IMG/VR virus record: IMGVR_UViG_3300037247_000927
Span: 1 to 58,829 of that record
Length of the DNA: 58,829 nt
Source of the DNA: a virus
Taxonomy: Duplodnaviria; Caudoviricetes
Strand: one strand, 5' to 3'
Shown here one piece after another: positions 1-58,829 of this stretch. Each line of letters opens with the position of its first letter. Positions within the stretch are counted from its first letter, which is position 1. The translations under genes and the position numbers were made by a program. A model generated the notes under the pieces. The model saw nothing but the letters and a program-made list of their open reading frames with translations, was not told the origin of the DNA and did not search any database.

Positions 1-127
1 TTCAGACCGTCAGCAATCCCATCAAATGACTTGTCCTTACCTTGACCGCCTATCGGGTAGAAGTGGCACGGCACAGTTGTTTCTGTGCGGTTCTTGCATA
101 CTCCGCCGATCTGTAAGGTACAGTTTT
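1..127. repeat. 127-bp terminal direct repeat (assembly overlap; circular or circularly permuted genome)
   Basis: 1-127 is identical to 58703-58829; an ORF reads in frame across the join; 127 is a common assembler k-mer length. Confidence 0.95.
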
Positions 128-167
128 GGCCGCGTGCTGATTTGGTTATGGCGTTTTGTGCGCTCAT
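1..167 (-). CDS. 5' part of a DUF1364/YbcO-like Zn-binding protein (continues across the join to 58561)
   Basis: ATG at 167 overlaps the upstream stop (ATGA); MSAQNAITKSARGQNCTLQIGGVCKNRTETTVPCH...AYGCYECHTYID matches the KSARG-C-x7-C...H...CxxCH pattern. Confidence 0.75.
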   Translation of the reverse strand, partial: MSAQNAITKSARGQNCTLQIGGVCKNRTETTVPCHFYPIGGQGKDKSFDGIADGL

Positions 168-391
168 GTTTTTTGAATAAATTCCTGTCGTATTTTTTCC
201 CACCGAGCGATCAGGATTTGAATACGCTTGTTTGCCCTTCTCATCACAGCTACAGTGAATGTATCTCTGATGCTCCTGTAGAAACAGGCATTAAGCTTTT
301 CGGTTTTATTGTCTCCGTCATGTGGCGGCAGGCCATGATACTTTTTCAGTTCTCTGACGCAATTTTTAATAATCTGATTATGACTCTGCAT
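164..391 (-). CDS. Hypothetical protein
   Basis: Tightly packed in the leftward operon; probable start MQSHNQ. Confidence 0.5.
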   Translation of the reverse strand: MQSHNQIIKNCVRELKKYHGLPPHDGDNKTEKLNACFYRSIRDTFTVAVMRRANKRIQILIARWEKIRQEFIQKT

Positions 392-680
392 CGGTGCTTT
401 CCTTTGGCATTTCATCTACCATTGTTTCCATTATTAAATCCAGTCCTTTTTCTTTAGAAAAGCCACCATCACGCACAGCTAACAATTCTGCTCTTATTTG
501 GTGGATCAGATTGCCCAAATGTTCATTTTCATTTTCTAAACCCTCAATTATTTCGGGCGTATCATCACTCATAAATCCGTGACAATCGTTGATCCAATAC
601 TCACGGCGAGGGTGCGGGCATTTGTGATCCTTGTGGTAAGCCTCACAAAATTCGCACCAGACTGAGATTAGGCCAGCCAT
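378..680 (-). CDS. Hypothetical protein with N-terminal Cys/His cluster
   Basis: WCEFCEAYHKDHKC; start overlaps the upstream stop. Confidence 0.6.
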   Translation of the reverse strand: MAGLISVWCEFCEAYHKDHKCPHPRREYWINDCHGFMSDDTPEIIEGLENENEHLGNLIHQIRAELLAVRDGGFSKEKGLDLIMETMVDEMPKESTDAES

Positions 681-1327
681 TATTTATGGCCACTTATCTT
701 GCCGCCACACTCATAGCAGAAATTCGGAAACTCTGTTCCGCGCTCATGCATGACTTCATAGCCGCATTCTGATCGCGCTGTCTCGGTATCCACCTGGGTC
801 CAACCACACATTTTTATATTTTGTTCCGCAGTCTCGATCAGGCGATCATTAAAAGTCTGATGAGGTTCAGCATCTACAGACAACTTCATTGCAACAAAAT
901 CAATGAGTGCCACTGAATCAGCAAGCATGTCTTGCGCCTGCTTTAGACCATCAGGTAGAAAAAGCCTGATTCGCTGAAATGATGTTGGAAGCATGCAAAT
1001 ATTCCCGCCTCCGGGGCCAGTGGATTCCCATGAAATCTCAATACCCTCACGGCCCTGAACTCCACAAGGCAGCTTAACGCTAAGCCTGATACCCTCATGC
1101 TCTACATAGATAAATCTTGCCTGAAAATACCGCTTGAAATATCTATCTTCAATTGCATTCTCAATACCACGAAACTCTTCCGTATAAAAAGGTGATTCTT
1201 TCTGATCATCCATTGCGATATAAAGAATCTTATTTGCTTCGTCGCGCTCTCTTTCCAATTTAGTCACATAGACTTGCGCCCATTTTGGTAGCTTCGAAAT
1301 CTGTTCAGATGTTGGTTGATCTTTCAT
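680..1327 (-). CDS. Hypothetical protein with C-terminal Zn ribbon
   Basis: SECG...NFCYECGGKI; GAGG RBS. Confidence 0.7.
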   Translation of the reverse strand: MKDQPTSEQISKLPKWAQVYVTKLERERDEANKILYIAMDDQKESPFYTEEFRGIENAIEDRYFKRYFQARFIYVEHEGIRLSVKLPCGVQGREGIEISWESTGPGGGNICMLPTSFQRIRLFLPDGLKQAQDMLADSVALIDFVAMKLSVDAEPHQTFNDRLIETAEQNIKMCGWTQVDTETARSECGYEVMHERGTEFPNFCYECGGKISGHK

Positions 1328-1354
1328 TATTTATCCTCAATTAAGAACTCATAT

Positions 1355-1461
1355 GCTGCTGCCTGGGACTGTACTGTTTCCCATCCTTCCGCACACTGCC
1401 TTTGGGGGACCGATGTGGTCATCGGCGGCTAAGCAGGGCATTGGCAGGGCCAAACAGCAGC
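1355..1461 (-). ncRNA. Candidate structured RNA element (multibranch)
   Basis: Intergenic; 12-bp closing stem GCUGCUGUUUGG/CCAGGCAGCAGC with G-U pairs on the minus strand; internal hairpin CCGAUG-ACCA-CAUCGG. Confidence 0.45.
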
Positions 1462-1470
1462 TATCAATTC

Positions 1471-1554
1471 TCAATTACCTCTATGTTTATAAAAATCGGA
1501 GAGAGACAGAACCCTCCGACATTTAATACAGCATTGCGTTACTTGGTTATTCAT
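1471..1554 (-). pseudogene. 27-aa remnant resembling the Zn-ribbon N-terminus of endonuclease VII/HNH-type proteins; contains a terminator-like hairpin
   Basis: MNNQVTQCCIKCRRVLSLSDFYKHRGN*; TCGGAGGG...CTCTCCGA followed by TTTTT. Confidence 0.35.
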
Positions 1555-1590
1555 GCTTTAATATCTCTGCCTTGCATGTAAGTCGTTGAA

Positions 1591-2223
1591 TTAAAAAGGT
1601 ATATCGTCGATGAAATCATCCACAAACTCACTATTGTCACCAGACTGTGCAGGCACAGACGCAGATGCTTCAGCACCAATTGCGCCCCATTCCTGACACT
1701 GCTGAATCTTTTCCTTGATCTTATCAGGAAGGCGATTGAACATGACCTGATCAAAGGCATCAAGGCTGAACAGCAATGGGTTCTCGATAGCCGGAAATGT
1801 TTCGCTTTGTTTCATGGCTGGCGGGAGCGGGACAATCGTTTCAATGTTGGCATATGTGCTGTTCCCAGACGTGTTATGAACTACGTTCAAGTAAGCCTTC
1901 CGAGTTAGCAGCTTACTGAGATCGAATGCAGCAGCGTCTTCGTTACTGTCAAACCTTTTCCCGAACCAGCTCTCTATGGCCTTGCGAAGATAAGAGCCTT
2001 CAAACATTGAGAATGTATAGTTGCTGAACATTTCAAAATGCTTTCCTTCGCTATCCAGGGTTGAGAGATTAAAAATCAAAGTGATCTTGCGGGAAAACTT
2101 TTGAGACTTCTCGTTGAAGTGGCTACCACGATCAAACATGCCAGAACATTGTGCTGGGTGCATACCAGGTTCTACCCTCTCAAAATCTCCACCTTCGCTT
2201 GGTGGTGCTGTAAATGCGTTCAT
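1591..2223 (-). CDS. Phage ssDNA-binding-like protein (NGO0469-like family)
   Basis: EGGDFERVEPGMHPAQC N-terminus; acidic tail ending DDIPF; next to a nuclease gene. Confidence 0.75.
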   Translation of the reverse strand: MNAFTAPPSEGGDFERVEPGMHPAQCSGMFDRGSHFNEKSQKFSRKITLIFNLSTLDSEGKHFEMFSNYTFSMFEGSYLRKAIESWFGKRFDSNEDAAAFDLSKLLTRKAYLNVVHNTSGNSTYANIETIVPLPPAMKQSETFPAIENPLLFSLDAFDQVMFNRLPDKIKEKIQQCQEWGAIGAEASASVPAQSGDNSEFVDDFIDDIPF

Positions 2224-2233
2224 TGACTTCTCC

Positions 2234-2551
2234 TTAAACTAACTTCGGTGGTGTTTGAATTACGCCCGGCTGTAGGCGTTCTTTGAATGGCTTGTTGATC
2301 ATGTCAACAGTAGCCGCGAGTGCTGCCTGGAAATCTTCTACAGATTCTCCTTCGGTACTTCTGATGAAGTAATCTACCAGAGAATCCCTTGCTGAAGGAA
2401 GGTCATAAAAAATCACAGCCTGTCCATTATCGGATGCTACGTTTTCCCAAAGTTCATCCTTGTCAATGAGGGTTTCTGGAATCCTTTTTTGCAGAAACCA
2501 GCCAGCAGGCTTTCCAAGCAGCCTGTATTCTTTGCTGATATTAATAATCAC
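2234..2551 (-). CDS. Hypothetical protein
   Basis: AAGGGAG RBS; abuts the nuclease gene. Confidence 0.65.
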   Translation of the reverse strand: MIINISKEYRLLGKPAGWFLQKRIPETLIDKDELWENVASDNGQAVIFYDLPSARDSLVDYFIRSTEGESVEDFQAALAATVDMINKPFKERLQPGVIQTPPKLV

Positions 2552-3523
2552 TTAACTTACTCCCTTGAGTTTTTTAAATTGTGGACAAAAATCTGCTGCA
2601 TCACAGTAAGCTTCGCAGCGCTTGTTAATTCCAGGCCGGTGATCTACAAACATTTGACTGGAGGTAGCTGCAAGCTCGTTAGCAGCCGCTTCAGGGTCAG
2701 AGCTGTTCTTGTCATCGAACACCCTGGTAGCTCGCTTATTCGTACCCTTCATGACAGCGTACTTAGAACCTGTATACCAGCGCTCTGATTCCGTACATGG
2801 CCGTGGAGTCTCAGCAGTATGCTCTCTGATCTTCTCAGCGATCAGACCGAGGGTTTTTTCCATCGGCCACAATCTTTGCGGGACCACGGCTATTGGTAGG
2901 TTGGGGTAGTTACCTTCTCCGACCTTTGATTTCATCCAGTCCCTGAGAATGGCTACGATCTGCAATGCTTCAATCTCCAAGCCATTTTGAATAGCCAGAT
3001 AAGCATTGATGTTCAGTTGGTGCAGCCAGTCATCATTGTCATTGAAGATGATTGACCAGACGGATGTGGTTTTGTAATCAGATAGCATCTTTTTGCGACC
3101 CTCAATCAGATCAACCTGGCCGCTGATAACATATTCGATTCCATCAACTGTGACAGTGCAAAAGTAGCGCTCTTCTGGGATCAGAATCTCAGGGTCAACA
3201 ACACCGGCAACAATCCGATTTGTGTTGTTGAATTTGATCGTTGCCCGTTCAATCAAAAGGTGAACTGCGGTCCCGAACATTGCCCAGATCATGTCAGAAA
3301 CATCCTGAACAATTTCATCAGCGTGCTTTATCTTCAAAGCCCTCATCTGTGGAGGCTTCAATAATTCAGTAGCGCTGAAGTCAGACTTGCCTTTCGAGTA
3401 TTCATCCATTGCAATCGCAAGCGCAATAGGTATTGGCAAGTCGTATTTGTTCGTCATTCCCCCAATCAATCTGGGATCGTCAGACTTTTTTAACTGGTTA
3501 CTTTGTGGTTGTGTCAGTGACAT
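2552..3523 (-). CDS. PD-(D/E)xK (Cas4/RecB-like) exonuclease
   Basis: SATEL...GTAVH...E...SGQVD...DYKT...QLNINAY; four C-terminal Cys (possible Fe-S cluster). Confidence 0.85.
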   Translation of the reverse strand: MSLTQPQSNQLKKSDDPRLIGGMTNKYDLPIPIALAIAMDEYSKGKSDFSATELLKPPQMRALKIKHADEIVQDVSDMIWAMFGTAVHLLIERATIKFNNTNRIVAGVVDPEILIPEERYFCTVTVDGIEYVISGQVDLIEGRKKMLSDYKTTSVWSIIFNDNDDWLHQLNINAYLAIQNGLEIEALQIVAILRDWMKSKVGEGNYPNLPIAVVPQRLWPMEKTLGLIAEKIREHTAETPRPCTESERWYTGSKYAVMKGTNKRATRVFDDKNSSDPEAAANELAATSSQMFVDHRPGINKRCEAYCDAADFCPQFKKLKGVS

Positions 3524-3781
3524 TTATTTCTCCTGCAATCCTCTTGGGATAAATTCATTCAAAGTTTCAATCAGTGATGTAGCATGTCGAGCCACACCCT
3601 GATTCCGGTAAATATTTTTGATAGAAGTGTTTGCGGTGACATTTGCGGTTTTTGCCCTGTCACAGTTTTCTTTTATAAGGTTCACAAGCACCAATATTTC
3701 TGGATTCATGCAAAGCTTTCTGAGCGCATATTCTTCTTCTTTTTTCAGCTCTATTAATCTTTCTTTTTCAGTTCGAAGCAT
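3524..3781 (-). CDS. Small helical protein resembling the gene usually found right after podoviral portal genes
   Basis: IYRNQGVARHATSLIETL (R-x-QG-x-A-R motif); probable ATG at 3781. Confidence 0.45.
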   Translation of the reverse strand: MLRTEKERLIELKKEEEYALRKLCMNPEILVLVNLIKENCDRAKTANVTANTSIKNIYRNQGVARHATSLIETLNEFIPRGLQEK

Positions 3782-3929
3782 TTTGTTTTCCAGATTTAAT
3801 TGCAGCCATGTCACGTTCGCACATGCCCATACAGTCGTGGCCCCGGTATTTCAATCTCTCGTACCAGCAGCCAAGGTTATGCCCCAGGATGTAAGTCGTC
3901 TGGATGAATTTCATGAAGGCGTTATTCAT
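3768..3929 (-). CDS. Hypothetical 53-aa protein (not in the ORF track)
   Basis: MNNAFMKFIQ...NASN*; overlaps both neighbours in operon fashion. Confidence 0.45.
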   Translation of the reverse strand: MNNAFMKFIQTTYILGHNLGCWYERLKYRGHDCMGMCERDMAAIKSGKQNASN

Positions 3930-4140
3930 CTTCAATTACATCGCAGCCAATGAAAGTGCAGACTCCAATTTCAGTTTCGTTGCAGCCATGAAGGATATTG
4001 GATGACGCTAGAATCTGATAACCATCATCCCTACTATTTATTATTTCTGGTGATGAGCAGAGCGTTGGCGCTACCTCGATAGTGGCTTGGCATCTGACGC
4101 ATTTATATAAAACTTTAGCCATCACATATGATTTTCCCAT
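3922..4140 (-). CDS. Small Zn-finger-like protein
   Basis: YKCVRC...HGC; TGATG coupling. Confidence 0.6.
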   Translation of the reverse strand: MGKSYVMAKVLYKCVRCQATIEVAPTLCSSPEIINSRDDGYQILASSNILHGCNETEIGVCTFIGCDVIEDE

Positions 4141-4691
4141 CAGGTTTTCTCCAGCAAAGCGCCATCAGCGCCTTCAACAGTTAACCCCATGAAATTTCCA
4201 CTCATAATTTGTTTAATCATCTTGTCAATATCTGGCCCTTGAAGCGTGGTAAGTAACCATCCGCCATCAGGTAGAGGATAGTGATAAGTATCATCTACGC
4301 CATACCCAAACGATGTGGATACATAATCCATGCGCATATATACAGACGACTTGCAAGAGAACTGTGAGTGAGGTATTCCAGCATGATCTGCTGCACGCGC
4401 AAGCTCTTCACAAGGGTTGTAATCAACGTCAAGCCAGGGGTTTAGATATTCTGCACCATCACGCATGCTCTTGATCCTTTCCGAGAGCAGCTTCCTGAAA
4501 ACTTCAATCCGATCATTGATATTGTTAATATCTGATTTATCTCTCAATATCCTCGTCATCGCAAGCGCATGACTCATGCCGCCATGAACTGAATCATCAC
4601 CGTTGTCAAAAACAGGTTCGAGTAATTTCCTACACCAAAGCTCTACTGCCCGATCTATAATTAAATCTGGTATTCGCTCTCGTTTAATCAT
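4140..4691 (-). CDS. Hypothetical protein
   Basis: 183-aa ORF, ATGA-coupled to the helicase gene. Confidence 0.75.
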   Translation of the reverse strand: MIKRERIPDLIIDRAVELWCRKLLEPVFDNGDDSVHGGMSHALAMTRILRDKSDINNINDRIEVFRKLLSERIKSMRDGAEYLNPWLDVDYNPCEELARAADHAGIPHSQFSCKSSVYMRMDYVSTSFGYGVDDTYHYPLPDGGWLLTTLQGPDIDKMIKQIMSGNFMGLTVEGADGALLEKT

Positions 4692-6139
4692 GTTTTTTCC
4701 AAATAGTTCAGAGTTTTCTTGGCTCTGGTGATGGCAACGTAATCAATATTGCGTTCTTCTTGCTCACGCCATGAAGCGCCTTTCTTGGAAGACTTATGCC
4801 AAGGTTTGTTTTCCATAATGAAAACATTGTCAGCCTCAAGCCCTTTGGCTCTGTGGACTGTAGACAAGTTGACGAAATCCTGACGGGCCTCACCAAACAT
4901 ACCTTCAATTTCATTGATGATCTTGTTGACGCTCTCGCCCGGCATTTCTTTCAGGAAAACCCTGATCGTGTTGGCTTTATCGCGTACATGGTCAGCACTT
5001 CTGTATTCATCCCTGTTGATGTGATGAAGGACTCTTTTCTCTTCCCATTTACCAAGCTTCTTTTCAAGCTGGTTGGCGTTGTCGGCCTCGAAGCCCCTGA
5101 TTAACTTAACCAGACCTTCGCCAATATTCCTGCCAACAATCGTTGCTGGAATCTTCATTCTTATGAGCCTGTAAGCCATCCCCAACAAAGGTGCGTTCGC
5201 CCTGGATAAAATCATATCGTTGGGGGCAAAGGTTTTCTCTGTGATGTTCTTGATGTAATTGATTTCACCTTCAATTGCCCAGGGTGCAGCTTCTATTTCA
5301 GGAACAATCACCTTTGCTCTTTCAACAATTTTCTTGGGGCAACGATATGAGATTGAAAGCGGAAGCATGTCACAGTCGAACATGTATCCGAGCTTTGACA
5401 TTGAAGCGCTTGAGGCCCCTCTCCAGCCGTAGATGGCTTGTTTTGAGTCACCCACACAGACCAAGCGGCCATTGTCAACCAGAACACGGTTCAGAAGCTC
5501 ATGCTGTGATGCGTTTAAATCCTGTGCTTCATCAACAAATATAAAATCATGTTGCGGAAACCTCATTTCATTCATCAATGGCAGGTAGATCATGTCATCG
5601 AAGTCAATCATCTTGGATTTGCTCAGTGACATTTCCAGCATCAATATGGCCAGCTCGATAAGCCTTCCGTCTTCCATGACATCTGGGGATATTTCATAAC
5701 GCTTGATCAGGTTAATAAATTCAATCGTGGGAGAGTCGGGACCAAGTAAATGAGACTTTGCAATCTGCACCAACTGCCTGATTTGCGCCTTGTCTTTGTA
5801 CTCAGCCCAGGAAATTTTACCTTCTTCTTTTGCCTGGCTGAGTAGAATTCTTTGCTTGCTGCTTTCTGTATGGAAAGGACCGCCACTCAGCAGCGCACGA
5901 TAGCCAAGGCTATGCATAGTCCGGCTCTCAAACATTGGTGGCAACCTTGCTCCAAGCTCAGTAGCAATTGACTTGTTGAAGGCAAGGAACAAAGGCCTGT
6001 GAGCTATCCCGTCGAGCCTGTTTGCAGCCTCTACAATGGACACGGTTTTTCCTGAGCCAGCCACGCTTTCAACAACTGCACTGTTTTCAGAATTTTGAAC
6101 GAAATCAAACAGATCATTTTGATATTTTGAATATTCCAT
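4688..6139 (-). CDS. UvrD/Rep-like SF1 helicase
   Basis: SVAGSGKT, VDEAQD, VGDSKQAIYGWRGA, STVHRAKGLE, YVAITRAK. Confidence 0.95.
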   Translation of the reverse strand: MEYSKYQNDLFDFVQNSENSAVVESVAGSGKTVSIVEAANRLDGIAHRPLFLAFNKSIATELGARLPPMFESRTMHSLGYRALLSGGPFHTESSKQRILLSQAKEEGKISWAEYKDKAQIRQLVQIAKSHLLGPDSPTIEFINLIKRYEISPDVMEDGRLIELAILMLEMSLSKSKMIDFDDMIYLPLMNEMRFPQHDFIFVDEAQDLNASQHELLNRVLVDNGRLVCVGDSKQAIYGWRGASSASMSKLGYMFDCDMLPLSISYRCPKKIVERAKVIVPEIEAAPWAIEGEINYIKNITEKTFAPNDMILSRANAPLLGMAYRLIRMKIPATIVGRNIGEGLVKLIRGFEADNANQLEKKLGKWEEKRVLHHINRDEYRSADHVRDKANTIRVFLKEMPGESVNKIINEIEGMFGEARQDFVNLSTVHRAKGLEADNVFIMENKPWHKSSKKGASWREQEERNIDYVAITRAKKTLNYLEKT

Positions 6140-6174
6140 AATTTACCTCTTATCCAATTTTGTTAAATCACCGC

Positions 6175-6717
6175 TCATGGTAACGTGACTCCCATTTCTG
6201 TAGCCGCCCATGCAGCAGTGCGATGTATTAAAGACTGGTACTCTTCCACATTCAGTTTCGATGTATCACCCGTATAGCGATAAATCCTGAAGTTCTTTCC
6301 ATTTGCATCTGTCTTCTTGCCGAACGCACGGTCAACAAGCGTGCTGATAATCGTAATGCAGTCAGCCCTTTCTTCTTTTGGCATTGTCGTTCTGGAGTGC
6401 TTGAGAAGCTTTTGTAGCGCCTCTCTTATGGAGTCAAGCTCACTGCTATTATGCTCTGAGTGTACGGGTAGCCACTCTTCATGCTCACCAAAGTATTCGA
6501 TCTTGGCCAGATGTCTTATCTGGTGGAAATCTATACCAGTGCTGTTGGCTATGAACCTGAGCATGCCATGCCAGTGGTTTTCCATTTCGCGTGTGCGGTT
6601 GATTTTGAATGGACTGAACTCGAACATCCATTGCTTGAGAGGATCAAGGTCCTTCAGGAAAGCAATGGCCGTGTCGATGTGATCCTGGCAGCTTGAGAAT
6701 ATTTTTTTAGTTGCCAT
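6175..6717 (-). CDS. NinB/YbcN-like recombination accessory protein
   Basis: RTREMENHWHGML...DTSKLNVEEYQSLI...WAATEMGVTLP. Confidence 0.7.
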   Translation of the reverse strand: MATKKIFSSCQDHIDTAIAFLKDLDPLKQWMFEFSPFKINRTREMENHWHGMLRFIANSTGIDFHQIRHLAKIEYFGEHEEWLPVHSEHNSSELDSIREALQKLLKHSRTTMPKEERADCITIISTLVDRAFGKKTDANGKNFRIYRYTGDTSKLNVEEYQSLIHRTAAWAATEMGVTLP

Positions 6718-7153
6718 TACTCATACCTTCAAGCAGAGATAGAACTTCAGACATGGAACAACAAATATGATCAAACATTTTCACCATTAATTCTGGTTCG
6801 CCGTTCTCTAGTAAAAGTATTGTGGTTTTGCACTGTCCTGCCGCCCAACCCATTTCCATGCTGGCTGACCTTCCAAATGGCTGAACACCAACAAACACAT
6901 CTGCCCATAACATTGCGGAATAATCATGTTTATAACCTTGCATTGCAATAGGATGATCAAGACATTCCCGATAGCGCTCAATGCTCCATTCCTGCCATGC
7001 TGGATCAATATCCGACCAGTGAAAGCCGCTGTTGCCAGGCGCTGGATTGCGGAAGTCATATACTTCATGTCCCGCATTTCTCAGCTTACTAACTACTGAT
7101 GGCTGAATACTATTCCGCCAACTGGTAGCTACATATATTTTCTTAGTTGCCAT
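6707..7153 (-). CDS. Nucleoside 2-deoxyribosyltransferase-like (flavodoxin-fold) protein
   Basis: KIYVATSWRN...GHEVYDF...WADVFV...GRSASMEMGWA with the catalytic-position Glu retained. Confidence 0.75.
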   Translation of the reverse strand: MATKKIYVATSWRNSIQPSVVSKLRNAGHEVYDFRNPAPGNSGFHWSDIDPAWQEWSIERYRECLDHPIAMQGYKHDYSAMLWADVFVGVQPFGRSASMEMGWAAGQCKTTILLLENGEPELMVKMFDHICCSMSEVLSLLEGMSNGN

Positions 7154-7156
7154 GAC

Positions 7157-7492
7157 TTATCCCTTCCACGTTGGAATTGAAACTTTCTCACTCCACCATG
7201 CAGCAACCAAGTCCCAATCCTCATCATGTTTGGCGGTTCCGACAATGGAAAATGGATTGTCCGGCCCATCATCTTCAACAGTCAGCTTCATGAGGATCAC
7301 ATAATCACCATATGCATAGATCATCCCGCCACAATCATCCATTTCACTGTCGCCCATTATCACAACCCAATAGTGGCCGTTTTCTGTTGGTGGCGAGTCT
7401 TCTACATTAATCCATTCGCCCGCACCTTTTCTCATCACCAGTCCCTTCAACCAATTGAGTATGGATTTAATTCTTGGTAAATGATTATTCAT
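7157..7492 (-). CDS. DUF551-like protein
   Basis: EWINVEDSPP...VAAWW; likely start at 7492 after GGATAAGAG. Confidence 0.55.
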   Translation of the reverse strand: MNNHLPRIKSILNWLKGLVMRKGAGEWINVEDSPPTENGHYWVVIMGDSEMDDCGGMIYAYGDYVILMKLTVEDDGPDNPFSIVGTAKHDEDWDLVAAWWSEKVSIPTWKG

Positions 7493-7587
7493 TGCTCTCT
7501 TATCCATACGGTGTAATAATGTTTGAGTACAGTCTACTCTCTCAAATGATAATTGCAAGGGGTTTCGTGCAAAAAGTTGTTTTCTTA

Positions 7588-7785
7588 ATGCGGCTATGCG
7601 ACTTGAAGAAATATTATGTTTCGAACTCAAGCGCTGCGAGGCATGCCCAGGTACACAGGAACACTCTTTATATCGGGCCTGTCATTAAAGGACAGCAGTA
7701 TCTTCGAGAGAATTTGAGCCTGAGATTCGAGAAGCTGACGAATGGCAAGCTCAAGACACATACATTTATTCACCAAAAAGATTGA
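7588..7785 (+). CDS. Cro-like HTH regulator
   Basis: MRLCDLKKYYVSNSSAARHAQVHRNTLY...FEKLTNGKLK; divergent from the leftward block; nearby inverted repeat TTTGAG...CTCAAA (7522-7546). Confidence 0.7.
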   Translation: MRLCDLKKYYVSNSSAARHAQVHRNTLYIGPVIKGQQYLRENLSLRFEKLTNGKLKTHTFIHQKD

Positions 7786-7810
7786 CATCTGAATATTCAT
7801 CAGCGAGAAT
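7782..7810 (+). promoter_or_regulatory. Sigma70-type promoter for the candidate sRNA
   Basis: TTGACA-N17-GAGAAT. Confidence 0.65.
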
Positions 7811-7816
7811 GCGCTT

Positions 7817-7934
7817 GTGCTGAAGTCCTGCCGGATGGATACACAGTTGATGGATGTCCGCAAAGCCTCTTATCCGAGTTCAGTTTGCATTCGTCAACGA
7901 AGAAGGCCCTTGAGAAATCAGGGGCTTTTCTTTT
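7817..7934 (+). ncRNA. Candidate ~118-nt antisense sRNA
   Basis: Own promoter and terminator, no credible ORF; GCUGAA/UUCAGU stem; contains GCCUCUUAUCCGAGUUCA. Confidence 0.6.
7905..7934 (+). terminator. Rho-independent terminator
   Basis: GGCCCUUGA-GAAA-UCAGGGGCU followed by a U-rich tail; the G-U pairs form only on the + strand. Confidence 0.85.
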
Positions 7935-7959
7935 GCCTGCAACTTTATTTCAAAATCAT

Positions 7960-7989
7960 TTGACAAGCGATTCTGTTTTGTGCAAGACT
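7960..7989 (+). promoter_or_regulatory. Promoter of the rightward replication operon
   Basis: TTGACA-N18-AAGACT with extended -10 TGn. Confidence 0.5.
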
Positions 7990-8060
7990 GCAATTCGGGT
8001 TGCTGCTTATCCGTTACAACCGTTCGGCGGCAACACAACATTAATGAACTCGGATGCGTT

Positions 8061-8348
8061 ATGAAGAATCTCAAAATCATACCCTCCTTCCCACCTACGG
8101 CTGGGCTACGTTCGTTATTGTTAACCGACAAGCCGTATGAAGGGTTTCTTGCACAGCGGCAGTCCAAGAGCGATCTCGCACTATCAGAACTCCCAGAAGG
8201 CATACAAATGCATCTGGCTGCTCTCTGGTGTCTGATTTTCGGCAGCGATGCAAGACGGTCTTTACGGATCGAATGCCGACAACCCACAAGCGTAAACGAT
8301 GTGAGTCCTATGTATGGCGAAGGGTTCGAGAGCAAGCTAGCTTTCTAA
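8061..8348 (+). CDS. Possible leader ORF (may be non-coding structured RNA instead)
   Basis: ATG 5 nt after the sRNA-complementary site; no recognisable motif and no clear SD. Confidence 0.3.
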   Translation: MKNLKIIPSFPPTAGLRSLLLTDKPYEGFLAQRQSKSDLALSELPEGIQMHLAALWCLIFGSDARRSLRIECRQPTSVNDVSPMYGEGFESKLAF

Positions 8349-8456
8349 TTTTCTGTACTTCAGGTAATAGCTAGGACTTCTGATTGTCAGGAGCTTAGGT
8401 GAACTTTGCCTGATGACTCTGCTATTCAAGAGCAACCCTCTCTGGACCGCAGGGAC

Positions 8457-8520
8457 TATAAAGGTAATATAGATATATAACTATATAATATATAAGGTAA
8501 TAGTATGAAATACTATTTGC
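8457..8520. other. AT-rich tract with direct and inverted repeats; candidate replication origin
   Basis: Nearly pure A/T tract, AAGGTAATA twice, palindrome AATAGTAT-GAA-ATACTATT (8499-8517). Confidence 0.35.
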
Positions 8521-8542
8521 AAATTTTCATCAGGAGAATCAA

Positions 8543-9409
8543 ATGAAAAGACTCTGTATTTATCATGGTAATTGTGCTGATGGGTTTGCTGCTGCATACG
8601 CAATGCAGGTTGCATTTGATCCAAGCACTATTGAATTTCATGCTGGCGTTTACGGAGACGAACCACCAGATGTAACTAACCGCCATGTTTACCTTGTAGA
8701 TTTCTCTTACAAGCGTGATGTGCTAATTGAAATGGCAGCGAAGGCTGTGAGTATTTTGATTCTTGATCATCACCAAAGCGCTGAGGCTGAGCTTGTCGAT
8801 TTGCCAGGTAACGTCGAAACAGTATTTGATATGACCCGGAGTGGCGCAGTAATAACTTGGGATTATTTTCTGCCTGCCTTAAAAATACCGCCATTGTTTT
8901 TCCACATAATGGACCGTGACTTGTGGAGATTTAAGCTTCCGGCCACGCGAGAAATAATGGCATGTCTCAGCTCGTACCCTTATGACTTTGATGTTTGGTC
9001 CGACCTTATGGATTTCGATATGGAGTTTTTGCGTAGAGGTGGCGAATCAATCAATCGTAAGCAACTAAAAGATATTAACGAATTGATCGAGGCAAATGCG
9101 CACCGCATAGTCATTGCAGGCCATGACGTTCCCGGCCTGAACGGGCCTTACATGTGGGCTTCAGACGCTTGTCATATCATGGCCAAGGGTGAGCCGTTTG
9201 CTGCATGCTATTGCGATACAGGGGAGGGCAGAGTATTCCAGCTCCGTTCTGCTGATGGTGGCATGAATGTGGCTGAGATTGCAAAACTCTTTGGTGGTGG
9301 CGGCCATGAACATGCTGCTGGCTTCAGTGTGCCGCACCATACAGGTCTTATTTTTATTGAACCACCGATTGAATCAACAGAAATATTAGGAGAAACAAAT
9401 GTCACATAA
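8543..9409 (+). CDS. DHH/DHHA1 phosphoesterase (nanoRNase-like)
   Basis: YHGNCADG, VDFS, LDHH, DRDLW, GGGGHEHAAGF. Confidence 0.92.
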   Translation: MKRLCIYHGNCADGFAAAYAMQVAFDPSTIEFHAGVYGDEPPDVTNRHVYLVDFSYKRDVLIEMAAKAVSILILDHHQSAEAELVDLPGNVETVFDMTRSGAVITWDYFLPALKIPPLFFHIMDRDLWRFKLPATREIMACLSSYPYDFDVWSDLMDFDMEFLRRGGESINRKQLKDINELIEANAHRIVIAGHDVPGLNGPYMWASDACHIMAKGEPFAACYCDTGEGRVFQLRSADGGMNVAEIAKLFGGGGHEHAAGFSVPHHTGLIFIEPPIESTEILGETNVT

Positions 9410-10820
9410 AATCATTAAACTTACAGCCGAGAACATCAAGAAGCTCAGGGCTGTTGAGATCACGCCAGATGGCGATGTCGTTAAAATATCAGGTGCAAAT
9501 TCTGCTGGCAAAACCAGTGTACTTGATTCAATTTTGTTCGCGCTTGCAGGCAAAAATGCCATACCTGATAAACCCATTCGTGAGGGCGAGGATTCCGCGT
9601 TTGTTGAATTGAACCTGGGTGATCTGATCGTCAAGCGCCGGTTCACTCCTGGCGGCTCTACGTTATCAGTTGAGAATGCTGAGGGTGCGGTCTTCAAATC
9701 ACCACAATCCATGCTCGATGACATGATGGGTAAGCTCTCATTTGATCCTATGAAGTTTTTACAGCTCAGCAGGAAAGAACAGTTCGATGAGTTGTTGACC
9801 CTGGTTGATGTCAAGATTGATTTGTCTGAGCTGGATGAAAAGCGGCAGTCTCTTTATGAAGAACGCACTATTGTTAACCGTGAAGGCAAGGCAGTAAAGA
9901 CGCGACTGGAAGCGATACCAAAGATCGAGAATGCTCCCGATGCTGATATTGATATCGTTGTGCTGGCTGAAGAGATATCACAGGCCGAAGCTGGAAACCG
10001 CGAGCTTGATAATGTGCTGGTTAAGATTGGAGGCGATAAAGTCTCAAAGCAGCGCTTTAGTGGTGAGCTTGACGTTTTTCGTCGTGGTATAGATTCTCTT
10101 GAAGAAGAAACAAAAGACAAAGAAAAAATTGACATTGAGAAAATGCGGACAGAGCTTAATGAAACAGTTGCCAAGTTAACTCAGCAGATATCTGAGGCTG
10201 AAAACAGCAACAACGAGCTACAAACCAATCTTTCTAGTCTTGATAGCAGAAAAGCAGCGGCCTTGGACCTTGAGGTTCGAATCAATGCGCTGGACCAAAG
10301 GATTAACCAGTTCGAAAAAGAGACTGGTAGCAAGGAAAAGGTTGATACCACTGAGCTGGTAATAAAGCTCAATAATGCAAACAAAATCAATAATGATTAT
10401 CGTGCAAGCCAAGAGCGTATCGCTATTGTAGACGCTGTGAAGGTGAAGATTGTCGAAAGCAATAACCTGACCAGCGAGATTGAAAAGATCGACGAGAAGA
10501 AGAGTGAGGCCCTTTCAGTGGTTAAGTTCCCTGTTGATGGTCTGAGCCTGGGTGATGGTGAAATTACTTACAATGATATCCCGCTTGATCAGGCCTCAAT
10601 GTCAGAGCAGATGCGTGTTTCAATCGGGATTGCGATGGCTGCAAATCCAGATATCCGCGTAATCCGGATCACTGATGCCAGCCTGTTTGATTCATCGACT
10701 ATGAAGATGGTTGAAGAAATGGCAAAAACTGATGACTACCAGATATGGATGGAGATCGTCGATGAATCTGGCAAGGTTGGTATTTACATTGAAGACGGCT
10801 CAGTTTCAAAGGTGAACTGA
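9399..10820 (+). CDS. SMC/SbcC/RecF-like ABC ATPase with central coiled coil
   Basis: GANSAGKTS Walker A, long coiled coil, degenerate signature ASMSEQ, IRITDASLFD Walker B/D-loop region. Confidence 0.88.
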   Translation: MSHKIIKLTAENIKKLRAVEITPDGDVVKISGANSAGKTSVLDSILFALAGKNAIPDKPIREGEDSAFVELNLGDLIVKRRFTPGGSTLSVENAEGAVFKSPQSMLDDMMGKLSFDPMKFLQLSRKEQFDELLTLVDVKIDLSELDEKRQSLYEERTIVNREGKAVKTRLEAIPKIENAPDADIDIVVLAEEISQAEAGNRELDNVLVKIGGDKVSKQRFSGELDVFRRGIDSLEEETKDKEKIDIEKMRTELNETVAKLTQQISEAENSNNELQTNLSSLDSRKAAALDLEVRINALDQRINQFEKETGSKEKVDTTELVIKLNNANKINNDYRASQERIAIVDAVKVKIVESNNLTSEIEKIDEKKSEALSVVKFPVDGLSLGDGEITYNDIPLDQASMSEQMRVSIGIAMAANPDIRVIRITDASLFDSSTMKMVEEMAKTDDYQIWMEIVDESGKVGIYIEDGSVSKVN

Positions 10821-10821
10821 C

Positions 10822-11142
10822 ATGGGCGTGTATACAGTGGTTGGTTCGGGTGATTTAATTGACTTTGAAGACCGTGTGAATGCCGCGCTTAATTATGGTT
10901 ATATTCTTCATGGTGGGATGGTGGTTGAGCAAGTCACCAAATGGGTGGAAGGAATGGATGGCAATGAGCAGGAGTTAGGTAGTTATTACCTGCAAGCCAT
11001 GTACAAACCTCCCACAACAGATGAGAAAAACTCAATCATTATGCATGCCAAGGAATTTGCGCTCTCATTATGGGCAGATGAAAACGATGCATTTGAGCCT
11101 GCATGGAAACAAGCAGTAGAAATCGCGGAACCTCAAGGGTGA
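10822..11142 (+). CDS. DUF1737-like small protein
   Basis: FEDRVNAALNYGYILHGG...YLQAM. Confidence 0.55.
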   Translation: MGVYTVVGSGDLIDFEDRVNAALNYGYILHGGMVVEQVTKWVEGMDGNEQELGSYYLQAMYKPPTTDEKNSIIMHAKEFALSLWADENDAFEPAWKQAVEIAEPQG

Positions 11143-11148
11143 ATTGAT

Positions 11149-11373
11149 ATGGATAGAAATCAACATTTAAAATGGTGCAAAGATCGTGCGCTGGAATATG
11201 TAATTGTAGGCGACAATGAGCAAGCAATAGCATCAATGGCAAGCGATCTTGGTAAGCATCCAGATATATTGTCAGCGGTGGAAATATGCTTAGGTTTTGG
11301 TATGGAATTGTTGACTTCCGGAAAGCTAAACAGTACAGAAAAGATGCGTATTTTTATTAATGGGTTTAATTGA
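11149..11373 (+). CDS. Hypothetical phage protein
   Basis: MDRNQHLKWCKDRALEY...SDLGKHP...FINGFN. Confidence 0.7.
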   Translation: MDRNQHLKWCKDRALEYVIVGDNEQAIASMASDLGKHPDILSAVEICLGFGMELLTSGKLNSTEKMRIFINGFN

Positions 11374-11374
11374 T

Positions 11375-12319
11375 ATGAAAATTGCATACATAGAAAAAAG
11401 CTTTCGGCCAGGGACGATGCAGATGATTGATAAAGCCAATATCATCATCAGAGAATTTTCTCGCATGGGTTTATATCTCACGCTCAGGCAGCTTTACTAC
11501 CAGTTTGTTAGCCGTGGCATGTTTCCTGAAGACAGACGATGGGCATGGACAGGCTCAAAATGGGTTCGTGACCCTGAAGGAACGAAGAACGCGCCACCAA
11601 ACTATAAGTGGCTTGGAACCATTATTCGTGATGCGCGGCTGGCTGGTCTGATCGACTGGAAAGCCATTGAGGACCGGACAAGAAAGCCTGTCATCCGGGA
11701 TCACACGGAATCCGCTGAAGAAGCTGTAAAGGGTCTTGAAAATAAAGTAGATAAAGATCGTTGGGCCGACCAGGATGTGGCGGTGGAAGTATGGATTGAA
11801 AAGGATGCTTTGACCGGCGTAATCCGTAAGCCCTGTGGGCGTTGGGATGTACCGTATTTTGCATGTAAAGGGTATAACAGTTCATCAGCGGCATGGCTGG
11901 CAGGACAGCGCGTCTTGCAGCGTGACAAACCAACTGTGATTCTGCACTTGGGCGACCATGACCCAAGCGGCATTGACATGACTAACGATACGATCAAACG
12001 GTTTGATATGTTCACTGGCGGAAAGGCTTCGGTGGATAGGATTGCGCTTAACATGGATCAGATTGAGGAATTCGACCCGCCATCAGACCCAGCCAAGATG
12101 GGTGACAGCCGCTCACATGGATATGTAGAGCAGTTTGGGTATGAGTGTTGGGAGCTGGACGCTCTAAACCCTCAAGACATGCAATCTCTGATCGAGGGAA
12201 AGATCAAAGAATATATCGACTTCGATAAATGGGGTGCCACTGCTGAAATTGAATTTGAAGAAAACAGGGTTTTGGATGAGCTGATATTTGCTTGGCCAAG
12301 AATCCGTAACACATTGTGA
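11375..12319 (+). CDS. Topo VI-A/JetD-like winged-helix plus Toprim protein
   Basis: TLRQLYYQ, EVWIEKDAL, LGDHDPSGIDM, WELDAL. Confidence 0.85.
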   Translation: MKIAYIEKSFRPGTMQMIDKANIIIREFSRMGLYLTLRQLYYQFVSRGMFPEDRRWAWTGSKWVRDPEGTKNAPPNYKWLGTIIRDARLAGLIDWKAIEDRTRKPVIRDHTESAEEAVKGLENKVDKDRWADQDVAVEVWIEKDALTGVIRKPCGRWDVPYFACKGYNSSSAAWLAGQRVLQRDKPTVILHLGDHDPSGIDMTNDTIKRFDMFTGGKASVDRIALNMDQIEEFDPPSDPAKMGDSRSHGYVEQFGYECWELDALNPQDMQSLIEGKIKEYIDFDKWGATAEIEFEENRVLDELIFAWPRIRNTL

Positions 12320-12330
12320 GTTGAAACATA

Positions 12331-12600
12331 ATGGAATTTGAACATGGCAGGTACATTGGGACGATTCAGTTAAGAGAAACGCATAAAGGCTTGCCGCTTA
12401 AACCAAAAGTTAAAGATGTGCTGGACGGGAAAACAATGGAGTTCACTTATTGTTGGACCTGTGAACCAGACGAAAAATATGCGGGAGAATGTGCTATGGA
12501 ACCAAGCGTATGCAATAAAGATGACTCCGACAGAGAGCTATTCCGCGAGGCTGATATTTTGTGGATTGCAAGCGGTGATGTTAAATGGGCGGGGGAATGA
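12331..12600 (+). CDS. Hypothetical protein
   Basis: Operon position. Confidence 0.6.
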   Translation: MEFEHGRYIGTIQLRETHKGLPLKPKVKDVLDGKTMEFTYCWTCEPDEKYAGECAMEPSVCNKDDSDRELFREADILWIASGDVKWAGE

Positions 12601-12601
12601 G

Positions 12602-12784
12602 ATGGATTTTATGAGTGGTAATTGGCCGCCAAATTGCGCTGTTTGTGGAAGATTCCATGACCCTTCAGATGAGGGCGCTATCTCGGAAACCATCTATACA
12701 GGCGGACCAATACCAGAGCCAGATCACGAAGAGTTTGTTTGTGCTGACTGTGCCGTTAAAGAAAATGCAAAAACAGAAGGATGA
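12602..12784 (+). CDS. Small Zn-finger protein
   Basis: CAVCG...CADC. Confidence 0.55.
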   Translation: MDFMSGNWPPNCAVCGRFHDPSDEGAISETIYTGGPIPEPDHEEFVCADCAVKENAKTEG

Positions 12785-13019
12785 CATTCGCCGGTATAGC
12801 TGCCTTGGAATCGCTAATGCCAGGGTGATGATGTTCAGCGATCCGGATAAACGTAGGCTTTTCCGCAAGCAAGTCAGATACATTAATTGGTTCGTAAAGA
12901 AGGAATTAAGACGGCAAGTAGCGATTCATATTTCTACATGTTACGCGCTAAAAAACGGTTGGTCATACGCAAAGTACCAGAAAGCACTGATCATCTGGAA
13001 CAATCACATTCAGGAGTAG
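12765..13019 (+). CDS. Hypothetical basic protein
   Basis: Overlapping operon packing; probable start MQKQKDD. Confidence 0.5.
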   Translation: MQKQKDDIRRYSCLGIANARVMMFSDPDKRRLFRKQVRYINWFVKKELRRQVAIHISTCYALKNGWSYAKYQKALIIWNNHIQE

Positions 13020-13023
13020 AACA

Positions 13024-13440
13024 ATGACGATCAAACATACGATTACTTCACTCATGTCTCTGGATCAGGCTGAAAAAATCAGCATATCAAAAGACGATGA
13101 ACTTGAATTGTTGCGAGATTTTTGGGTATATGTCAGCACTCATGACAGGCAGTACGTTCTTGCAATAGTCGATAGTGGTGATGCAGCAAAAAGAATTATA
13201 GATTATCTTAATGAAAAGTGCGGTAAATCATTCAGGCCGGTGGCTGCGAACATGAAAATGATCAAGGCACGTCTCAAGGAGTTTAGTGAGGATGATCTGC
13301 TGAAAATGATCACTCATAAATGCAATGAATGGATGTTCACTGACATGGAAAAATATCTCAGGCCAGCGACTCTTTTTAATGCGACAAAGGCCGCGCAGTA
13401 TGTGGGCGAAATTGAGGATGATAGTGCTACTGGCTTCTAA
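13024..13440 (+). CDS. Replication protein with conserved phage C-terminal domain (Phg_2220_C-like)
   Basis: IIDYLNEKCGKSFR...IKARLKE...KYLRPATLF. Confidence 0.85.
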   Translation: MTIKHTITSLMSLDQAEKISISKDDELELLRDFWVYVSTHDRQYVLAIVDSGDAAKRIIDYLNEKCGKSFRPVAANMKMIKARLKEFSEDDLLKMITHKCNEWMFTDMEKYLRPATLFNATKAAQYVGEIEDDSATGF

Positions 13441-13460
13441 AACAAAAACGGATAACAATA

Positions 13461-15275
13461 ATGAAGAACTTGACTGCGGCGGATATCGCCAAGGCGCTTG
13501 CTGAGAACGTAGAAACTGTTTGTAGATACTTACTCCCAAATGGTGTCCTGAAGGCCGGTGAATGGTGCGCGGGCGACCCTCATGGCTCAGCAGGAAATAG
13601 CTGTAAGGTCAGAGTAAGTGGATCGAAAGCCGGGGTATGGTCTGACTTCAATGGTGGACAGAGCGGTGACTTACTTGATCTTTGGTCGGCCAATAAGAAC
13701 ATAAGCATTGCTGAAGCCATGAAAGAAGCCAAGGCATACTTGGGTATTTCCGAACCTGAAACTTTTCATACCAAACCCAAGCTACAGTTTGCAAAACCAA
13801 AGAAACCAAAGAGTCTTGCAAAGCTGGGTTCAGTTTTATCCGACTGGTTTGCAAAGCGAAAGATAACACCTGAAACCCTGAAGATTTATCGTGTCGCTGA
13901 AGCTGGTGGTGCAATAGTTTATCAACACATCATAGATAATAAGCTTGTCAGCATCAGATACCGTAAGCTTCCAAAAGATTTCAGCAACTCAACCAACACA
14001 GCTCATACGTTGTGGGGGTGGCACACGCTCTCTGAGAGGTCTAGGAGTGTTGTAATCTGTGAGGGTTATGAGGATGCTATGTCATGGAGGGAATACGGCA
14101 TTGAGGCGCTCTCTGTACCGTTTGGTGCTGGTACTGGTAACAAGCACCAGTGGATTGATCACGACTATGAACGGCTACAGCAGTTTGATCGTATTTATAT
14201 CAGCATGGATATGGACGAAGCTGGCCTTGGGTGTGTTGAAGAGATAGCCACGCGCCTTGGGAATTACCGATGCTTTGTTGTTGAACTGCCAAAGAAAGAC
14301 TGCAATGACTGTTTGATTGCTGGTATTGCTAAAGATGTTATTGCGGATACGATTAAAAACGCCAAAGCTATTGACCCAAAGCATTTACGAAGAGCTGATT
14401 CATATCTTGATCAGACGATCAGATTATTTTTTCCGACCAGTGATTATGAGGCTGGATTTTCTCTACCCTGGTCGCATTCTGGCAACTTGATATTCAGACC
14501 GGGTGAGCTGATAGTCCACACTGGATTTAACGGGTCTGGAAAGTCTCAGTGGGTGAATTATCTGGAAATACTCATGATGAATGCTGGCTACAAGTGCGCT
14601 ACTGCTTCGATGGAATTTCAACCCAAGCGACTACTGCACAGGATGGTCAAGCAAATCACCGGCATAGGTACACCAACAGAGGCCTACATTAAAGAATCAT
14701 TTCAGTGGCTTGACGGTAAGTTTTGGTTGTTTGGTGCTACCGGAAACGATAAAGCCGGAAATCTTTTAGATACAATGCTTTATGCCAGAAAGAGGTACGG
14801 CGTTGAGGTTTTTATTATTGACAGCTTCATGAAGTGCGGGATCAATGAAGAAGATTATGACGGCCAAAAGAAATTTATGGATCAGCTTTCTGATTTCAAG
14901 AATGATTTCGAGTGTCAGATACATTTGGTTGTGCATCAACGCAAGCCTGCTAATGTGAATGAAGTCAAAGCAACTCCGAGCAAGTTTGGGATCAAGGGAT
15001 CAGGTTCAATATCTGATTTGCCGGATACAATTGTTCTGATTAATCGGAATAAGAAAAAAGAGTTTCAGGTTAATAAGATTCTCAGCAACAACAGAAGTAT
15101 GACCGGCATTGATATTCCCAAGGAATTAAAGAATATGCCTGATGTTTATGTTAACTGTGACAAGCAACGCAATGGAGACTGGGAAGGCGGCTTTGGTCTG
15201 CATTTTAATACTGGGAACTATCAATACAAACAATATTACAGAGAAAAAAATAGGGATTTTCTTCAGCATGGATAA
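13461..15275 (+). CDS. Primase-helicase (Toprim plus SF4 helicase, T7 gp4/Twinkle-like)
   Basis: ICEGYEDAMS, DMDEAG, KDCND; RPGEL...GFNGSGKS, IIDS, LVVH, IKGSGSI, KQRNG. Confidence 0.95.
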   Translation: MKNLTAADIAKALAENVETVCRYLLPNGVLKAGEWCAGDPHGSAGNSCKVRVSGSKAGVWSDFNGGQSGDLLDLWSANKNISIAEAMKEAKAYLGISEPETFHTKPKLQFAKPKKPKSLAKLGSVLSDWFAKRKITPETLKIYRVAEAGGAIVYQHIIDNKLVSIRYRKLPKDFSNSTNTAHTLWGWHTLSERSRSVVICEGYEDAMSWREYGIEALSVPFGAGTGNKHQWIDHDYERLQQFDRIYISMDMDEAGLGCVEEIATRLGNYRCFVVELPKKDCNDCLIAGIAKDVIADTIKNAKAIDPKHLRRADSYLDQTIRLFFPTSDYEAGFSLPWSHSGNLIFRPGELIVHTGFNGSGKSQWVNYLEILMMNAGYKCATASMEFQPKRLLHRMVKQITGIGTPTEAYIKESFQWLDGKFWLFGATGNDKAGNLLDTMLYARKRYGVEVFIIDSFMKCGINEEDYDGQKKFMDQLSDFKNDFECQIHLVVHQRKPANVNEVKATPSKFGIKGSGSISDLPDTIVLINRNKKKEFQVNKILSNNRSMTGIDIPKELKNMPDVYVNCDKQRNGDWEGGFGLHFNTGNYQYKQYYREKNRDFLQHG

Positions 15276-15290
15276 ATTAGGAGAATCATC

Positions 15291-15773
15291 ATGGAATGTG
15301 TTATAGGTATTGATCCTGGTATCAGTGGTGCTATCGCTTGTATCGGTATTAATGGAGAATTTATCTCCGTACATGACATGCCAACAGTTCCTGATGGAAA
15401 ATCAGACAAAAGGCGGGTAGCTATTTTTGGGCTCAGAAGCATTCTCGAAGACCTGAATCCAAAACACATCTACATCGAGCGTGTCAGGGGAATGAACAAG
15501 GGCGGCACAAAGCAGGGCGCTTCCAGGTCATTTAATTTTGGTATGTCGTATGGGATTGTCAGGGCTGTGGCCAAACTGAACAACCCAATGTCATATGATA
15601 TTGAAGTGCAGAGCTGGAAGAGATACTTTAAACTCTGGGGAAAGCATAAAAGGGACGGGCTTGTGCTGGCCAGGAAGATGTATCCGGAAGCTGAGTTACA
15701 TCTTATAAAACACCAGGACAGGGCAGATGCTTTATTAATTGCACGATATGGATTAGTGAAAATTCATGGTTGA
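15291..15773 (+). CDS. RuvC-like Holliday junction resolvase
   Basis: IGIDPGISGA, YIERV, FNFG, WKR, DRADALLIA. Confidence 0.9.
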   Translation: MECVIGIDPGISGAIACIGINGEFISVHDMPTVPDGKSDKRRVAIFGLRSILEDLNPKHIYIERVRGMNKGGTKQGASRSFNFGMSYGIVRAVAKLNNPMSYDIEVQSWKRYFKLWGKHKRDGLVLARKMYPEAELHLIKHQDRADALLIARYGLVKIHG

Positions 15774-16293
15774 AGAAAAATATATTGCACCCAAAGAGGG
15801 TAGCGCTATTGGCACTTATCTTGAGACTCAAAGACATAACCGCAAGGCCTTACGCACTCATATAAAAGAGATTGATCTAAGGTCTGAGAATTACGATATT
15901 TTGTGCATGGATTATTCTGTTGAGCGTGTCTGTGAGGGAATTCTAAACGGCATAACTGCACAAGAGATCGCTGAAGACATTGGCATTCCCATTTACTTCA
16001 TGATGCGCTGGCTCAGGAGTGACCCAACACGTCATGCCTTATTCAGTTCATCATTCAAAGATTATGCGCTTGTTCTCAGGACCGACACAATTAAGGATGT
16101 TGAAGAGAGACCTGATACCACCATTGAGGCAAGCCACATGAAAACAAAGTCAACTACAAAACTCAGGGTTGCTGATTCACTTGATCCGCCAGATGTTAAG
16201 GGTGGTGGCGGTGCTTCCGTTTCAATTCACCTGGGGTTCATAACACCGGCAGAAGATGCCAAGGTTATTGAAGTAGAAGAGGTCGAGGGTTGA
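15766..16293 (+). CDS. Probable terminase small subunit (Sf6-like HTH plus helical hairpin)
   Basis: VCEGILNGITAQEIAEDIGIP..MMRWL HTH, helical core, C-terminal SVSIHLG strand. Confidence 0.6.
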   Translation: MVEEKYIAPKEGSAIGTYLETQRHNRKALRTHIKEIDLRSENYDILCMDYSVERVCEGILNGITAQEIAEDIGIPIYFMMRWLRSDPTRHALFSSSFKDYALVLRTDTIKDVEERPDTTIEASHMKTKSTTKLRVADSLDPPDVKGGGGASVSIHLGFITPAEDAKVIEVEEVEG

Positions 16294-16343
16294 TCCAACT
16301 ATCCGGTAAAATCGGACAGTTCAATTATTAAACATCAGTCATG

Positions 16344-16377
16344 AAAAAAGGCCGGAGACTTTTGCCCCGGCCTTTTT
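16344..16377. terminator. Bidirectional intrinsic terminator between convergent operons
   Basis: AAAAAA-GGCCGG...CCGGCC-TTTTT. Confidence 0.9.
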
Positions 16378-16409
16378 CTATTCTTTACCTGGTTCTACAG
16401 GTTATTTTC

Positions 16410-16589
16410 TCAAGTTTGAATCAGTAGTGAACCTGGTCTAAGTCGCGTCTTGGTGTACCTGCTGTTCGTATCAGGAACCAGTCGTGAGTTAATTGCCAAG
16501 GTCAACTGACCGCCACTGACTATGGGTTGAGTAAGCTCCAGAAGGATCACCTCCTGAGAATAATTCTCCGGCACCAGGGCAATTTTCAT
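16410..16589 (-). CDS. Hypothetical 59-aa protein (not in the ORF track)
   Basis: MKIALVPENYSQEVILLE...LIQT*; ATGA overlap with the upstream ORF. Confidence 0.4.
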   Translation of the reverse strand: MKIALVPENYSQEVILLELTQPIVSGGQLTLAINSRLVPDTNSRYTKTRLRPGSLLIQT

Positions 16590-16774
16590 TTCACTATATT
16601 TGTCTGTGGTCTGGTGAACAACGGAGTCACCAGTTTGGTTTGACTTGATAAAGCCAAGGTTGGCAGACTCCTGGTAGAGGCTACGTACTGGGGCTGAGTA
16701 TCAGCCATGACCGGGGAAAGACCCACAAGGACCAAGAAGGCCACAGTGAGCAGGTATGCAAAGCATTTCTTCAT
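16586..16774 (-). CDS. Small exported protein with signal peptide
   Basis: MKKCFAYLLTVAFLVLVGLSPVMA-D. Confidence 0.6.
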   Translation of the reverse strand: MKKCFAYLLTVAFLVLVGLSPVMADTQPQYVASTRSLPTLALSSQTKLVTPLFTRPQTNIVK

Positions 16775-16840
16775 TTACTTATCCTCTTATAGTGATTAAA
16801 CATTAGAGAGCATTAAATATACCAACAAACCCCTGCGCTC

Positions 16841-17218
16841 TCAAGCAGGAGAATCATTTGATTTTGTTTCGCTTGTCAATTTCTCATATAAAAGCACATC
16901 TTCAATGACCCTGGATATGCAGACTTGCAGCTCATGGGGTTTTGAGATAATTGCCTGAAGCGCCATTGTTTTGTCTGACTTAATGATGATCCTGTTATCT
17001 GTCAGAATAAAATTCCTGATATGAATAGGCACAGCCTTGATTGCCTTTTCAAATTCGTCGGACTTCAGAGCCTTTAGATTCTTGGATCGCGGACGGCTCA
17101 CGTAATAAGCAAAGTCTTTCCGGTAGGCTTTATCATCTTCACCATACATAGGGTGTGATGACATTAAATTGACTTTTGACTGGGCAAGCTCGATCAACAT
17201 TTCAGTGATGCGATTCAT
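16841..17218 (-). CDS. Hypothetical protein
   Basis: GGAGG RBS before the ATG at 17218. Confidence 0.65.
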   Translation of the reverse strand: MNRITEMLIELAQSKVNLMSSHPMYGEDDKAYRKDFAYYVSRPRSKNLKALKSDEFEKAIKAVPIHIRNFILTDNRIIIKSDKTMALQAIISKPHELQVCISRVIEDVLLYEKLTSETKSNDSPA

Positions 17219-17310
17219 GAGAATATCCTCCAGATCACAACCAAGACGAAAACAATCCCAACAGCAATAAAAAGCCCTGTGGTTAACCAGGATATTTGAT
17301 GTCTTCTCAT
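17215..17310 (-). CDS. 31-aa single-pass membrane peptide
   Basis: MRRHQISWLTTGLFIAVGIVFVLVVIWRIFS; ATGA-coupled at both ends. Confidence 0.55.
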   Translation of the reverse strand: MRRHQISWLTTGLFIAVGIVFVLVVIWRIFS

Positions 17311-17555
17311 TCGACCAGCCCAAGGGCAATGGCCGCTTCCCTGTAGATTTCAATTGACTTATCTTCGCAAGTGACCGTCACCATGTCATCTTCAGATGGT
17401 GGTGGTGATGATTCAAATAGTGGTGGTGGTGAAAACTTCTTATCAGCCAAGTCACAAGCAAAACATAAGCCGTCTATGATCGGGACCGCAACCAAACCGC
17501 ATGTATTACACAGTGGCAATAGATTATCTGTTCCGTTTTTTTCAACCATTTTCAT
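17307..17555 (-). CDS. Small Zn-finger protein
   Basis: CNTCG...CFAC; GGAG RBS near MKMVEK. Confidence 0.55.
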   Translation of the reverse strand: MKMVEKNGTDNLLPLCNTCGLVAVPIIDGLCFACDLADKKFSPPPLFESSPPPSEDDMVTVTCEDKSIEIYREAAIALGLVE

Positions 17556-17715
17556 TCTCCAGCTCTTTGAGTATTTTTCTGGCAAGCTCTGGGTCCATGT
17601 GGATTCTTGTCTCCAATTCATGACATCCGTCACAATGCATGGTCCCAGTCATGGGTGTATCAGTTCCGCACAACTCACACGGAACAACCTCTCTTCCAAA
17701 TTGGTCAGTTTTCAT
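17542..17715 (-). CDS. 57-aa Zn-finger protein (not in the ORF track)
   Basis: MKTDQFGREVVPCELCG...HCDGCHEL; AGGAG RBS. Confidence 0.65.
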   Translation of the reverse strand: MKTDQFGREVVPCELCGTDTPMTGTMHCDGCHELETRIHMDPELARKILKELENENG

Positions 17716-18052
17716 TGGTTTCTCCTTTTGGTTGGCGAAATCTTAATGGCGGGATGTGTCCAGGGAACTTGGCAACATCGGCATATCTAATGGCGCTCAT
17801 CAGCGCAATGTAATCAGGATATTCTTCGCCAAGGCGTTTGTAGTTTTCAATCCTTTCCATAAAGCTGGATATAGTCAATAGCTCATACTTTTCACAAATC
17901 AAGGCCAGGGCTCTTTTAATATACCGGCCTGATAATTCATCAATCAAATAAAATCTTTTGTATAAAGTGATCAACCTCTTTGTGGGGTCGCTGCTTTTGC
18001 AGGCTCGCACGAAAAGCATATCGAGTTTACTCATGATCTTTTCTTGGGTCAT
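17705..18052 (-). CDS. Hypothetical protein
   Basis: 115-aa ORF with AAGGA RBS. Confidence 0.65.
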   Translation of the reverse strand: MTQEKIMSKLDMLFVRACKSSDPTKRLITLYKRFYLIDELSGRYIKRALALICEKYELLTISSFMERIENYKRLGEEYPDYIALMSAIRYADVAKFPGHIPPLRFRQPKGETNEN

Positions 18053-18076
18053 TTCATTTTCCTTTTTTAATGGCCT

Positions 18077-18187
18077 CTATCTATTTCGCCACCAGACCTG
18101 TATCAGAATGCCTACCAGCTCTGTAATCTTGTAGCCGATTACAAAACCAACAACTATCACTATTAATTTCCAGTACTCAAAGTCCAT
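18077..18187 (-). CDS. 36-aa membrane peptide
   Basis: MDFEYWKLIVIVVGFVIGYKITELVGILIQVWWRNR. Confidence 0.5.
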   Translation of the reverse strand: MDFEYWKLIVIVVGFVIGYKITELVGILIQVWWRNR

Positions 18188-18193
18188 TACTTC

Positions 18194-18487
18194 TTACTCC
18201 TTGTTTGCGGGTGAACAAAATTGTTTATAGCCATCAGCACATAAGCTGGCAGGTAAGTTTGCGCCGTCAACCAGCACAGTGAAGTATCTATTTGGTAGTT
18301 GTAAGCCGTCACAGGGCTGTTTGTAGCCGTCTTTCTCGATATAGATACACTTTGCCATGTCTAAGTAATCAAATGCGACTGCAGGCAGCTCCAAAGAGCA
18401 CTTGGCCGCGAAGAAAAGGGCCAGTACAGCCACGAATAAGAAGGAAAGGAATTCAAATAAATCTGTTTTTGTCGGTTTAGCGCTCAT
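18194..18487 (-). CDS. Membrane-anchored protein with Cys-containing periplasmic domain
   Basis: N-terminal TM segment; DGYKQ twice; ATGA-coupled start MSAKP. Confidence 0.6.
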   Translation of the reverse strand: MSAKPTKTDLFEFLSFLFVAVLALFFAAKCSLELPAVAFDYLDMAKCIYIEKDGYKQPCDGLQLPNRYFTVLVDGANLPASLCADGYKQFCSPANKE

Positions 18488-18678
18488 GTTGTTGGCTCCG
18501 GGTCCGGTCCAAACCACGCGCTGATGGTATAGTAGTCGGCATGATTAAGGTTCCTTTCCACTCCACGCTCTGCCCTGTCAGCTTGACTAATTGACTGGTA
18601 TGGCCCAAGAGTTTTCACAATACCGCCGCTGTATGATTTGATTAATACGTAATACCCGTTTTCTGCTTTATCTGCCAT
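18484..18678 (-). CDS. Hypothetical protein
   Basis: Operon packing. Confidence 0.65.
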   Translation of the reverse strand: MADKAENGYYVLIKSYSGGIVKTLGPYQSISQADRAERGVERNLNHADYYTISAWFGPDPEPTT

Positions 18679-18689
18679 GATTGTTCCCG

Positions 18690-19289
18690 TTAAATAAAAG
18701 TGAGAGCTTCAAATGGATCGGAGCGAACTGGCATAACTATAGATAAAGCCTGTCCAAATTTGCTGTGATAGCGCACTACAGCCGGATTATCTTTGCCCGT
18801 TGTGATTATCGTCATTGCTCCCATTCCAGGGCAGAGAATGCTCCCGGTCAGTCCTATTAACTGCATGTATGCAGGCTGAATGCATGTGGGTGCGGTTTCA
18901 ACTTCGGATAGTTCCTTTGTTGCATGGCTTGGGATAATTCGCCGCCATTCAGGGAATGCTTCATACATAACTTTCAGGTCATAAGTGGCATTCCCAACAG
19001 AAAGATAACATCTGTTATTTGGCTGGATCACAACTTCAGCGGTTTCATTTGAGCGCTTTTTGAGCTGAGTTATAACAGTCTTTGGAATAACTACTGTAAA
19101 AGGCCTGTCCCCAATGAATCCATTATCATCATCAAAACCTGCAAAAATAACGTGGCCGTCAGTGGCTACTATAGTTGTTCCTGTCCCGTCTTTGCCTGGG
19201 GATAAGTTCACACCATTAAGATACTCTCTGACATCTTTCTCAGCCTGATAAAGCGCTGCACATGCTAACAATTTTGCATTAATTCTCAT
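18690..19289 (-). CDS. Truncated DNA polymerase III beta-clamp-like protein
   Basis: DVREYLNGV, IVATDGH, FPEWRRIIP, VMPVR. Confidence 0.85.
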   Translation of the reverse strand: MRINAKLLACAALYQAEKDVREYLNGVNLSPGKDGTGTTIVATDGHVIFAGFDDDNGFIGDRPFTVVIPKTVITQLKKRSNETAEVVIQPNNRCYLSVGNATYDLKVMYEAFPEWRRIIPSHATKELSEVETAPTCIQPAYMQLIGLTGSILCPGMGAMTIITTGKDNPAVVRYHSKFGQALSIVMPVRSDPFEALTFI

Positions 19290-19292
19290 TGT

Positions 19293-19613
19293 CTAATCCT
19301 CTGTTCCGCTTAGTGTGGAATAAACAAAGGCAGCACTATCAATGTAGTGTCGATTCATAATATTTTGGATTTCTGGATATTCTTCGATCAGCTCGTCAAA
19401 TGATGTTGCGCTTAATCCGGCAATGTCAGCATCAGGGCCAACCTCAAACCAATATTCAATTTGGCGGCATAGACAATCTTTTGCAGTTGCCTTTGTGGGG
19501 GATTCTAGTAATTTCTCCAGGTCGTCTTGATCAACATAACCGCCCGTCATGTCGCAGGCTGGTGCTACCTCCCAAAGAAATTTATGATCTTTAAGCGCTT
19601 GTTCGTAATTCAT
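19293..19613 (-). CDS. Hypothetical acidic protein
   Basis: Operon packing. Confidence 0.65.
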   Translation of the reverse strand: MNYEQALKDHKFLWEVAPACDMTGGYVDQDDLEKLLESPTKATAKDCLCRQIEYWFEVGPDADIAGLSATSFDELIEEYPEIQNIMNRHYIDSAAFVYSTLSGTED

Positions 19614-19763
19614 TATCCAATCCTTTTGTTAATTAAAGTAGGCCGGAATTTTTACCCGCCGACCCTCCGGTTCTTTTCAAGGGTGTTTAACCCTGTGGCC
19701 ATTACTAATACCCTCCGGTGTTCTGGCCAGTAGCCAGGCCGCACATAACGCGGACTTTGAAGC

Positions 19764-22094
19764 CTATTCCCTGTCAATAATTACCAACTTTGATGCGGTA
19801 CCGGTCCCGCTCTGCTTGAATGAGTCTTCCGGAAGGTCGATTACTTCACCACCAACAGAATCAAACCAGTTTCTAAACTCAACTGCCTTTTTATCCTGTC
19901 TGAAAAATGGGCCGGGACTCATAATAGAAACCATCCGGCCACCTATTTTCAAGAATGAATAAGCAAGGCAAACATGCGTAATGTCTTGTAGGTTTTCAAA
20001 TGGTGGATTCATCACAATGCGGTCAAACTTAAAGCTGTTGAATTGCTCTGTGAAATCAACCGGTCTTGCGTCATAACCTTTTGCCTGGAGAATTTCACAC
20101 AATGAATGATTGATTTCATAGACCACGATCAGATTATCCATGTCCAGGGCCTCGATACCGTCAACAATTGCACCGCTTCCGGCTGAAGGTTCGAGCACGC
20201 TTTGCCCTGTTGTAATGTCGGCATAGTCAAGCATCAGATCAACAACGGGTTTTGGTGTCGGGAAGTATCCCGGTATTTTGTTGAAGCGTAGAGCCTCAGT
20301 CATTCGATCAAGATTTTCCTTGTGTTGCAGTTTTTCATCTTTGCCGGAAAGAATGTCCCACAACGCCAGGGCTTTTGGTGACGCGCTTTCGTGAGGCTTG
20401 CCGGTCCCGATTGAATATTGATGCCAGCCATTAGGGACAGATTCGAAACCTTCACCAAGCAAATCATAGACAGCCTTTTTAGACTTCAATCCGGCTAATA
20501 TTTCCGGCACTGTTCCTGCTTCGTGTAGATCGGCCAAAGCATTCAAAGCTTGTTGTGTTCTTTCCAGCTTGTCAGCTTCCGAGCGTGCGCTGGCGGCTTC
20601 TTTTTGCCGCTTTGGTGTGTTGGTCAGCCTGTCGCCTCGTTTGTTATCTATGGCGCTCTGAAGTTTGTCTGACATCTTGCGGAATCGCTCAGGTAATCCG
20701 GCTGGCGGTGTTGGTGGTGGTGGTTCATTATCAGGCGGACCCGTAAAGGATCGGGCTTGATCTTCAGATTTAAACGCAAAGCCTCCAGGAGTTTGGCCCC
20801 ACTTGCGAGAATACCAGCCGCCGTTATCTTTGGCGCGGTCTCTTTCGCTAGTGAATTCATCACGCTCCAACCTTGACAGCGGAACACATATAAAGAAGTC
20901 ATAACCGCGTTTTTCGTGGTAATGCTGCTCGATTGTGTAGCCGTGTGCGCTTGGTTTGGTGTTGGTGGTAGGTGTTGACCGTTCGACGCGCTCAGGAACG
21001 CACCAGCGGCCAACAGGGACGGACTTCGCACCGTGATACAGTTCAATTTTGTTAATTGACCAGCCGCTAGAGTCTCTGTGCCCATCTTTCAGATAATAAC
21101 CAGCACCAAAGCTGTATTTTTCGCGGTGTTCAATCTTTGATTCTTCAATCTTCCAATAAAACGGGATCAAGGTATCGTCAAACTTGATTGAGTAAGGTGC
21201 ATTTTTGCCATCAATCCATGCCTTCCCCTCGACTGGATCGGGATCACCTTTTTTATCAATCCATGCTTGTGCTTGGCCCGTCGTGGTAAAGTCTTTGCAT
21301 TCTGGTAATAAATCGGAATGCCACACTGAACCGCATCCTTTATGATAATAACTTCCATTGCTATGGAAATCTTCACCGATCATTACACGCGGAGTAAAGC
21401 AACCTTTGCCGGGTCCAAGGTGTTCCGTCTCAGGTGCATTTAATGCAGCCTTGCGCATTTCTGGGAATAGATCGCGGGTATGTGTTGACCATGCCAGAAT
21501 TAAAACTTCTTTGGTTGTGTGGCCGTGGTAATCGGTCATGATATCGGAATCATTAACATGCAATTCCGCCACAATTACAGCTTTAGCGCCTGGTGGCATT
21601 TTTTCCGTGGCCACTGCTTCAAATTCTGATCGGATTTGATCGGATTTGATACGCGCATTCTCGCGGGTTATTGCTTCCTTTTGGTGATGCTCTACCATCT
21701 GGACCACTAAAACCTTCATTTCCGCCATTGTCTTACTTGGTTTTAATTCATATTTCTGCGTCCAGGGTAAAACGATTTGTTCTGATAAATCTATAGATCG
21801 CGTGTTGTCTTCGTAAATGACATCAATGCTTTTATTGATCTTTTCCATTCCGGCACCGAGCATGTAGACATTGCCGGAAGACTCATTAACTGCGGATATC
21901 CAGCCGTTTTTATCGTACATGCTCCGGACTGGCTGACCAATATAAAAGCCTTCGCGGGTTTGTGTGTGGCTGTTCCAGTCATGCCCACATTTTGAACATT
22001 CTCTGATCAGTACCGTTTCAGGGCTAAATTGTTCATGCCCGCATTCAGGGCATTGATAAGCGTTAAAAAGTGCGTTTTGTGCTGTCTGATTCAT
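19764..22094 (-). CDS. Multidomain (polyvalent-type) protein with C-terminal amino-methyltransferase
   Basis: N-terminal CPEC..CSKC; YFPTP, VLEPSAGSGAI, IVMNPPF, SFKQSGT. Confidence 0.88.
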   Translation of the reverse strand: MNQTAQNALFNAYQCPECGHEQFSPETVLIRECSKCGHDWNSHTQTREGFYIGQPVRSMYDKNGWISAVNESSGNVYMLGAGMEKINKSIDVIYEDNTRSIDLSEQIVLPWTQKYELKPSKTMAEMKVLVVQMVEHHQKEAITRENARIKSDQIRSEFEAVATEKMPPGAKAVIVAELHVNDSDIMTDYHGHTTKEVLILAWSTHTRDLFPEMRKAALNAPETEHLGPGKGCFTPRVMIGEDFHSNGSYYHKGCGSVWHSDLLPECKDFTTTGQAQAWIDKKGDPDPVEGKAWIDGKNAPYSIKFDDTLIPFYWKIEESKIEHREKYSFGAGYYLKDGHRDSSGWSINKIELYHGAKSVPVGRWCVPERVERSTPTTNTKPSAHGYTIEQHYHEKRGYDFFICVPLSRLERDEFTSERDRAKDNGGWYSRKWGQTPGGFAFKSEDQARSFTGPPDNEPPPPTPPAGLPERFRKMSDKLQSAIDNKRGDRLTNTPKRQKEAASARSEADKLERTQQALNALADLHEAGTVPEILAGLKSKKAVYDLLGEGFESVPNGWHQYSIGTGKPHESASPKALALWDILSGKDEKLQHKENLDRMTEALRFNKIPGYFPTPKPVVDLMLDYADITTGQSVLEPSAGSGAIVDGIEALDMDNLIVVYEINHSLCEILQAKGYDARPVDFTEQFNSFKFDRIVMNPPFENLQDITHVCLAYSFLKIGGRMVSIMSPGPFFRQDKKAVEFRNWFDSVGGEVIDLPEDSFKQSGTGTASKLVIIDRE

Positions 22095-22123
22095 TGTTAA
22101 AACCTCTTATCCTTGTGGCGGTG

Positions 22124-22378
22124 TTATAATTCTTGTGCGTTGTAACGTCTAAATTCTGCACGGCTCTGCACCGTTGCCGGGTAGATAACATTCACTTTTA
22201 CAACATCGGCCCATACCTGGAGGGCGTGAGTTATTCGGCAAAATTTGAAACGTGGGTCACTTGCTCGAATTGCTTTGAGTTTGTCTTTTGTCCCTGATTC
22301 GGTGTATTCGCCTGTTTGGGTCTTCATTGCATATCGGCCCTCTACTTTTACATGATCTTTGAAGGTGTTCCGGTTCAT
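22124..22378 (-). CDS. Hypothetical early protein
   Basis: TAATG coupling. Confidence 0.6.
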   Translation of the reverse strand: MNRNTFKDHVKVEGRYAMKTQTGEYTESGTKDKLKAIRASDPRFKFCRITHALQVWADVVKVNVIYPATVQSRAEFRRYNAQEL

Positions 22379-22608
22379 TAAAATTCACCTACACAATGCA
22401 CATTCTGTTTTTCAGATTTGCACTTGTCGCGGTCTTCAATGAAGTTCCGAACCTCTTTAATGTCACCATCAAACATGCCCGTACTGCACTTAAAGCTTCC
22501 AATCTCTATAGGTTCATTGCGGTTAATCCGGAACACATAAAATGTTCTAGTCCTGCTACCGTTTAATTGAGTACGCCCGGTCTTTGTCATGTAAAAATAT
22601 GAATTCAT
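22378..22608 (-). CDS. Hypothetical early protein
   Basis: GGATAAGAGG RBS 8 nt upstream. Confidence 0.7.
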   Translation of the reverse strand: MNSYFYMTKTGRTQLNGSRTRTFYVFRINRNEPIEIGSFKCSTGMFDGDIKEVRNFIEDRDKCKSEKQNVHCVGEF

Positions 22609-22620
22609 AATATGATCCTC

Positions 22621-22851
22621 TTATCCGTTAATATTGTCGTTTAAATTTTTTAAGCAGCCCGTTATATCGGACCTAAAACAAAAACTTGTCGAGATACTCG
22701 ATATAGGGTGGCCTTTTATGTTTATCACTGAACCGTTAATTGATTTTATTTTGTGCCAGTAGCTATAGCCATCATCATCTTCAAGATAATACTTTTTATC
22801 TTTGGTCATGATGTGGCCTTTTTCTATTAAAATATCCTTTTCTGTGTACAT
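22621..22851 (-). CDS. Hypothetical early protein
   Basis: GGATGAGAGG RBS 8 nt upstream. Confidence 0.7.
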   Translation of the reverse strand: MYTEKDILIEKGHIMTKDKKYYLEDDDGYSYWHKIKSINGSVINIKGHPISSISTSFCFRSDITGCLKNLNDNING

Positions 22852-22873
22852 CTTAAATGCCTCTCATCCGTTT

Positions 22874-22922
22874 AAACTTCCAGGCTCTAGCCGCCCTCCT
22901 AGCGGCTATGGTCTGAAAACTT
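22874..22922 (-). promoter_or_regulatory. 49-nt RNase III-site-like hairpin, copy B
   Basis: 10-bp stem, 5x5 internal loop, 7-bp stem, 5-nt loop; covaries with copy A. Confidence 0.65.
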
Positions 22923-22964
22923 TATTCTGTAGCTTCTATAAACATAGCAATGCAAGATAGATTT

Positions 22965-23237
22965 TCACATCACACTTCCGAGTGGGCGCGTGTAAGTCTC
23001 GTCATCTTGGCCGGAACCCATAACAGGGTCTGGCTGGTTTTTTCTGTAGCGCGGGTCACTAGCATGCTCTTCCTCTTCTCTCTTATTTGGTGGCGGATCA
23101 AAAGAATGTTTATTTAAATCTTTGATCAATTCCATAGCCTGATCAATGGTGTGGACATTTTTCGAATGATTTCCGTCTGTGACTTCAAAACTGAATTCAA
23201 AGCCTGGGCCTATTCTTTCAATCCAAAAACCGGACAT
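22965..23237 (-). CDS. Hypothetical early protein
   Basis: GGGAGG RBS before MSGFWIE. Confidence 0.6.
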   Translation of the reverse strand: MSGFWIERIGPGFEFSFEVTDGNHSKNVHTIDQAMELIKDLNKHSFDPPPNKREEEEHASDPRYRKNQPDPVMGSGQDDETYTRPLGSVM

Positions 23238-23328
23238 TACAAAATCCTCCCCATGTTGATTAAAATCGAAACTATGGAAACCGTCATGATTAACCAGCAT
23301 GCGCGGCGCATAAAATCAGTTGATGCAT

Positions 23329-23493
23329 TCATGATTCTAGTCTCCTGTAATGAGTTATTTTATAGTCGTTGGGGTTTGGTTTGAGTTCTCCGAACCTTTG
23401 CGTAACAAATTTACGCCAAGCCGACTCTTCACTGAATGCTGTTATAACTGTTTCGGTGCCGTGCCCAGTTATTTTGAATTGGATAAGTGTCAT
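23329..23493 (-). CDS. Hypothetical 54-aa early protein (not in the ORF track)
   Basis: MTLIQFKITGHG...RRLES*; ATGA-coupled. Confidence 0.5.
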   Translation of the reverse strand: MTLIQFKITGHGTETVITAFSEESAWRKFVTQRFGELKPNPNDYKITHYRRLES

Positions 23494-23690
23494 TTTAATT
23501 CGTATCCATGCAATTCAAGATATCTTGATGCACTGTCCAGGTTAATAAATGATCGGCTATCGCGTCCGCATGGCAATTGTTTGCTACCGCCATTAAAAGC
23601 AAGTATCCAGCGATATGGTTTAACGCGTGACAGTTCAAGCTTTCGCCATGTATATAAACTTTCGGTATGTTTTGTTAATTTACGGCTCAT
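23490..23690 (-). CDS. Hypothetical early protein
   Basis: AAGAGGTG RBS. Confidence 0.6.
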   Translation of the reverse strand: MSRKLTKHTESLYTWRKLELSRVKPYRWILAFNGGSKQLPCGRDSRSFINLDSASRYLELHGYELK

Positions 23691-23932
23691 GATTTCACCT
23701 CTTTAATCGGTTGTGTTGGGTGATTGTGACAATTATCTTCAAGGCTTTGTAAGCAGGCATGGAGTGCATTAATTAGTACGGGTATGCTTTCAGCGTTTAT
23801 CGTGCTTGATAGACCTACAAAGCCGTGCAGAGTGTCATCTTGGTTCGGCATAGTCATAGCTCTGACTGTAAAACCTTCAGTATCATCTGGACCGGTTGGA
23901 ATGTTAAATGTTAAATGCTCTTCTACTGACAT
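23687..23932 (-). CDS. Hypothetical early protein
   Basis: AAGAGG RBS before MSVEEH. Confidence 0.6.
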   Translation of the reverse strand: MSVEEHLTFNIPTGPDDTEGFTVRAMTMPNQDDTLHGFVGLSSTINAESIPVLINALHACLQSLEDNCHNHPTQPIKEVKS

Positions 23933-24133
23933 TTTGATAATCCTCTTGTGTTTGTTGGTTACGATGGACCCCAAAGCCATTGACGTGCATAGTCAAACGC
24001 TGCAATGGCTGTTGTCTGTAATGCGGCATCGCCTGATATTGGAACCATGCGGCCATAGTGTTTAGAATAAATGCGCGGACGGAAAAGAATCTTCTCTCCG
24101 GGTCGTTCAAAATACACTTCAATAGCATCAATT

Positions 24134-24256
24134 TTAGTCGTGTTTGGCGCGTTCATTCTCATAAACTCCAATCAAGTAATTAAAGAAGGTAAAGATACCG
24201 GCAAGGATAAACAACCAAGCAAACGGTATCGCTGAAATTAGTAAAATGCGGATCAT
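24134..24256 (-). CDS. 40-aa membrane peptide
   Basis: MIRILLISAIPFAWLFILAGIFTFFNYLIG...; GGGTGAGAGG RBS. Confidence 0.55.
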   Translation of the reverse strand: MIRILLISAIPFAWLFILAGIFTFFNYLIGVYENERAKHD

Positions 24257-24273
24257 TTAAAACCTCTCACCCT

Positions 24274-24381
24274 CTAAAGCACAAAGGCAAAGTTAAAAGC
24301 AATAGATACTAGGCTAACAATGATTACAGCTACTTGAATCTTGCGCCATGTTGCGAGTGTGTTGGATTGTTGCGTATACAT
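24274..24381 (-). CDS. 35-aa membrane peptide
   Basis: MYTQQSNTLATWRKIQVAVIIVSLVSIAFNFAFVL; GGATAAGAGG RBS. Confidence 0.6.
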   Translation of the reverse strand: MYTQQSNTLATWRKIQVAVIIVSLVSIAFNFAFVL

Positions 24382-24406
24382 TATTTGTCCTCTTATCCTT
24401 TGGTAA

Positions 24407-24455
24407 AAACTATCAAGCGAAAGCCACTCCTCAAGTGGCTATAGTTTGAAAGCTT
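24407..24455 (-). promoter_or_regulatory. 49-nt RNase III-site-like hairpin, copy A
   Basis: Same geometry as 22874-22922. Confidence 0.65.
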
Positions 24456-24457
24456 GG

Positions 24458-24643
24458 TTACTTGGGATAATAAGAACAAACCTTTAAACAATCAGAAGGT
24501 GTTAACAGATCATTTCCGGTCGCCGGATCGCGTGAAGTAAACAATACGGTCTTGCCTGTGAATGCATTGGCTATTGTTAACTGATAACCGCAAGATATAT
24601 TTAACGGGTCAATTGGGCTGAATTTAACTGTGAAATGAGTCAT
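24458..24643 (-). CDS. First early gene, hypothetical
   Basis: GGATAAGAGG RBS just downstream of the early promoter. Confidence 0.7.
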   Translation of the reverse strand: MTHFTVKFSPIDPLNISCGYQLTIANAFTGKTVLFTSRDPATGNDLLTPSDCLKVCSYYPK

Positions 24644-24688
24644 TCTGTTACCTCTTATCCAGTGGTTAATATGATCTAAGTACCCTTG

Positions 24689-24716
24689 ATTATAGACCGA
24701 TCTGTGTATATGTCAA
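24689..24716 (-). promoter_or_regulatory. Strong sigma70 early promoter
   Basis: TTGACA-N16-TATAAT on the minus strand. Confidence 0.85.
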
Positions 24717-24989
24717 CATTATTGTTTGACTAATATCAAGCGAACAACTAAAGGCGGACCCGTAAACCATTACCCATAACGCTGTGCAGTTGATCGTTGC
24801 AAGGCGGAACCAATAACCCTATAACCCTAATAGACCACCTACAATATAGTAGATATAAGATCAATTATTAACAGATCAGTCTATAAAAAGTAGTTGAGTT
24901 AACCACAAACCTCTCAAATCACCCCCAAATTACCCATAATAAGCCCTATTTAGCCATAATGACCATTAAAGGGTGTTAATAGTGGATCA

Positions 24990-25530
24990 ATGGGTGGGAA
25001 GGAATGACCAAAATAGTGAAAGTAACATAGCTCATATAATCAATAAGTTAGTTAACTTGTTCCACCGGTAGTATAAAAGCCGATGGGTGGGAAGAAAACA
25101 TGCAAAAGGGTGGGAAAAAACCTACCCCTATTTTGTGAAATATGCATGATCGTGGTCTATATGAATCAATGACTTGCACGTATGACCATGAACGATACCC
25201 GCTTGACCGTCTACATTTGAATGTGTGGGTAGTATCGTGAGTGCATCAGAGAGTCAGCAGCCAGGGTTAACATAAATATCCAGGGTTCAGTCAGTAGTCA
25301 CAGCAATCATTGTCATAGCGCCATTACAGCAAGTCAGGAGATCAACACCCCCCCTATGGACCAAGTGATTAGTGAGACCCGCTATTGATATTTACGTAGT
25401 ACCCCAGACACTCATGGTTTCGCTATATTATTTTCCTCTTGAAATTCTTGTGCACCATGGGATTATTGACGTGGTTAAAAGGTATTGAGGCTTTATTGGC
25501 TGTAGAAAGGGGTCTTTGTGCACCATGGCT
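24990..25530. other. Non-coding region with two IHF consensus sites and short repeats; candidate packaging/genome-end region
   Basis: AATCAATAAGTTA (25038-25050), AATCAATGACTTG (25164-25176); GGGTGGGAA three times; TTGTGCACCATGG twice; upstream of TerL. Confidence 0.55.
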
Positions 25531-25597
25531 TTTTCAGATATATTTTTCTCCTGGGAATTTCTGGTATAGAATGCTGGTGTTCATAAAGGAGGCTGTT

Positions 25598-25744
25598 GTG
25601 AATCAAAAGAAACTGGTTTCAGCGATACGCGCAGGTCTTTGGGTTATGCTGGGACATATGAGTTCTGCGCAGTACGTTCACATAACACCAGATGGTCTTG
25701 GCAAGATTGTTTATTATCCCTACTATCAAAAGAGAGCAGAATGA
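25598..25744 (+). CDS. Hypothetical 48-aa protein
   Basis: AAGGAGG RBS before the GTG at 25598. Confidence 0.5.
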   Translation: MNQKKLVSAIRAGLWVMLGHMSSAQYVHITPDGLGKIVYYPYYQKRAE

Positions 25745-25748
25745 TCTG

Positions 25749-27254
25749 ATGTCTGCAATCTTTAACGAGATCAATTATCAACCCACTCCTACTGCAAGGC
25801 TCTTTCATGAGTGTACCAAGCAGATCAGGGGGATAGCGGGCGCTGTAGGCAATGGGAAGACCACGGCTGCCATGTTTGATATGTTTGGTCATATCATCAA
25901 CCAGAGGGCCTTCAACAACGTCAGAAGGAGTCGCTGGCTGATTGCGCGAGCTACTTATCCTGAGATTGAAGCGATTATTGTTTCTGAGCTAAAACGTTGG
26001 TTCCCTGAGTCCATTTTAACCATCAAGCTTAAAAAGCCGATTATTGGTGAATTCAATTTTGAACTACCTGATGGTTCGTTGGTAAAGGCTGAGCTTACAA
26101 TGATTGGTCTTGACAGGCCTGAATCTGCTGCCAAGCTGAGATCGTGGAATGGTACGGCTGCCTGGTTGAATGAAGCTGATACCCTCCACAAAGATGTTTT
26201 TGATATTGTCCAGCAGCGATGCAGGCGATATCCATCTCCCGTAGAGGGCGGTTTTAACTGGGGTGGTGTGATATTCGATTACAACCCGCCTGATATCAAG
26301 CACTGGCTGTACAAGAATTTCGTCAAAAGTTCTTTTAAAGATGTTGACGGTAATGAAATATCTCATGTCTTCCACATGGAGCCGCCTTTATATCGTGTTG
26401 AGGGTGAGCAAGCTGGTGGATTCTTCTATGAAGGTTTCTCGTACTTTGAAAACCCAAAGGGCGAGGGCATCATCTTCCAGGGCGATGGTATCAATTACTG
26501 GCTGAATCAGATCAGTGGTAAAGAAGACCGTTGGATTAAACGCTTCCTGTTGGGCCAGTACGTCCCGACGATGGAAGGTAAGCCTGTCTTCTGCACTTTT
26601 ATAGAAGATGAGCATATATCTCCCAACACTTTGAAGTTCATCCCTGGCAGAGAGGTTCTGATCACGTTTGATTGGGGTATGCACACAGCCGCCTTGCTCT
26701 CTCAGATTGATGCTGAGTCACGATTGCTGATTATCAGAGAGCTTTATGATGGTGATATGGGGCTATCCAACTTGCTCGAAGAGTTCCTGCTGCCTATTTT
26801 GAATGATGAGCTGCGTGGATTTAAAATCCGGTCCCTGGGTGATCCCGCTGGCAAGCCTGATGGCGTTACCGTCGATCTGACACCTTTCCGGATCGTCAAT
26901 GAATTCTTTCAGGAGCATGGTTTCACGAATGCTTTCTGCAACAGGGCATTAACAAATAATTGGATACCGCGCAAAGAAGCTGTAGACTATGTTCTGAAAA
27001 AGCGTGATGGCTGTTTGATTGATCCGTCTTGCGAAATACTGATTGAAGGATTGTCTGGTAATTACCTGTACGCACCGAAGCGTGGTGAATTTGCAACTTA
27101 CAAGGAAACGCCTGAAAAAAATAAATATAGTCATGTTCTCGATTGTTTTCAGTACGACTGTTTGGATTTCAAACATTTAGGTGGATCATCCAATGAGCAT
27201 CGCAGAATGAATCAAAACAGACAGGCACGGCAACAATACGGTCAAAGGCGTTAA
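25749..27254 (+). CDS. terL: Terminase large subunit
   Basis: Y-x-PTPT, GAVGNGKT Walker A, AWLNEA Walker B, DYNPP, FDWG, GDPAG, SHVLDCFQY nuclease motifs. Confidence 0.92.
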   Translation: MSAIFNEINYQPTPTARLFHECTKQIRGIAGAVGNGKTTAAMFDMFGHIINQRAFNNVRRSRWLIARATYPEIEAIIVSELKRWFPESILTIKLKKPIIGEFNFELPDGSLVKAELTMIGLDRPESAAKLRSWNGTAAWLNEADTLHKDVFDIVQQRCRRYPSPVEGGFNWGGVIFDYNPPDIKHWLYKNFVKSSFKDVDGNEISHVFHMEPPLYRVEGEQAGGFFYEGFSYFENPKGEGIIFQGDGINYWLNQISGKEDRWIKRFLLGQYVPTMEGKPVFCTFIEDEHISPNTLKFIPGREVLITFDWGMHTAALLSQIDAESRLLIIRELYDGDMGLSNLLEEFLLPILNDELRGFKIRSLGDPAGKPDGVTVDLTPFRIVNEFFQEHGFTNAFCNRALTNNWIPRKEAVDYVLKKRDGCLIDPSCEILIEGLSGNYLYAPKRGEFATYKETPEKNKYSHVLDCFQYDCLDFKHLGGSSNEHRRMNQNRQARQQYGQRR

Positions 27255-27256
27255 GC

Positions 27257-29233
27257 ATGCCACAACCTTTTTTAAGGCCAGATAATAAAGCTTCCGTTTC
27301 TCAGTTCGTTAGAGATTGCTTCTCTATCAACGCAAATCATCGCAAAGAACTCGGCATCGACAGCCGCATGGATCGCAATCTCCGGCTTCGTAAAGGCAAA
27401 TACTCTTCAGAAGAAAAAGCCCTGTTTGGTCAATACGCTCCCTACCTGAATGTTGTTGAAGTCAAATGTACTGACTTTGAAGCCGCATTTGAAGATGTCC
27501 AATTTAATATTCACAAGAAACCTTGGACGATAGAACCTACTCCTGAACCTGAACTACCGTTTACCGTCAAGCGACAGGTGGCCATCATGGTCATTGAGCA
27601 GATAGGTGCTGTCTTCAACGGTCAGATCAGTCGTGAAAGTCTTGTTGAGCTGATTCGTGGTTACAAAGACACGGCTACCAAGTTCATCAAGAAAGAAGCC
27701 AAAAAAGGCGCTGCTCGTATGGAGAGGAAAATATTTGACTTCCTTTCACAAACGGATTGGAACTCAAACTATTCTGACTTTATCAGCGATCTGGCGACTT
27801 ATCCTAATGCTTTCTTGATGTCCCCTGTAAACATTGTCAAAAAGACATTGAAGTGGCGTAGAGATTTGTTGGTGCATGGCAAAGAAACCATGCCAGCGGC
27901 CAGAAGGGTCAGCCCGATTTATGTATTCCCCTCTCCAAATTCCACCAATACTCAGGATGGCGATAATATCGTTGTTGTAAAACCCCTGTCTTTAAAGGAT
28001 TTGACTGAAGCGAAGAATTCTCCCGGCTTCAACAAAAAAGAAATCCAAGAATTGCTTGATGAAGCTGAACTTCAAAAAACTTTCTCATGGTGGTCATGGC
28101 CAAGAACAAGGGCTACAGAAGAAACGGTAGCAGCAGAAACACTTGTGGCGACTGAATCTTTAAACAGTATTTTCTTGTCTACGAATAACAGTTACGCGTT
28201 GATTTATTATGGTGGTCTTACGGGCAGACAGCTCAAAGCAATCAATGTCAAATCTGCAAGCGGCGTTACGGTCAAGGATGACGAATACTACGAGTCTGAA
28301 ATCTGGGTTGCAGGCGATCATGTCATAAGGGCACTATTGAATCCTGATCCAAGGGGTATACGTCCAATCCATTCCACTTCGTTCAGAAAACGTTCTGGCC
28401 ATTTCTGGGGTGAAGCTCCACCTGATTTATTGTATGACTTGCAGCTTGATATCAATACCTTCAAGCGTGCGCATATGACCAATGTGCGTTTTATGGCAGA
28501 ACCGATTACTGAGATTGACAGCTCACGGTTTAATAAAGATGATATGCCGGGTGATGTGCAGCCTGGTGATACCATCTACACACGCATGGACCCTGTTTTT
28601 ACCAATGGCAGGGCCGTTAATATGTATAACGTGCCTGATAACGCGGCCACGATACAAGCCACGCTTATAATGCACTACAGGCTGGCTGACGACATTGTTG
28701 GTATTCCCTCTCAGTTGACTGGTGCATCCGACCTTCCGAGTGTCAACAGGACTGCATCTGTTTTTGTTTCATCTGTCAATAACGCGCTGAAGAAGGTCAA
28801 GAAAATCGGCAAGAACATTGATGAAGATGTGATCGTTCCTGTCATTGACGGCATGTACACAATGCTGATGATGTTCTCAGATGATGACAGTATTAAATAC
28901 GATGCGAAAACGGTTGCTTCTGGCAGTCAGGGTATTGTTGAAAGAGAGGTTATGCAGGGTCAGATCGGCCTTGTCTTGCAAAATGTCATCGAAGGCATTA
29001 AATTAAACCTCATTCCTGCTGACCTGTATTACGTTGTGATCAGGCAGCTATTCGCTAATTTTGGTACTGATGTAGGTGATCTCTTGCCTGACCCGACCAG
29101 AGACAAAGAACTTTCAGCGCTGGGCTTATTGCCGCAAGCAAGCGTTGCTGCCGGTCAGTTAACTCAAACATCACAGCCTGGAGCTGAAGTCCCGAACCTG
29201 GACGGGAGAAGTCCCGTACCTCAAGGTCAATAA
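27257..29233 (+). CDS. Portal protein
   Basis: 658 aa directly after TerL; KPWTIEPTPEPEL, FWGEAPP, RTAS motifs. Confidence 0.85.
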   Translation: MPQPFLRPDNKASVSQFVRDCFSINANHRKELGIDSRMDRNLRLRKGKYSSEEKALFGQYAPYLNVVEVKCTDFEAAFEDVQFNIHKKPWTIEPTPEPELPFTVKRQVAIMVIEQIGAVFNGQISRESLVELIRGYKDTATKFIKKEAKKGAARMERKIFDFLSQTDWNSNYSDFISDLATYPNAFLMSPVNIVKKTLKWRRDLLVHGKETMPAARRVSPIYVFPSPNSTNTQDGDNIVVVKPLSLKDLTEAKNSPGFNKKEIQELLDEAELQKTFSWWSWPRTRATEETVAAETLVATESLNSIFLSTNNSYALIYYGGLTGRQLKAINVKSASGVTVKDDEYYESEIWVAGDHVIRALLNPDPRGIRPIHSTSFRKRSGHFWGEAPPDLLYDLQLDINTFKRAHMTNVRFMAEPITEIDSSRFNKDDMPGDVQPGDTIYTRMDPVFTNGRAVNMYNVPDNAATIQATLIMHYRLADDIVGIPSQLTGASDLPSVNRTASVFVSSVNNALKKVKKIGKNIDEDVIVPVIDGMYTMLMMFSDDDSIKYDAKTVASGSQGIVEREVMQGQIGLVLQNVIEGIKLNLIPADLYYVVIRQLFANFGTDVGDLLPDPTRDKELSALGLLPQASVAAGQLTQTSQPGAEVPNLDGRSPVPQGQ

Positions 29234-29245
29234 AGGTAGAAGATA

Positions 29246-29794
29246 ATGGCATTTTATACATTCATGGTTTCGCTTGGATCACCAAAGCTTCTGACTTATG
29301 AGGGCTGCATGGTTGAGGCGGTTGTCGAAAAGCAAAACGCAGATTTGAGCTATTCAACATATGTGGTCAATTCTGAAGTTATTCGACTTGGTGGTTTTTA
29401 CACTCATGCAATAGTTTCGGAAGAAGGAAGTTATCGGATTCAGTTGTTGGAGTGCGCATGTCCGCCTGCTGGTTCTGAAGAACTTGCGATTATTGAAAAG
29501 CCTGCCAGTGGTATTGATGGCGTTGGTTGTTGTTGCTCAACTTACGAGCAATTGGTTAATATTACAGGTGGACCCGGTGACGAATTTTGTGTTGAAGTAA
29601 TAGCCACTTCTTGTGACGGACAAACTACATATATTCGCGCTGATGGAAGTGGAGAAGTTCTGGATGAAGCAGTTTTAACTGTTCTTCCTGTAACTAATTT
29701 AGACGATTGCTGTGCTGGTGAGAATGTGGATAATCTCTTACTGGACGGCGGAGACTTATTCCTGCTTGATGGTGGGGATGTGTTACTTTTATAA
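29246..29794 (+). CDS. Cys-rich virion protein ending in an LLLDGGDLFLLDGGD motif
   Basis: 10 Cys; C-terminal motif shared with 39063-39551. Confidence 0.65.
   Translation: MAFYTFMVSLGSPKLLTYEGCMVEAVVEKQNADLSYSTYVVNSEVIRLGGFYTHAIVSEEGSYRIQLLECACPPAGSEELAIIEKPASGIDGVGCCCSTYEQLVNITGGPGDEFCVEVIATSCDGQTTYIRADGSGEVLDEAVLTVLPVTNLDDCCAGENVDNLLLDGGDLFLLDGGDVLLL
29747..29778 (+). repeat. 32-bp exact direct repeat, copy 1
   Basis: GGCGGAGACTTATTCCTGCTTGATGGTGGGGA, also at 39501-39532. Confidence 0.95.
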
Positions 29795-29815
29795 TCTTAA
29801 ACGGAGTAATTAATA

Positions 29816-31036
29816 ATGGCTGACCAAGAGCTTCCCTCAATCAGAGCATCAAACCCTATAGTCTCGGCTATAAGTGATCTCGTTTATCTGACCAGGGCTG
29901 GCGCAAGAGCTGGCGGTCTGGCAGAACAAGTCGCTCATACGGGCGATAACCTTACTGCAATCATTGCACCTACCGTCAATGACGATTCAACAGTTCCATA
30001 TATCGTCGGTAGTTTGTGGATCGACCAGGTTACTGATAAAGCATACGTCTGTCTCGATGTTTCTGTTGGCGCTGCTGTCTGGGTACAGTCTTCCTTCACA
30101 GGGGCTGAACTAAAGGCCTTGTATGAAGGTGAAGCAGACACCAATGCCTTTACTGATGCGCTTCTGACAAAGTTGAATCAAGCGCTGACGGCTGACGGCA
30201 CGGCCCCGTTGACAGCAAATTGGGATGCTGGAGCATTCATAATTACAGCCTTACAGCTTGTTTCTGATATCGTTACCGGAACAGCCCCGTTGGTTGTTGC
30301 CAGCACGACTGTTGTCGCTAACCTCAATGCCTCGCTGCTTGAAGGAAATGCAGCAGCAGCTTTTGCTACAGCATCTCAAGGCACTTTGGCAGATTCAGCG
30401 CTGCAAGACGCAAGCCTGGATTCACTTGCCAAACTCAATGCGCTTGTACTTGATGCAACGCTTGGTGATGCTGCTGACTTCGCTACGGCGGCTCAGGGTG
30501 CTACTGCTGACAGTGCTGTGCAAAAAGACGGCTCAGAAGTTCTGACGGGCGACTGGGAGGCGGGTGCATTCGATATTCGCTCACTCTCCACACATCAAGA
30601 CGCTGGCGCTGCGGCTGCTGCTGTTGTCCAGAGATTCGGGGCTTCAGAAAATGAAGGCTACGAAATCAAAGTGATTGATGAAACGCTGGCTGCTTTGGCG
30701 GCGATTTCAACTGATCTCACCGAAGATATTCCGATTGACGCATATATTATTTCCGTTCAGTCGAACATCGAAGAATTGGTGGTTGCTGGCGGAACTTCAG
30801 TGCAGGTTGGTATTGGTCCAGTTTCCAATCCTGATCAGTACGGGATCAGCGCTGCATTCACCAAGAACCTGAAGACTGACGTTATTCCGGTTCATGCGAT
30901 ACTTTCAAGCCTTGAAGATATCCAGGTGAATATGGTAACTGCTGCTGGAGATATTGGCGACACGGTTGCGAGTGCAGGTGCAGTTCGCGTCAGGATAGTT
31001 TATGCGACATTGAACTCACTTGATGACGCTGCTTAA
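29816..31036 (+). CDS. Fibre-like virion protein
   Basis: Ala-rich; APTVNDDS...GSLWID module; FATASQGTLADSALQ/FATAAQGATADSAVQ repeats. Confidence 0.75.
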   Translation: MADQELPSIRASNPIVSAISDLVYLTRAGARAGGLAEQVAHTGDNLTAIIAPTVNDDSTVPYIVGSLWIDQVTDKAYVCLDVSVGAAVWVQSSFTGAELKALYEGEADTNAFTDALLTKLNQALTADGTAPLTANWDAGAFIITALQLVSDIVTGTAPLVVASTTVVANLNASLLEGNAAAAFATASQGTLADSALQDASLDSLAKLNALVLDATLGDAADFATAAQGATADSAVQKDGSEVLTGDWEAGAFDIRSLSTHQDAGAAAAAVVQRFGASENEGYEIKVIDETLAALAAISTDLTEDIPIDAYIISVQSNIEELVVAGGTSVQVGIGPVSNPDQYGISAAFTKNLKTDVIPVHAILSSLEDIQVNMVTAAGDIGDTVASAGAVRVRIVYATLNSLDDAA

Positions 31037-31055
31037 TTTAACCAGGGGCTAGATA

Positions 31056-31367
31056 ATGCTTAATATAGGTGTTCTATCAAAAATCTGGTGCATCCTGCGC
31101 GACATCGCAAATGCAATTGGTGCTGGTGAAGAAGGCCTTACAGCCTACACACCATCAGTGTTAACTGATGCTGGCGCTGGCACTGTCGCTGCTGGCGCTA
31201 TCAGTTTCTCAATTGCAAATGTGGGTGTTGCTGCTGGCACTGTAGATGGAGACTCTTTGCCTATTGGCGGCGTTGCTTCTTTCTCAGCCCCATCGGGCGG
31301 TGATCTCACTGCAATGTCTTATGACGCTACTGGAACTACTTTCCTAATCTCTGAAGTGAGGCCATAA
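31056..31367 (+). CDS. Small beta-rich virion protein
   Basis: Gly/Ala/Thr-rich, lies between fibre genes. Confidence 0.6.
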   Translation: MLNIGVLSKIWCILRDIANAIGAGEEGLTAYTPSVLTDAGAGTVAAGAISFSIANVGVAAGTVDGDSLPIGGVASFSAPSGGDLTAMSYDATGTTFLISEVRP

Positions 31368-31368
31368 A

Positions 31369-32910
31369 ATGTCAGGTTCTGCTGAAATACATTTATTTGG
31401 TCAGTCTGTTAAGAACAACTTTACTGCTGTTGTTGCGCCAACTGTCAATGATGATTCAGATGACGGGTATGCTGTAGGTTCTGTTTGGATTGACACGGTT
31501 ACTGACAGTATATATCAGTGCGTTGATTCAACTGTTGGTGCTGCTATCTGGATTGAAGCATCGGCAACTGCTTTAGCAGCAACGATTGCCCCTGCTGGTG
31601 CGTCTTTAGTTGGCATGCTCTCGGTCCCAGGATCGACTTATGAAACCGTTGAGGACATGCAGAATACTTTTCATTCTGCGGGATGGATAAGTGGTGGAGA
31701 TGTAAGCGATGCGGGCGGGGCAACTGTTGATATAACAGCAGGCACAGGATTTCTGCGCTCTACAAACAGCAGTGTTGGGCTGATATTCAATATTGACTGG
31801 GATCAGGTTCTTGGTATTGCGACAACCACTGATGCGGCAAATTACGTTATCGTTCAGTGGAATGGTGGCGCACCTGAAATACTGACTCCATTACCTACGT
31901 CTGACACATCAGATGGGCATACTTCATGGCTTTTAGCTGTAGTTGTTAATGAGGCAGGTGTTCTGCATTCAATATCACATCGTATTACAGTTGGTGATCA
32001 TGCTTTGCGGATGATTGCTCGCACCCATGCAGTTAATCATATTGAGCGGGATAATGAATTTGGCGGTTTAATACTGGATTCAACCGGAGCCAACGATATT
32101 TCTGTGACAGCCAGCAGGTTATATCTTGGCCTGGATCGGCGCGATATAGCTGCGCTTGATACGGCTGCGGCCAGCACGTTTGATGCTTATTTCAATAACG
32201 GTGCAGGATTCACCAAGGAAAGCACAGGGATTGGCGCATGGGATAACTTGCAGTATGAAAACGGAGGGGCACTGGCTACGCTGGGTGGTAATAAATATGC
32301 TGTTTTGTGGTGGTATATAGAACTTGATGGCAATCTGGTCATGATCTACGGAAACGCAGAGTACAACAATGCGGCTGCGGCTGCAATTGAACCCACACCA
32401 GCATCCGTGCCAATCAGGTTACAGGAACATGGCATATTAATTGGCCGCTTTATATTCAAGGAATCAGAGGCAATTGCTGAATTGGTTGAAACCGTATTTA
32501 CAACCGTATTTGCAACTGCTGGTGTTACTGCGCATGGAGATTTAACAGGAATAGGCACTAATACACATGCAGAGATTGATTCTCATTTGGCTAGTCCTGA
32601 GCCAACAAAGTACATTGGATCAAGTTTAGAAAGTGGCGCTTCTTATGAGTTGCTTCTGACTGATGCAGGTAAAATGGTAGAATTAACACATGGTTCAGCC
32701 TGTGGAATCGTAATACCTGCAAATGCGTCAGTTCCTATTCCTGTGAATACACGGATTGATCTCAGCCAAGGTGGAGCAGGTTTGCTCACCGTCACAATTA
32801 CATCTGATACATTACTAGGTGATCCTGTTTCAGTTGGTCAGAACAAAGGTCTGTCACTCTGGAAGAAATCTGCAACGGTTTGGGTGATATTTGGTGGCAC
32901 TACCGCATGA
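31369..32910 (+). CDS. Tail/head fibre protein
   Basis: Second APTVNDDS..GSVWID module; C-terminal DAGKMVE..IPANASVPIPVNTRI..WVIFG domain. Confidence 0.8.
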   Translation: MSGSAEIHLFGQSVKNNFTAVVAPTVNDDSDDGYAVGSVWIDTVTDSIYQCVDSTVGAAIWIEASATALAATIAPAGASLVGMLSVPGSTYETVEDMQNTFHSAGWISGGDVSDAGGATVDITAGTGFLRSTNSSVGLIFNIDWDQVLGIATTTDAANYVIVQWNGGAPEILTPLPTSDTSDGHTSWLLAVVVNEAGVLHSISHRITVGDHALRMIARTHAVNHIERDNEFGGLILDSTGANDISVTASRLYLGLDRRDIAALDTAAASTFDAYFNNGAGFTKESTGIGAWDNLQYENGGALATLGGNKYAVLWWYIELDGNLVMIYGNAEYNNAAAAAIEPTPASVPIRLQEHGILIGRFIFKESEAIAELVETVFTTVFATAGVTAHGDLTGIGTNTHAEIDSHLASPEPTKYIGSSLESGASYELLLTDAGKMVELTHGSACGIVIPANASVPIPVNTRIDLSQGGAGLLTVTITSDTLLGDPVSVGQNKGLSLWKKSATVWVIFGGTTA

Positions 32911-33527
32911 TATTTCTACCACATGGTATTTTGCAGCAGCAGGTAGTTGGTGAAGCCGAATCGCAATTAGTCACCGACACATTTACCGACTCGAACGGAA
33001 CGGGATTGTCTTCACACACGCCGGATGTAGATTCAGTCGGTGGTGGTTGGATTGAAGATTTTGGTTCTGGTGCGGATATTCAAATTCTAAGCAACAAAGC
33101 GGAGCAAACGGATAATGTACCAACGTATCCGGGCGGGGTGGCATTCATTGATGTTGGTGTTGCTGATTGTTCTTTGTCTGGTGTGTGGAGGTCTAACCCA
33201 ACTTTTGGGACAAATGGTGGCATGGTGGTTAGAGCAACTGACAAGGACAATGGCTGGTATATACGCTTGCAGAATGCTGGTGTTTTTGAAATTTTAGAAC
33301 GTATTGCGGGTTCTGACACCCAAAGGGCGAGCGTATCACCAACAGTTAACCTGAATACTGATTACACAATTACTGTTCAGTTAAGTGGTACAACCATAAC
33401 GGCACAATTAGATGGCGGTAACGAAATTAGTTATTCAAGCGCATCATTCAATCAGACAGAAACCAAGCATGGCATTCATCTCAGAAGGGGCGGGGATAAA
33501 TTTGATAACCTGTCAATTACTGGTTAA
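32907..33527 (+). CDS. Fibre-tip lectin-like (beta-sandwich) protein
   Basis: ATGA-coupled MIFLPHGIL; DTFTD...FDNLSIT concanavalin-like pattern. Confidence 0.65.
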   Translation: MIFLPHGILQQQVVGEAESQLVTDTFTDSNGTGLSSHTPDVDSVGGGWIEDFGSGADIQILSNKAEQTDNVPTYPGGVAFIDVGVADCSLSGVWRSNPTFGTNGGMVVRATDKDNGWYIRLQNAGVFEILERIAGSDTQRASVSPTVNLNTDYTITVQLSGTTITAQLDGGNEISYSSASFNQTETKHGIHLRRGGDKFDNLSITG

Positions 33528-33639
33528 TGAAATGCCAGGTCAAGAATTAGCACCCGGAACTGATGTTGTTACTTATTTGCTTGCACAAGAACTATGCAAA
33601 CAGAATTGTTCTGACAATAAATTAAAGGAAGTCTAAAAA

Positions 33640-33930
33640 TTGGATGCTTTGGATGTTGCAACGATCAAAAGAATCGAAAGGCTTGAGAAAGTTGTCTTGA
33701 CTGGCAACGGCACCCCAAGCATTGTTTCCATGCTCACTGGTGCTGTGACTCGCTTAGATTCTGTTGTGGATGATATCAAGGATATAGGTGACTCAGTATC
33801 TGAGATAAAGAGAATAGATTCTCAGAGACTTGAGAAGAAATTTGATTTTGAAAGGGCAATAAACAGAAGGATGTCGATTGGACTCGTTCTTATTTTAGCA
33901 TCAGCAATTGCTAATTTTGTACTGAGATAG
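33640..33930 (+). CDS. Coiled-coil protein with C-terminal TM segment (holin/antiholin-like)
   Basis: LTGNGTPSI motif, coiled coil, terminal hydrophobic helix; TTG start. Confidence 0.5.
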   Translation: MDALDVATIKRIERLEKVVLTGNGTPSIVSMLTGAVTRLDSVVDDIKDIGDSVSEIKRIDSQRLEKKFDFERAINRRMSIGLVLILASAIANFVLR

Positions 33931-33963
33931 ATATGTAATGATTATTTATGGTAAAATTTTTTT

Positions 33964-34070
33964 ACGATTTGTTAACTTGGATGGCCAATGTTAAGTCGTG
34001 TTGAAACAATCTGGATAGCAAGCGCTAAGTCAAATTGCTGGATGCATCGGATAGCAAGCCAAGTCAAAGG
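33964..34070 (+). promoter_or_regulatory. Structured, repeated 5' leader of the scaffold gene
   Basis: Hairpin TTAACTTGG-ATGG-CCAA(T)GTTAA; repeat GGATAGCAAGC-(GCT/C)-AAGTCAAA at 34013-34034 and 34049-34068. Confidence 0.55.
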
Positions 34071-34079
34071 AGAGATTCA

Positions 34080-35003
34080 ATGAATGACGTAGTTGTGAAT
34101 AACGATAAAGGTGAAGCTTTTGATATGGATGCGTTTTTAAAGACGCTCCCTAATGTAGTTGATCCTGATGCCGAGCCAGGCAGTATAAGTGCTGGCATGC
34201 AATCGAAAGAGCTGGAACAAGCGCAAGCTGATCTGACTGATCTAAGGCAGAAGTTTCGTACCTTAGAAGGCAGAACCAGCAAACTTTCACAGCTTGATAG
34301 CAAGTACGCTGAATCTCTAACCCTTGCGAAAGTTCAAGGTGATCGAATTCTGGAACTGACTCAATTGGTTGCTGATGCGACCAATCAGAAAGTTGAAGAT
34401 ATTCTAACTCCTGAAGAACAAAAGGCTTTTGCGAAATCAAGACCAATCGTAGAAAAGATAGCAGTCAGTAAGGCCAAAAGTACCGTTAATGATGCCCTGA
34501 AGGGCTTAGACGGCAAGTTCACCAAGCAGGATGATCGTATATCCGGTTTGGAAAAAAATCTCCAGGATGAGCGAGACAAGGGCTTTAGGACTACTGTCAG
34601 AGCAGCGCATAGTGACCTGGATAAGTTTTTATCTTCCGAGGTTTGGGAAGAAGCTAAACAGGAATTGCTACCGCTTGCGGGAAGAACGCTTGGTGAACTC
34701 TTTGCCGATGCTCTTGATAACAGGAATGCTGAACAAGCAATCAATATTATCAAGACAGTCAAAGAGAAAACCGGCTTTGGTGATAAAGGTTCAACATCTG
34801 ATTATTCATTGTTGTCCGTTCCGGATGGAAGTTCCGCCGCCGTTGAGCAGAACAAGTCTTCTGTTGAGGGCAAGACATTTAAGGCTACCGATCCGGATGA
34901 TTGGAACGAAATGAGATTTCAGAAAAAAACCATCACCAAAGAACAACATGAGGCCCTGCTTGCTCAGTTTGAAAAAGCTGAAATGGAAGGCAGGGTTATC
35001 TAA
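34080..35003 (+). CDS. Capsid scaffolding protein
   Basis: Charged coiled coil directly before the capsid gene; ends AEMEGRVI; AAGGAG RBS before the ATG at 34080. Confidence 0.75.
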   Translation: MNDVVVNNDKGEAFDMDAFLKTLPNVVDPDAEPGSISAGMQSKELEQAQADLTDLRQKFRTLEGRTSKLSQLDSKYAESLTLAKVQGDRILELTQLVADATNQKVEDILTPEEQKAFAKSRPIVEKIAVSKAKSTVNDALKGLDGKFTKQDDRISGLEKNLQDERDKGFRTTVRAAHSDLDKFLSSEVWEEAKQELLPLAGRTLGELFADALDNRNAEQAINIIKTVKEKTGFGDKGSTSDYSLLSVPDGSSAAVEQNKSSVEGKTFKATDPDDWNEMRFQKKTITKEQHEALLAQFEKAEMEGRVI

Positions 35004-35024
35004 ATCCATTAGGAGTTAGTAATT

Positions 35025-36026
35025 ATGTCACTTAATACCGGCCAACAAGCCGCAGCAGGGTACGCCAATACCTCTGGAGGTCCGATGTTTCCACCCGTCA
35101 GTATGCGGGCAGGGATACTCAGGCGTTTCTGGGAGGCAAGTTTTGTACCCTTCATCTCGTCCACAAGTTACTTTGCAGGCCAGACGCCTACATTTGGACG
35201 GCCTTTGCGTTTCCACCGTGAACCTATTATCAAAGTTCGCAAGCGTCAGAAGAATCAGAAGATCAAGCATGATCAACTGGACCTGACCGCGCTTGATGTG
35301 ATGATTGGTGAACAGCTCGACTATTCCTACAAGATTGATGATTTCGATTTTGAGGCTCTCTGGTCACAGTCTGAGTACCGTCAGTCAATCGAAGGTGGTG
35401 CTGCATTATCAGCTCACCAGGTTATTGGTTCTGAACTCCTGCACTTCATGGTTGGTGAAGCTGCATGCGAGAATCAGGGAAGTAGTGCGGGCAAGATCAC
35501 CAAGCAGTACAACCTTGGCGCTCCATCTGCACCACTGGTCATCGACGTTAACAACATTGGTCGGGTTTATAGTATTGCGCAGGCTGTTTTAGCTGAGCAG
35601 GATATTAACGCGGACTCTATGACTGCCGTGTTTGGAAATGAAGTAGCTATGACGATTGTCGTACCGCCCGCATTCCGTGAAACAATGCAGAACTCCAAGT
35701 TTGCTGATCGTATTTCAAATGCGATTTGTGATCCTGGCTGTAGTCTGCTGATCAACGGTATGATCCCAAGGTCAATTAACGGTTTCGCAACGATTGTTTC
35801 AAATTGCGTTCCGATGGTTATTGATCCCGGCAATTCCAAGCTTTCATTCTATCTGGTAGCAACAGCAAGACGGGCAGTTGGTTTTGCTGGCGTTAACGAG
35901 AAAGTGAGATTGGTTGATGGTGCACCGGATGGTTGGGACACTTACTTACAGGGACTGTTCACGTATGGCTTCGATGTATTTTATCCTGATGCCATTGTTA
36001 TTTTTTACGTGCAGTTCACAGCTTAA
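35025..36026 (+). CDS. Major capsid protein
   Basis: 333 aa after the scaffold; ILRRFWEAS..ISSTSY, YSYKIDD, INGFATIVSN, GLFTYGFDV..PDAI. Confidence 0.85.
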   Translation: MSLNTGQQAAAGYANTSGGPMFPPVSMRAGILRRFWEASFVPFISSTSYFAGQTPTFGRPLRFHREPIIKVRKRQKNQKIKHDQLDLTALDVMIGEQLDYSYKIDDFDFEALWSQSEYRQSIEGGAALSAHQVIGSELLHFMVGEAACENQGSSAGKITKQYNLGAPSAPLVIDVNNIGRVYSIAQAVLAEQDINADSMTAVFGNEVAMTIVVPPAFRETMQNSKFADRISNAICDPGCSLLINGMIPRSINGFATIVSNCVPMVIDPGNSKLSFYLVATARRAVGFAGVNEKVRLVDGAPDGWDTYLQGLFTYGFDVFYPDAIVIFYVQFTA

Positions 36027-36047
36027 CCGGCATAGGAGAGAATAATT

Positions 36048-36710
36048 ATGTCAGCTAATGTTTTTGTTCACAGGGGCGGTCCCAACAAGACTACCTTTTT
36101 TGGCGACAGTCTCCCTCCGGAGCTGCCAGAAAGGTGTAATAAGTTGTATGGTGCATCGCATAATACCCGTCAGTCTTACTCTGACAGGTTCACTTTTCAC
36201 AAGTCAGAAGAAAAACTCTTCAACTACATCATGGCTCAGGAGTTTGAGGCAGAATCCAATATCTATACTCATGCTCTGCCAGCCGGGATGTGGCTTGAAT
36301 ATGTCACTCTTCGTGGCCTTTGCCCGACTGTTGGACTTACGTTCAGTGTCGAGCTTGTAGGCCTGCTTGATCCGTCAGAAGTATCTGGTACTGATCCTGA
36401 AGACTTCATTGATGAGCAGGATATTACTGTCCTCATTGCTGCTGCCGACATGGATTATGACGTAGATGTTTGCGCCGAGCAGTACATCGCTCAATGGCGT
36501 GCGACTGATCCAGGCGAGTTTCTGACTTCCAATAAAATGATTCGTATTGTTATCACTACAATGCCTGTAGAGGACTTGTTTGGTACATGCGCGAATTATT
36601 CTTTGGGCTTCGAACTTTCTGCTTCATATACCGATCCATGTTTCATTGATGTGGCTGCTGGTATGTGTCATGAACAGGACTGTGGTGACGTAACCACAGC
36701 CGCTGAATAA
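36048..36710 (+). CDS. Probable capsid decoration/minor capsid protein
   Basis: Follows the MCP with a strong RBS, then a UUCG hairpin. Confidence 0.55.
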   Translation: MSANVFVHRGGPNKTTFFGDSLPPELPERCNKLYGASHNTRQSYSDRFTFHKSEEKLFNYIMAQEFEAESNIYTHALPAGMWLEYVTLRGLCPTVGLTFSVELVGLLDPSEVSGTDPEDFIDEQDITVLIAAADMDYDVDVCAEQYIAQWRATDPGEFLTSNKMIRIVITTMPVEDLFGTCANYSLGFELSASYTDPCFIDVAAGMCHEQDCGDVTTAAE

Positions 36711-36728
36711 GCAGCTTTGTAATACCGT

Positions 36729-36751
36729 GGGGGGCTTCGGCCCCTCGCTTT
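36729..36751 (+). terminator. UUCG-capped hairpin (weak terminator or stabiliser) after the capsid genes
   Basis: GGGGC-TTCG-GCCCC with a short U tail. Confidence 0.6.
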
Positions 36752-36765
36752 AAGAGGAAATCGAA

Positions 36766-37263
36766 ATGTCAGTAAGCAAATATTTAATTCACAGGAAGAC
36801 AGGGAACGTGGTTGTTTCCAATGATGGTTTCGCAGGGTCTGGTGATTACAGGCGCATGACGAAGGCTGAGCTTGAGCAGAGGGGTTTTCTTGCTCATGAA
36901 GATGAGGCCCAGGTGATTGCTGGTGAACATATTGTATTGGCAGATCATTTTGGTGATTTAAGCAAGGCCGATCTGAATCTGTTTGTCGTTGAAAATGGAC
37001 TGGCCTCAAGCCTCAACACAGCCAGCCCACAGCTAGAGCTTGTCAAGCTTGTGAAGGGTCTTGTCCGAAGGCACAACAGAGAGCTTCTGAAATCAACTGA
37101 AGAAACTTTTTTGCCTGAAGGCTTCTTTAATATGACGACGAAAACCTTGAGAGAGATATCCAAGGAAGAAGAATTTGATATTGATCTCTCTGGTTTGAAG
37201 ATCGACATCCAGGACCGTCTGTACGCTGCATTTTATACACGCTCTCAGGAACCTGAAGAGTAA
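36766..37263 (+). CDS. Hypothetical protein with two helix-extension-helix-like modules
   Basis: LSKADLNLFV.. and MTTKTLREIS.. modules. Confidence 0.55.
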   Translation: MSVSKYLIHRKTGNVVVSNDGFAGSGDYRRMTKAELEQRGFLAHEDEAQVIAGEHIVLADHFGDLSKADLNLFVVENGLASSLNTASPQLELVKLVKGLVRRHNRELLKSTEETFLPEGFFNMTTKTLREISKEEEFDIDLSGLKIDIQDRLYAAFYTRSQEPEE

Positions 37264-37277
37264 AACAAGGAAAGTGA

Positions 37278-37961
37278 ATGTCCAATGTTGGAGAGCTTGT
37301 TGAATTCATTTCTGAGCAGCTAAATGATGCTGATGCAGGCAATGAAAATATCCGATGGACCAAAGACCTTGTAAGGAAGTACATCACTAATGCGGTCATC
37401 GCTACCGCATCACTTGCTCCAAGCCTGTTCTCTATGCCAAAGGAAATCACTTTGGCTAGAGATACATGCGTTCATGAAATCTGTGATGAGTGCGATAAAT
37501 TTGGCGGTATCCTGGCGGTTGATGGCAATGAATGCTCATCTGAAAAGAATCTTGGTAAGAAGCATAGAAAACTACTCTCTCACTTTTCTGATTCCGTATG
37601 TGAAAGCACTTCAGAAGCTTATGAGACGGGCGGTGTTGAGTTTTCCAACAAGACTCCATGCATCTTCTTAACTGCAAACAAAACACCCCTGAACAGGGAC
37701 GTGAAGGCTCTTGTGAGCTGTGTTGAGTACCCTGACCGAGACGAAATGAAAGCTCAGGGTGACGACTTTGTTTTGCCGAGGGCAATTTGTGGTGAATTGA
37801 GTTCTGCTGTTTACGAGCATATTCTTTACCAGGCAAGAGAAAAGGATTTGGAAATTGATTCCTCTCAGCCTCAACAAACCTCTCATTTCAATCGGTTCCT
37901 ATTGCTGGTCAGGGGTTATCTGGCTGCTGATGATAGGTTTGAAGAATTGCAGGAGGCTTAA
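37278..37961 (+). CDS. Head-tail adaptor-like protein
   Basis: QLND...RWTKDLVRKYITNA; position in the structural module. Confidence 0.65.
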   Translation: MSNVGELVEFISEQLNDADAGNENIRWTKDLVRKYITNAVIATASLAPSLFSMPKEITLARDTCVHEICDECDKFGGILAVDGNECSSEKNLGKKHRKLLSHFSDSVCESTSEAYETGGVEFSNKTPCIFLTANKTPLNRDVKALVSCVEYPDRDEMKAQGDDFVLPRAICGELSSAVYEHILYQAREKDLEIDSSQPQQTSHFNRFLLLVRGYLAADDRFEELQEA

Positions 37962-38665
37962 TGAGCATCTTTTGTAATTCAAATCCGGTCCCGTTTTCAC
38001 AGTTGTTTTGGTATATATCCCCTCACGTTGTAAGGGACGGTGATGGCGATCTGCCTGATCCCGTTATTGAGAAGTATCTTAAATCCGCTGCTACAAAGTT
38101 CATCAAGGATTCTGAGATCATCAGGCGTTGGCTCAGTATTGATGGCCAGGAATGCGTTGCTGATTACCCTATCGAGCTTGAGGATTGCTACGCTCCACTG
38201 TCGATAAAGAGTCTTTACGTTAATAGCGTGAGATATCATCCGGGCCATGAAGAAGACAGGCCTGTTGGCCATGAACCATTTGTTGATTCTTTCAGGCCTA
38301 TAAGCGGTAGCAGAGGTTTCAATACTTTCTGGCTTCAGGAACGTAATTGGGTTTATATGAACCCGGCCCCAGGTGAAGATTGCGTTGGCTCGATTCAGAT
38401 GTATTTATCTGTTTATCCGACCAGTGAAACATGTTCTTTGCCGGAAGATATTTACCACGAATGGGGTGAAGACATTGCCAATGGTGCGCTGGCTGAGATT
38501 TTATCCATCAGAAGTGAGCCGTGGTATGATCCAACGCAATCGAGATTAAGAGAGCGCAAGTTTAAAGCAGCTATAAATGATGCGAAAAACAGTGCGATTA
38601 AAGGTAATGTTGCTGGCAAGCATAGGCCTGTCAGATCAGGATTTCATGTGAGGAATTTTCGATGA
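37961..38665 (+). CDS. Second adaptor/tail tubular-like protein
   Basis: PDPVIEKYLKSAATKF...IANGALAEIL...PWYDP. Confidence 0.65.
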   Translation: MSIFCNSNPVPFSQLFWYISPHVVRDGDGDLPDPVIEKYLKSAATKFIKDSEIIRRWLSIDGQECVADYPIELEDCYAPLSIKSLYVNSVRYHPGHEEDRPVGHEPFVDSFRPISGSRGFNTFWLQERNWVYMNPAPGEDCVGSIQMYLSVYPTSETCSLPEDIYHEWGEDIANGALAEILSIRSEPWYDPTQSRLRERKFKAAINDAKNSAIKGNVAGKHRPVRSGFHVRNFR

Positions 38666-39066
38666 GTGTATTTATCTATCACGCATATGCTGATAACAAA
38701 CCAGCTATGGCATTTAATGATTTGTTGACTGTGCCATCCAATATTGAAGACACGGATGATTTCTCAGAGAGTGTTTTTGAGCGAGAGCAAGAGCTTCGTG
38801 AGAACGCAGACTTCCTTGTTTTTATTGCGACCCCGAAATCAGGTGGAAGCTGGCTGGCTCAAGACGCAATATACGCTGCACAATCAGAGTCAAGCCTTGT
38901 CATTCTGATTATTCTGGATGAAGAGGGCGGCAGCACATTTAGCGAAAGCGAGGAAATGCGGCTTGGTGCTGGCTCTGTAATCTTGCTACACAATGGCGGC
39001 AAAACATTCAGGACGCTTGAAGATGCGGCCAACTACATTAATGATTGGGACCCGCTGATGTCATGA
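38662..39066 (+). CDS. Degenerate NDT/TIR-like flavodoxin-fold protein
   Basis: VFIYHAYAD, ADFLVFIATPKS, GGSTF...NGGKTFRTLEDAANYIN. Confidence 0.55.
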   Translation: MSVFIYHAYADNKPAMAFNDLLTVPSNIEDTDDFSESVFEREQELRENADFLVFIATPKSGGSWLAQDAIYAAQSESSLVILIILDEEGGSTFSESEEMRLGAGSVILLHNGGKTFRTLEDAANYINDWDPLMS

Positions 39067-39551
39067 GCGTAAAGCAGTACATTCAAATTGACGGCACGAT
39101 AGGGGCTACTGTATTCAGGCTCACTGAAGGTGCTTGCTGTCAGATTGATCATCAGGATGATGGAATCACGGCACAGATTTACAGAAAAGGAAAAGAAGAA
39201 ACTGATGATTTGTTGGTTGAGTACCCTCTGAGTGAGAGAACTGGTGATGAGTTCAGCTTCTTCTGGAATGCAGCCTTATATAGACTTTGTGCTGGCTGGT
39301 ACATTGTCAAGATTGTCAATGGGTGCAGGGAATGTGGAAGGCATACAATGCGTATTGGGAATAGATGTTATTCTCAATATCTTGAAAACATAAAAACTCA
39401 GAATGATCCATGTTTTGACATCGGAGTGAATACGAAGGAATGCAAGTCTGCTCCATCTCCGGTTGTTTATTGTTGCCCTGTAGACTATCTCTTGCTTGAT
39501 GGCGGAGACTTATTCCTGCTTGATGGTGGGGACGCATTAATTTTAAATTAA
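39063..39551 (+). CDS. Cys-rich virion protein ending in an LLLDGGDLFLLDGGD motif
   Basis: ATGA-coupled MSVKQY; 10 Cys. Confidence 0.65.
   Translation: MSVKQYIQIDGTIGATVFRLTEGACCQIDHQDDGITAQIYRKGKEETDDLLVEYPLSERTGDEFSFFWNAALYRLCAGWYIVKIVNGCRECGRHTMRIGNRCYSQYLENIKTQNDPCFDIGVNTKECKSAPSPVVYCCPVDYLLLDGGDLFLLDGGDALILN
39501..39532 (+). repeat. 32-bp exact direct repeat, copy 2
   Basis: Identical to 29747-29778. Confidence 0.95.
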
Positions 39552-39594
39552 TAGGAGCGGTGGGTTAAAGCTCTTAATTTGTTAAGGAAAAGCG

Positions 39595-41022
39595 ATGCTT
39601 ATTTTTTACAACGTATTCATAACAGACCTTGATGTTCAGCTTTTGGCTTCTGATCTCACAATGAGTCTGGACGATTCAGGTACATTGTGCGCTGACCTTG
39701 CAGCAACTCCCGGCTCATACACCTACTTTCAGATCAGCGATGGAATTAACTTCGAAATAGTTAAGGTCACTGGTTGTACTGGCCCGCTGATTGATATCGA
39801 GCGTGGTCAAGGTGACACTGATGCAGCTAATTTTGCAGCAGGGACTTGCGTGGCATTCAGGCTCAATGATGTCGTTCTTTCAGACTACATTTGCTCACTC
39901 TCATGCCAGGACGAAGAAGATATCGTTTGTAATATCGTAACTGGTGCGCCGGGATTTATTGAGCTTTCGAGAGACGGCTGTGAAATGACAGTTGACTTTG
40001 TTCCATACACTGCTGGTGTTGGGATTGATATTACTGACAATGATATATCGACTGACCTGTGCAACCTTGATCCTACGTCTGAGCTTGACAATACCGCCAA
40101 CTTTATTATTTGCAAGAATGGTGTTCCGTGGCAGGTTAACTTTGCTGTACTGGTAGAGGAAATTGGTGCGTGCGGGGAAGGTGCTGCGGCCCCTGGCGTT
40201 CAGTCAGTTGTTGGTGGTACTGGGATCAATGTCACAGGCACAGCAGAAGTCCCAATTGTCAACATGGATGAAGTTCTGGTTGGCGGCGGAAGCTTCCTTG
40301 GTATCACATTCAATAATCTTGGGCAGGCTATTGTTGTTCCGGGCACTGATCCGCTGATTCCTGTTGCTTTGCCTGATGGAAATTACGACCCTGCAAATAT
40401 TACTGTTGCTGGTGGTTTGATAACGGCTATCTCAACATCAACAAGCTTTGGTGTTGTGAGCGTTTCTCAAACTGTTGGCGCAAGCGTAACAGTAGACAAT
40501 ACAGACCCAAATAATCCTCTTATAGAGCTTCCTGACAGTACTTTAGTGCCGGGGACATACTCAGGCTTCACCTTTGATGATAAAGGCCGTGCTACAGCAT
40601 TTGTAGCCCCTCCTGATGCCATAACATCAATCACCACTCCTATCGGCTCCAGGCTCACTATTACAGGGCCTGTGGCCGGTGTAGTGGACATAGATCATGA
40701 TGACAGTGGTGTGGGTGCTGGTATATACAATGGGATCACTGTTGATGCCAAGGGTCATGTTGTCAGTGTTACCGGTTCTGGTGTTTCAAGATGGGTTGGT
40801 ACTGCCGCTTCAGTTGCTTCTCTCACGGAAAACCTGACTGCCACTAATGTAGGCGCGACAATGACGCTTACCTTTACCATTCCGACTTCAAACCCTCTCT
40901 ATCATGTGATGGCTAGTGATGATGCTGGCACACAGTTTCCTGTGACATCAAGGGGTGCAGGTGTTTTCGATATTGACACAACAGGTGTTGTTGGTTTGGT
41001 CTATGTCACAGCAATTGGTTGA
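39595..41022 (+). CDS. Tail fibre protein
   Basis: EIVKVTG..IERGQGDTDAANFAAG N-terminal domain; repeated GxYxGITxDxKGxV motifs. Confidence 0.85.
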   Translation: MLIFYNVFITDLDVQLLASDLTMSLDDSGTLCADLAATPGSYTYFQISDGINFEIVKVTGCTGPLIDIERGQGDTDAANFAAGTCVAFRLNDVVLSDYICSLSCQDEEDIVCNIVTGAPGFIELSRDGCEMTVDFVPYTAGVGIDITDNDISTDLCNLDPTSELDNTANFIICKNGVPWQVNFAVLVEEIGACGEGAAAPGVQSVVGGTGINVTGTAEVPIVNMDEVLVGGGSFLGITFNNLGQAIVVPGTDPLIPVALPDGNYDPANITVAGGLITAISTSTSFGVVSVSQTVGASVTVDNTDPNNPLIELPDSTLVPGTYSGFTFDDKGRATAFVAPPDAITSITTPIGSRLTITGPVAGVVDIDHDDSGVGAGIYNGITVDAKGHVVSVTGSGVSRWVGTAASVASLTENLTATNVGATMTLTFTIPTSNPLYHVMASDDAGTQFPVTSRGAGVFDIDTTGVVGLVYVTAIG

Positions 41023-41031
41023 TAATGAACG

Positions 41032-43584
41032 ATGATACGCAACTCCAAATTTGGCGGGTTAATACCACGAATCCATGCGAGGATTCTGCCTAACGGTTCT
41101 GCTGAAGTTTCTGTAGATGTAAATCTTGAGCATGGCTCTATCAAGCCGTGGCCAAAGCCAAGCTTAAAATGCGATGTCGGACAAGATATCGTTACCATTC
41201 ACTTTGATAAAAACTGCGCATGTGTGACATGGCCTATTCCTGTTGATGTTGTCGATTACATTGCTGGTGGCTGTGAATTCAAAATCTGGAATGAGCGGGA
41301 CAGATTGAGGATTGAATCACCACCTAATTTCTGTAATGGTCTTGAATGCTTTCTCGGTGTTCCGTGTCCAACAGAACCTTTATTGATAGATGATGACGGA
41401 ATATATGTCTATACATGGATAAATAAATTTGGCCAGGAAAGCCCTCCCTTCATGAACCCTTCAGGGTCGCAACCACCACCAGCAGCATTATCCGACTGCA
41501 ACGAAATATGGAATGTTGGCGTTTTGATACCTGATTTGCATGTAGGCGGCGTTGTTTCAAATGTGTGGAATGGTGATCTGATAAGAGGAATAGGTGTTCT
41601 TAAAGACGCTCGTGTAGACACCGTATACACCACCAACGATACAGACAATTATACCCGATATCCCGGTTTCAACCCCGGCGTGGAGGATGGTGTTGCAGAA
41701 GTTTTCTATCCAGAATGCCAATGGTATAACTATGCAGGTCCATTGCTTGATAACCAAATGGCAGGTACAACATTTGACCTGAGTGATGCAGAGTGGACTC
41801 CGTTTGGAACACCGACATTTGCATTTGCTGATGGTCTGGATGGTGAACCGCTATGGTCAGTTATTATGACTGACAACAATCCTGCTGGTGTTGAGGGCGT
41901 GTTCAAGGGAACAGCGCTAAACTCTCTGCCGGTTGATACAGAGCCGTTCGTAACGAGATTCGCAATTCATAAAGCCACTGGAGCGTTGGATGATTCTGAG
42001 CTAAAGAGCAATCCTGAAGGCGGCCCTGGTATTGAAATATTCTTTAACACGTTTACTGGTGTTGCAACATTGGGCGCAGGGGTTGGCCCGAATCAGGCGT
42101 TCGAGGTTAGGGGTAATGGTAACTGGTGGGAGGTCTATTTACAGACGGATGCGGATAATTCAGGTACAAGGGTGCTTGTTGCTATCGTAACGTCAACACC
42201 ATCTGGAGCGGGTGATATAAGGGTTGCAGATGTTGCGGTATTCGTACACAGAACAATCGGAATGGTCAGGGGTGGTGCAATAGAACCTAAAAAGAACGCA
42301 GCATCACCATCAAGCGTTATTGACATATCCAGAGATTTTCTTGATGCCGCCAATCACGATGATACAGAAGGGGGAGATTATATAGAGTTTAGACCAATGT
42401 ACGGGCATTCTGAAATAACCCGTGATGTTGAAGTCCTGTCGCTGAACGATGCTCCTGGATTGCTGTATATTGATCGCGTGAATGCTCTATTAACTGCAAC
42501 AGATGGGGTTAATGTAGCAACCGTACCACTGACACTGGTTGCTGAAACCAAGTACCGTTGTGGCGTTATATGGGGAGACTTCCTTCGGGTAGGTGTGGAC
42601 AGCGTGTGGGGTACTGCTGTTCCATACGATGGCGCATTTGCCGGTGGTTCTGATCTTGTCGTTTGCAGAAACGAAGAAGCGGTCAATATCTGGCGCGAGC
42701 TGAGGGGATTTCATGTTTCGTATACGGATGCCTTCAATGAAATATCCCTGTTAATGGAAGGGATAGGAATTGGAACAGATTGGGAATATGTCAGTACGAA
42801 TGCAGCAGAAGCCAGCGGCGATCCTTGGGCAGAAGGCGACATAATTACCATAACTGGTGGGCCTGTCTTTATCTACAATACAAACCTTGCTGCCCCTGAC
42901 GATATTTCAGGGCTTATCCACAGAGAGCCGTATGGTGCTGGCAATGGTGTATTCACAGGGCTTACCGTACATGGTTCTGAATTGGCGGATAGTGACCCTG
43001 ACGCATGGACAAGCGGTTGGCTGGATATTAGCACTGGAGTTCAAGGTGTTGATTATGAACTGGATACTGCATCCAATCTATCAAGGTTCAGGGATTTAAC
43101 TCCTGCTGGTATGACGAAGTTGATAACAAATAAGAAAATCGACAGTGGTGATACCGAATCATTCAGAATTATTGATGATATTTCAGGTGTAACTACTGCG
43201 TCTACTGCATTCACCTTCCTGTTGGCATTGCAGCTACAGGTTTATAAAGACGGTGTAAATAGGAACTGGATTACACTCGAAGGTTCTGATGATGGAACCA
43301 GCATAAACTGGCGTGTAAACCATACAACTTTCCTCACATTTGCTGACACATTGAAATCGCGCACATCAGCAAGTAGGGTGTATATGTACGTCAAGAGCGG
43401 TCAATGGGCGGTCTGGTTCGATGATGATGCTGCCCCTGCTGCAAGTGGTATAGTTCCTAGAGAGGGTGCAGATAGTGGTTCTGAACCTATTACAACCTGC
43501 CAGGCTGGTAACACCTTTGCTACTGGCGGAACAACAACCATGCTCTTAGGCTCAGATGTGTTTGGCAAGATGGAGACTATTTAA
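41032..43584 (+). CDS. Tail nozzle/stabilisation protein N-terminal fragment fused to ~700 aa of accessory beta domains
   Basis: FGGLIPRIHARILP...YVYTWINKFGQESPP followed by unrelated acidic beta-rich sequence. Confidence 0.65.
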   Translation: MIRNSKFGGLIPRIHARILPNGSAEVSVDVNLEHGSIKPWPKPSLKCDVGQDIVTIHFDKNCACVTWPIPVDVVDYIAGGCEFKIWNERDRLRIESPPNFCNGLECFLGVPCPTEPLLIDDDGIYVYTWINKFGQESPPFMNPSGSQPPPAALSDCNEIWNVGVLIPDLHVGGVVSNVWNGDLIRGIGVLKDARVDTVYTTNDTDNYTRYPGFNPGVEDGVAEVFYPECQWYNYAGPLLDNQMAGTTFDLSDAEWTPFGTPTFAFADGLDGEPLWSVIMTDNNPAGVEGVFKGTALNSLPVDTEPFVTRFAIHKATGALDDSELKSNPEGGPGIEIFFNTFTGVATLGAGVGPNQAFEVRGNGNWWEVYLQTDADNSGTRVLVAIVTSTPSGAGDIRVADVAVFVHRTIGMVRGGAIEPKKNAASPSSVIDISRDFLDAANHDDTEGGDYIEFRPMYGHSEITRDVEVLSLNDAPGLLYIDRVNALLTATDGVNVATVPLTLVAETKYRCGVIWGDFLRVGVDSVWGTAVPYDGAFAGGSDLVVCRNEEAVNIWRELRGFHVSYTDAFNEISLLMEGIGIGTDWEYVSTNAAEASGDPWAEGDIITITGGPVFIYNTNLAAPDDISGLIHREPYGAGNGVFTGLTVHGSELADSDPDAWTSGWLDISTGVQGVDYELDTASNLSRFRDLTPAGMTKLITNKKIDSGDTESFRIIDDISGVTTASTAFTFLLALQLQVYKDGVNRNWITLEGSDDGTSINWRVNHTTFLTFADTLKSRTSASRVYMYVKSGQWAVWFDDDAAPAASGIVPREGADSGSEPITTCQAGNTFATGGTTTMLLGSDVFGKMETI

Positions 43585-43696
43585 AATGAGAAACAAAGTT
43601 TTCATTTACACCACGAACCAGGGAAGCCTTCGAGTAAGGTGGAGTCACTTTTGTGAAATAGTTGATTGTTTGTCTCTGTTTTTATAGGTAAACAAT

Positions 43697-44914
43697 ATGC
43701 CAATTGTACAAATACCAACCCCGCCTGAAGGCCATTGCATAACAGGTGGTCGAATCTATAGGGTAGAAAAAGGTTGGAAAAGCGGTGACGAGCCAAAGAC
43801 TGAGCTTGGTTCTGGCGCATTTGCTGTTGCTGAATTTGATTTAGCTGGTAATGCGACATGGTTTAATCCTGCCATGCAGCTTGATACATACCGATACTTC
43901 GAGCCACCACAGAACACGAAAGGTCTTGAAGCCATGAAGAACGGAGCTTTAGTTACTTTTCGTGGCAAAAGGTTGTTTTTCTCTGAGCCGCCTTCACTTG
44001 GTCCTTCTCCGCACGCGTGGTCAGGGCTTCACGATATAGAGCTTGATTATGAAATCATCGGGATCAAGTCTGATGGCGAAAGGCTGTATGTTGGAACATG
44101 CAAATATCCATATATCGTGACACTGGAAACCCCAAGGACAGGTGACTACGTTTATAATGAAGTGAAGATTTCTGAATTTATGCCGCTTGCATCTGACAGG
44201 TCAATGGCTGTCACTGGTGATGGATTATTAATGATGACGCTCGAAGGCATAGCGCTGATCACCAAGTCATCAGGACTTACTGCTGCTTCCGCTGCGATTA
44301 TCAGTCATGGTCACTTCACAAGAAAGCAATGGAAAAACCTCAAGCCGGAAACTGGAGTGGCTGTTGCTGTTGCAGGCAAATATATTTTCAGCACCAGCGA
44401 AAAAGCGTATGTTTTCTTCTATGGTGGCCGGTCACATAATCATGCTGCTGAGCTTTCGCCATTAACTGAGCTTTCATTGCTGGCAACTCCGAATGATATG
44501 AAGTTGACGGACCAAGGCTCAATAATTTTTGACTGGCCGGAAGACCCTTGTTTGCCTATTCGTGACCAGATATACGAGTGGGATGTATCGGATGAAGAAG
44601 TTACTTGTCTAAATTGTCAGGAGTACCAATACAGGTCAAAGATTTATGTGGACAGTGAATGTGATAACCCTGGCGCTTTTAAAATATCATTTGATCAATC
44701 TCAGGGTAAAGTTAATTTCAAATTAAGAACGCACGATTGCGGGATTGCTGTAGTCAAGCACGAAAGGAATGTTTCTGACTGCAAGCCAAAGAGATTGCCT
44801 TCTGGATATTTAGCTACAGATTTTAGTTATGAAGTAACGGGATGCGCTGAGATTTATGAAGTGCATATTACAAATACAGTTGGAGATTTGGCGAGAGCGC
44901 CAAGGGAGCAATAA
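43697..44914 (+). CDS. Tail nozzle/stabilisation protein C-terminal fragment
   Basis: IPTPP..ITGGRIYR, PP..KGL..MKNG, LFFSEP..PHAW, YQYRSK, RLPSGY. Confidence 0.75.
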   Translation: MPIVQIPTPPEGHCITGGRIYRVEKGWKSGDEPKTELGSGAFAVAEFDLAGNATWFNPAMQLDTYRYFEPPQNTKGLEAMKNGALVTFRGKRLFFSEPPSLGPSPHAWSGLHDIELDYEIIGIKSDGERLYVGTCKYPYIVTLETPRTGDYVYNEVKISEFMPLASDRSMAVTGDGLLMMTLEGIALITKSSGLTAASAAIISHGHFTRKQWKNLKPETGVAVAVAGKYIFSTSEKAYVFFYGGRSHNHAAELSPLTELSLLATPNDMKLTDQGSIIFDWPEDPCLPIRDQIYEWDVSDEEVTCLNCQEYQYRSKIYVDSECDNPGAFKISFDQSQGKVNFKLRTHDCGIAVVKHERNVSDCKPKRLPSGYLATDFSYEVTGCAEIYEVHITNTVGDLARAPREQ

Positions 44915-45543
44915 TGAGTCAGAAAGAAAAAATCTATAAAGGGTCAATCAGCAACAGGCTGAAGTTTCCTGTCCATGATTTCAATGATGTCATTTTCATC
45001 ATGCGGGAGTTTATTCACGTTGAAAATATTCTCAAAGACCCTGATGTTGAAAACGAAAATGTAGTAAAGGTCATGGCTGAAGGTGCTTTAAATTTCGCTA
45101 TCAGCCACGTCAATATATTGCACACATGGTATGGGCTGGTCACTGGCGATTGGCATGTAGAAACAAGCAGGGTTGATGCAGCTTTTATGGACTCAACTTT
45201 GCACATGAACACGAATCCATTTTATGATCTATACAAACCACTGCTTGTCGGCCCGATGCTGTCAGCTCAGATCAGGTGGATTACAGGAAGAGTATTTGAG
45301 CAAGAGGCTGAAAATAAAGACGATCTAACAACGGCTTACACGGCTATCTCTGGGCTTTTCGATATATTCCCTATAATCGTGTATGCTTTTTTCTCAACCA
45401 TCAATTTGGGGTCGCCTGTGAAGACTCAGACATCTGCTATGAGGAATGCGCATGCGTTTTCTATTGCAATGCAAGCGGTTGTAAGAAACATTACTCTTGA
45501 AGAGTATCTTGATAAGCATATGAAAAGGATAGGTGAAAAGTAA
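44914..45543 (+). CDS. Helical podoviral protein (HTWDD-LVD family, motif degenerate here)
   Basis: LHTWYGLVTGD...NPFY...LEEY. Confidence 0.5.
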   Translation: MSQKEKIYKGSISNRLKFPVHDFNDVIFIMREFIHVENILKDPDVENENVVKVMAEGALNFAISHVNILHTWYGLVTGDWHVETSRVDAAFMDSTLHMNTNPFYDLYKPLLVGPMLSAQIRWITGRVFEQEAENKDDLTTAYTAISGLFDIFPIIVYAFFSTINLGSPVKTQTSAMRNAHAFSIAMQAVVRNITLEEYLDKHMKRIGEK

Positions 45544-46232
45544 TGGTATTCGGCATAGCCTTTGACATACTTGAAACTGCAATTGCAACTTTGGTTGCAG
45601 TATTTGCTTTGCTTCTTATTAAAAAATATGAAGACGAGATCAATGATGCCCATGACGCGATGAAAGGTTATCTGGATTTTCAGATGGACATCGCTGACTA
45701 TTATCATCGTTACTATGTCGATATTGTTAACCCGCAAGAACTTGTTGGTCTGTGCTATGCGTTGAATATGAACTTGGTTCCTCCTGGGTCATCAAACCCT
45801 TTTGCTGATTTTGACAGCCTTTCATCTTCAGCTTATGCAGATGCCAAGCACACAGCAAGAATGATGTTGTCAGGTAGCTGCAATACAGTCTTTCCTGCAT
45901 GTGATCGAGAGTTTGAAATCATGGCTGCTGTTTCTGGTGTTGACTCAGGTGAGGCCGAATCTCAATTTACGGCACGAAGAGGGGATAGGGTTCTTGCAGA
46001 AAAGGTCAAAACAATATTGGCGGCTATTAATTACAGTTACAAAAACCCGAACAGCATTCTTGGTTTCGTGAATAGCGCAATAAGTATTCAACAGAATCTA
46101 ATCAATATGGCAGCGACTGGATATAATGGTGCCATGGGTTTGCTTGGAGTGGGCCTTGGAATGCTTAGTAATACATTACAGCAACGCTCAAGAGAGGCTG
46201 AGCAAGAAACTCGGTCGAGCGAGGAAAGCTAA
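45543..46232 (+). CDS. Probable internal virion/ejection protein
   Basis: Hydrophobic termini; YNGAMGLLGVGLG; position. Confidence 0.55.
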   Translation: MVFGIAFDILETAIATLVAVFALLLIKKYEDEINDAHDAMKGYLDFQMDIADYYHRYYVDIVNPQELVGLCYALNMNLVPPGSSNPFADFDSLSSSAYADAKHTARMMLSGSCNTVFPACDREFEIMAAVSGVDSGEAESQFTARRGDRVLAEKVKTILAAINYSYKNPNSILGFVNSAISIQQNLINMAATGYNGAMGLLGVGLGMLSNTLQQRSREAEQETRSSEES

Positions 46233-46936
46233 TGTCATTTGCGGTTGTAACAGCAACAATACTTGAATCTGTTGTTGGCCTCTATGCCGCTGACAAAGCG
46301 CTGGATATCTACAAGCGCTACAGAAACTTGATGATCGACAATAAGCAGCGATCTATTCAGTTTGCTGGAGAAGCGTGGAATGCCGATAAGGCTCTGAAAG
46401 AGAAAACACCAGAAGCTTACAGTCAGATGAACGGCCTGCCAAGTTACAATCCTGATCTGACTGTATCTCAGCGTGCAAAGATTTCAATCTTCTCTACAAT
46501 GAGAAAAACAAAAGAATCCGTAGTGGGCAGATCAAGCAAGAGTCAGCTTGGCTTCAGAGACTCAATGGCCAGGGGCATTATGTTACCGATAGCTGCTGCA
46601 AGTGTATCTCTGATGGCTGATGCGAGAAAACATCAATTCGGACTTGAAGAGGCCTACAGGCAAATTAAGTCCAGGGGCATCGTAGGGATCGCTTCTGGTG
46701 GCGCTTACTCTGGTGGCGTTGTCAGTGCCTTCAAGTCAAATGCAAATGTGTTGTCAGACATCTCAGCAGCATACGCGCAGAGCTTTAATGGAGCCTTGGC
46801 AACAATAGGTGTTGGCGTTGGCCAGATACTTGAAATAACATCAAGACCACGATCCAGCGAACAAGGCGAAGCAACAAGTGGCGTTGTGTTTCCTGACACG
46901 CCATCGACGAATAGTACATTCGGACCACCAGTTTAG
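46232..46936 (+). CDS. Probable internal virion/ejection protein, paralogue of the preceding gene
   Basis: ILESVV..KRY and FNGALATIGVGVG match the preceding protein. Confidence 0.55.
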   Translation: MSFAVVTATILESVVGLYAADKALDIYKRYRNLMIDNKQRSIQFAGEAWNADKALKEKTPEAYSQMNGLPSYNPDLTVSQRAKISIFSTMRKTKESVVGRSSKSQLGFRDSMARGIMLPIAAASVSLMADARKHQFGLEEAYRQIKSRGIVGIASGGAYSGGVVSAFKSNANVLSDISAAYAQSFNGALATIGVGVGQILEITSRPRSSEQGEATSGVVFPDTPSTNSTFGPPV

Positions 46937-46944
46937 GAGTTAAT

Positions 46945-48000
46945 ATGTCAGCTTCAACAGAAGATATCCTTGCACAAATTGACCGTTCGTTGGAAGAACA
47001 GAGACTTCTCAGGCAGGAAGCGCAAGAAATTACTGACGCTCCTATTGGTGATGATTTCTTACGGGAAAGAGCTGCTACGCCTGTCAGTCGTGACACAGTT
47101 AATCTGCTCCAATCTTTTGTCGGTACTGGTGCGCCGAATGTTGCTGCACTCGCTGCTGGTTTTTTAAGCACTCAGGTTGATGCAAGGGATGCTGCTGTAA
47201 CAGAAATCGAACGTCAAAGGACAGCAAGAACAGAAGCCCTTCAGGGCATAAAGCTGCGTTCTGATATTGATAATCAGGTTGAAGATTTACTTGCTATTGG
47301 CGAGGCACGAAGACAGGCTCAGGAAACTGAGTCTTTAACTTCCGGAAGGACTGAACAACAAAGACTTGCCAGAGAATCGGAGGCGAGGCTTGGACGCGGA
47401 ACAGAGTCTCAGATTCAAGACAGAGCTGAACAGCAAAGGCTTGCTAGAGAAGAAGAGGCAAGACTATTGGCGGGAACTGCATCTTCGATTTCTCAAAGAA
47501 CTGAGCAACAGAGGATTTCAGCATTACAAGAAGAAAGGCTCGCTAAAACAGCAGAAGCCCAAGACGAAAGAAGAGAGCTTCTGAACCGGTTGACCAATAA
47601 ACAAATTGATCTTACTGAAGATGAGGGCAGGCTATTTAACCTCAGCAATCAAGCGCAGAGAAGAAAGAAAATAATCTCTGATCAACTGCAACTTGAGGCC
47701 GCGAGACAGGGCCTTGATTTTGACCAGGTTAATGAGATTCTTCAGCAGAGAATTTCTAACGACACTCAGCTTCGAGCGTTAGAAGTAGAAGTAAGGTCGC
47801 TTCTTTCTGGTGGGACTGTTACGCCCGGAGAAATTGAAGCTGAAGCCTCGTTACGAGAAGGTGAGCGGACTGATGCTATTCAGACGGAAGGGTTTGACCC
47901 ATTCGCTGTCCCGACAGAAGAAGAGGATGAGCGTGGCTTCTTTGATCGGACAATCTTTGGGCGAGTTGGTAATTTCCTCTTTGGAGAGGATGACCAGTAA
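46945..48000 (+). CDS. Helical ejection protein with three 25-aa repeats
   Basis: R(T/A)EQQR at 25-aa spacing. Confidence 0.6.
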   Translation: MSASTEDILAQIDRSLEEQRLLRQEAQEITDAPIGDDFLRERAATPVSRDTVNLLQSFVGTGAPNVAALAAGFLSTQVDARDAAVTEIERQRTARTEALQGIKLRSDIDNQVEDLLAIGEARRQAQETESLTSGRTEQQRLARESEARLGRGTESQIQDRAEQQRLAREEEARLLAGTASSISQRTEQQRISALQEERLAKTAEAQDERRELLNRLTNKQIDLTEDEGRLFNLSNQAQRRKKIISDQLQLEAARQGLDFDQVNEILQQRISNDTQLRALEVEVRSLLSGGTVTPGEIEAEASLREGERTDAIQTEGFDPFAVPTEEEDERGFFDRTIFGRVGNFLFGEDDQ

Positions 48001-48686
48001 TGCAAATTTCAGACGCACTAATTGAAGGCATCTTTAATCACGCCAGGGAATCAGGCCATCCTGACCCGTTAGGGTTTGTTGCGAGGATGAAAGTTGAAAG
48101 TAATTTTGATCCAGACAAGGTTGGCAAAAACGGTGAAGTTGGGCTTAACCAGATTGCTCCGAAAAGAGCTGCAAGATTTGGCTTGCAAGATATAGATTCG
48201 ATTGAGGGGAATATCGACAGCGCAATTCAGATTGATTTCTCTCACTTCGAAAAGGTTGGGCAGAATCTTGAAAAGATGTACATAGCGTGGAGGATCGGCC
48301 TTAACCCGGAAAAACTCAATGCCCCAACAGCTTCAGTGAAGCGGTGGCTGAAGAAGATTGAGTCTGAAAGCAAAAAACTCGCCAAGCTACTTGGTATCAC
48401 TCAGGATGTTCGTGAAGATAAAAGCAAAGAAGAACGCGAAATTGACAGGGAAACCAGGGAGATATATTCAGGAAATCGCTTCACTACTGAAGGCGTATCC
48501 GGACCACCTGTTAATCGAGAGATTGCAGTATTCTTTCCTGAAGCCGTTGAATCCAGTCTTGATGCAAACAGAACAGTAGCGCCAGCGCAGCCGGGAAGCA
48601 CTTTGGTAGCGAATAATCGCCCTGTGCAAACACAGGAAAGAGAGCGAATGATCAGTATGATTATTCAGCTCATTGACAAGGTTTAA
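48000..48686 (+). CDS. Virion lytic transglycosylase (SLT-like)
   Basis: VESNFDP...GEVGLNQI...NI. Confidence 0.8.
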   Translation: MQISDALIEGIFNHARESGHPDPLGFVARMKVESNFDPDKVGKNGEVGLNQIAPKRAARFGLQDIDSIEGNIDSAIQIDFSHFEKVGQNLEKMYIAWRIGLNPEKLNAPTASVKRWLKKIESESKKLAKLLGITQDVREDKSKEEREIDRETREIYSGNRFTTEGVSGPPVNREIAVFFPEAVESSLDANRTVAPAQPGSTLVANNRPVQTQERERMISMIIQLIDKV

Positions 48687-48690
48687 CGTC

Positions 48691-51600
48691 ATGCCACACG
48701 AAGAAGGTCACGTAGCTGAAACTCCAGATCAGGAGCTAATCTCTCCAAGCGGGAACAGAATTGACTTGGCTGTAGATAATTTCGCTCGTTTTGTTGGCGG
48801 GCAGAATGTTGGCACGGAATCTGACTTGTCAATATTTAAAGAGAAGTACAAGCCACTGGTTACAAGTCGATTGACTGATGAAGCTGAAATCGCTGCATTC
48901 GAAACAAAGTTCGAAGAACGTTATGGGTCGGTTAATAAGTTCTCAGATTTGGTTACTTCTGATGGTGCGCGTCGAGAACGGAAATCAAAAATAGCTAAGT
49001 CCAATCTGAAAAGGCGTGGTAGCGCACTTGGCTTCGGTGTTGATCAGGCTCAGTCATTGGGCGGGTCAGCGGTGAAGACGGTTGGTGATTTATTTGGTAG
49101 CGATTTCCTCACTGACTTTGGCGATGACATCATCAAACAACAAGAAAAAGATATTGAGGAAATTGGTTACGTTTCGAAGTATCAGGATTCATTCAGAAAT
49201 ACGGTTTCAAATCAGGGCGCATTAGCAAGCCTTGGTTGGATATGGGAGGCTTCCCTTGAGAATGCAGCAACATCTGGTGTGGCACTGGCAGGTACGGGCC
49301 TTGCGATTGCAACAGCTCCGATATCTGCGACACTCGCCACTATTATTGGTGTGGGGACGGCTGGCGCTACTGCTGCTCTTGGCGTTGGTGAGGTTAGGCA
49401 GGAGCTTGAAGATAAGGGAGTTTACGATCCAGATGATGCTGCGTTTGCGGTTGGTGCTGGGCTGGTTATTGCTTTGCTGGATAGGCTCGGTGCAAAAAAG
49501 GTTTTACCAACTGGTGAAATGGTCAAGCGGCTTGCCGAATCAGGCGTAATAAAAAGAATAGGAGTAAAGGCAGCAGGGATAGCCACGAAGACGGGCGCTG
49601 AAATCAGCACTGAAGCGTTACAGGAAGCAATTGCTGTTGGAGCTGCTGCTTTCAAGGGCGCTGAGTATGAAGGCTCTGAAGTCCTCGACAGGCTAATTGA
49701 TGCTGGTGTTGTTGGCGGTGCATTGGGTTTAGGCGCAAGTACGACTGACGCTGCTGTCAGAAGGCCTCAGACGCAAGCTGACACTCCTGAAGGTGTCGAT
49801 CAGAAGGCGGAATTGGCCAAGACAGTTACAGAGACAGTTCAAGAGGTAACTGCTGATGCTGAACTTACTGGTGACGTTCCGCTTCAGGGCGTTCCAGAAG
49901 AAGACATAGAGGTCGTAGATGTAACTGGTGATCCGACCACGCTCCCTGAAGCAAACGTAACCGCAACTGCAATGGATACACCTGACTTTGGTGAAGGACA
50001 GCCAAGATCATCTGAAGAAATACCTTTGGGTGAAAAGATAGAGAATACGACACTCGATGAAAATGTGGTTGCAAATCCACAGCCACCACAGGATTTGAAA
50101 CTTACGCAAAAAGCACGGAGGGTGTTCACTCAATTCTTACATCCATCAAGTTTGTTTTCTCAGATCGAGGGCGGGTCGGCCTTGCTTGATATAAGGCGGT
50201 CAATCATTGGCGCTGAGCATGACATGGAGATCGAGTCGAGTCTGTCTGCTTCAAACTATGCTCAGTCAATATCAGAAAAGGCTGGTGTTCCTTATGCCGA
50301 AATACCAGCAGAAGAACGAGAATCAATTTACCGGCAAATGACGGGTGATACTCCCATACAAGAAAAGTATGCTGATGTCATAACATTTGCCAGAAATAAG
50401 GTTGACGTCTTTTCTGAAAACATAGTCAGATCATTGGATAATGCAATTGAGTTTGCAAACAGGCGCGGGCTTGATGCAGAAAAGACAGTCAACAATCTTG
50501 AGAATGCAAAAGCTGCTGTTGAAACAAATCTCGGCTCTTACCTGAATCGCTCATTCCAGGTTTTTGAAAACAGGTTTCTGTTGCGCAAATTCATTGGATC
50601 AGAAAAGCACACAAAAGCAGTAGATCAGGCAAATGAATCTTTATTCAATGGACAGGACAGGGATGCGGCAGAAGCTGTTGTAAATGATTTCACAAGGGAT
50701 GTTCAAGAAGCCAGAAGCAGCGAGTCTTTCCTTATCAATTCAATTGCTCAAGTCTATGGTGGTCGAGTAAAGTTCCAAACTATTTTCAGGGAAAAGAAAG
50801 AACTTGATCCTTGGGTGAAAACCATATTGCATGAAGATACTGATCCAGTATCTGTTCTGAATAAAACGCTTGGAAAGCAGGGGTTCTTTTTTGAAAACAT
50901 GAATGGCCAAGTGAAGCTCATGGATGCTTTGTTTGATGCTGGACTTGCTTCTGCTGTTGCAGCGCCTGGGTTTGTTCCTGCTGAAAACTCAATGGCTCAA
51001 GGCAAGAGATTTTCCTTACTGAGTGATGTATTTCTGCACAAGGATGTCAAAGATTCTCTTGATGCTTTGTATGGTGGTGGCGATATAAGTTCTGGTGCTG
51101 CTGCATTCAATATGGTTAACCTTGCTCAGAAGGTGAACGCAACAGTTTTAAGCACATCTACGCAGGCAAGGAATGCAAAGGGTGCGATTATTTATGCGCT
51201 GATGAACGGAGCATCAAACCCGAAAGACTGGATCAATACATATCGCCAGTTCAGGAACTTTGCAAAAGAAAAAAACCAAGGCAGGTACGACCAGTTCAAG
51301 AAGTTCCTAGTTAGAGAAAGAATTATCAGTGACTCTGCGCATGCTGATGAGATACGCGATCTCGCACTGACAATTAAGGATTCTGATATCAGCGGAGTTT
51401 TCGCAAAAGAATTCACTTCGAAGGTTGCTGGTGGAATCTTTGACGGAGCAAAGCGTGTATTTGGAGCCTTCTCAAAAACATATCGGTTGGCAGATGAATT
51501 CTCAAAGGTAATTTATTTCAACAAAGAACTCAGGTTTGGTGTTGAAAAAATGAATCTTACAAATCAAGGCGCTATGGAGAGAGCTGCTGTGCTGACACGC

Positions 51601-52890
51601 AGAGTGATGCCAACGGCTACAAATACTCCGGCCTTGGTTAACAGATTGAGGCGGCCACGTAGCGGTGTTGAGGTTGTTGCTTCTATGGCTGGCGGTACAT
51701 TCCTGACGTTTAATGCTGAGATAGCACGGAATGTCTCAAACATCTACCTGCAATCAAAGAGTGAAATTACTTCAGGTGATCCGGTACAGATAAAAAGAGG
51801 CCTTGAAAGATTCAGTTCTTTGGCTATTGTTGGATCACTGCTTGTTCAAACGGCATTGCCAGAAGACGATGAACTGAACCCAATGGAAGTTAATCGTGTT
51901 CTGCCGTGGTATTACGCAGGCAGGGAACTGCGTGGCGGTGAGCTTGATCCGAATGGTGATGTCAGATTCAAAGTAACCCACTATTCAAATCCGATATCAA
52001 TGTTCACAAATACGCTCAGGATACTTGGTGAATCAATCTTCAATGACTCTTTAACCCCAGAAGAAACCATGAAGTTTATTTACGAATCAACCCTTGGTGA
52101 ATTTATTGGCGACAACATGACATCGCAAAATGTTCGCGAGCTTTTCACTGTTGATGGCGAGAGGAAAACTTATAACGAAGCATTTGCAAGGGTTCTGAGT
52201 AATATCCTGCCAAGGACGATGACTGACTCTATGAAGATTGCGACAGGCATAAGCGCGGTCCAGACCCCGGCGCAAAAGAAAGACTTAGAAAACAGATTGC
52301 TCAAGCTGGTTGATGCTGGAGATTTCATTCTGACAAAGGCTGATGCTGCTGGCAATGCTGGCAGGTACTTGAGGGTTTATAAAACCGACCTCAATAAGTT
52401 TATCAACAATAGTCTTTTGACAACTTCTGCCAATTTCAATGCAGATTCAATGGCTGTCAGATATGTGAATCAGGCCAAGACTTATCTGGACAAGTCAAAG
52501 GAAACCATAAGTCAACTTGTCCAGTATCAGCAGTTTCTCAAAGTAAATGGTATTGAATATTCCGACAAGGAAATGTATTCAAATTTCAAAGGCGCTTCTG
52601 GAATGAGCAAGGGAATGTTCACGGCCATCACAAAGGGAATCAGGGAAGACACTCTCGATGAGATAACACCATTTTCATCATTTGGAACAAGACGCAGCAG
52701 ATCAAAGCTTATTGATGCGAAAGTAATGTCCAGGCGGGCAGCTTCTGGAAAAGTCGAAGACCCTGATCTGTTGCCAGTGTTCGAAGAAAGAGAAGCTGAA
52801 CTTGCGGAATCAATAGCAAGGCTTCAGTTTAAATCAGGTACTCGTTCTCGCAGAGTAAGAACTAATGCTCTCGGAGAGATCATTCAATGA
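48691..52890 (+). CDS. Large internal virion/DNA ejection protein
   Basis: ~1400 aa; Gly/Ala-rich membrane-like N-region, TEALQE, ATVLSTSTQARN, ADEFSK..F; probable ATG at 48691. Confidence 0.75.
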   Translation: MPHEEGHVAETPDQELISPSGNRIDLAVDNFARFVGGQNVGTESDLSIFKEKYKPLVTSRLTDEAEIAAFETKFEERYGSVNKFSDLVTSDGARRERKSKIAKSNLKRRGSALGFGVDQAQSLGGSAVKTVGDLFGSDFLTDFGDDIIKQQEKDIEEIGYVSKYQDSFRNTVSNQGALASLGWIWEASLENAATSGVALAGTGLAIATAPISATLATIIGVGTAGATAALGVGEVRQELEDKGVYDPDDAAFAVGAGLVIALLDRLGAKKVLPTGEMVKRLAESGVIKRIGVKAAGIATKTGAEISTEALQEAIAVGAAAFKGAEYEGSEVLDRLIDAGVVGGALGLGASTTDAAVRRPQTQADTPEGVDQKAELAKTVTETVQEVTADAELTGDVPLQGVPEEDIEVVDVTGDPTTLPEANVTATAMDTPDFGEGQPRSSEEIPLGEKIENTTLDENVVANPQPPQDLKLTQKARRVFTQFLHPSSLFSQIEGGSALLDIRRSIIGAEHDMEIESSLSASNYAQSISEKAGVPYAEIPAEERESIYRQMTGDTPIQEKYADVITFARNKVDVFSENIVRSLDNAIEFANRRGLDAEKTVNNLENAKAAVETNLGSYLNRSFQVFENRFLLRKFIGSEKHTKAVDQANESLFNGQDRDAAEAVVNDFTRDVQEARSSESFLINSIAQVYGGRVKFQTIFREKKELDPWVKTILHEDTDPVSVLNKTLGKQGFFFENMNGQVKLMDALFDAGLASAVAAPGFVPAENSMAQGKRFSLLSDVFLHKDVKDSLDALYGGGDISSGAAAFNMVNLAQKVNATVLSTSTQARNAKGAIIYALMNGASNPKDWINTYRQFRNFAKEKNQGRYDQFKKFLVRERIISDSAHADEIRDLALTIKDSDISGVFAKEFTSKVAGGIFDGAKRVFGAFSKTYRLADEFSKVIYFNKELRFGVEKMNLTNQGAMERAAVLTRRVMPTATNTPALVNRLRRPRSGVEVVASMAGGTFLTFNAEIARNVSNIYLQSKSEITSGDPVQIKRGLERFSSLAIVGSLLVQTALPEDDELNPMEVNRVLPWYYAGRELRGGELDPNGDVRFKVTHYSNPISMFTNTLRILGESIFNDSLTPEETMKFIYESTLGEFIGDNMTSQNVRELFTVDGERKTYNEAFARVLSNILPRTMTDSMKIATGISAVQTPAQKKDLENRLLKLVDAGDFILTKADAAGNAGRYLRVYKTDLNKFINNSLLTTSANFNADSMAVRYVNQAKTYLDKSKETISQLVQYQQFLKVNGIEYSDKEMYSNFKGASGMSKGMFTAITKGIREDTLDEITPFSSFGTRRSRSKLIDAKVMSRRAASGKVEDPDLLPVFEEREAELAESIARLQFKSGTRSRRVRTNALGEIIQ

Positions 52891-52982
52891 AATTAAAAAT
52901 GTTCAGAGTGCGTTATGACAGGTTTCACGTGGAACATGTCGATGCTGCGAGCTTCCATCATATTATTCGGTGGTGTAATTAA
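52887..52982 (+). CDS. 31-aa coupling ORF spanning the parS-like site
   Basis: ATGA overlap upstream and TAATG overlap with the endolysin start. Confidence 0.4.
   Translation: MKLKMFRVRYDRFHVEHVDAASFHHIIRWCN
52921..52936. promoter_or_regulatory. parS: parS-like centromere site
   Basis: GGTTTCACGTGGAACA; reverse complement TGTTCCACGTGAAACC matches 15/16 of TGTTNCACGTGAAACA. Confidence 0.7.
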
Positions 52983-53323
52983 TGAGACTTGGCGCAAAAC
53001 AAGAATTGTTTGCTGAATTGTTCATCGAGCATTGTGCATGGCTCATAAGCAAGGGTTACGAGATCAGGTTTGGTGATATTTGGGCGCGTGAAGGCCATAG
53101 GGAAGGAAGCAATCACTATCTCAAACTTGCTGGTGATCTCAATTTATTTTACAGTGGTGTTTTCTTGACTCAAACATCAGATCATACTGAGTCTGGATTA
53201 AAATGGGAAAGCCGCCATGACCTGTGCAGGTGGGGTGGTAATTGGGACAAAGACAGCCATCCTGGAGAAGCGGGCGAGAATGATGGAAACCATTATTCAC
53301 TAATCCATAACGGAGCTATGTAA
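52982..53323 (+). CDS. Endolysin, peptidase M15 family
   Basis: SNHYLKLAGD (SxH..D), WGGNW, DGNHYS. Confidence 0.9.
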   Translation: MRLGAKQELFAELFIEHCAWLISKGYEIRFGDIWAREGHREGSNHYLKLAGDLNLFYSGVFLTQTSDHTESGLKWESRHDLCRWGGNWDKDSHPGEAGENDGNHYSLIHNGAM

Positions 53324-53400
53324 TACCTGCTGATAACGAACCGGAAGGACGTGAATAGTCGTCGCGGTAAAAAACGGCTAACTTATAGAAGGAGATTGAA

Positions 53401-53910
53401 ATGAGTGAGCAAGTAAGTCAAATTGAAGAAGCGATGTCCAAGGCGATCATGAAAGTGATTGGTGCGGTTGCTGATGGTGCAGCCTCTGGTGCCGTACAGG
53501 CCTCTGCTGGTGCCCAAGGTACTGTTGGCGGTACTGTTGTTGAGGCGGGACAGTCCTCTCAATCTACCGTAACAGGCGCGTCACACAAGAATGATGTGAG
53601 TGTACCCGAAGCCATGGAAAGCCTGAACCTGCATGCGCTGAAGGACGCCAACCTTGTCAACAAGAGCCTGGTCGGTCAGGCGCAGTCAAATGCCAAGCTG
53701 TATGATATAACCGCAACAGCACTTGGCCTGGCCACACTGACCGCAACACACCACATGGGCCTGGTACAACAGGCGTCTGCTGATCACCGCGATCTGGCAC
53801 ATGACCGTCATTGGAACATTAATGAAACGGATATGTATGCCACTATCGCCGGGACCATTACGGCAGCCGTGCTGGCATCAATAGGCAAGAAAGCTGAGGA
53901 AAACAGCTAA
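53401..53910 (+). CDS. Ala-rich helical protein of unknown function
   Basis: AAGGAG RBS; HRDLAHDRHWNINE motif. Confidence 0.7.
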   Translation: MSEQVSQIEEAMSKAIMKVIGAVADGAASGAVQASAGAQGTVGGTVVEAGQSSQSTVTGASHKNDVSVPEAMESLNLHALKDANLVNKSLVGQAQSNAKLYDITATALGLATLTATHHMGLVQQASADHRDLAHDRHWNINETDMYATIAGTITAAVLASIGKKAEENS

Positions 53911-53963
53911 GCTACAATGCCCGGCTCAATATTCAAGGATGACAACAGGCCCAAGGATGGGCC
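53892..53963 (+). promoter_or_regulatory. Cluster of AGGA-loop hairpins (CsrA/RsmA-type sites)
   Basis: GGCCCA-AGGA-TGGGCC, TCA-AGGA-TGA, AGCTG-AGGAAAA-CAGCT. Confidence 0.6.
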
Positions 53964-53994
53964 GCTATTCACTGATTCGCGAGGGTAGAATATA

Positions 53995-54435
53995 ATGGAA
54001 CAGGTGCTTCGTTATAGGGACTTCGGAAGTTTTGGTCAGGTACTCGAAGACTATACGTTCCAACTGCCTGAAGTGTTGTGGCCTGACAAGCCCATTGTCA
54101 CGGAATGGCTGACTGTAAGTGTTACTGGAGAAATGACTTGTTTGCGTGGGTTCATATGGGATTACGCAACTGTACCCATCACCAAGTGGCTCTCAAATAA
54201 GATTGCAGGTAAGAAGTCTAAAGTACCCTCACTGGGTCATGATGCTTTGTGCCGTTTGAAGCGGTTGGGTTTATTGCCTCATGATCCAAAGCGAAAGTAC
54301 ACAGACAGATTCTTTTATGATTTGCTGTTAGCTCGCAAGTTCTTGAAAGCAAGAGCATGGGGTTGGTGGAAATTTGTTCGGTTGGGTGCCAAATGGCATA
54401 AAGCCGGACCACGTAAAGTTTATGAAGTAATTTGA
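53995..54435 (+). CDS. DUF1353-family protein
   Basis: GFIWDYATVP...SLGHDALC...DRFF...VRLG. Confidence 0.8.
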   Translation: MEQVLRYRDFGSFGQVLEDYTFQLPEVLWPDKPIVTEWLTVSVTGEMTCLRGFIWDYATVPITKWLSNKIAGKKSKVPSLGHDALCRLKRLGLLPHDPKRKYTDRFFYDLLLARKFLKARAWGWWKFVRLGAKWHKAGPRKVYEVI

Positions 54436-54444
54436 GGAATTGAG

Positions 54445-54822
54445 ATGAGTAAACGTATGACAAACAATCTACTGGCCACGCTGATCGTGTTCATGATGCT
54501 GGCGTTAAGCGGGTGCGCCACCACGGAGCTGACATACGATCCCAAAGGAAAGACTGTGTGGAAATCAACCACCTTTCTGAAAAACGTAAAGGATGCTGAT
54601 GTCCAATGGGGTACTTTTCATGCAAGGCTGGGTTCTTCACTGGGAGACTATCAAACTGCTGGTACCATTATGCCCGGCTCGCTTATGCAAACTGTAGCTG
54701 AAACAGGCAATATAACTTTTGCTGGCGGCGATCTTGTAGATACACTCGGCAGACCGAGATCAGCTACATTGGCAGAAATGGCTGCGCAATATGATTTGAT
54801 GGAAAGATTGAATAGGGAGTAA
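54445..54822 (+). CDS. Lipoprotein (lysis module, possible spanin-like)
   Basis: Signal peptide with lipobox LSGC. Confidence 0.75.
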   Translation: MSKRMTNNLLATLIVFMMLALSGCATTELTYDPKGKTVWKSTTFLKNVKDADVQWGTFHARLGSSLGDYQTAGTIMPGSLMQTVAETGNITFAGGDLVDTLGRPRSATLAEMAAQYDLMERLNRE

Positions 54823-54929
54823 CCTATGGTTTTCGAATTAAAACAAAATGCTCATGTCGTGACAACGCAACTAAAACATTTGTAGTTAAAACATATGTGG
54901 CAAAAGAAGAATTCTAAAAGAGGTTTTCA

Positions 54930-55301
54930 GTGGGAGATAAATCAAGGCGACTGAAAACCCTCACATCACGAAGGGCAAAGCTTTCCCGTGATCTCAAGTC
55001 TGTTTATGAAAAGAGGCCTGTTGACAAGCATGTAGTTTCCGTAATTAAAGGAAAGATGGACAAGGCTACAAAAGAGATCGAGAAGATTCAAAAAGGCACA
55101 ATCATAATTTCTGAGCATGCCCTGCTGCGCTATCTCCAATACGTTTACAAGCTTGATGTTGAAACCATTGAGACAGAGATACTAAGCGATGCAACGATTT
55201 CCATGATGAAGGGTATGGGTAATGGAAAATATGGCGTAGGAAGCGATCTCATGGCCATCCTGGTTGACAATACGGTGGTGTCGATAGTGCCGAGGAAGTG
55301 A
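54930..55301 (+). CDS. Coiled-coil plus SEHALLRY-domain protein
   Basis: AAGAGG RBS, GTG start; ISEHALLRYL...NTVVSI. Confidence 0.65.
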   Translation: MGDKSRRLKTLTSRRAKLSRDLKSVYEKRPVDKHVVSVIKGKMDKATKEIEKIQKGTIIISEHALLRYLQYVYKLDVETIETEILSDATISMMKGMGNGKYGVGSDLMAILVDNTVVSIVPRK

Positions 55302-55455
55302 TTTCTGCTGGTAGGCAGTGATGATTACACTTTGGACACTTCATGCAGTGAACATGAACGCTTGTGTCTTCCGGCCTTAATGCCCTGACAAGCACAATCG
55401 CACTTGTCATTTCAGTTTTGCATTTCGGGCAATATTGTGTTTCTTCAGGCGTCAT
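55249..55455 (-). CDS. Zn-ribbon protein
   Basis: CPKC...CPKC. Confidence 0.6.
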   Translation of the reverse strand: MTPEETQYCPKCKTEMTSAIVLVRALRPEDTSVHVHCMKCPKCNHHCLPAEITSSALSTPPYCQPGWP

Positions 55456-55479
55456 TTCCTTTGTTAGCCTTTGTTTCCT

Positions 55480-55917
55480 TCATATTATACCAATACCGTC
55501 AAGGTGGTCGATCTCATGTTGAACAATCCTGGCCAGCAAGCCGCGTATCTTTATCCGCTTTGGGGTGCCATCAATTGCCAGCCATGAAACGACAATAATC
55601 TTATAGCGCTCAACAGATACCAGCTTTCCAGGGAATGACAAGCAACCTTCAGATTCAATGTTGGTCCCGCCACGAAACTTTTCTATGACGGGGTTTACCA
55701 TAGCTTCTTTGAAGCCAGCGTAATTAACTACGATTAATCTTTTTGGTATACCGACTTGATTGGCAGCAAGACCAACTGCAATTTTTTCTTCTGATGGGTT
55801 CTGGTGAGCATAGAGCATGCGGAACATAGCGTCAGAAATGCTATTTACGTCAGAAACATTAACAGGCAGAACAAACGGATCACAAATAGTTTTTAAGAAC
55901 TGGGAGTTAAGCTGCAT
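55480..55917 (-). CDS. def: Peptide deformylase
   Basis: VGLAANQVG, EGCLS, QHEIDHLDG. Confidence 0.95.
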   Translation of the reverse strand: MQLNSQFLKTICDPFVLPVNVSDVNSISDAMFRMLYAHQNPSEEKIAVGLAANQVGIPKRLIVVNYAGFKEAMVNPVIEKFRGGTNIESEGCLSFPGKLVSVERYKIIVVSWLAIDGTPKRIKIRGLLARIVQHEIDHLDGIGII

Positions 55918-55965
55918 TTTATTTCCTCTGAGGGTGTCGTATCCTCAATGACCTGTTTGTTTTTT

Positions 55966-56265
55966 TCATCCCATCACCTTCATTGCGTACAGAAACCCCG
56001 ATATAAATATCCAGAACCCCGCGATTGATGCCAGGATGATTTCAGTTAGTCCATTTATTATTCGCTGGAGCACGCGCAACCACAGGCTTGGGGCGGGGTA
56101 TCTAGATTCAGGGTACTTATCAGGCTCATAGACTATATAAGGATGCGCGGGTTTAATGTACTTATACCAATCTTCTTTTTTACGCGGAACGCCTGCCTGA
56201 GTAGGGTAATCAACCGTTTTGGTGCCTTTGTTTCCGTGTTTCCATCCATCCCATTTGCCACTCAT
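55966..56265 (-). CDS. Hypothetical protein with C-terminal TM segment
   Basis: ATGA-coupled start MSGKWD. Confidence 0.55.
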   Translation of the reverse strand: MSGKWDGWKHGNKGTKTVDYPTQAGVPRKKEDWYKYIKPAHPYIVYEPDKYPESRYPAPSLWLRVLQRIINGLTEIILASIAGFWIFISGFLYAMKVMG

Positions 56266-56528
56266 GGCTTTTGCTCCGGTGGCGGATTTTTCCAAGTAGC
56301 TCGCTGATTCGTGGTTGCTAATTCAACAAAATCTGCAATCTTCCGAAGGCATTCTTGCTCATATAGCGTGTTGGAATAGGAATAAAAAGCGTATTTCCGC
56401 CAGCCACAACACCACTTAATTTCGCCAAGGCAAATACAGGATGCCATTGCTATGACAGTCCATACTTTTGTTTTCCCTTTTGACGGCTGTTCGTCAAAAC
56501 TAAGCCACTCTCTTACTTGTCCCATCAA
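56262..56528 (-). CDS. Hypothetical phage protein
   Basis: KTKVW...LGEIKW..WRKYAF...CLRKIADF; GGAGG RBS. Confidence 0.7.
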   Translation of the reverse strand: MMGQVREWLSFDEQPSKGKTKVWTVIAMASCICLGEIKWCCGWRKYAFYSYSNTLYEQECLRKIADFVELATTNQRATWKNPPPEQKP

Positions 56529-56541
56529 TTATCCTCCGGCT

Positions 56542-56823
56542 TTACGCAGCTTCTCTTGCCTTCACCATGTATGATCTAAGCTCATGGTAAGCCACCTTGA
56601 GAGCTTCAGGGAGGTCACTAACGTCACAGTCAGGGCTTTCCTTCAATGTACGGTCCAAGACTGCTTCCAGGGCGTTAGCAAGCGATGACGGGTATGCGGG
56701 GCTATCTTCATCCCATCGTTGCTGGCCTATATTCTTTCCTGATTCCGCAACAACCAGCCTTTCAATTTTCCAGCCATATGTATAAGATTTAATCCGCCTG
56801 TTTTTCCCACATTGAATGATCAT
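56542..56823 (-). CDS. Hypothetical protein
   Basis: ATGA coupling. Confidence 0.65.
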   Translation of the reverse strand: MIIQCGKNRRIKSYTYGWKIERLVVAESGKNIGQQRWDEDSPAYPSSLANALEAVLDRTLKESPDCDVSDLPEALKVAYHELRSYMVKAREAA

Positions 56824-57209
56824 TTTTCTTCTGCCTTTTCAGATTTCACGACTTCTTCTTGCAGTTCATCAAAGGCTTTATAGATCATCGCCACTGCCTT
56901 TTTTCCTTTATGCCAGTTACGATAACTTTCAAACGAGAGTTCACCTTCAGGGCGTGTTATAAGCCCTTTGGATATGCATAACTCAAGTGCTGTCAGAATC
57001 TTTTCCAGTCGTTCAACCTTCTCTTGTGGCCTGGGTGAGTATTGACCATACAACCAACTTAAAATAACCATACTGGTCGTGTTCATGACTATGCACAGTG
57101 CAGATGGTGTGATATAGGTATTTAAAATTACATTGAATATCCTTGCCCCAACACATTTTGGGTTACTGAGCCTCAACGCTTGAGCTTTTTCGATGTCAAA
57201 TAAATGCAT
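56820..57209 (-). CDS. HTH (XRE-like) DNA-binding protein
   Basis: ITPSALCIVMNTTSMVILSWLYGQYSPR. Confidence 0.55.
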   Translation of the reverse strand: MHLFDIEKAQALRLSNPKCVGARIFNVILNTYITPSALCIVMNTTSMVILSWLYGQYSPRPQEKVERLEKILTALELCISKGLITRPEGELSFESYRNWHKGKKAVAMIYKAFDELQEEVVKSEKAEEK

Positions 57210-57430
57210 TATCTTCTCCAGAATATTAATTTAATTTTGTCAAATATTTTTTCAAACCAGTTGATTTCTTTTTCCTCAAGGAATGAAAGGCCAAAAAATA
57301 TCAACAGGAACATGCTTGTCATGCTATGAATCAGGCTCGCTACCATCGGGAATACAAACCCAAGCGGGAGCGCAATGGCATTAAGGGACAAGAATATTGC
57401 GAATAACAATTTCCAATTGATCTCTTTCAT
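57209..57430 (-). CDS. Two-TM membrane protein
   Basis: Two hydrophobic helices. Confidence 0.65.
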   Translation of the reverse strand: MKEINWKLLFAIFLSLNAIALPLGFVFPMVASLIHSMTSMFLLIFFGLSFLEEKEINWFEKIFDKIKLIFWRR

Positions 57431-57490
57431 CTTTAATTTCCTTTGATTGTTGTATAGAATGAAGGCCGGAAACCAAAAGAGGAAACGACC

Positions 57491-57862
57491 ATGCCATGTG
57501 CAGGATGTGCGAAGAGATCAGCAGCAATGAGAAAAAGTTCACACCTTACGACATCAAACCTAAGCCGAATGGCAGCGTATAAATCAACAAAGCATCCGTA
57601 CATTGATGAAATCCAGGAGTTGCAGAAAGTATCTGAATCTATAAGTCGTGGATACTTCACCATTGAAGGCCTTAACGCAGCACTGCTTAAAACCAAAGAT
57701 TCAGTTTTGAACTCGGACATAAAGACAACTTTAAACATAAAAGCCTTTGCTGCAAAGATTGATGAATTTGTTGGCATTTCTGATCCCATTAATTCGGTTC
57801 AGGCTAATAAGATTACTGCTGCCATCACAGGTGTTCTTGTGACAGCAACAGAAATCCCTTAA
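57491..57862 (+). CDS. Hypothetical protein with N-terminal CxxC, on the opposite strand to its neighbours
   Basis: MPCAGCAKR; AAGAGG RBS; upstream TAGAAT. Confidence 0.6.
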   Translation: MPCAGCAKRSAAMRKSSHLTTSNLSRMAAYKSTKHPYIDEIQELQKVSESISRGYFTIEGLNAALLKTKDSVLNSDIKTTLNIKAFAAKIDEFVGISDPINSVQANKITAAITGVLVTATEIP

Positions 57863-57878
57863 CCACTATTTGTCATTC

Positions 57879-58526
57879 TCAAAAAGGGTCCTTTTCGGCT
57901 GGCTTTTTATCACCAACCTTTTTAGCTGGTTTTTTATCACCAACCTTTTTGGGCGACTTGATATCAACAACCTTTTCGGCTGGCTTTTTATCACCAACCT
58001 TTTTGGTTTCCGGATCAGGTTTATGCTCATCTGCTGGCGCGGGAACATCAACTTCTTCAGCCTCAAACAAGATGGAACTTTTCAGCTTGTGGAAGCAGTA
58101 GGCCAGAACTTCGTCTGACGGGTCCTGGATGTAACAAGAGAAGCTGGCATCCCATACACCTTTCTCGTTGGTGGGAGAGACTACAAAGCCCTTCAGGACT
58201 GCTCCCTCGGCTACCAGGCTGTCATTCTCATCAATCCGGACAGTAACGTGGTTCAACTCTTTATCAAGAGCGATTGATTTGATCCCGTACCAGCGCGGTA
58301 AATCTTTCTCATCCCAGAAAGAATCATCGAGGGCATTGGCAGAAGCTTCACCCCTGAACATTTCTTCAGTCTTGCCTGATCCCAGGGTAGAGAAGATTTC
58401 ATTGATGTGTTTAGTACCAAGGACTGCCGTGAGTTTCAGCGTCATACCTGAAGCCAGGTCCTGTGACTCATTGCCCTCTTTGTTCGTACCAAGTCCGGTT
58501 AACTTAACTTTTGATTTAAACTGCAT
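57879..58526 (-). CDS. Hypothetical protein with Lys-rich repeated C-terminal tail
   Basis: AGGAG RBS; KKVGDKKPA three times plus a variant; ends DPF. Confidence 0.75.
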   Translation of the reverse strand: MQFKSKVKLTGLGTNKEGNESQDLASGMTLKLTAVLGTKHINEIFSTLGSGKTEEMFRGEASANALDDSFWDEKDLPRWYGIKSIALDKELNHVTVRIDENDSLVAEGAVLKGFVVSPTNEKGVWDASFSCYIQDPSDEVLAYCFHKLKSSILFEAEEVDVPAPADEHKPDPETKKVGDKKPAEKVVDIKSPKKVGDKKPAKKVGDKKPAEKDPF

Positions 58527-58560
58527 TTTTTACTCCTGATTAAAAGAAAGCTCATGTGAG

Positions 58561-58829
58561 CTATTGCCGTGGCTTTATGCCGCGTTTGTACAACAACCTG
58601 TGTGTCCGTATAATTCCCGCACAAGCAAAGCGCCAGCGCATCGGGTCATCCTTACTCAAGCCGTCTATGTAGGTGTGGCACTCATAGCACCCGTAAGCCA
58701 TGTTCAGACCGTCAGCAATCCCATCAAATGACTTGTCCTTACCTTGACCGCCTATCGGGTAGAAGTGGCACGGCACAGTTGTTTCTGTGCGGTTCTTGCA
58801 TACTCCGCCGATCTGTAAGGTACAGTTTT
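58561..58829 (-). CDS. 3' part of the DUF1364/YbcO-like protein
   Basis: Same frame as the ATG at 167 when the ends are joined; ends ...YKRGIKPRQ*. Confidence 0.75.
   Translation of the reverse strand, partial: NCTLQIGGVCKNRTETTVPCHFYPIGGQGKDKSFDGIADGLNMAYGCYECHTYIDGLSKDDPMRWRFACAGIIRTHRLLYKRGIKPRQ
58703..58829. repeat. Second copy of the 127-bp terminal overlap
   Basis: Identical to 1-127. Confidence 0.95.

Follow-up and report, generated by a model that had tools for sequence, protein, structure and literature searches.

The c4 RNA of phages P1 and P7 is cut from the transcript of the operon that it controls and has one target just downstream. P22 sar and lambda OOP are short cis-antisense transcripts with their own promoter and terminator, which act only on the gene that they overlap; sar covers the ribosome-binding site (RBS) of a phage mRNA. 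To our knowledge, the known phage antisense RNAs have one neighbouring or overlapping target, and the known trans-acting sRNAs of phages act mostly on host genes. In the passages on c4 in PMC12197685, its complementary bases are thought to be borne on loops and to pair around the RBS, thereby blocking translation, and the passages on DicF of the Qin prophage in the same source describe a phage-borne, trans-acting sRNA that acts on host mRNAs. The part of a recent preprint that deals with LPR1/PreS of lambda likewise presents a phage sRNA acting on host genes (bioRxiv 10.1101/2024.10.31.621285). According to the description of their structure in PMC3091779, the streptococcal csRNAs have two stem-loops separated by an unpaired region, which holds the anti-SD and anti-AUG bases. 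In T4, the Shine-Dalgarno bases at the strong sites of RegB are surrounded by a long shared consensus, and about 30 mRNAs are repressed by RegA, as stated in the sections of PMC3014915 on these two proteins. In the main texts of open-access papers and preprints, we found no report of a phage sRNA that uses an RBS tag common to several phage genes to act on them as a dispersed regulon.

Here we describe a phage locus that is predicted to encode such an RNA. In its working the candidate would come closest to c4, with loop-borne bases that pair around the RBS, but it differs from c4 in having its own predicted promoter and intrinsic terminator around a short non-coding unit and eight dispersed predicted targets on both strands. 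It does not have the c4 arrangement of an RNA processed from the controlled operon with its target directly downstream, and it matched no Rfam family, c4 included if that family is in the library. Like sar and OOP, it is predicted to be a short transcript with its own promoter and terminator; unlike them, it probably has no gene on the opposite strand, and its complementarity recurs at distant start regions. As in the published description of the csRNAs cited above, a single unpaired seed directed against start regions is predicted to control many mRNAs, but the csRNA seed described there is a generic SD/AUG one, whereas the candidate would read a 10-base tag (GGAUAA plus GAGG) found on a subset of genes, and its predicted targets are in the phage's own genome. 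As far as the cited sections go, it would resemble RegB and RegA in acting post-transcriptionally, by way of start regions, on a group of phage mRNAs, which in T4 are early ones; those two are proteins, whereas the candidate tag reader would be an RNA, and no sequence relation is claimed. Lastly, it is predicted to be phage-borne and trans-acting like LPR1/PreS and DicF, but its predicted targets are phage genes and not the host genes reported in those accounts.

Results

The DNA analysed (the window), 58,829 bp long, makes up an entire IMG/VR virus record and has a direct terminal repeat of 127 bp. A search for sequencing runs listed one DNA run for it, from a marine sediment metagenome that may be the source sample, and no RNA run. 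Leftward genes occupy 1-7492 and 16.4-24.6 kb and rightward genes 8.5-16.3 and 25.7-55.3 kb, and the candidate sRNA unit lies in the divergent gap that separates the leftward gene starting at 7492 from ORF 8061, the first rightward one. When 60 ORFs of the window were scanned against PHROGs, the named matches were to replication, recombination and virion functions. They comprised a UvrD-type helicase, NinB/Orf, a primase/helicase, a topoisomerase-like protein, an SbcC-like ATPase, an exonuclease, two resolvases, a DHH phosphoesterase, a nucleoside deoxyribosyltransferase, a C-terminal DNA methyltransferase domain, the large terminase, a portal or adaptor, a tail fibre, an internal virion protein and a peptide deformylase. 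None of the 60 ORFs matched an integrase or repressor family, so the remark in the sequence-only reading that the phage has no obvious CI holds as far as these 60 scanned ORFs.

Coding potential was judged by a codon-usage ratio, calibrated on 113 true 80-codon gene segments (mean 0.205, minimum -0.033) and 128 shadow ORFs (mean -0.036); it took the place of an order-2 Markov coding score, by which short genes and shadow ORFs could not be told apart. ORF 8061-8348 has a protein-like translation and scored -0.039 per codon, just under the minimum of the true gene segments; because of this score, 7493-8542 may be about 1 kb of mostly non-coding control DNA. The ORF at 7880-8335 on the minus strand, a shadow of ORF 8061 with an Arg/Ser/Cys-rich translation and a score of -0.127 per codon, was rejected.

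A predicted sigma-70-like promoter and a predicted intrinsic terminator bracket about 118 nt of the plus strand (Table 1). This unit had been described from the sequence as one with no credible ORF, and both elements were found where they had been placed, with no family match for any ORF between them. The plus-strand ORFs 7817-7963 and 7835/7850-7963 were discarded: they run through the terminator and matched no family. The promoter hexamers TTGACA (7782-7787) and GAGAAT (7805-7810) are preceded by an immediately adjacent A-rich stretch; they were scored against the sigma-70 consensus, to which the -10 hexamer is an imperfect match and from which the host polymerase may differ. Ten sites in the whole genome score at least 10/12, the sole better one being 24716 on the minus strand (12/12). 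Regarding the terminator, only one of the 58 listed terminator-like sites has a longer stem (14 pairs, 57851-57816, minus strand). In the minus-strand orientation, CTTCTTCGTT comes after the hairpin and makes a poor tail. Since all the upstream genes (1-7492) are leftward, a terminator on the plus strand is sensible only for a short plus-strand transcript. We consider it probable that a small RNA is made from the plus strand of this unit.

The predicted fold of the plus strand at 7817-7936 has a minimum free energy (MFE) of -44.4 kcal/mol (z -3.74), a stability that none of 200 shuffles equalled, compared with a z of +0.14 for the minus strand. A sliding window at 7820-7939 gave z values of -2.60 and +0.88 for the plus and minus strands, respectively, and the modelled structure is thus plus-strand specific. 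The seed hairpin taken alone reaches -18.3 kcal/mol (z -3.42; 0/200 shuffles equally stable), and the three G-U pairs of its lower stem become C-A mismatches on the opposite strand. Seed 1, which reads CCTCTTATCC in DNA letters, is divided between two parts of this hairpin: UUAUCC (7870-7875) forms the hexaloop, with an unpaired probability of 0.99-1.00, and CCUC (7866-7869) lies in the weak bulged upper stem, with an unpaired probability of 0.06-0.54. Opening the whole seed is predicted to cost about 4.5 kcal/mol. As modelled, this is the layout of antisense RNAs whose pairing begins via a loop. The 5' half of the unit also contains three GGAU motifs, one of them inside a stem; the idea of a CsrA-type GGA sponge was set aside.

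Table 1. Features of the candidate sRNA unit and its predicted target sites (positions in the window; net energies include the opening of both RNAs).
Feature	Position	Strand	Details
Sigma-70-like promoter, TTGACA-N17-GAGAAT	7782..7810	+	10/12 consensus positions
Candidate sRNA, about 118 nt	7817..7934	+	ends estimated from the -10 hexamer (5') and the U-tract (3')
Predicted seed hairpin	7846..7898	+	12-bp lower stem (3 G-U), weak bulged upper stem, apical hexaloop
Seed 1, CCUCUUAUCC	7866..7875	+	exact complement of the RBS 10-mer
Seed 2, UAUCCGAGUUCA	7871..7882	+	overlaps seed 1; complementary to the ORF 8061 start region
Intrinsic terminator	7902..7934	+	12-pair stem with GAAA loop (hairpin 7902-7929), then U-rich tail CTTTTG
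Predicted target, putative 95-aa ORF 8061-8348	8045..8056	+	-16 to -5 before ATG; net -9.0 kcal/mol
Predicted target, start region of UvrD-type helicase	6145..6157	-	13 bp, 2 G-U; net -12.4 kcal/mol
Predicted target, start region of 776-aa protein with C-terminal DNA methyltransferase domain	22099..22112	-	14 bp, 1 G-U; net -10.0 kcal/mol
Predicted target, start region of 76-aa ORF (phrog_18334, function unknown)	22617..22627	-	11 bp, 0 G-U; net -10.4 kcal/mol
Predicted target, start region of 76-aa ORF, CGGAUGAGAGGC	22859..22870	-	12 bp, 1 G-U; net -12.9 kcal/mol (best)
Predicted target, start region of 40-aa hydrophobic peptide, GGGUGAGAGGUUUU	24259..24272	-	14 bp, 3 G-U; net -6.4 kcal/mol
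Predicted target, start region of 35-aa hydrophobic peptide	24389..24398	-	net -7.2 kcal/mol
Predicted target, start region of first gene (61 aa) after the 12/12 promoter 24716	24650..24661	-	net -8.3 kcal/mol
Weak or doubtful target, start of 111-aa first leftward gene, UGGAUAAGAG	7497..7506	-	10 bp, 1 G-U

The RBS 10-mer GGATAAGAGG occurs in six exact copies, all of them on the minus strand (6146, 7866, 22103, 22617, 24389 and 24651), and is the joint commonest 10-mer of the genome. Allowing at most one mismatch there are 10 matches, compared with 2.60±1.57 in shuffled genomes, and none of 100 shuffles reached 10; this count, which had been put forward as a check on the motif, showed it to be enriched. 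Five of the six exact copies are ribosome-binding sites of leftward genes, at 6, 8, 8, 7 and 7 nt from the ATG, in agreement with the coordinates and the spacing of 6-8 nt given by the sequence-only reading. That reading had also singled out the copy at 7866 as the only exact one without a properly spaced start codon, and the nearest start codon is indeed a TTG after 2 nt, which opens a 78-aa ORF on the minus strand. Two variants that it had listed, GGATGAGAGG at 22860 (8 nt ahead of an ATG) and GGGTGAGAGG at 24263 (6 nt ahead of an ATG), were recovered as well, and as claimed they differ from the 10-mer only by A>G and keep all 10 pairs through G-U. Partial copies reported at 7497, 7156 and 16778-16790 are also present (7496-7505, 7156-7162 and 16778-16789) and likewise lie in start regions.

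The variant copies contain four base changes, of which three are A-to-G and preserve pairing; this is weak support for pairing with the seed because these changes would equally keep a purine-rich Shine-Dalgarno region. The sequences flanking the copies are dissimilar, so the recurrence of the 10-mer is no by-product of a longer duplicated segment. Furthermore, the shorter motif GGATAAG has 13 copies on the minus strand against 3.6 expected, eight of them in start regions. A phage-specific promoter motif was rejected as an explanation of the 10-mer, as there is no conservation beyond it and a distance of 6-8 nt from the ATG is unsuited to a promoter. DnaA boxes were set aside too: TTATCC, which resembles the DnaA box consensus, is found on the plus strand at 7500, 7870 and 8007, and the exact 10-mer recurs at start regions far from the locus.

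We then compared the seed region with the rest of the genome. All contiguous helices of at least 9 bp between 7858-7890 and both genome strands were listed and, the RNA's own antisense strand aside, the longest helices that include the loop all fell on start regions. For the energy scan a set of 78 start regions was assembled from a crude list of 92 gene calls, from which 20 dubious ones were removed and to which six small or missed genes were added. Hybrid energies were combined with the opening energies of both RNAs, which yielded values for 76 of the 78; these accessibility-corrected energies replaced a duplexfold run on the whole hairpin, which ignores accessibility and returned long spurious duplexes. 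Eight of the 76 start regions had net energies of -6.4 to -12.9 kcal/mol and the next best had -4.8, whereas a single one of 700 non-start control windows of 100 nt was at -6 kcal/mol or below. An accessibility-aware scan over the phage starts had been suggested along with the original proposal, and it separated these eight from the rest; by predicted energies, the unit has an accessible seed complementary to several mRNAs encoded elsewhere. The enrichment of start regions is largely due to the shared motif, and an old minus-strand RBS at 7866 would give the same result. The eight predicted targets belong to three transcription units on both strands, up to 17 kb away, seven of them being on the opposite strand at a distance of 1.7 to 17 kb. 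The genome's best promoter, 24716(-), directly precedes the first of the tag-carrying genes. At the additional site 7497-7506 the net energy was only -3.0 kcal/mol because the target site is structured.

The predicted target on the plus strand is the start region of the neighbouring ORF 8061. Here 7871-7882 and 8045-8056 form 12 bp, of which 11 are Watson-Crick pairs (11 nt perfect) and one is G-U, covering the GGAU of this ORF. The match was noticed post hoc; as a chance estimate, 45 of 3000 random genomic 33-mers had at least 11 Watson-Crick pairs with any of the 78 start regions. It is unexplained by the shared RBS motif, and it adds a target to those observed earlier.

Searches for relatives covered both the RNA and the proteins. 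Rfam gave no match at the gathering score over the whole window; with E values up to 10 over 7400-8200, the best hit was ctRNA_p42d (22.4 bits against a gathering score of 50), which covered only the terminator hairpin (7901-7936). No match was found when 6000-9500 was compared by blastn with 50,697 phage records. With 7780-7940 as the query (E up to 1), 24 records were matched and none covered at least 80% of it; the best 10 of these 24 matched query positions 115-161 only, which correspond to the terminator end, and none of these 10 reaches the seed. Scans of IMG/VR with the 110-aa, 95-aa, DHH and terminase proteins gave no confirmed relative. Among 80 nucleoside deoxyribosyltransferase loci none shares the intergenic region, and in any of them at most one other gene matches. 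The closest relative of the helicase among 5.8 billion proteins is 42% identical, which makes an alignable relative unlikely, and exact scans for the seed region returned none in viral contigs and none in metagenome contigs. In these sequence searches the phage appears as an orphan.

Discussion

That 7817-7934 is a trans-acting sRNA which represses tagged phage start regions is, on the present predictions, a plausible reading that falls somewhat short of a probable one. It was first proposed by the sequence-only reading, and the sequence, the predicted fold, the complementarity and the separation of the targets all fit it, as prediction within one genome. Transcription, binding, repression and timing are what we infer from these features, and the mechanism would be as follows. 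The host RNA polymerase would make an RNA of about 118 nt from the sigma-70-type promoter of the unit, and its intrinsic terminator would end it. The hexaloop UUAUCC would first form a kissing contact with the GGAUAA that the start regions of phage mRNAs carry, and this contact would spread into the weak bulged upper stem to give 10-14 bp over the Shine-Dalgarno bases (GAGG), so that ribosome binding would be blocked. The targets would be the three leading cistrons of the operon that follows the genome's strongest promoter, the two 76-aa ORFs, the 776-aa methyltransferase protein, the UvrD-type helicase and, via 7871-7882, ORF 8061. Blocked first cistrons might in turn silence the genes downstream of them through polarity. 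More tentatively, and with rather greater doubt, we suggest that the phage, which is probably virulent, marks some of its genes by extending their Shine-Dalgarno site with a 10-base tag, and that one sRNA loop reads this tag and shuts off a dispersed regulon while overlapping bases of the loop region read the start of a neighbouring ORF on the other strand.

Other explanations of the locus have to be weighed against a trans-acting sRNA. The plus-strand RNA could be real and act mainly in cis, as P22 sar does on ant, which we regard as unlikely. A leftward transcript would then cross 7935-7800 and the RNA would pair over its full length with this leader, 7866-7875 being the present or former RBS of a small leftward ORF and pairing at the other start regions an incidental result of the motif that they share. 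In favour of this, the RNA is by construction a perfect antisense match to the leader, the 7866 copy and every RBS copy share one strand, the 78-aa ORF (7627-7863) is open from the TTG 2 nt downstream, and there is a weak candidate for a leftward promoter at 7984 (TGCACA-18-AATGAT, 8/12). However, 2 nt between GAGG and the TTG compares poorly with the 6-8 nt of the five working copies, and no minus-strand promoter of at least 9/12 was found within 7876-8479. The 78-aa ORF itself matches neither Pfam nor PHROGs, has no homologue among 1.84 billion representative proteins, and has a codon score (-0.081 per codon) under those of all 113 true gene segments and also under those of six small comparison genes (0.020 to 0.190). 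In addition, an RNA acting on its own leader would leave the plus-strand match at 8045-8056 unexplained. A translated minus-strand gene at 7866 is unlikely, and the case for a past or present minus-strand RBS or leftward leader there is weakened; were 7866 a leftward leader or a relic RBS, the plus-strand unit would probably still be a real RNA, acting in cis on that leader. The unit could, alternatively, be the 5' leader or attenuator of the rightward ORF 8061, an arrangement that we consider very unlikely. Transcripts from 7782 would either stop at 7934 or read through, and in the read-through RNA 7871-7882 would pair in cis with 8045-8056 and hide the RBS of ORF 8061. Both complementary segments lie on one strand, at a distance of 162 nt, and the MFE and centroid structures of the 264-nt fold agree in showing a second long-range helix, of 7828-7838 with 8020-8030. 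This same fold, however, keeps the seed hairpin closed, with 7871-7882 unpaired with 8045-8056; no alternative antiterminator pairing was seen on reading the sequence, and a separate promoter-like element (TTGACA-18-AAGACT with a TG, at 7960) lies between the terminator and the ORF. A leader of ORF 8061 would also leave the exact match to the dispersed 10-mer without explanation.

The 10-mer could also owe its recurrence to something other than an RNA, as a favoured extended RBS, a translation enhancer or a protein recognition tag comparable to the extended GGAG sites that RegB recognises in early T4 mRNAs. The copy at 7866 would then be an orphan of gene loss, and the plus-strand promoter, hairpin and terminator would be unrelated or non-functional. 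We hold this to be improbable, in view of the four features that would have to coincide within 150 nt, namely a 10/12 promoter, a 12-pair terminator, a hairpin with a z of -3.4 and, precisely at the apical loop of this hairpin, the motif, and in view of the strand-specific structure. Several observations nevertheless fit a tag of this kind: leftward start regions in general show an enrichment of GGATAAG (13 against 3.6, eight at starts), GGAU follows the Shine-Dalgarno bases in many other genes too, and the 5' GGAUAA is probably unneeded for pairing with the usual 3' end of 16S rRNA. A protein reader would be a phage protein that binds or cuts GGAUAAGAGG RNA, and the section on RegB in PMC3014915 describes recognition of a long consensus in early start regions. 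Against such a reader, no RegA- or RegB-like family was found in the 60 scanned ORFs, in a collection where about 87% of the PHROG families are of no known function.

If the broader and more doubtful view held, in which a tagged subset of genes is read by one sRNA loop, the phage would possess an RNA counterpart of T4 RegA and RegB, that is, a class-specific post-transcriptional shut-off by one master sRNA. One sRNA and a shared RBS tag would be enough to control a dispersed set of the phage's own genes, and the design of tag and reader would be simple and portable enough for synthetic control of translation. For the biology of lytic phages, it would add an RNA layer to their temporal programme.

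Coding capacity and structure around the candidate RNA

Although the phage genome is densely packed elsewhere, the stretch of about 1 kb from 7493 to 8542 had little or no convincing coding capacity. The putative 95-aa ORF on the + strand at 8061-8348 (ORF 8061) had a codon score of -0.039 per codon, and the remaining ORFs of this stretch either scored below it or lacked start signals. After ORF 8061, a second strand-specific structured stretch was found on the + strand at 8300-8460, where sliding windows gave z values of -2.81 and -2.35; the corresponding minus-strand values were -0.30 and +0.96. The 161-nt fold of the whole + strand stretch gave a z of -2.09. This stretch may represent an element of a 3' UTR or a further small RNA. 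In addition, an AT-rich block (GC about 0.29-0.35) at 8440-8520 lies directly upstream of the DHH operon, and TATATAA and AAGGTAATA-like words recur in it; the block may be an origin or a promoter cluster.

Contacts of the candidate RNA

The candidate RNA (predicted + strand sRNA, 7817-7934) contains GGAUGGAUA in its 5' part, at 7833-7841. In the sense direction, 7831-7841 resembles the start region of the 111-aa first leftward gene, which starts at 7492, in 10 of 11 positions. The MFE structure leaves the GGAUA of this 5' part single-stranded. As an internal target mimic or a pseudoknot, this GGAUA could pair with the UAUCC of the RNA's own loop (7870-7875).

In the leader of ORF 8061, a predicted target, CTTATCC occurs for a third time in this orientation, at 8004-8015 (minus-strand copy 8006-8012). 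Structure prediction places this copy in the loop of a 7-bp hairpin, whose fold was no better than that of shuffled sequences (z -0.34). Furthermore, in a 264-nt fold, 7828-7838 of the candidate RNA and 8020-8030 of the leader formed an 11-bp helix with three G-U pairs, in the MFE and centroid structures alike; this modelled helix may provide a second point of contact or may have arisen by chance.

The terminator end of the unit (7894-7940) had short-stretch matches in 24 phage records, including phages of Arthrobacter, Stenotrophomonas, Microbacterium and Pseudomonas. The best 10 of the 24 covered 41-48 nt at 84-89% (best E 8e-5), and these matches probably reflect generic terminator likeness.

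Other features of the genome

In the 776-aa protein encoded at 19764-22094 (-), another predicted target, the DNA methyltransferase family match was limited to residues ~590-775, and the first ~590 residues had no match of any kind. The divergent early and structural operons are separated by a 720-bp gap (24720-25440) that contains a repeated word, a related one and a hairpin (see table).

Repeated words and terminator-like elements
Feature	Position	Location
TTGACAAGCGA	7960-7970 (+)	promoter-like site
TTGACAAGCGA	16879-16869 (-)	promoter-like site
AAAAAAGGCCGG...CCCGGCCTTTTT	16345-16376	between convergent operons
ATGGGTGGGAAG	24990	24720-25440 gap
ATGGGTGGGAAG	25083	24720-25440 gap
AAGGGTGGGAAAAAACCTACCC, related to ATGGGTGGGAAG		24720-25440 gap
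Terminator-like hairpin	25108-25127	24720-25440 gap

The element between the convergent operons looks like a two-way terminator. Lastly, the 11-mer common to the two promoter-like sites may be a shared regulatory word heading two operons.

Follow-up and report, generated by a model that had tools for sequence, protein, structure and literature searches.

The window, by which is meant the whole stretch of DNA that was analyzed, comprises 58,829 nucleotides and coincides with the complete record of a virus (58,829 bp, with direct terminal repeats of 127 bp). The virus is an uncultured phage from marine sediment. One public DNA run matches the record; this run is a marine sediment metagenome, probably the source sample, with no RNA run listed. 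Variants of the window were sought in that one DNA run, and only the source contig was recovered. Genes are read leftward from about position 7500 and rightward from about position 8060; the complementary pair of sequences that is the subject of this study therefore sits in a divergent control region. The products of the rightward block are a DHH phosphoesterase, an SbcC-like AAA ATPase, a topoisomerase-like protein, a replication-initiator-like protein, a primase/helicase, and a Holliday-junction resolvase. Given this list, the name “replication operon” that had been applied to these genes in a preliminary description of the locus is fair. The first well-supported gene of the operon is that of the DHH phosphoesterase (8543–9409, plus strand; Shine-Dalgarno (SD) sequence AGGAG). 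Just 5′ of it, positions 8455–8505 are AT-rich and contain repeated AAGGTAATA / AGGTAATAG; this segment might act as a promoter region or as an origin of replication. The first leftward gene (minus strand) has two in-frame starts, ATG 7507 in the source annotation and ATG 7492 in the call made on another assembly. The phage is apparently non-temperate; no integrase, repressor or repressor-like protein was found among 30 window proteins (a part of the proteome) that were scanned against PHROGs. The window contains no tRNA or tmRNA.

A candidate small RNA (sRNA) is encoded on the plus strand of the control region. Its putative promoter, P1 (7782–7810), is of the sigma-70 type, with TTGACA and GAGAAT hexamers separated by 17 nt (10 of 12 matches). 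The intrinsic terminator (7902–7935) features a 12-pair stem, a 4-nt loop and a T run, and it looks strong. With the 5′ end placed according to the −10 box and the 3′ end according to the terminator, the predicted RNA occupies 7817–7935 and is about 120 nt long. Promoter-like sites in the interval 7000–9000 numbered four, and the mean for shuffled sequences was 4.0; P1 thus gains credibility only when taken together with the terminator and the fold. The RNA 7817–7936 was predicted to fold with a minimum free energy (MFE) of −44.4 kcal/mol (z = −3.74), and none of 200 shuffled sequences was as stable. No supported plus-strand gene was found 5′ of the terminator, either before or inside the promoter–terminator unit. 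Thus, the combination by which a trans-encoded sRNA is recognized (a promoter, an intrinsic terminator and a stable fold) is present here by prediction, and the sRNA is a credible candidate that is well supported by all three elements; its ends are predicted. The 48-codon ORF at 7817–7960 was considered as a peptide gene and rejected on its coding score of −0.25 (on this scale, true genes score 0.28 ± 0.09 with a 5th percentile of 0.147, and the 95th percentile of wrong frames is −0.105).

The second stem-loop of the sRNA (7846–7898) carries the apical region on a 12-bp stem (7846–7857 / 7887–7898). Within this region lies the 17-nt sequence CCTCTTATCCGAGTTCA (7866–7882), which reads CCUCUUAUCCGAGUUCA in its RNA form. 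Its first 10 nt (7866–7875) are complementary to the GGATAAGAGG boxes described below, and positions 7872–7882 are complementary to the leader of the rightward operon. In the predicted fold, the hexaloop TTATCC (UUAUCC in the RNA, 7870–7875) is open, with probabilities of being unpaired of 0.99–1.00; positions 7876–7880, which make up half of the segment complementary to the leader, are held in a weak upper stem (0.00–0.20). In the 5′ part of the sRNA, positions 7831–7841 (CCGGATGGATA) resemble the start region of the first leftward gene at 10 of 11 positions, and the GGAU motifs there could pair with the sRNA’s own loop.

The loop matches a set of SD boxes of the phage. The sequence GGATAAGAGG, the complement of 7866–7875, occurs six times in the window, always on the minus strand. 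Five of the copies are located 6–8 nt before the ATG of a leftward gene (24660, 24398, 22626, 22112 and 6155, all minus strand); at 22626, the match amounts to 11 nt if the preceding C is counted. The sixth copy is the opposite strand of the sRNA, and no start codon is suitably spaced from it; a minus-strand gene initiated from this copy at 7875 was rejected, as its sole start would be a TTG 2 nt away and its coding score was −0.09. Boxes with one mismatch precede the first leftward gene (GGATAAGAGA, at 7505) and the gene at 22851 (GGATGAGAGG, at 22869). The former box stands 3 nt before ATG 7492 and overlaps ATG 7507 (minus strand). The flanks of the GGATAAGAGG boxes are unlike one another, and the SD box is therefore a motif, not a repeated cassette. 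Complementarity of at least 9 nt to the apical segment 7858–7886 was found in 7 of 92 start regions, as compared to an expectation of about 0.35, and that of ATG 8061 was joint longest at 11 nt. GGATAA was the commonest hexamer within 22 nt upstream of starts (12 of 88 predicted starts). Judged from these matches, it is credible that the sRNA is an anti-Shine-Dalgarno RNA, and this character is the main reason for taking the match in the leader seriously. The leader site shares the AUCC nucleation point with the register used for the SD boxes and extends along the loop in the opposite direction. In front of the primase/helicase gene, CGGATAA stands 5 nt from the start codon (ATG 13461; 13450–13463); this 7-nt match to the sRNA loop is possibly a second link between the sRNA and the replication genes.

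The preliminary description had placed the leader of the rightward operon downstream of a second promoter. Such a promoter, P2 (putative, 7960–7989, plus strand), could be assigned using a rule that we relaxed to a perfect −35 box, a TG, and three of six matches in the −10 hexamer; it did not appear in the standard promoter scan. It, too, is sigma-70-like and consists of TTGACA, an 18-nt spacer and TG-c-AAGACT, i.e. an extended −10 element with only three of the six hexamer positions matched. The 8-bp hairpin that had been noted at the head of the leader is real (7999–8034; arms GTTGCTGC at 7999–8006 and GCGGCAAC at 8027–8034), one of its pairs being U–G (8004/8029). So is the second anti-GGAUAA sequence that had been noted in its loop: the 20-nt loop (8007–8026) begins with TTATCCGTT and holds UUAUCC. 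The 8-mer CTTATCCG at 8006–8013 is identical to sRNA positions 7869–7876 and has three plus-strand copies (7869, 8006 and 22620), the last being the complement of a minus-strand SD box. In shuffled leaders, TTATCC fell within the loop positions in 0.19% of cases. As a whole, the leader (7996–8075) folds in an ordinary manner (z = +0.39; 120 of 200 shuffles folded equally well). The terminator scan found no terminator-like site in 7996–8061, so the attenuation that had been suggested as one form of the switch has no basis by the classical mechanism. The ratio of C to G over 8022–8100, calculated as a check for Rho loading, was only modest (1.4–1.8) and was not used.

The proposed target of the sRNA is an ORF of 95 codons (8061–8348, plus strand) whose status as a gene is unproven. 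A search for homologues among 1.84 billion representatives returned none, comparisons to Pfam and PHROG yielded no family match, and an Atlas search gave no usable match. The ORF is not a called protein in the protein collection, in which neighboring genes of the same record are present. Its coding score (−0.017) exceeds those of the other five frames at this place and falls between those of true genes and wrong frames. Judged from its sequence, ORF 8061 might represent an orphan leader ORF; alternatively, it might not be translated. The target side, i.e. P2, the leader fold and ORF 8061, is the weak part of the case.

The complementarity itself proved exact to the base. Positions 7872–7882 (the left arm, ATCCGAGTTCA, in the apical region of the sRNA) are the exact reverse complement of positions 8045–8055 (the right arm, TGAACTCGGAT). 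Both arms lie on the plus strand with a separation of 162 nt, and neither 11-mer has a second copy in the window. Positions 8056–8063 read GCGTTATG; the right arm therefore stops 5 nt short of ATG 8061, and it covers the likely SD of that start (GGAU, 8052–8055). A U–G pair (7871/8056) lengthens the duplex to 12 bp. The complementarity is thus in the right position relative to an SD and a start codon, but ORF 8061 is unsupported as a gene.

The chance level of this match depends on what is held fixed. Genome-wide, inverted repeats of 11 nt with a spacing of 20–300 nt were found in 9 rows (8 places), and 5.84 ± 3.16 were expected from 100 Markov-1 simulated genomes; considered in this way, the repeat is not unusual. 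With both regions fixed beforehand, a chance origin is very unlikely: in 20,000 dinucleotide shuffles of the leader (7996–8063), an 11-nt complementarity to the apical 29 nt (7858–7886) never arose, and the best value, 10 nt, was reached in 14 of them. For a random 28-nt window, the probability of an 11-nt match was 0.0011, so that about 0.1 would be expected over the 92 start regions. We take the real significance to lie between the genome-wide and the fixed-region figures. The sRNA was defined by independent features, and its target is the start region that comes next downstream. Owing to the dominance of long bulged duplexes, a raw genome scan with duplexfold did not rank the 8045 site among its top 30 windows.

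Coincidence is the main rival explanation. It holds that the sRNA is real and acts on the GGAUAAGAGG boxes or elsewhere, the 11-nt match being a product of chance beside a chance ATG. The genome-wide count of repeats speaks for it, as do further matches of 10 and 11 nt to the sRNA region, which sit in coding sequence (20785, 6613, 15572 and 57708), the want of support for ORF 8061 as a gene and the ordinary leader fold; moreover, 5 of the 11 nt (CGGAU) are already accounted for by the usual GGAU-type SD of the phage. These points must be set against the shuffled leaders, none of which reached 11 nt, and the low probability per start region. The match also joins the apical region of the sRNA to the start region that comes next downstream, and the same leader contains, 32 nt upstream of the right arm, a second anti-GGAUAA 8-mer. 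On balance, coincidence is on the unlikely side, although it must be weighed seriously.

A second alternative operates at the level of DNA: the arms and the TTATCC(G) copies might be an operator pair or an origin element that is recognized by a DNA-binding protein. The inverted repeat is perfect, the DnaA box has a core similar to TTATCC, and the AT-rich repeat block at 8455–8505 adjoins the replication genes. The arms, however, are situated some 50–60 nt downstream of the predicted transcription starts and not over −35 or −10 boxes, the 11-mer has no further copies, and the PHROGs scan of 30 window proteins revealed no repressor-like protein. Further, the complementarity to the SD boxes is explained by a reading in terms of RNA and not by one in terms of DNA. 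We regard a DNA-level site as very improbable.

The reading that we prefer is that the sRNA prevents translation from starting at ATG 8061, and its energetics were evaluated by modeling. The hybrid energy of sRNA and leader was −16.2 kcal/mol for the 11-bp duplex and −17.2 kcal/mol for 12 bp with the U–G pair included. Opening 7872–7882 in the sRNA costs 4.5 kcal/mol. Opening 8045–8055 costs 1.6 kcal/mol in a nascent leader that ends at 8070, and 9.6 kcal/mol once 8108–8120 has been made, because that segment, about 60 nt downstream, is predicted to pair with 8040–8050. The net pairing energy accordingly ranges from about −10 kcal/mol (leader ending at 8070) to about −2 kcal/mol (longer leader). 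For the six SD-box sites that were compared, the net values were −3.9 to −9.8 kcal/mol, and the leader site in its longer context was the weakest of the eight sites compared. When leader and sRNA were folded together, the contact anticipated in the preliminary description was predicted for a leader cut at 8075, in which the 11 pairs had P = 0.56–0.64, and was improbable for one cut at 8120 (0.09). The MFE of the cofold favors another contact over the 11-bp duplex. The two-strand program understates the duplex, because a loop-to-strand contact requires opening of the stem in that program. According to these models, pairing between sRNA and leader is feasible, would be best on the nascent leader, and is not compelling.

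In the mechanism that we propose, P1 (7782) and the terminator at 7902–7935 would delimit an RNA of about 120 nt that displays CCUCUUAUCCGAGUUCA on its second stem-loop. The 5′ register of the loop (7866–7875) would serve as an anti-SD against the leftward genes’ GGAUAAGAGG boxes, and the 3′ register (7872–7882) would pair with UGAACUCGGAU at 8045–8055 in a leader made from P2 (7960). Pairing would begin at the open hexaloop (AUCC with GGAU) and spread into the weak upper stem, and the resulting duplex would exclude the 30S subunit from ORF 8061. With the leader ORF untranslated, expression of the replication genes downstream might be lowered by polarity. The sequences, the predicted fold and the complementarity have been shown; we infer both promoters, the ends of the RNAs, their pairing in vivo, the block to translation and, above all, the polarity step. 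To the reading that the sRNA blocks initiation at ATG 8061, we assign a probability of roughly 40%; the element would then be an sRNA that covers the start of a neighboring operon. The interpretation given in the preliminary description is partly supported.

The same pairing could have a different consequence, in which the leader made from P2 is a decoy that titrates the sRNA through 8045–8055, such that rightward transcription relieves the leftward GGAUAAGAGG genes. Because the two registers overlap by 4–5 nt (7872–7875 are shared), the targets would compete for one loop, and if ORF 8061 is no gene, the site falls within about 550 nt of untranslated leader (5′ UTR) ahead of the DHH gene. A decoy with the lowest predicted net affinity of the eight sites would be a poor one, however, and we consider this arrangement improbable.

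It may also be that the two arms meet within one molecule. In such a cis element, an RNA that starts at P1 and reads through the terminator would pair both arms and thereby hide the ribosome-binding site (RBS), and only transcripts started at P2 would be translated. One strand does carry both arms, at a distance of 162 nt, and a promoter, about 120 nt and a terminator just ahead of an operon constitute a leader–terminator layout. The PR′–tR′ unit of lambda, with its short terminated RNA and its read-through product, is a parallel. The MFE structure of the read-through RNA (7817–8075), on the other hand, retains stem-loop 2 and lacks the long-range helix, the terminator, with 12 pairs and a U run, looks strong, and no antiterminator was noticed. 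A cis element is about as improbable as the decoy.

Most of the interest of the element rests on the possibility that its loop has two registers. Specifically, a single 17-nt loop would present two overlapping registers, CCUCUUAUCC to the GGAUAAGAGG boxes and AUCCGAGUUCA to the replication leader; the divergent gene sets would be coupled by competition for the shared AUCC, and the UUAUCCG loop of the leader would be a second, weaker anti-SD. This full scheme is unlikely. Were it true, the phage would encode an RNA governor of its own translation, an RNA counterpart of RegB/RegA of T4. If the pairing with the leader does occur, two jobs fall to a stand-alone sRNA in this orphan and apparently non-temperate phage: the replication operon would be throttled, as would, via the overlapping register, the genes that are marked by a private 10-nt SD box. 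A testable model for the RNA-based timing of phage gene expression would then be at hand. If the match is a matter of chance, it adds nothing beyond the sRNA itself. In the relevant part of a published account (PMC12197685), trans regulation of a phage’s own genes is described for only a few phage sRNAs; c4 of P1/P7 is the classic case.

The preliminary description had likened the element to C4/icd and had suggested a search of the C4 family, which we take to be RF01695 in Rfam. That membership was not borne out. No Rfam family matched at its gathering score in the whole window, and no match to C4 was found at E ≤ 10 in 7300–8500. At that threshold, the interval yielded only three weak matches, none of them to C4; the best, ctRNA_p42d (RF00489), reached 22.4 bits, short of its gathering score of 50, and aligned with the terminator hairpin (7901–7936) only.

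The likeness to C4 is instead one of logic. In P1 and P7, the direct target of c4 is the small leader ORF icd, and transcription into ant stops if icd is left untranslated; c4 is cut from the same transcript as its targets and has no promoter–terminator unit of its own. In the parts of two accounts that treat it, c4 is a trans-acting small RNA, the loop sequences of which pair around the RBS of a downstream message and block its translation (PMC12197685, PMC8546580), and the title of a reference in the latter gives it as an antisense RNA of 77 bases that arises by processing. As in c4 (immI of P1/P7), the arm in the present sRNA is found in an apical loop region and its target is 5 nt before an ATG; in the proposed logic, ORF 8061 and the replication genes would take the places of icd and ant. 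Unlike c4, the sRNA has its own predicted promoter (7782) and terminator (7902–7935), and the target has its own putative promoter, P2. Pfam and PHROG comparisons showed no homologue of icd or ant, and the genes downstream code for a DHH protein, an SbcC-like ATPase and a primase/helicase, not for an antirepressor; they serve replication, and no immunity system is evident. The sRNA may work as C4/icd does but is not a member of the C4 family, and a C4/icd-like block to translation, the other form of switch that had been suggested, is plausible.

Other small RNAs and regulators resemble the element in part. The sar RNA of P22 and its target are transcribed from opposite strands, and sar is complementary to the target over its full length. 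A brief treatment of sar describes a small phage RNA that pairs at the start region of the neighboring ant and blocks initiation (PMC12197685). Here, in contrast, the plus strand carries both elements, which are separated by 162 nt and have only 11 nt in common, and the sRNA lacks the opposite-strand overlap with its target that is typical of cis-antisense RNAs such as P22 sar and lambda OOP. For the register directed at the SD boxes, the nearest functional analogy is RegB of T4, an endoribonuclease that, as summarized in an excerpt of PMC3014915, inactivates many of the phage’s own early messages at a common SD-type motif. RegB is a protein nuclease that cuts GGAG, whereas in the present case an RNA would pair with GGAUAAGAGG and, through a second register, with the leader. 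Among cellular RNAs, the type exemplified by RsaE/RoxS shares several features with the phage sRNA. These bacterial sRNAs direct an unpaired, pyrimidine-rich loop against SDs, have several targets and end in an intrinsic terminator. All of these features recur in the phage candidate, i.e. a pyrimidine-rich loop complementary to SDs, several potential targets and an intrinsic terminator; RsaE/RoxS-type RNAs, however, are cellular and conserved and use generic C-rich motifs, as opposed to the phage-specific 10-nt box and the unique 11-nt site beside the phage’s own gene.

As judged by sequence comparison, the phage is an orphan. Its closest relatives share 41–43% identity in the AAA ATPase and 41% in the portal protein. 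A blastn search of GenBank phages with 7400–8600 produced no match, and scans of IMG/VR with the DHH protein, the AAA ATPase, the portal protein, alignment A1 and a 19-mer of the sRNA located no relative with this region. No metagenome contig was found with alignment A1. The 17-mer of the loop had 19 matches in metagenome contigs, none of which had blastn similarity to the window (E ≤ 1e-3); by eye, their flanks were also unlike. Among species genomes, alignment A1 gave one match of 32%, in a Phycisphaerales MAG, without synteny. Eighty IMG/VR loci found with an alignment of AAA ATPase homologues had only the ATPase in common with the window, and each other window protein matched at most one of those loci. 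Vibrio phage H20 was considered as a relative (its DHH protein is 49% identical) and was set aside because it is not syntenic. Homologues of the first leftward gene are 56–71% identical and reside on contigs of 944, 1273 and 877 bp.

Several features elsewhere in the window were recorded. Between the convergent rightward and leftward blocks, a GC-rich hairpin with flanking A and T runs (about 16343–16380) was seen by eye and looks like a two-way terminator. A 776-aa protein with a methyltransferase-like C-terminal part is encoded at 19764–22094, and a peptide deformylase-like gene is present at 55480–55917 (both minus strand). Finally, a perfect sigma-70 consensus (TTGACA and TATAAT separated by 16 nt; 24716–24684, minus strand) heads the leftward block that begins with the small SD-box genes.
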